A program made the translations under genes and the position numbers. Below the pieces are notes generated by a model. That model searched no databases. It saw nothing but the letters and a program-made list of their open reading frames with translations, and was not told where the DNA came from. DNA of 18,934 nucleotides from positions 1 through 18,934 of the forward strand of contig JAXMOL010000080.1 of NCBI GenBank assembly GCA_034669905.1, read 5' to 3'. Source of the stretch: Candidatus Hydrogenedentota bacterium (GTDB lineage Bacteria > Hydrogenedentota > Hydrogenedentia > Hydrogenedentales > JAEUWI01). Shown here piece after piece: positions 1-18,934 of the stretch (position 1 is the first letter of the stretch; each line of letters begins with the position of its first letter).

Positions 1-289
1 GGGCACCAAACGAAACTACCCCGGTATCTTCCTTTGGAATACGGTCATTACTCATCAATAGGCTCCTTGCCCTCAACACTAATTCTTACAAGGAGACTGT
101 CTCAACTATTCTGGCACAGAGGGTAGCGGAAGCCAGGATCGGCAACAGCATCTCGCTATTTGGCGAATTCCCAATTGGGCATCCAAAGGTGTAGAGCTTA
201 GTCTGCAAAAATATAGCGACAATGAACAGCTCACGAAACTCGGAGAAAAAGCTGAAAGTATCTTTTGGGACTGGAGCGAAACGGCGAAT

Positions 290-2788
290 GTGGAATGGTG
301 TCGAGTAATGGAAGACCGACCAGAGATTGTGACACGAAGAGATGCAAGTACCCCGATGTCGTGGATTCAGGGAAAGACAATTATCCTCTGGGGCTGTGGG
401 GCAATAGGCGGGCACGCGGCCGAGTGGTTAGCCCGGGCTGGGGCCAAAAAGTTGATTCTTTGTGACAGCGGGGTCGTGACGCCAGGGATTCTCGTGCGCC
501 AATTGTTTCGCGAGGATGACATTGGAACGAAAAAAGTGGAGGCACTTGCAGAAAGACTGAAAAGTGTTAGAGCCGGCATTGATATCGAGTTGCATTCGGG
601 CAACATTCTCGACGCAGCGAGCTATGAGCAAATTTCAACTGTAGATCTCATATTGGATTCTACTGGAAATCGTTCATTGTCGCTCAAGTTGGAAAGTCTT
701 CGAAAACAGAATGATCTCAGCGTACCTCTGGCAGCGATGATGGTCGGTCACCAAGCCACACGGGGAATGTCATTGCTCTCGATGAAATCCTTCTCTGGAG
801 GACCCTACGATGTACTCCGAAAACTAAAGCTTGTCTGTGGAAGTGACTCAAAATATCTTCATTATCTGAACGAATTTTGGCCCGAAAATCGGCGCCCCAT
901 ATTTCAACCGGAACCCGGCTGCTCGGATCCCACATTTGTTGGCTCAGCGGTTGACATATGTGGATTAGTGTCCAATATGCTGAATTTAATGGTCACGGAT
1001 TTAGGCAAGAACGAATCAAAGAAGGCATTTACTCACCTACTCACTTCGCCGACCGAGCCAAATCGAAACGAGGGGCTGGCACATTTTGAAAGAGCACTGC
1101 TGCCTGATACAGTTTCCCTGGATCCAGATAATGGGTTTGAAATGAGAATCGCTCCGTCAGTCTTGAAGGAAATTAAATCATGGATTCGCAAGTCAGTGCG
1201 CGAAACCGACCTTCTGACGGAGACCGGTGGCGTACTCTTCGGCGAAATTGACGAATTGCTCGAAACAATTTGGATTTCCGACCTGCTTGGTCCGCCTTCA
1301 GACAGTTCCGCCTCCCACCAAGGATTCAATTGCGGCACCCAAGGTGTCAGCGAGTATGAAGAGTACGTAAATAAAAGGTCGCGGGGTTCGGTGCGCTATC
1401 TCGGCATGTGGCATACCCACCCAGGAGGAGAACCAGTACCCAGCCCAACGGACTTTGAAGCAATGCGCACGCTGGTAGAAAATTATGGTTCCAAGAATGC
1501 TAAGACTGTGATGCTTATCGTGGGAGGCTCGGTCGACAACATTCGGATAGGTGCCTACGTTTTCTCGGATAACGATTTTCATCAGACTGCCTCTTGTAAC
1601 TCATACCGACCTTGTGCAGTAACAATCCCTAGTGCCCACCGCGAGACCCATCGTATCGGACTTGCTCTTTCGGGAGGTGGATCTAGAGCAATTGCATTTC
1701 ATCTGGGATGCATGCGGGCATTGAATGACTATGGGATTTTAGAAGATGTTGAGGTGATTTCTACGGTTTCCGGGGGGGCGGTCATCGGTGCGATGTACGC
1801 TTATCGAGACGATGATTTTGAGTCATTTGAGGAAGAAGTTCTCAAGCTTCTTAGGTCCGGTTTGGCAAAAGGTATTGCCATCCGATTTTTATTTTGGCCG
1901 CCGAGATTCGTTCTCGCGATTCCAATGTTCTTATTAAACCTGGGATGGAGTTGGGTTTTCGGAATTCTCATGGTTCTGTTGAGTATCACCGGGGTCGGGA
2001 AGCAATGGAAGATTCCTCCCCTGCCACGACTAATCACCAGAACAAATGCCTTTGTAGCAACTCTTGGATCCAGTTTGTTTGGTGATAAAAAAATAACGGA
2101 CCAAACTCGAAAGGGCATGAGTGTTGTAATCAGTGCCTGCGAGCTACGAACTGGATCGGCGTTTCGTTTTGGAAATCGTGAATCCGGCTCCTGGCGATTT
2201 GGGAAGGTGGAAGGCAATGACGTGGCACTAAAGGAGGCTGTCGCTGCATCCGCAGCCTACCCGATCTTCCTGCCCGCGATTGACAAGTCGTTTCCATTTA
2301 TTGATAAGAAAAACGAAAAAATACGTGAGCGAGTGATACTTACGGATGGAGGAATCTACGACAATCTTGGCGTGACATGTTTGCTACCGGGAAGGTCCAA
2401 GGAAATTAGCTACAATACGTATTCCTCAGAGCGAATCATTTGCTGCGCGGCCGGAGCCGGGCTGTTCAGCCCTGACTCAATTCCTACGCGTTGGTTTTCT
2501 CGGATTTCTCGGTCGTTTGCTGCAGTCCACCGAAAGGCTCAAGATGCTCACTTTTCAATGCTCCATCAACTTAGGTATTCTGGAGAAATAGAGAAGTTTA
2601 TCTTGCCATACCTTGGCCAAATCGACGAATGTCTTCCGTATCAGCCTCCAGACCTTGTTAAGAGACAAGAGGTGATCGGTTATCCTACGGATTTCTTTGG
2701 TATGAAGGAAGAGAATATCGAAAAGCTGGCCAAGCGCGGTGAACAGCTTACTCGACTACTGATTAAGGCATACAAGTTTGACGAGTAG
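290..2788 (+). CDS. ThiF/E1-like adenylyltransferase + JAB/MPN+ metallo-isopeptidase + patatin-like phospholipase fusion (Cap2/Cap3-related); true start uncertain
   Basis: E1 motifs: WGCGAIG (GxGxxG, ~389-409), D...LVRQ, DSTG, and putative catalytic Cys in PGCSDPTF (920-922). JAB motifs: ETGG (E at 1220) and WHTHP-x5-PSPTD (HxH...SxxD, 1409-1453). Patatin motifs: LALSGGGSRA (~1661-1690), STVSGG nucleophile Ser (1769) and LTDGG (D at 2345). The frame is open upstream to 83 with no canonical start; in-frame stops at 80-82 and 59-61. Confidence 0.88.
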   Translation: MEWCRVMEDRPEIVTRRDASTPMSWIQGKTIILWGCGAIGGHAAEWLARAGAKKLILCDSGVVTPGILVRQLFREDDIGTKKVEALAERLKSVRAGIDIELHSGNILDAASYEQISTVDLILDSTGNRSLSLKLESLRKQNDLSVPLAAMMVGHQATRGMSLLSMKSFSGGPYDVLRKLKLVCGSDSKYLHYLNEFWPENRRPIFQPEPGCSDPTFVGSAVDICGLVSNMLNLMVTDLGKNESKKAFTHLLTSPTEPNRNEGLAHFERALLPDTVSLDPDNGFEMRIAPSVLKEIKSWIRKSVRETDLLTETGGVLFGEIDELLETIWISDLLGPPSDSSASHQGFNCGTQGVSEYEEYVNKRSRGSVRYLGMWHTHPGGEPVPSPTDFEAMRTLVENYGSKNAKTVMLIVGGSVDNIRIGAYVFSDNDFHQTASCNSYRPCAVTIPSAHRETHRIGLALSGGGSRAIAFHLGCMRALNDYGILEDVEVISTVSGGAVIGAMYAYRDDDFESFEEEVLKLLRSGLAKGIAIRFLFWPPRFVLAIPMFLLNLGWSWVFGILMVLLSITGVGKQWKIPPLPRLITRTNAFVATLGSSLFGDKKITDQTRKGMSVVISACELRTGSAFRFGNRESGSWRFGKVEGNDVALKEAVAASAAYPIFLPAIDKSFPFIDKKNEKIRERVILTDGGIYDNLGVTCLLPGRSKEISYNTYSSERIICCAAGAGLFSPDSIPTRWFSRISRSFAAVHRKAQDAHFSMLHQLRYSGEIEKFILPYLGQIDECLPYQPPDLVKRQEVIGYPTDFFGMKEENIEKLAKRGEQLTRLLIKAYKFDE

Positions 2789-2846
2789 TTGATTCCAGAA
2801 GTTCTGCCATCGATGACGAAGAAGTCCCCCTGCGGTATTAGCGAAT

Positions 2847-4343
2847 CTAAGATTGCGTCACGTCGGTATCGCAATTACTGAGACCGCATGGAGGAGTAGG
2901 TGGGGAGGTGATAGTCCACGAACTACTGGTGCCACCCAGATGAACACCGCTACCAGTAGATCCCTTTGTGGGGTGCTGTGCTGTTGCGAGTACGTCTCCA
3001 CAAGCCAATGTGGTTCCGGGAGCCGGGTCTTTGTGCCAAGTGCCGTGGTCCCACCCCTGGGATTCGTGATCCTGGACCGTTAGATCGACGGGATGATGAA
3101 TGCTCGACTTTCCATGACGGTTGTCGGGACCAAATGAATAGTGTAGTCTGCAATATCTCTGGCTTCCCGCAGAAGTGGAGGGCGGCGTGCTGCTACGAGG
3201 CATCTTGGCACCATGGTGAGGAACTACAACGCCAATATAATTGCTTGGTGGCTTTATCGAAGGTGCAAGCGGCACCAAGTCATAGCCTGAATCACCTGTC
3301 ATCAGCCACCCGTTAGCCGAGCTGAGATCTTCAATGATTATTCCGAGGCATGAGGCATTTCGGTTCTTAGGATTTCCGGTACATCGAAATATCTGGAATC
3401 GTTGACCACATCCAATCAACTTGCGGATCGGCTTTTTCTTATTACCCCAAACATGGACTTTGCCGCCTGCGCCTAGTATCGAATTTGCAAATAAGGTGTG
3501 TGACGCACCCAACGGTTGTCGAGGCACGATCCAATCTTTGGCGAGGGCCGGTGAGTTCAGAGGATCTGATGCTGCAGTCCAGTGGTCTGCATCCCAATGA
3601 GAGAGCACAATCACCTTAGTTGTCTTCAAACAAAAGCGCAGAGGGGTTGGTGTCGTATGTTTGTTCCCGTAGACTCCACAGCCCAGATCGAAATACATCC
3701 ACGGTGCCTTCCCAGAATTAATTAGCCCTACCGCCGCACCTTGCCCGACGTCATATGCCACTAGCTGCTCGAAGTGAACAGATGGATCTGGAAGAACTTT
3801 TCGAATTGCTAAATCCTTTGCGTTTGGCCAAGTGTCCATGTCAAAGACCAAATTCAATGACTTCTTTTCTTCCCTGGAAACTTCCGTGATTTTGAATCGT
3901 GACGTTGTGGGATCACCGAATATGTTGTTGTATATTTCCGCAGTAACTGGGCCGTCATCTTCCTGTTCTAAGAGTTGCCAGCTTTCCGGATCTATGATTG
4001 GCGATTTTGCGAAACAGGACTTGAATTCTTCAGATGTTAAGGTGATCACGAAATGAAATATGGACAGATTGTCGAACCTTCCAGAAATCTCACCGTTTGG
4101 CTCCCTGCTTTCACGCTCGAAGGCCGAACGCCAGTACTCGCGCCAATAGGTTCGTGCGGATTTCCCAAAGACTCCATATGGGGCAAGTGCAGATTCTAGA
4201 CTCGCCGCATCGACACCACTGAGCGAGATCACTATCTCGTCCGAGCGTTCTATATCTTGGGGCTCGATATCGTCAAAGCGAACATAAGCCGATTCTGGCG
4301 TGCGGAGTCTATGCTTTGCGTCACGCTGAAAAAAACTATTCAC
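2847..4343 (-). CDS. ComEC/Rec2-like metallo-beta-lactamase-fold hydrolase with an uncharacterised ~190-aa N-terminal region
   Basis: MBL motifs YDVGQG, YFDLG, LSHWDADH (HxDxDH variant of HxHxDH), MTGD and VPHHG. GTG at 4343 has GGAGG 8 nt upstream, so it is preferred over the TTG at 4358. Confidence 0.8.
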   Translation of the reverse strand: MNSFFQRDAKHRLRTPESAYVRFDDIEPQDIERSDEIVISLSGVDAASLESALAPYGVFGKSARTYWREYWRSAFERESREPNGEISGRFDNLSIFHFVITLTSEEFKSCFAKSPIIDPESWQLLEQEDDGPVTAEIYNNIFGDPTTSRFKITEVSREEKKSLNLVFDMDTWPNAKDLAIRKVLPDPSVHFEQLVAYDVGQGAAVGLINSGKAPWMYFDLGCGVYGNKHTTPTPLRFCLKTTKVIVLSHWDADHWTAASDPLNSPALAKDWIVPRQPLGASHTLFANSILGAGGKVHVWGNKKKPIRKLIGCGQRFQIFRCTGNPKNRNASCLGIIIEDLSSANGWLMTGDSGYDLVPLAPSIKPPSNYIGVVVPHHGAKMPRSSTPPSTSAGSQRYCRLHYSFGPDNRHGKSSIHHPVDLTVQDHESQGWDHGTWHKDPAPGTTLACGDVLATAQHPTKGSTGSGVHLGGTSSSWTITSPPTPPCGLSNCDTDVTQS

Positions 4344-4499
4344 GAAAACTTCCTCCAAACTGACAGTCTCTCACGTACTCATATACTCACTGAGGCCGTC
4401 GCCATTCTCCCGATTCTGTCACCCCGGCCGTGCAAACCAACTCTGCGTACCTCCGAGATAGTACGGGATAGGTTTTGACGGTGATAAGAATCTTTTCCT

Positions 4500-5426
4500 T
4501 CACAAATGGACCACCTCGACGCCGTATCTTTCTGCCAAATGGTCGGAGACACAGTGGCGGTGGCAATCGTGGGCTTGGTGCTCGAAGCAGGTGAGTGCGA
4601 TGCGACGGTGTTCTTCCAACAGGGCGCGCACCCGCTTCAGCGCGTCTTCCTGGCGCGGGAGCTCTTTTGCGTAGGTCTCGAAAAGGGCCTCACGAACGCC
4701 TTCTTCGTTCAGATTCTGGCGACTTTCTGAGTCAATACCGAGATCAGGGATATGCGCGTAGTCTATACCCAATTTGGGTAGCAGGGAGCCCAATGCCTTT
4801 CCCGAAAAGCCAAATTTCCGGCTCAGGGGATTTCGTCGTACGTCACACAGTAGCCGAATCCCGTTTTGGAGGAGCTTATTGACGTAGGCCTCAAAATGGA
4901 TGCCCTCATACCCCAAGGTAAACAACGTCTGCGCTGGTTCCGAATCATTGTTTACTGCCGCGTGAACCCGTGCGAGTTCGTTGTCGGTAAGGAGCCGTTC
5001 TTTCATTTCGCTTCGAATGGCGTAGTAGGGAAATCGTTGGTAGACTTCTCGGATAAGTTGGTCGCCCCGTTGTGTTTTTTCCGAGAGCCAACGTGTTAAC
5101 TCTAACCGCTCGGGGCTCTCCGAGGCCCATGCCTGACCGACCAACGAGGTTTGGAGCTTCACATGGGTCCGTCCGATCTCCAGCCACCCTCTTTTCTCCA
5201 ACAATTCCAAATCATCGGTAGCCAAGAAGGAGTAACATCCGTACTTGTAGGGTACGAACGCATAGTGAGACGTTCCTGACTCCTGTATGTAGAGAAAGAG
5301 TAGTTTTTGCAGGTCTAACTTGCTCAGATGGCCTTTGGCGGCATGGAGCAAAAATAGCAGGAGCCGCTGCCGATGGTAAACGGGCGGCGTCATAGGGCGT
5401 GCAGTGTTGCCCTTTAAGATTGACAT
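4500..5426 (-). CDS. DUF488-family protein with an N-terminal wHTH/Panacea(SocA)-like domain
   Basis: C-terminal half has LFTLGYEG, LLCDVRRNPLSRKFGFS, YAHIPDLG and CFEHQAHDCHR (CxE-x5-CHR), typical of DUF488. N-terminal KLDLQKLLFL...FVPYKYGCYS resembles Panacea/DarG-C-like wHTH. AAGGAG precedes the ATG at 5426. Confidence 0.82.
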   Translation of the reverse strand: MSILKGNTARPMTPPVYHRQRLLLFLLHAAKGHLSKLDLQKLLFLYIQESGTSHYAFVPYKYGCYSFLATDDLELLEKRGWLEIGRTHVKLQTSLVGQAWASESPERLELTRWLSEKTQRGDQLIREVYQRFPYYAIRSEMKERLLTDNELARVHAAVNNDSEPAQTLFTLGYEGIHFEAYVNKLLQNGIRLLCDVRRNPLSRKFGFSGKALGSLLPKLGIDYAHIPDLGIDSESRQNLNEEGVREALFETYAKELPRQEDALKRVRALLEEHRRIALTCFEHQAHDCHRHCVSDHLAERYGVEVVHL

Positions 5427-5723
5427 GGGTATTCTCCTTGGGCATATCCTAGCATTTCAGAGCGCTTGAGTCACTTCCAGTGCGTCAAGTGTGGCCGTTT
5501 TGGCGTCCGTCTGAAAGCGCTATGCCGTTGCTTCGCCGCCACAATCTCGACGACACCCGGCGAAGCGTATTGCCCTGCGCGGTGGATACCCTTGTTGCGC
5601 TAAAAATGCGCTATACTGGGTTACCCGGTTCGTCTTGCGCCGCAGCAGGGAGGGCCTGGTGGGTCAACGGTTTCCTGGTGCCGACGTATCGAAGCGCCCG
5701 GTCTTGGAACAGGTGGAGAGCGC

Positions 5724-7409
5724 ATGAAAAGTTTTACGTCCATGCTCTATTACTATATGGGGCATCGGGGTTCGCGGAGAAACCTGGGGGCGCTGGCCCG
5801 TTTTATCGTGGTGCTGGTCTTGCTGGTCACGGTGTGCAGTGTGATCTTTCATCTGCTCATGCTGCGGGAGGGGCGGGAGTATAGCTGGGTAACCGGGTTC
5901 TACTGGACGCTCACGGTCATGTCGACGCTGGGCTTTGGGGATATTACCTTCCATTCGGATCTGGGACGTGCTTTTTCGGTGGTGGTGCTGTTGACCGGGG
6001 TGCTCTTCCTCCTCGTGCTGCTGCCCTTTACCTTTATCGAATTCTTTTATCAGCCCTGGATGGATGCCCAGAAGGCGGCCAGTGTCCCGACGCGGGTGTC
6101 CGATGAACTCAGTGGCCATGTGTTGCTGACCAACTACGGCCCTATCGAACGGGTGCTCATTCAGCGGCTTGACCAATATGACTATACCTACGTGGTCCTG
6201 GCGTCCGATGCAGACGAAGCCCAGCGTATGCACGGGGACGGCGTTGAAGTGGTTATTGGTCCCTTGGATAACCCGGAGACCTATGAGAATGCACGGGCCG
6301 ATCACGCGGCACTTATCGCGACGACAGGCGATGAGATTCTGAATACCAGCATCGCGGTGGCCGCGCGGGCCGTATCGCAAAGCGTTCCGATTGTCGCCCT
6401 GGCGCGCCGTTCCTCGGCGGTGAGCGTCCTCAAGGTGGCGGGCTGCACGCGGGTTATCGAGCTGGGTGAAATGATGGGGCGCGCGCTGGCCCGTCGTGCG
6501 AATGGAGGTCCCACGGTTTCTCATGTGGTGGGCCGTTTCGGCGATCTGCTCATCGCCGAGGCCAACGCCGCAGAGACGCCCCTGGTGGGGAAGACCCTCA
6601 TCGAAAGCAACATACGCAACCTCGCCAACGTCAACGTGGTGGGGGTCTGGGAGCGGGGCATCTTCGAAGCGGCCCGTCCGGATACGGAAGTGGACCAGAA
6701 CGACGTGGTGTTACTGGCCGGTTCGCAGCAGCAATTGGATACCTTTGAAGGCCTTTGCCAGCGTGCGCCGCGCTCTTCCAACCTGGCGATTATCGTTGGT
6801 GGTGGCCGGGTGGGCCGTGCGGTGGCCACCCTGCTGGACGAATTGGGTATGAATTGGAAGTTGGTGGAGTCGGACCGGGAACGGATGCGCGATCCGGAGC
6901 ACTACGTCGTGGGCGATGCCACGGAGCCCAAAGTGTTGCTCGAGGCGGGGCTGGTCGAAGCGTCGACCATCATCATTACCACCCGCGACGACGACATTAA
7001 TATTTACCTGGCGATTTTCTGCCGCAAGGCGCGGCCCGACATCCAGATCATCTGTCGGAGCTCCATCGATCGCAATGTGCCCACCATGCACCGGGTGGGG
7101 TGTAACTTTGTGTTGTCTTACGCCTCGATGGGTGCCAATGCCATCTTCAACCTGTTGAAACGCAGCGATGTGCTCATGGTGGCCGAAGGGCTCGATGTGT
7201 TCCGCATGCCCTTGCCCGAATCGCTCATTGGCCGCACCCTGGCGGAGTCGGATATACGGCAGGCCACGGGATGCAACGTTATTGGCCTCGGCCGGAACAA
7301 CATTCTCAGCATCAACCCCGAGCCCACCACCGTGCTCTCCGAAGGCATGGAAATCGTGGTCATCGGGACGGTCGAAGCCGAGAACCAATTCCTGCAGAAA
7401 TTCTCCTGA
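5724..7409 (+). CDS. Potassium channel protein (2TM + pore) with tandem RCK_N/RCK_C (TrkA-N/TrkA-C) domains
   Basis: Two TM helices flank the pore sequence FYWTLTVMSTLGFGDI (TxGFG filter). Two RCK_N-RCK_C repeats follow, the second with GGGRVG and GDAT. GGAGAG precedes the ATG. Confidence 0.9.
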   Translation: MKSFTSMLYYYMGHRGSRRNLGALARFIVVLVLLVTVCSVIFHLLMLREGREYSWVTGFYWTLTVMSTLGFGDITFHSDLGRAFSVVVLLTGVLFLLVLLPFTFIEFFYQPWMDAQKAASVPTRVSDELSGHVLLTNYGPIERVLIQRLDQYDYTYVVLASDADEAQRMHGDGVEVVIGPLDNPETYENARADHAALIATTGDEILNTSIAVAARAVSQSVPIVALARRSSAVSVLKVAGCTRVIELGEMMGRALARRANGGPTVSHVVGRFGDLLIAEANAAETPLVGKTLIESNIRNLANVNVVGVWERGIFEAARPDTEVDQNDVVLLAGSQQQLDTFEGLCQRAPRSSNLAIIVGGGRVGRAVATLLDELGMNWKLVESDRERMRDPEHYVVGDATEPKVLLEAGLVEASTIIITTRDDDINIYLAIFCRKARPDIQIICRSSIDRNVPTMHRVGCNFVLSYASMGANAIFNLLKRSDVLMVAEGLDVFRMPLPESLIGRTLAESDIRQATGCNVIGLGRNNILSINPEPTTVLSEGMEIVVIGTVEAENQFLQKFS

Positions 7410-7430
7410 GCGTAGCCAGACTTTTCAGGC

Positions 7431-9449
7431 CTACTTGGCGTCCACCGTCAGGCGATAGGTTCGCACGGCAAAGGCGGGCAGCGTCGTCTGAAAGTCCTCT
7501 TCCATCGTGACGGGCCGGTCTTCCTCCAGGGAATGGGCCGTGCTCACCGACGAGTTCCACGCGATGTGGACCGCCTGCTCCTTGAGGTCAGGGTTGATGA
7601 GGAAGAGGTAGGTGGCCCCGTCGTATTCCCGGGTGAAGTGAAGGATGCCCTCGCCTGAAACCGTGCCGATAGCAGGCCCTTCGGGTGCGAGGAAAATGGG
7701 GGAGCGGTCCCGTAGTTCGCCTGCGATGCGTTTGAGGTTGGCCCAGTGCTCCGGGTATTCCTTCAGATAAGTGGCAGAGGAATGGTAGGCGTAAAAGAGG
7801 ACGCCCTGTTGGCCCGCTGCGATGGAGAGGTAGGCGATACAGCGCTCTTCCTCATAGGAGGGCACGCGTCCGTCCGCACGATTTTCCTTGTCAAACTCGT
7901 CTTCATATTTGAAAGCCTGCAGGACCGATGCCGCCGTCGTGGGCGTAAGGGCTGCCCGCGCGTCCTCCTGATTTTTGTGGAGGATTTCACCGAGGGCGTG
8001 TTGAGGCTTCAAGGGCGTGCGCAGGGTGTAGGGATCGGGGAGCAGGAGGTCCACGGCATTGATATAGTTCGCGCTATCGCGGACCACCATGGCCACCGGG
8101 CGGGCGGGGTCGATGGCGCGCATCCAGTCATACATGACCCGCGCCTTGACGGGACTCCATCCGCTCATGTCGCCTTCGTCTTTCAGGAGCCACCCGATGA
8201 CCGACGGGTGGCGGGTAAAGCTGCGCATCTGTGCTTCCACCGCCGTTTTGTGGAGGCCTTCGACGCCCGTCATTTGGACGAGGACCCACAAGCCGTGTTG
8301 GTCGGCCAGGTCGAGGTAGGCGTTGACCTGTTTGTCCCGGCCGCTGGCGGTGCCGTAGTTCTGGATGGTGTTGAATCCGGCCTCAGCGAGTTCGCGAAAG
8401 AGGGGCGCGCAACTCGCCACATTGGCATCGGTCATGTAGGAGTTTTCTTCCAGGTCCGTGCGTTCTTCCATCACCGCGTAAAGGCCGATGAGGAAGCGCG
8501 GTACACCATCGATAAGGAGCTTTCCTTCGGGTGAGATGGTGACCCGGTGGGGCGCATCCACGGGCACGATGGGCTCGGGCACTTCCACCGGGACCGCCGC
8601 CGCGCCTTCGGGAACGACGAAGTGCTCAGAACTCCCATAGCGTGCCGTGTCGGGGTTCACCAGGGCGGCACTGGCAATGGCGACACGCCAATACCAGGAG
8701 CCGGGTTCCAGGGGGGGATCCACGCGCCAGTGGTCCGTATCCAGGAGGGGGCCAACGCGGTGGGTTTGTGCCGCGGGGAAGTCGGGGGAGGAGCTGAGTT
8801 GAAGGGCGAAACTCGCGTCCGCCGGGGCCTGCCAGCGGAGGACCGGGTTGGATTCCGCTACTTCGTGGCCATCAATGGGGGCAAGGGCCGTCGCTTCCAC
8901 CGCCACAATCTGAAAGTTGCGGTACCAGACTTTTTTCGAATCATGATAGTGCACGATATCAAAGGGGATGTCGCCTGCCAGGGCACCCGAGTTGACCTGG
9001 ATGGAATAGCGGTCCCAAATCCGGGGTTGGTCGCTGTTGGGCACCGGCAATTCACGGCCAAAGATATGGCAGCGCGTCACGCCGCCCTGGTCGGTCAAGG
9101 TGTCATACATGCGGTCAAAGGAAACCCGGTAATCGGTGTTGGGCAGAATGCCCGCCATGGTGGTCTTCCAGATATACCATCCCCTGCCCGGTGTCGGCGT
9201 TGAATCCAGGAACAAGGCCCAGTGGCCGTCGGCCGTTTGTTCATAGCCCGCGCGGGCACCGCCATGTTCCCAATGCGAGTGCGCATCGCCCGCGCTTCCG
9301 TCTATGGGATTCAGAAAGTGAGCGGTAGGTGGGGTGACGTTATTTTCCTGGGCGCAAATGGGGATGGGGGACATGGCGACGGCGAGGAGGGCCAGGGCGA
9401 GCGTCCACGTGGCGGGCATATGGAAGACCGTAGGTGCGTGTTTTTTCAT
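7431..9449 (-). CDS. Secreted carbohydrate-active-like protein (N-terminal beta-sandwich/CBM-like region, C-terminal TIM-barrel glycoside-hydrolase-like domain); family unassigned
   Basis: Signal-peptide-like MKKH...LALALLAVAMSPIPICA. LLIDGVPRFLIGLY, AGFNTI, HPSVIGWLLKDE and IDPARPV resemble clan GH-A barrels. Start set at ATG 9449; 9419 is also possible and 9641 is probably too long. Confidence 0.6.
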   Translation of the reverse strand: MKKHAPTVFHMPATWTLALALLAVAMSPIPICAQENNVTPPTAHFLNPIDGSAGDAHSHWEHGGARAGYEQTADGHWALFLDSTPTPGRGWYIWKTTMAGILPNTDYRVSFDRMYDTLTDQGGVTRCHIFGRELPVPNSDQPRIWDRYSIQVNSGALAGDIPFDIVHYHDSKKVWYRNFQIVAVEATALAPIDGHEVAESNPVLRWQAPADASFALQLSSSPDFPAAQTHRVGPLLDTDHWRVDPPLEPGSWYWRVAIASAALVNPDTARYGSSEHFVVPEGAAAVPVEVPEPIVPVDAPHRVTISPEGKLLIDGVPRFLIGLYAVMEERTDLEENSYMTDANVASCAPLFRELAEAGFNTIQNYGTASGRDKQVNAYLDLADQHGLWVLVQMTGVEGLHKTAVEAQMRSFTRHPSVIGWLLKDEGDMSGWSPVKARVMYDWMRAIDPARPVAMVVRDSANYINAVDLLLPDPYTLRTPLKPQHALGEILHKNQEDARAALTPTTAASVLQAFKYEDEFDKENRADGRVPSYEEERCIAYLSIAAGQQGVLFYAYHSSATYLKEYPEHWANLKRIAGELRDRSPIFLAPEGPAIGTVSGEGILHFTREYDGATYLFLINPDLKEQAVHIAWNSSVSTAHSLEEDRPVTMEEDFQTTLPAFAVRTYRLTVDAK

Positions 9450-9657
9450 GAGGGAATGACTCGTTTGTTTGTTGGGTGCCGTTTGGGTAAATGGGGCGTC
9501 GTGTTGGCCAGAAGGATGGGTTGCAGTAGAGCATAGCGCCATCGTTGATGCAAAAAGTTTGGCGCGGGGTGCCCATTCTTCAGGAGCTTGGACACTTGAA
9601 GAAAAAACGCCCTGCACGGTGTTCGTGCAGGGCGCTGTCATTCACGTGTGCCTGGCG

Positions 9658-10617
9658 TCAGGCGCGGAGGCCCAGGAGCTTCCGGGCGTTGTCGCGGAAG
9701 AACTTGGCCTGCACGTCTTCGGGGAGGTCGAAGGAGTCGAAGAGCTCAAATTGGGGAACGACCTGCTCGGGCATCAAATAGTCCGTACCAAAGAGGAGGC
9801 GGTCAACGTATTTCAGGCAGAAGGCACGCCCATGTTCCGGGTCCCGGCTGAAGGCGTTGGCGCCACTTCCGGCAGAGACGTCGGCGTAGATGTTGGGGTA
9901 GGTGTCAAAGAGACGGCCCATGGCCCCGCCGGGGAGCACCTTGCCTTTGGGATATTGTTGCAGGTTGGCCTGTTCCAGTCCGCCACTGATGGAGGCCCAC
10001 CAACCCTGGGCATGGCCGATGAAGGTCGCTTCAGGGACTTCTTTCAACACCTTCTCTAATCCGGGCAGTCCGGGTTTGTCGGTGTTGCGCTGGTTGTCGA
10101 GGTGAAACAGCACGGGGAAGCCCACTTCGGCGCAGGCCCGAAAGAGGTCGAGGTTGCGGGGGTCATACATGGGGACGCCGGGTTTACTTTCGCCAAAGCC
10201 CTTGCAGCCCGCATCCTGGTACTTGCGCAAGATATCGCGCTTGCCCTGGCTGCTGAGGTTGATGGTGCGCGGGTCTACGGCGCAAAAGGGGATGAGGCGG
10301 TCGCGGTGGGCAGCGGTTTCTTTCAAGACGAAATCGGTAGTAAGGGGATGATCCCACGATTCGGGATTCACCAGTGGGAGCACGACCGCCTGGGCGATGT
10401 CGTGGGCGTCCATCCATTTGAGCAGGTCGATGGCCTCCAGCTTTTCTTTGGTGCCCCACTTCTGGCCGAGGTGGGTGTGGATGTCCACATACTTCCCCTT
10501 GGGGAAGGCGTCGGCCGTGGCCGGTTTCGCGCCGACGGTTGCCCCCAGAAGGGCGGCGCTACCTGCGAGGGCAGCCTGATGAAATTCGCGTCGGGAAATG
10601 CGTCGGGTGGTCTTCAT
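9658..10617 (-). CDS. Tat-exported amidohydrolase family protein (Amidohydro_2-like)
   Basis: Twin-arginine signal SRREF followed by a hydrophobic stretch. Motifs VDIHTH (HxH), GFGE, PVLFH, FIGHA and LLFGTDY. AAGGA RBS precedes ATG 10617. Confidence 0.85.
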   Translation of the reverse strand: MKTTRRISRREFHQAALAGSAALLGATVGAKPATADAFPKGKYVDIHTHLGQKWGTKEKLEAIDLLKWMDAHDIAQAVVLPLVNPESWDHPLTTDFVLKETAAHRDRLIPFCAVDPRTINLSSQGKRDILRKYQDAGCKGFGESKPGVPMYDPRNLDLFRACAEVGFPVLFHLDNQRNTDKPGLPGLEKVLKEVPEATFIGHAQGWWASISGGLEQANLQQYPKGKVLPGGAMGRLFDTYPNIYADVSAGSGANAFSRDPEHGRAFCLKYVDRLLFGTDYLMPEQVVPQFELFDSFDLPEDVQAKFFRDNARKLLGLRA

Positions 10618-10636
10618 GCTATCGTTCCTTTCCAAC

Positions 10637-10666
10637 AAAAAAGGGCGGGTCATGAGACCCGCCCTT
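10637..10666 (-). terminator. Rho-independent terminator-like hairpin downstream of the CxxCH protein gene
   Basis: Perfect 11-bp stem AAGGGCGGGTC (10641-10651) / GACCCGCCCTT (10656-10666) with a 4-nt loop, ending in a U-run on the minus strand. Confidence 0.7.
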
Positions 10667-10699
10667 CCGGTTAATAGACTACTCGGTTGCGGTGTCCGA

Positions 10700-13600
10700 T
10701 CAGGAGCTCAACGACAGGAGGTAAGCAATGAGATTGGACATCCCTTCCAGACTGATGGCTTCTTCCAGTCCTTCGGGCATGAGGGACAGCTCAGCACTCT
10801 CGCTCGATTCGATGTTCACGCGCAAGAGGGTGTCTTCCTCGCCATTGGCCCGGCGCACCGTGACGCTGGTAGCCGTTTCGCTGGCGATGATGCCGCTATA
10901 GGTTTCCCAGTCTTTGGTCTCGATGGTGTAGTTCACATAGGCCGGGTTGATTTCGCGGTTGGGGTCGAGCACGTTGAGGAGGATGGCCTCCGCACCACGG
11001 GCACCGATGGATGCCAGGTCCGGACCGACGGCAAAGCCCTTGCCTTTGAGCTGGTGGCACTTGCTGCACTGCTCGATGAAGAGGGCCCGGCCTTTTTCTA
11101 CGTCACCGGCAACGGTGAGTGCGGGACGGTATTTCTCCACCACCTCGTCACGGGCGGTGGGCTTGCGGGAACCCAGGAGGGCCGTGGCTTTTTCCTTGAT
11201 CGCCCCGTCGGGGTGGTTCAAGAGGAAGTGGACCCGGTTGGAGTCCAGCGCCTTGGCCGAAAGCTGCTTCGACTCGATGGCGGCCAGCGTGAGTCCCGTC
11301 CAGCCCTTGCGGGAGAAGAGGGTTTCCACGGCCTGGGCGCGGACGGTCGGGCTGTAGCTGTTGAAGTGGCTGATCAGGGTTTCCGCACCACGGTCGGCGC
11401 TGTAACTGCCCACGGCCTTGATGGCGGCAATCTGCACATCGCTGGAGCCGGGGGTTGCCAGGATTTTACCCAGCAGGGGGATGGACTCTTCCGCCGGGGC
11501 GAAGGAGAGGTTTTTGATGGCCGCGATGCGGTCGGCGGGCTTGGCATCGGCCTTCGTGGCCGTGCTGCGTGCGCTGGCGAGCATGTCTTTTAACAGGCCC
11601 TGGGCCAGCGTGCTCTGGGCCAGGACTTCCGGCGCCAGGGGCCCCTGTCCGCCGAGCTGCATGCCGTCAATAATACCGCGGACGGCCGCCTGGGCGAGTT
11701 TGGCGTCGTCACCGGTGAGGCCATCCAACTTGGCGACGGCCACAGCGAGGGTCTCTTTCGAGCCCGTGGCCCCCGCGTACTTGGCCAATTCCTGGACCAG
11801 TGCAGGCGCTTTTTCGTGTGCGCGGAATCCGGCATCGGCCAGCACAAGCTGAAGCGCTTCATCGGCACCAATATAGAGGGAACTCTTCGCGGCCAATTGA
11901 ATCCAGGGCTCATCCAGGTGCTTCACGAGCATCTGGGCCAGGGCGGCGTTGCGCTTGGAGTCCGTGGCGGCACCGAGGCTGAAGGCCAGCTGATACTGGA
12001 CCTGGGGCGTTTCGTCGGACTGGAGGGCCAGCACGGCGTCGAGCAGGGCCGGGTCGTCATTGAGGAAGGCTTCCGAAAGGCGAATCGCATGTTCACGAAC
12101 CTTGGGAGACCCGTCTTTCAGTGCAGGCAAGACGTCGGCCGACGTGAGGGCGCCGAGGCCGTCCAGGGCGTAAAGGGCGCGGATGCGGCCTTCGGGACGG
12201 TGCCCGGAAGTAACGAGCTTACGGGCCGGGGCGACGGCGTCTGGGTTCTGCTGTTCATAGATCAGGCGGGCGGCCGTTTCGCGGTGCCAGCCGTTGTCGT
12301 GATCCAGCGTGGCCACAAGGGTGGCGCTGTCGGCTTCGTGAAGCCGCGGCAGGGCGGGCTGTTTGAAGCCATCGGGGAGCACGCGATAGATACGACCCCG
12401 ATCGTGGCCACTGGTGAGGTCCAGGTGCTTTTTGATCAGCGGGGGAAGGCTCAGGGGGTGCTCGATGATTTCGCGGTACATGTCCATGACATAGAGCGTA
12501 CCGTCGGGTGCGTTCGCATACTGAACCGGGCGGAACCAGGTATCGGTGGAGCGCAGAAACTCGGTGTTCTCGTCGGCGCGGTCGGCCACCAACAGAATAT
12601 TGTCTTCATTGATGGTCTTGCGGTGAACCAACTGGCTGCCCGCGTCACCGATGAAGGCGTTGCCATAGTACTCTTCGGGCCAGGCGTTACCGCGATAGAT
12701 GGTTACGCCCGTGGCACCGGTAAAGTAGCCCGCCGGGGTGCCGCCCCCTTCCACGACGCCGGGCACAATGCCCTTGACGCGCAGGCGGGTGCGGACAATA
12801 CGCCAGGGTTCCACGGGGCTGATGCGATAGACCGTGGCGGCAGCGCCGTCGGAGGCGATGCTTTTGCGCGAGCCCGGTGCGGCGAGGTAGGGGTTACGGG
12901 CAAGGTAGTGGTCGTCAAACATGACCTGCTGGATGTGGTCACTGTTTGAGCTGACGTAGCGACGGCCCCAGGGGTCCATGCTCATGCCGTGCTGCCCACC
13001 ACCGGAGATGGGGGACAGCTTGCGGGACTTGGGCTCGATCTTGAAGTCACGGCCGCGCAACGAAAGGGCCAGGGCACCGGGGTCGTTGCCGGGCTTCACA
13101 TCGGCACCCGAGGTGCTCGTGGCACCATAGATGCGGTTATCGAGGCCCCATTTCAGGGTGTTCATCAGGCCTTGGACGTTTTTCAGGCTGAAGCCCGTGT
13201 AGACGACTTCCTGGTGATCGGCAACGCCGTCTCCAGTCGTGTCTTTACAGTAAAGAATGTCGGGCGGAACGCCAACGAAGATACCGCCGTCGTAGCAGGT
13301 CACGGCCGTGGGCCACGCGAGGTTATCGACATAGACAGAGCGCTTGTCGAAGTGGCCGTCGCCGTCCGTGTCTTCCAACAGGGCGATGACCCCGGCGTTG
13401 TCCTCATATTGTTCTGAGTAGCCGGTCATTTCGACCACGAACATGCGCCCCTGTTCATCAAAGGCCAGGGCGATGGGGTCGGTTACGAGGGGCTCGGCGG
13501 CCACCTGATCGACGGTGAAACCATCCAGAACTTCGAAGGAGCCCAGGGCATCCTTTGGTTCCAGGGCTTCAAAGCGGGGCAATTCGGCAGCGTAATCCCG

Positions 13601-13723
13601 CTCCAGACTGTCCTCGATTTCATCCTGGGCTACACTGGAGGTCACGCCGACGGCGAGGGTGAGGCTGCTCAGTGCGATGCGATGTCCCAAACGGACATAG
13701 CGATTCCACGGCTTCATATTCAT
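10700..13723 (-). CDS. PVC-type heme-binding CxxCH protein (glucose/sorbosone dehydrogenase-like beta-propeller, HEAT-like repeats, C-terminal cytochrome c)
   Basis: Signal peptide; AAEPLVTDPIALAFDEQGR, LEDTDGDG, WFRPV...APDGTLYVMDMYR and RGRIYR propeller motifs; helical repeats; CSKCH, VGPDL and SLMPEGL in the cytochrome domain. AAGGAG lies just before the ATG. Confidence 0.9.
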   Translation of the reverse strand: MNMKPWNRYVRLGHRIALSSLTLAVGVTSSVAQDEIEDSLERDYAAELPRFEALEPKDALGSFEVLDGFTVDQVAAEPLVTDPIALAFDEQGRMFVVEMTGYSEQYEDNAGVIALLEDTDGDGHFDKRSVYVDNLAWPTAVTCYDGGIFVGVPPDILYCKDTTGDGVADHQEVVYTGFSLKNVQGLMNTLKWGLDNRIYGATSTSGADVKPGNDPGALALSLRGRDFKIEPKSRKLSPISGGGQHGMSMDPWGRRYVSSNSDHIQQVMFDDHYLARNPYLAAPGSRKSIASDGAAATVYRISPVEPWRIVRTRLRVKGIVPGVVEGGGTPAGYFTGATGVTIYRGNAWPEEYYGNAFIGDAGSQLVHRKTINEDNILLVADRADENTEFLRSTDTWFRPVQYANAPDGTLYVMDMYREIIEHPLSLPPLIKKHLDLTSGHDRGRIYRVLPDGFKQPALPRLHEADSATLVATLDHDNGWHRETAARLIYEQQNPDAVAPARKLVTSGHRPEGRIRALYALDGLGALTSADVLPALKDGSPKVREHAIRLSEAFLNDDPALLDAVLALQSDETPQVQYQLAFSLGAATDSKRNAALAQMLVKHLDEPWIQLAAKSSLYIGADEALQLVLADAGFRAHEKAPALVQELAKYAGATGSKETLAVAVAKLDGLTGDDAKLAQAAVRGIIDGMQLGGQGPLAPEVLAQSTLAQGLLKDMLASARSTATKADAKPADRIAAIKNLSFAPAEESIPLLGKILATPGSSDVQIAAIKAVGSYSADRGAETLISHFNSYSPTVRAQAVETLFSRKGWTGLTLAAIESKQLSAKALDSNRVHFLLNHPDGAIKEKATALLGSRKPTARDEVVEKYRPALTVAGDVEKGRALFIEQCSKCHQLKGKGFAVGPDLASIGARGAEAILLNVLDPNREINPAYVNYTIETKDWETYSGIIASETATSVTVRRANGEEDTLLRVNIESSESAELSLMPEGLEEAISLEGMSNLIAYLLSLSS

Positions 13724-13948
13724 ACTCCTTCGATCAGTTTAAGGTGTCTCGTCGGGGATGCTGAGACACGTGTTGGGGCGTGCACCCCGTGGAAAACCAC
13801 ATTTGAGACGGAATCACGGCAAAATCTTATTTCCGTAACGAAAGCGATAGTATCCAAGTTGAACCCCATGGATTGCAAACCCGTACTGCCGATGAATAAA
13901 TTGCTCCGCCTGCTCGTCCTGATCCCTGTTGGCGACGGAGGGGATGGT

Positions 13949-13977
13949 TTGAAGGACAGGCCGTATTTTGCTATTGT
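13949..13977 (+). promoter_or_regulatory. Candidate sigma70 promoter for the oxidase operon
   Basis: TTGAAG (13949-13954), 17-nt spacer, TATTGT (13972-13977) with an extended TGn element, in the divergent intergenic region. Confidence 0.4.
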
Positions 13978-14132
13978 TAGAGGCTGATTGTGAACACCTG
14001 CAATTTGCGGCTGCGGTGTTCCCAACCCAGCCTCAGCTGATGCCGCCCACAACGGGCCGTGTCGATTACTGTTGGTCCTGTTGCTCTGCAACGCAATCGG
14101 ACCGTCGGATTTCAATCAGGAGTATGAACGGT

Positions 14133-14846
14133 ATGAATTGTTTCCTGCGCAATGCGATGTTAGCCGCCGCGGTGGTGGCCACCAGCGGCGTCTTTGCGGG
14201 CTCCATCACGGGCAAGATTGTCTATGAAGGGGCCATCCCAGCGGCGCTCTCAAAGCCGATTGACACCAGTGGTGACCCGGCCTGTGCCGCCCACGCGGGT
14301 GACAACCCGCCGGTGAATGAAGTGTTGGTGTTGGGTGAAGGCCAGACCATGGCCAATATCGTGGTCAAGGTCATCAAGGGCCTTCCCGAAGGCAAAACCT
14401 GGCCCGCGCCTGCCGAGCCGGCCATCATGACCCAGGCCGGCTGCCGCTATTCGCCCCACGTGACGGCACTGCAGCTGGGCCAGACCCTCAAGGTGCTTAA
14501 CCCGGACGGTATTCTGCACAACGTGAATTGCCAGCCCAAGATTAACCGGCCGATGAACAAAGCCATGCCGAAGAATCTGAAGGAACTGGAATTCAACTTT
14601 GACAAGGCGGAAGAACCCTTCCGCTTCAAGTGCGACGTCCACCCCTGGATGATGGCCTTCTGCACGGTCATTGAGCACCCCTTCTTCGACGTGACCGAAA
14701 AAGACGGTATCTTCACCATCGATGGCCTCGATCCCGGTGAATATGAAATCGAAGCCTGGCACGAGCGTCTGGGCAAGCAGACGGCCACGGTGACCGTCAC
14801 GGCCGATGAACCCGGCAAAGCCGACTTTACCTTCAAACGTCCATAG
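14133..14846 (+). CDS. Exported cupredoxin-like (type-1 copper) protein with a C-terminal carboxypeptidase-regulatory-like beta-sandwich
   Basis: Signal peptide ending VFA. ILHNV plus KCDVHPWM gives a His...Cys-x2-His-x2-Met ligand set. C-terminal GIFTIDGLDPGEYEIEAWHE. AGGAG lies 10 nt before ATG 14133. Confidence 0.75.
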   Translation: MNCFLRNAMLAAAVVATSGVFAGSITGKIVYEGAIPAALSKPIDTSGDPACAAHAGDNPPVNEVLVLGEGQTMANIVVKVIKGLPEGKTWPAPAEPAIMTQAGCRYSPHVTALQLGQTLKVLNPDGILHNVNCQPKINRPMNKAMPKNLKELEFNFDKAEEPFRFKCDVHPWMMAFCTVIEHPFFDVTEKDGIFTIDGLDPGEYEIEAWHERLGKQTATVTVTADEPGKADFTFKRP

Positions 14847-14871
14847 CATTTAAAACCAGAGCTTGTTTCCT

Positions 14872-14909
14872 GCGGTTGCCGGGGCAGAATTGTCTGTCCC
14901 GGCAACCGC
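14872..14909. repeat. Strong intergenic inverted repeat (17-bp stem)
   Basis: GCGGTTGCCGGGGCAGA (14872-14888) / TCTGTCCCGGCAACCGC (14893-14909), one G-U pair, 4-nt loop, no U tract. Confidence 0.75.
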
Positions 14910-14942
14910 CGCGTTACATACTCCGGGGGATAGTACCCTTCC

Positions 14943-16685
14943 ATGAATCCGTCACAAGGGAATAGCAACGCGCGGGGGGGCTTCGCGCGTTTTTTTACAT
15001 CTACTGATCACAAGGTCGTCGCCATTCAATATGTGGTGACCGCGCTGATCATGCTCTTCGTCGGCTTTTTGTTCATGCTGCTTATGCGCTGGCAACTCGC
15101 CTACCCCTATCAGTCTTTGCCGTTTATCGGCAGTTGGTTCGCCGACGATCACCCCACCATGCCCGGTGGAGTGATAACGGCCAACTTTTACAACCAATTG
15201 GGTGCCATGCACGGCACCATCATGATTTTCCTGGCCGTGGTGCCCCTCGTGGCCGGTGGCTTTGGCACCTACCTCGTACCCCTCATGATCGGCGCCAGGG
15301 GACTCGCCTTTCCGCGACTGAGCAAACTGGGCTACTGGTGTTATCTCGGCGGCACGCTCATCCTGTTGGGAAGTTTCTTCCTGCCCGGTGGGGCCGCCAA
15401 CTCCGGTTGGACCGCCTACGCGCCCCTTTCTATCATTGAGAATGCGGGTCAGACCACCTGGCTCATCGGCGTGGCCTTTGTCTATCTTTCTTCGCTGATG
15501 CTGAGCATCAATATCCTCACGACCATCGTGCAGCTCCGCACCGAAGGGCTGGGCTTCATGCGAATGCCCTACTTCGTGTGGAGCCAACTGGTGACCAGCC
15601 TACTGCTCCTGCTGGCCTTTCCTCCCCTCGCGGCGGCAGCGGCTATGCAGTTGATGGACCGGGTCGTGGGCACAAGCTTTTTCCTGCCCAGTGGCCTCGT
15701 CGTCAGCGGTGAGGCCCTGGACGTGAGTGGTGGCGGCAGCGCCCTCCTGTGGCAGCACCTCTTCTGGTTCCTCGGTCACCCGGAGGTATACGTACTCCTG
15801 TTGCCGGCATTCGGCATCGTGGCGGAGGTTATCGCCAACAACACCCGCAAGCCCCTCTTTGGCTACCGGGGCATGGTACACGCCACCCTCTTCCTGGGGC
15901 TCATGTCCATGCTCGTCTGGGCGCACCATATGTTCCTCACGGGAATGGGCACGGCCATGAGCGAGTTTTTCCAGATGACTACCATCATCATCTCGCTTCC
16001 GTCGGTCATTGTGGCCTCTTCGCTGGTGGTATCCCTTTGGGGTGGCTCCATTCGCTTTACCGTGCCCATGCTCTACGCACTGGCCTTCCTGCCCATGTTT
16101 GCCATCGGCGGATTGACCGGATTGCCCCTGGCCATGTCGGCCACCAATATCATGTTGCACGACACGTATTATGTGATTGGTCACTTCCACTACGTGGTGG
16201 CGCCGGGTATTCTCTTTGCCGTGTTCGCGGGTATCTATTACTGGTTCCCCAAGGTGACGGGTCGGAAGATGAACGACCTGCTCGGTAAGCTTCACTTCTG
16301 GCCGACGCTCATCTGTATGAACGGGATCTTTTCCCATCTCATCCTGCAGGGCTTCGCCGGGGTTTCCCGCCGCCTCTATGATGGGGGCGAGACCTATGCC
16401 CACGGCCTGGAAGTCTTCAGCCTGAATTCCGCTGCGACCTGGGCCGCCTTTGGCCTGCTCGTGGTGCAGATTTTCTTTATTATTAACTTTTTCTACAGTA
16501 TGAAATGGGGGCAGAAAGTCGACAGCAATCCCTGGGAGGCCACCTCCCTGGAGTGGGCGGCACCTTCCCCGCCCTTACCCGATGTGAATTTCGAGACGCC
16601 CCCCGTGGCCTATCGCGATGCCATGACCTACAGTGAATCGGGGGCCGAAAAAGACTATACGCCCCAGTGGGAGGCCTCCTCATGA
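14943..16685 (+). CDS. ctaD: Heme-copper (cytochrome c) oxidase subunit I, A-family fold, divergent
   Basis: TSTDHK, AMHGTIM, GWTAY, WFLGHPEVY, WAHHM, LHDTYYVIGHFHY, SRR and NPWEATSLEW. All six His ligands and the cross-linking Tyr are present. Confidence 0.95.
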   Translation: MNPSQGNSNARGGFARFFTSTDHKVVAIQYVVTALIMLFVGFLFMLLMRWQLAYPYQSLPFIGSWFADDHPTMPGGVITANFYNQLGAMHGTIMIFLAVVPLVAGGFGTYLVPLMIGARGLAFPRLSKLGYWCYLGGTLILLGSFFLPGGAANSGWTAYAPLSIIENAGQTTWLIGVAFVYLSSLMLSINILTTIVQLRTEGLGFMRMPYFVWSQLVTSLLLLLAFPPLAAAAAMQLMDRVVGTSFFLPSGLVVSGEALDVSGGGSALLWQHLFWFLGHPEVYVLLLPAFGIVAEVIANNTRKPLFGYRGMVHATLFLGLMSMLVWAHHMFLTGMGTAMSEFFQMTTIIISLPSVIVASSLVVSLWGGSIRFTVPMLYALAFLPMFAIGGLTGLPLAMSATNIMLHDTYYVIGHFHYVVAPGILFAVFAGIYYWFPKVTGRKMNDLLGKLHFWPTLICMNGIFSHLILQGFAGVSRRLYDGGETYAHGLEVFSLNSAATWAAFGLLVVQIFFIINFFYSMKWGQKVDSNPWEATSLEWAAPSPPLPDVNFETPPVAYRDAMTYSESGAEKDYTPQWEASS

Positions 16686-17272
16686 GTATGCCGTATACGA
16701 CCGAAGTCCGGCCCGACACAGGACTCTACAATGCGAAGTTGGGTATGTGGCTGTTTCTGGCAGCCGAAGCCATGTTCTTCGGCGCCCTCTTCTCCAGCTA
16801 CGCCTTCCTGCGCACCGCGTCGGAAAGCTGGCCCGTGGGATCAGAGGTTCTGCCGGTCGGCGTGGGCGTCGTTACGTCCATTGCCGTGATTCTCGCGGGA
16901 TTGTTTATTGCCCGTGGCTGGAGCGATCTGGCCAAGCCCGACCGGGGGCGCCATGCCACCTGGATGTGGGCCACGATTGTGGCGGGTGTGGCCGTTATCA
17001 TCGGCATCGTGGTGGACCACCGCATTGAAGCCGGCCAGGGGATGGTCGCTGCGACCAATACCTTCTATGCCTGCTGGTACCTCATCACCGGGGCCCTGTG
17101 CGCCCATGTGGTGGTGGCGGTGGCCTACACCCTGTACCTTGGCTTGCCGGGCTCCGACATGCGGCGTAACGATCCGGTGCGCTACCGCAACCGGGTGGAA
17201 TGCCTCGGGCTCTTCTGGCAGTTTCTGGTCCTTACCTGGCTCGCGACCTTCGCGTGCTTCTACGTGTTTTAG
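16682..17272 (+). CDS. ctaE: Heme-copper oxidase subunit III (short CyoC/CtaE-like form)
   Basis: GMWLFLAAEAMFFGALF, FYACWYLITG and GLFWQFL; about five TM segments. ATGA start/stop overlap with subunit I at 16682-16685. Confidence 0.85.
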   Translation: MSMPYTTEVRPDTGLYNAKLGMWLFLAAEAMFFGALFSSYAFLRTASESWPVGSEVLPVGVGVVTSIAVILAGLFIARGWSDLAKPDRGRHATWMWATIVAGVAVIIGIVVDHRIEAGQGMVAATNTFYACWYLITGALCAHVVVAVAYTLYLGLPGSDMRRNDPVRYRNRVECLGLFWQFLVLTWLATFACFYVF

Positions 17273-17280
17273 GAGGTACT

Positions 17281-17487
17281 ATGTCGCTCAAATCTTTTCA
17301 CCTCTTCGTAGGGCTGCTCTCGGTTGTCGGGTGCTGCGCCTATGGCATGTGGTCTATCCTTTCTTTTCTGCGCGACGGCGACGTGACCCGCTTGCTCGTT
17401 GCGGTGCCCCTGTTGGCATTGGCCCTGGCACTCATCATGAACAGCGTCATCTTCTATAAACACACGGAGCAAGAACCATGGCTATGA
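17281..17487 (+). CDS. Small two-TM membrane protein (68 aa) in the oxidase operon
   Basis: AGGAGG RBS then ATG 17281 (MSLKSFHLFV...). Two hydrophobic segments. Stop overlaps the next ATG (ATGA at 17484-17487). Confidence 0.75.
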   Translation: MSLKSFHLFVGLLSVVGCCAYGMWSILSFLRDGDVTRLLVAVPLLALALALIMNSVIFYKHTEQEPWL

Positions 17488-17777
17488 AGTATCTCACCGC
17501 CATCGGATTCGCTTTCCTGGCCCAGGGAGCCCTGGCCTGTGCGACCTGTTCCGGTCCGGCGGACGCGCCTCAGACCCTGGGGATGAATGCCGCCATACTG
17601 ACCCTCTTCGGCGTCTTCTGTGTGGTTGGATTGACCATCGCCAGTTTTATTGGCCTCATCGCCTTACGCGTCATGCGTCAAAATCGGGCGGATGCTCCGG
17701 AACAGGTCAGAGGGAGCGAGTCGCTTGCCCCTGCAGCCGATGTCCTGTCTGGCAGCCCCATGATGTTGGAGTCCTGA
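17484..17777 (+). CDS. Small exported, membrane-anchored protein with a CxxC motif
   Basis: Signal peptide MKYLTAIGFAFLAQGALA, then CATC, then one TM helix. Translationally coupled; ATG 17478 is an alternative start. Confidence 0.75.
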   Translation: MKYLTAIGFAFLAQGALACATCSGPADAPQTLGMNAAILTLFGVFCVVGLTIASFIGLIALRVMRQNRADAPEQVRGSESLAPAADVLSGSPMMLES

Positions 17778-17781
17778 AACG

Positions 17782-18603
17782 ATGTCTATTTATCCATTCA
17801 GCTACTTTCCCGCCCTCGCGTCGGAGCACGGTGCGACCATCGACCGCCTGATGATTCTCGTCTGTGTCTTTATGACGCTGATTTTTCTCGGGTGGCTCGT
17901 CTTCTTCATCTACACTCTGTTGCGCTTTCGCGGCAGCAAACAACCCACCGCACAGGCGGAGAGCATTAAGGGCCGCTGGGTCTATGGCCTGGCCGTCGGC
18001 ATTCTCCTCGTGGAACTCTTTATTCACGTCGGATTGGGCGGCGGTACGGGTGCGGCACAACTGAGTGCCATCAGCCCCACGGAAGAAACCGTGCAGGTCC
18101 GGGTCGTGGCCCAGCAGTTCGCCTGGAACATTCACTATCCCGGCGCCGACGGCATCTTTGGTACTACGTCCCCCGAATTCTTCAATGACCAGACGAACCC
18201 CGTGGGCATTGATCCCGATGACGAACACGGTAAAGATGACATCGTCACCTTCAAGCAACTCTTTCTCCCGGTGGATAAGCCGGTGCGCATTGAGCTGACT
18301 TCAAAGGACGTGATTCACAGCTTTTTCCTGCCGGAGTTTCGCATCAAGCAAGATGTGATTCCCGGCATGGAAATTCCCGTGACCTTCGTGCCCACCATGA
18401 CGACCGATCAGTTTCGGGAGTTGAAGGGTGACGAGACCCGTGATTTTGAAATCGCCTGCGCCCAGCTCTGTGGGATTACCCACTACACCATGAAGGGCAT
18501 GGTGCGTATCCTCGACCAGGAAGGCTTTGACGCCTGGCTCGTCGAAAAGGCTCCCAAAGAAGGCGGCGATGAAGACGATTTCTGGGGGACGGACGACTTT
18601 TAG
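17782..18603 (+). CDS. ctaC: Cytochrome c oxidase subunit II (CuA)
   Basis: Two TM helices, VVAQQFAWNIHYPG, TSKDVIHSFFLP, KQDVIPG and the CuA motif CAQLCGITHYTM. No fused CxxCH domain. Confidence 0.93.
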   Translation: MSIYPFSYFPALASEHGATIDRLMILVCVFMTLIFLGWLVFFIYTLLRFRGSKQPTAQAESIKGRWVYGLAVGILLVELFIHVGLGGGTGAAQLSAISPTEETVQVRVVAQQFAWNIHYPGADGIFGTTSPEFFNDQTNPVGIDPDDEHGKDDIVTFKQLFLPVDKPVRIELTSKDVIHSFFLPEFRIKQDVIPGMEIPVTFVPTMTTDQFRELKGDETRDFEIACAQLCGITHYTMKGMVRILDQEGFDAWLVEKAPKEGGDEDDFWGTDDF

Positions 18604-18622
18604 TCGCAACGAGTAATTCAAC

Positions 18623-18662
18623 GGGACGTGTGGACTGGCTTGGTTCGCACGTCCCTTTTTTT
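18623..18662 (+). terminator. Rho-independent terminator after the oxidase operon
   Basis: GGGACGTGTGGAC (18623-18635) pairs with GTTCGCACGTCCC (18643-18655) with two G-U pairs, followed by seven T. Confidence 0.8.
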
Positions 18663-18689
18663 GTGTGCAGAAGTGGGGCGCTCTTACCC

Positions 18690-18931
18690 AGGGACTGCCT
18701 CGCCCCGGTTCACGGCGCGGTAGTACCTATGGCTATGGACGGTGCATGTCGTGCGGCAGGTGAAACGTCGTCAGCGGGCGTGGCTGTCCCGTCGTTTGGG
18801 AGGTTGGCGGGGAATCCACCCGGCCAACGACAGGACAGCCACCGCCGTCTTCGTCTTCTTGGGTAGGGGACGTTTATCGGTGGGCGACGTAGCGGCTTGA
18901 GTTCCCATAGACGTGGGGCGGGGCAGTCCCT
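18690..18931. repeat. Nested inverted-repeat element (MITE/REP-like or structured RNA)
   Basis: Outer arms AGGGACTGCCTCGCCCC (18690-18706) and GGGGCGGGGCAGTCCCT (18915-18931) are 16/17 complementary. Inner arms GTGGCTGTCC (18780-18789) / GGACAGCCAC (18833-18842) are perfect. Confidence 0.6.
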
Positions 18932-18934
18932 ACG

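Follow-up and report, generated by a model that had tools for sequence, protein, structure and literature searches.

A cap2_3 gene split by an insertion sequence

The window (the whole stretch of DNA analysed, 18,934 nucleotides of contig C80 from a Candidatus Hydrogenedentota bacterium, genome G000) opens with one end of an insertion sequence (IS) and continues into the 3' part of a cap2_3 gene with a fused patatin (Table 1). The reading frame is free of stops from position 83 to the stop codon at 2786-2788 and, counted from a GTG start at 290, encodes an ORF of 832 amino acids. The earlier note had placed E1, JAB and patatin motifs in one frame and had suggested profile searches; all motif positions are indeed found, and ThiF, Prok-JAB and Patatin pass the Pfam cut-offs in this single ORF (E values of 4e-19, 8e-10 and 2e-18, respectively). 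The PADLOC profiles for E1-E2 (E 1e-60) and JAB (E 2e-26) also match, indicating the presence of a Cap2-like E2-E1 and a Cap3-like JAB. The note's assumption that position 290 begins a complete protein of three domains is not borne out: homology to relatives, at approximately 41-46% identity, begins 5' of the GTG at 113-143, where it meets the IS end, and about 55 linker residues are encoded upstream of the first start codon. The 832 amino acid ORF is a fragment and not a complete protein. A frameshift near the contig start was considered and rejected, as the other frames of window 1-127 are devoid of homology and the sequence there is that of the IS.

Table 1. Position of the gene fragment, its domains and the adjoining IS end in the window
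Feature	Position	Strand	Remarks
One end of multicopy IS3-like insertion sequence (family assignment putative)	1..123	-	Transposase genes directed away from cap2_3 gene
3-bp target-site duplication TAG	124..126	.	Repeated at contig C94 9500-9502
cap2_3 gene with fused patatin, 3' part	127..2788	+	Homologue residues ~262 to end
E2-E1 linker, C-terminal part	127..373	+	GTG at 290 inside linker
E1 (ThiF/MoeB-like) adenylation domain	374..1060	+	GxGxxG 392, catalytic Cys codon 920 in PEPGC; 3' limit approximate
JAB/MPN+ metallopeptidase	1214..1528	+	Glu 1220, HxH 1412-1420, SxxD 1442
Patatin-like phospholipase	1646..2788	+	GGGxR 1673, Ser 1769, DGG 2345
Hydrophobic helical insert in patatin	1925..1996	+	Kyte-Doolittle up to 2.0 over 19 residues

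The 5' part of the gene, encoding the E2 domain and part of the linker, is located on contig C94 at 8718-9502/9506. In tblastn searches with six full-length homologues, residues 1-261/268 map to C94 and residues 260/267 to the end map to C80; the two halves are in register, carry no additional stops or frameshifts and would give an uninterrupted product of 1,148 amino acids. Immediately upstream, C94 encodes a metallo-beta-lactamase fold (MBL) protein at 7559-8725 which overlaps the E2 start at 8718 and scores 277.7 bits on NF058524 (cut-off 220). The cyclase that the earlier note had imagined upstream is replaced by this MBL gene, which is neither a cyclase nor a ubiquitin-like protein (Ubl). 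Inspection of the C94 ORF list by eye revealed no recognisable cyclase-like ORF, neither the window nor the C94 surroundings of the operon show a separate Ubl gene, and an HMM search found no second copy of the system elsewhere in the source genome.

The 123 nucleotides at the start of the window occur, identical, at five contig ends of the source genome, and the opposite IS end occupies C94 9503-9626 and five further contig ends. The ends are 100% identical across copies and share a common, imperfect inverted repeat. Further copies have matching 3-bp flanks of their own, TAT (C39/C4 start) and GTA (C87/C4 end). The IS3 features discernible in this genome are the inverted repeats and the 3-bp duplication, the interior of the element being unassembled there; its affiliation with IS3 is suggested by ends that are 73-77% identical to those beside HTH_Tnp_1 and rve ORFs in genomes G030 and G080. 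The minus strand of the C94 end encodes a peptide resembling the C-terminus of the rve transposase of G030, and the IS end has no match in plasmids.

In sequencing run X2, a 1,651-nucleotide unitig with a depth of 48 ends at window position 123, compared with a depth of approximately 6 for the cap2_3 gene. The IS-gene junction is present in one assembly and in one unitig, which extends 30 letters into the IS (one below the bridging rule) and comes from a single study, possibly the same that gave rise to the assembly. The C94-C80 join is deduced from homology and the target duplication with no spanning read, and C2 and C64 have the same 3-bp flank. No loose end before 124-127 that would betray an IS-free allele is present in four runs, three of which lack cover just past the junction, in contigs that drop rare variants. 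The gene of the source genome is split in two by the IS3-like element within the E2-E1 linker, and because of this position the system copy is probably inactive. The 100% identity of the IS ends among the copies points to a recent insertion, for which two intact halves would be expected. The source genome hence offers a view of a defence island that an IS has recently knocked out, and its broken copy makes a poor test object.

Vertical inheritance of the system was rejected, as it occurs only in this genome among 135 genomes of the phylum and its GC content (0.50-0.51) is below that of the flanks (0.60). A convergent MBL-like gene (2847-4358) is regarded as a neighbour and not as a member of the system because none of the other fetched loci contains a homologue of it.

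A patatin-bearing form of 6A-MBL

The best 120 database hits, window fragment included, all carry E1, JAB and patatin in a single chain, which rules out a stop-loss artefact and upholds the fused patatin of the earlier note. In 117 of them the order is E2-E1-JAB-patatin, mostly in about 1,160 amino acids, and the three hits devoid of E2 are the window fragment and two that start mid-linker. In its natural form the protein is made up of four domains, and the E1-JAB-patatin architecture that the note had taken as natural is the product of the IS, a caution that ORFs at contig edges may mimic new domain architectures. The E2 Cys column is invariant (alignment A1), the E1 motif PEPGC is kept in 120/120 of the best homologues, and the JAB motifs ETGG and WH[TS]HP in 119/120 and 114/120. 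By sequence and by fold, the best match of the E1 among solved structures is CBASS Cap2 (7TO3). The predicted structure of a full-length homologue matches the Atg7-Atg10 and Atg7-Atg3 complexes and, in its patatin part, patatin, PlpD and VipD. The hydrophobic insert of the patatin is helical in the predicted model and likely contacts the membrane; as just 27/120 homologues exceed a Kyte-Doolittle value of 1.6, the family as a whole is not characterised by a genuine transmembrane helix.

The MBL gene lies directly 5' of the ligase gene in 58 of the 59 metagenome loci with enough DNA (from the best 80 of 554 matches). All 36/36 aligned MBLs share the motifs HxDxDH, D228 and HH as well as a terminal FG, after which 0-7 residues follow. 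The tail bearing the FG is flexible in the predicted structure (pLDDT 53-77, compared to mostly 85-98 in the core), and its conserved Gly likely makes it a conjugation substrate. A statement on type II CBASS, Pycsar and MBL systems (PMC11601596) suggests that a C-terminal Gly tail is a hallmark of 6A-MBL. The solved structure nearest to the MBL is the ComEC nuclease domain, phosphodiesterases and the phosphorylcholine esterase Pce are among its further neighbours by fold, and there are weak matches to the Avs1a, LmuA and RT-associated MBL models.

An E2-E1-JAB gene adjoining an MBL gene corresponds to operon row 6a in Iyer, Burroughs and Aravind 2006 (PMC1779556), and a review (PMC13276650) credits van den Berg et al. 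2024 with having tested 6A-MBL. The curated system consists of two genes, cap2_3 (NF058523, cut-off 320 bits) and the enzyme (NF058524, cut-off 220). Six of six intact homologues score 357-396 on NF058523, compared to 248.8 bits for the window half and 75.1 for the C94 half of the split gene when scored separately. With the MBL past the curated cut-off and all six intact homologues past theirs, the locus is therefore assigned to 6A-MBL, with the patatin as a third component. The E2, E1, JAB order in one polypeptide holds at the family level and the MBL gene stands directly 5' of it, as in 6A-MBL. Differences are that the copy of the source genome is IS-split between C94 and C80 and not intact, that the MBL ends in VGFG and a short tail where the top-scoring clade on the models ends in PRAG, and that the curated composition is lipase-free whereas here a patatin is added to the ligase C-terminus, about 400 amino acids past the 665-position NF058523 model. 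The patatin fusion, present here and in 29 of the 46 clusters drawn from the best 80 of 554 matches, makes the locus a variant. Taken together, it is probably a subtype of the 6A-MBL operon (MBL, then E2-E1-JAB) with a patatin fused to the ligase C-terminus, in a copy broken by an IS.

The earlier note had proposed an anti-phage system, with 6A-MBL among those it named, and had conceded that a match to a described system would count against its reading. The ubiquitin-like, anti-phage-type module stands; its core is largely that of a system already described, 6A-MBL. Neither a paper describing a patatin in 6A-MBL nor a mechanism for 6A-MBL was found in the literature covered, a body that lies outside the primary papers on MBL-type systems.

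The third component is exchangeable. Because the metagenome loci were retrieved with a patatin motif and the best 80 of 554 matches retained, the proportion of fused loci is inflated; in the 46 clusters the third component is a fused patatin (29), a separate patatin of the same family (2), a second MBL with a distant patatin (1), a fused calcineurin-like phosphoesterase (1), small membrane proteins (7, two Csx27-like and one on the opposite strand) and other or none (6). A patatin is absent behind the ligase in 14/46 clusters from the same matches and is thus not obligatory. On plasmids, the same family (36-50% identity) forms a separate third gene, and 14/14 plasmid records with a full-length member have adjacent E1/JAB genes (nine inspected directly and five from joined or paired matches, several being near-duplicates). 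In locus L083 a member with 45% identity is found 3' of a ComEC-like MBL within a different E2/E1/JAB operon. In the loci examined, this dedicated patatin family occurs solely beside E1/JAB machinery. Patatins near the operon in L036, L053, L061, L064 and L066 belong to a different subfamily (31-41% over partial matches) and were left uncounted. Fused and unfused forms are intermixed in a tree of 54 rows (one per 90% cluster and six plasmid proteins), made by a quick method and with many open forks.

The closest parallel outside 6A-MBL is type II CBASS, with its Cap2-like E2-linker-E1 and Cap3-like JAB, a partner enzyme whose conserved and flexible C-terminal tail resembles that of the cGAS-like enzyme, and a patatin in the effector slot. 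Unlike type II CBASS and Pycsar, there is no adjacent CD-NTase or pyrimidine cyclase and an MBL takes its place, both here and in 58 of the 59 metagenome loci (best 80 of 554 matches). A single chain moreover unites ligase, peptidase and lipase, and the patatin is of another family than the CapV phospholipase models: the PADLOC CBASS phospholipase models do not match the window patatin at E <= 0.05, and two homologues reach E of about 1e-3. The Trypsin-MBL, Avs1a and HamM nucleases also have a ComEC-like MBL fold in an anti-phage operon, and such related defence MBLs are latent DNases (10.1101/2025.11.14.688446; 10.1101/2025.09.03.673762). These are activated by a trypsin-like protease that cuts internal loops, whereas no such protease is found here and control of the MBL appears to be exerted by C-terminal conjugation. 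Bil and Bub likewise combine E1, E2 and JAB activities within a defence-like operon and use a separate beta-grasp Ubl, of which none is seen beside the operon here, and unlike Bub the 6A-MBL family here retains both the E1 Cys and the E2 Cys.

Proposed pathway and alternatives

In intact copies, JAB would trim the residues past the C-terminal FG of the MBL and expose the Gly. By homology to Cap2 acting on a CD-NTase, E1 would very probably adenylate this Gly, and the MBL would pass via the E1 Cys and the E2 Cys to a target lysine. Cap2 immunity requires both cysteines (PMC11153139). JAB would also undo the conjugate and keep the system off. It is tentatively proposed that a changed conjugation state upon infection licenses the MBL as a nuclease or phosphodiesterase together with the patatin, which would be switched by contact with the MBL or the ligase complex and would degrade the membrane in abortive infection. 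6A-MBL might accordingly be a three-part, CBASS-like pathway without a cyclase, in which the conjugated MBL or its product activates a swappable effector, mostly the E1/JAB-associated patatin, although this broader scheme is held with less than even confidence. If true, a bacterial phospholipase would be controlled by a ubiquitin-like modification of its own cell, possibly with a new messenger or a lipid-linked conjugate. The one-chain ligase-peptidase-lipase provides a two-protein system in which a link between conjugation and membrane killing can be tested, as do the three-gene versions on plasmids of cultured bacteria, among them the Ruegeria and Bradyrhizobium plasmid loci L084 and L080.

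A predicted complex of the MBL with JAB plus patatin lends weak support, with a score of 0.54 against 0.00 for the best control, at least 74% of contacts common between runs and a partner pLDDT of at least 81. Among reference pairs, 116 of the 157 solved ones and 2 of the 215 mismatched ones attain the mark used, and 18 of the 157 solved pairs and both mismatches do so at a score of 0.60 or under. No interface is given by the prediction, and the MBL contact could be JAB, as expected, or the patatin.

An alternative that is rather unlikely would retain the CBASS logic more fully: the conjugated MBL would make a diffusible signal, for example a nucleotide product or one from a lipid head group, with the third gene as a swappable receptor-effector. 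The MBL has the position and the tail of a CD-NTase, phosphodiesterases and Pce are among its fold neighbours, and the third slot is exchangeable across the 46 clusters from the best 80 of 554 matches. Against this, a hydrolase fold is not known to serve as a second-messenger synthase, a Pfam search finds no ligand-binding domain such as SAVED on the patatin, the CBASS phospholipase models do not pick up this patatin, and the related MBLs of other defence systems kill as DNases in their own right.

It is improbable that the IS-split locus still functions as two pieces, an E2 half and an E1-JAB-patatin half, even though a Streptomyces plasmid ligase is annotated as two ORFs and neither half has other stops or frameshifts, which is expected anyway of a recent insertion. 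The break falls in the linker that positions E2 in Cap2, and some 55 linker residues are encoded 5' of the first start codon. No sigma-70-like promoter is found in window 1-400, and none of the positions 290, 308 and 356 is preceded by a ribosome-binding site that is clear to the eye.

A lipid-centred scheme also has little probability. Here the ATG7/ATG3-like ligase would join the MBL tail to the amine of a membrane phospholipid, and the patatin would release or remodel the conjugate instead of killing. Cap2 is ATG7/ATG3-like, in keeping with the Atg7 fold matches, most third components from the best 80 of 554 matches are lipid- or membrane-directed, and for a CBASS cyclase conjugation takes place at the membrane, with PspA as the acceptor; the described target of Cap2 is however a protein lysine (PMC11153139).

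Cleavage of the patatin by JAB in cis is unlikely as a switch, because the same patatin family stands as a separate gene in many loci. The self-contained E1-JAB-patatin protein of the earlier note, whose E1 would sense a phage protein or whose JAB would free the patatin, is largely refuted and hardly credible despite its single open frame with every catalytic motif and the three hits lacking E2, since those hits are the window fragment and two that start mid-linker, the E2 half is present on C94, release in cis is unnecessary where the patatin is already separate, and the MBL tail is the obvious substrate of JAB.

The halves of the E2-E1-JAB-patatin gene

Contig C80 of the source genome (G000) begins with the window. 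The E1, JAB and patatin motifs lie where the earlier note placed them, as do the Cys at 920 and the Ser at 1769, and the Pfam models ThiF, Prok-JAB and Patatin all score over their cut-offs in that order. The note's single-chain E1-JAB-patatin protein was nevertheless misread in its gene boundaries, as homology extends 5' of the proposed GTG start and the E2 half is on a second contig of the same genome, C94. Alignment to homologues begins at base 113-143, at about residue 261 of these proteins, and since residues 1-261 are found on C94 the GTG does not start a complete protein; judged from sequence, the window ORF is a fragment. The coding bases of both halves sum to whole codons (1,148 aa), and the join is based on protein continuity and target duplication. 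Scored singly on 6A-MBL_cap2_3 (cut-off 320), the C94 half reaches 75.1 and the window half 248.8; all six intact homologues exceed the cut-off (357-396). The E1-JAB-patatin fusion is common in nature, with 991 matching proteins among 8,000 candidates scored. Our own domain HMMs find E2-E1-JAB-patatin in 117 of the best 120 of the 991, seven of the 117 starting inside the E2; the remaining three are the window's fragment and two proteins that start mid-linker.

Features of the locus on C94 and in the window (C80), and one plasmid operon
Feature	Sequence	Position	Strand or frame	Remarks
MBL gene	C94	7559-8725		overlaps E2 start; NCBIfam 6A-MBL_enzyme score 277.7 bits against a cut-off of 220
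Match to homologue residues 1-261	C94	8718-9506
TAG duplication	C94; window	9500-9502; 124-126		both sides of element
Open frame	window	83-2788	+2
503-aa protein	window	2847-4358	-	C-terminal ComEC-like MBL region (TIGR00361, E 0.026), HWDADH motif
DUF488 protein	window	4500-5426	-	PADLOC PDC-M19A, E 4e-96; weak DarG-like N-terminus; last low-GC island gene
Cytochrome c oxidase-like cluster	window	14943-18603	+	ordinary-looking; read by eye from ORF list
Operon of a Mesorhizobium plasmid	L083 (from NZ_CP080523.1)	1258-6164		57-aa peptide ending GGEY, E2, Phd-fused E2-like protein, E1, JAB fusion, tail-less ComEC-like MBL, same patatin family

Bases 1-123 of the window are identical at five contig ends of G000, the last 124 bases of C94 occur at six, and both repeats share an imperfect inverted repeat. 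The 3-bp flanks also agree for two other copy pairs of this element, whose interior is absent from the assembly. Similar ends in two other genomes (G030, G080) adjoin ORFs of the HTH_Tnp_1 and rve types, and the peptide encoded by the end on C94 resembles the end of that rve transposase; the element is therefore called IS3-like by sequence resemblance, in the opposite orientation to the gene. Seven constant bases lie outside the TG-starting inverted repeat at the element ends, an uncommon arrangement in IS3. The assembly is interrupted by at least five or six identical copies (ends C1, C2, C4, C15, C39, C64, C77, C80, C87 and C94). In four public read runs of one study, depth is 21-68 over bases 1-150 versus 0-7 over the gene, and a unitig of 1,651 nt terminates at base 123. 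One unitig spans 94 to 512; its support is weak, as its 30 letters on the IS side are one under the bridging rule and the assembly may itself come from this study.

Through the break the ligase loses its E2 and some of its linker, and no promoter is evident ahead of the window's gene half, so that the 6A-MBL system in G000 is probably off. Two related loci are broken as well: on a Roseomonas plasmid (L086) an IS5 transposase cuts the MBL tail, and in L022 the patatin is divided by a frameshift. The IS break is specific to this window, and inactivation of the 6A-MBL and patatin system looks recurrent.

Operon, island and MBL partner

The window holds real motifs in a broken copy of a variant of 6A-MBL. 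The core system is already known: it was confirmed as anti-phage in Pseudomonas aeruginosa, among other systems, according to a review (PMC13276650), and a preprint lists it with jumbo-phage defences (10.1101/2025.09.30.679545). No description of a patatin in 6A-MBL was found in the literature searched, including passages of PMC12035536 and PMC13069673; primary papers on MBL systems may already contain one, in the text or in a supplement. The cyclase that the earlier note considered possible upstream gives way to the MBL gene on C94.

The operon lies in an island with a GC content of 0.50-0.51 versus 0.60 outside, found in one of 135 genomes of the phylum, and was therefore acquired horizontally. 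The left boundary falls on C94, at a point between about 7300 and 7559; the right one is marked by GC rising abruptly from 0.50 to 0.60 at about 5430 of the window. The 503-aa protein, convergent with the patatin end, has ESM Atlas family clusters (score 0.97) and no match that identifies its N-terminal part; the other fetched loci lack a homologue. It is possibly a stand-alone defence gene.

An MBL gene is directly upstream in 58 of the 59 metagenome loci with an E2 start and at least 400 upstream bases, among 66 loci drawn from the best 80 of 554 matches in a scan biased toward patatin. The metal ligands and the terminal F-G are invariant in 36 aligned MBLs, with 0-7 residues after the Gly, which is last in two only; more distant MBLs terminate in other Gly motifs (RAG, YG, HG). 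In the MBL model the core is firm and the tail loose. Among solved structures the ComEC nuclease domain is nearest to the MBL, followed by Pce.

Predicted structures and proposed mechanism

The AlphaFold2 model of the intact homologue P0004 (mean pLDDT 81.9, pTM 0.74) matches Cap2 best, followed by other E1s, Atg7 complexes and patatins, and its pTM hints at domains packed in a defined way. A predicted complex of the MBL with JAB and patatin scores 0.54 (best control 0.00), with at least 74% of contacts common to runs and partner pLDDT of at least 81. Among 157 solved pairs, 116 attain this mark, 18 of them at 0.60 or under; among 215 mismatched pairs two attain it, both at 0.60 or under. This weakly suggests that the MBL pairs with the JAB-patatin part and, because the prediction gave no interface, contact of the MBL tail with JAB would account for the score just as well as contact of the MBL with the patatin.

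According to 10.1101/2022.03.31.486616, Cap2 adenylates the flexible conserved tail of cGAS and hands it on, by way of the Cys of E1 and that of E2, to a target, which Cap3 reverses; PMC11153139 states that immunity in Bacillus requires both of these Cys as well as the last residue. By homology with Cap2, the MBL would be the conjugation substrate, and the residues beyond its Gly may give JAB a second, maturing job. Host ubiquitin activates some pathogen patatins. In the favoured model the conjugation state would license two effectors: the MBL and, through contact, also the patatin. It is favoured because related defence MBLs are latent DNases, as two preprints describe. In the main rival the MBL produces a signal, which a swappable effector reads.

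The patatin and its replacements

Both E1 and JAB are present in 63 of the 66 loci, the other three ending before JAB. Sorted by hand from the same patatin-biased scan, 46 clusters at 90% identity comprise 29 with a fused patatin, two with a separate patatin of the same family, one with a second MBL and a distant patatin, one with a fused calcineurin-like phosphoesterase, seven with small membrane proteins and six with other or no components. The phosphoesterase fusion to E2-E1-JAB (L031-L033; 5001-8477 in L032) has 1,158 aa, a total length as in the patatin form. In patatin-less loci, three types of small membrane protein follow E2-E1-JAB (L008, L010, L058; L041/L043, L055; L016, L052), one weakly Csx27-like (E 2e-8) and the others without a match in the libraries tested.

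A full-length patatin of the window's family occurs in 14 plasmid records, several of them near-duplicates. E1/JAB genes lie alongside in all 14, as seen in nine by inspection and in five from joined or paired matches; the Rhizobium patatin is annotated as two pieces. The three-gene form is found in both the VGFG clade and the distant PRAG clade, the top scorer on curated 6A-MBL models. The four-domain protein also has a match over its full length on a contig of a viral collection (IMG/VR; L096). The Mesorhizobium operon differs from the 6A-MBL operons and is possibly an undescribed peptide-modifier system that uses the MBL-patatin pair.

HTH and ImmA/IrrE-like metallopeptidase regulators lie upstream of several 6A-MBL operons (before the MBL in L053, L061, L064 and L066; also L081, L084 and L085), with a distant patatin beyond these genes in four loci. 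A SIR2-containing Argonaute-associated protein (PADLOC E 2e-154) is directly 3' of the operon in L065 (4632-7175).
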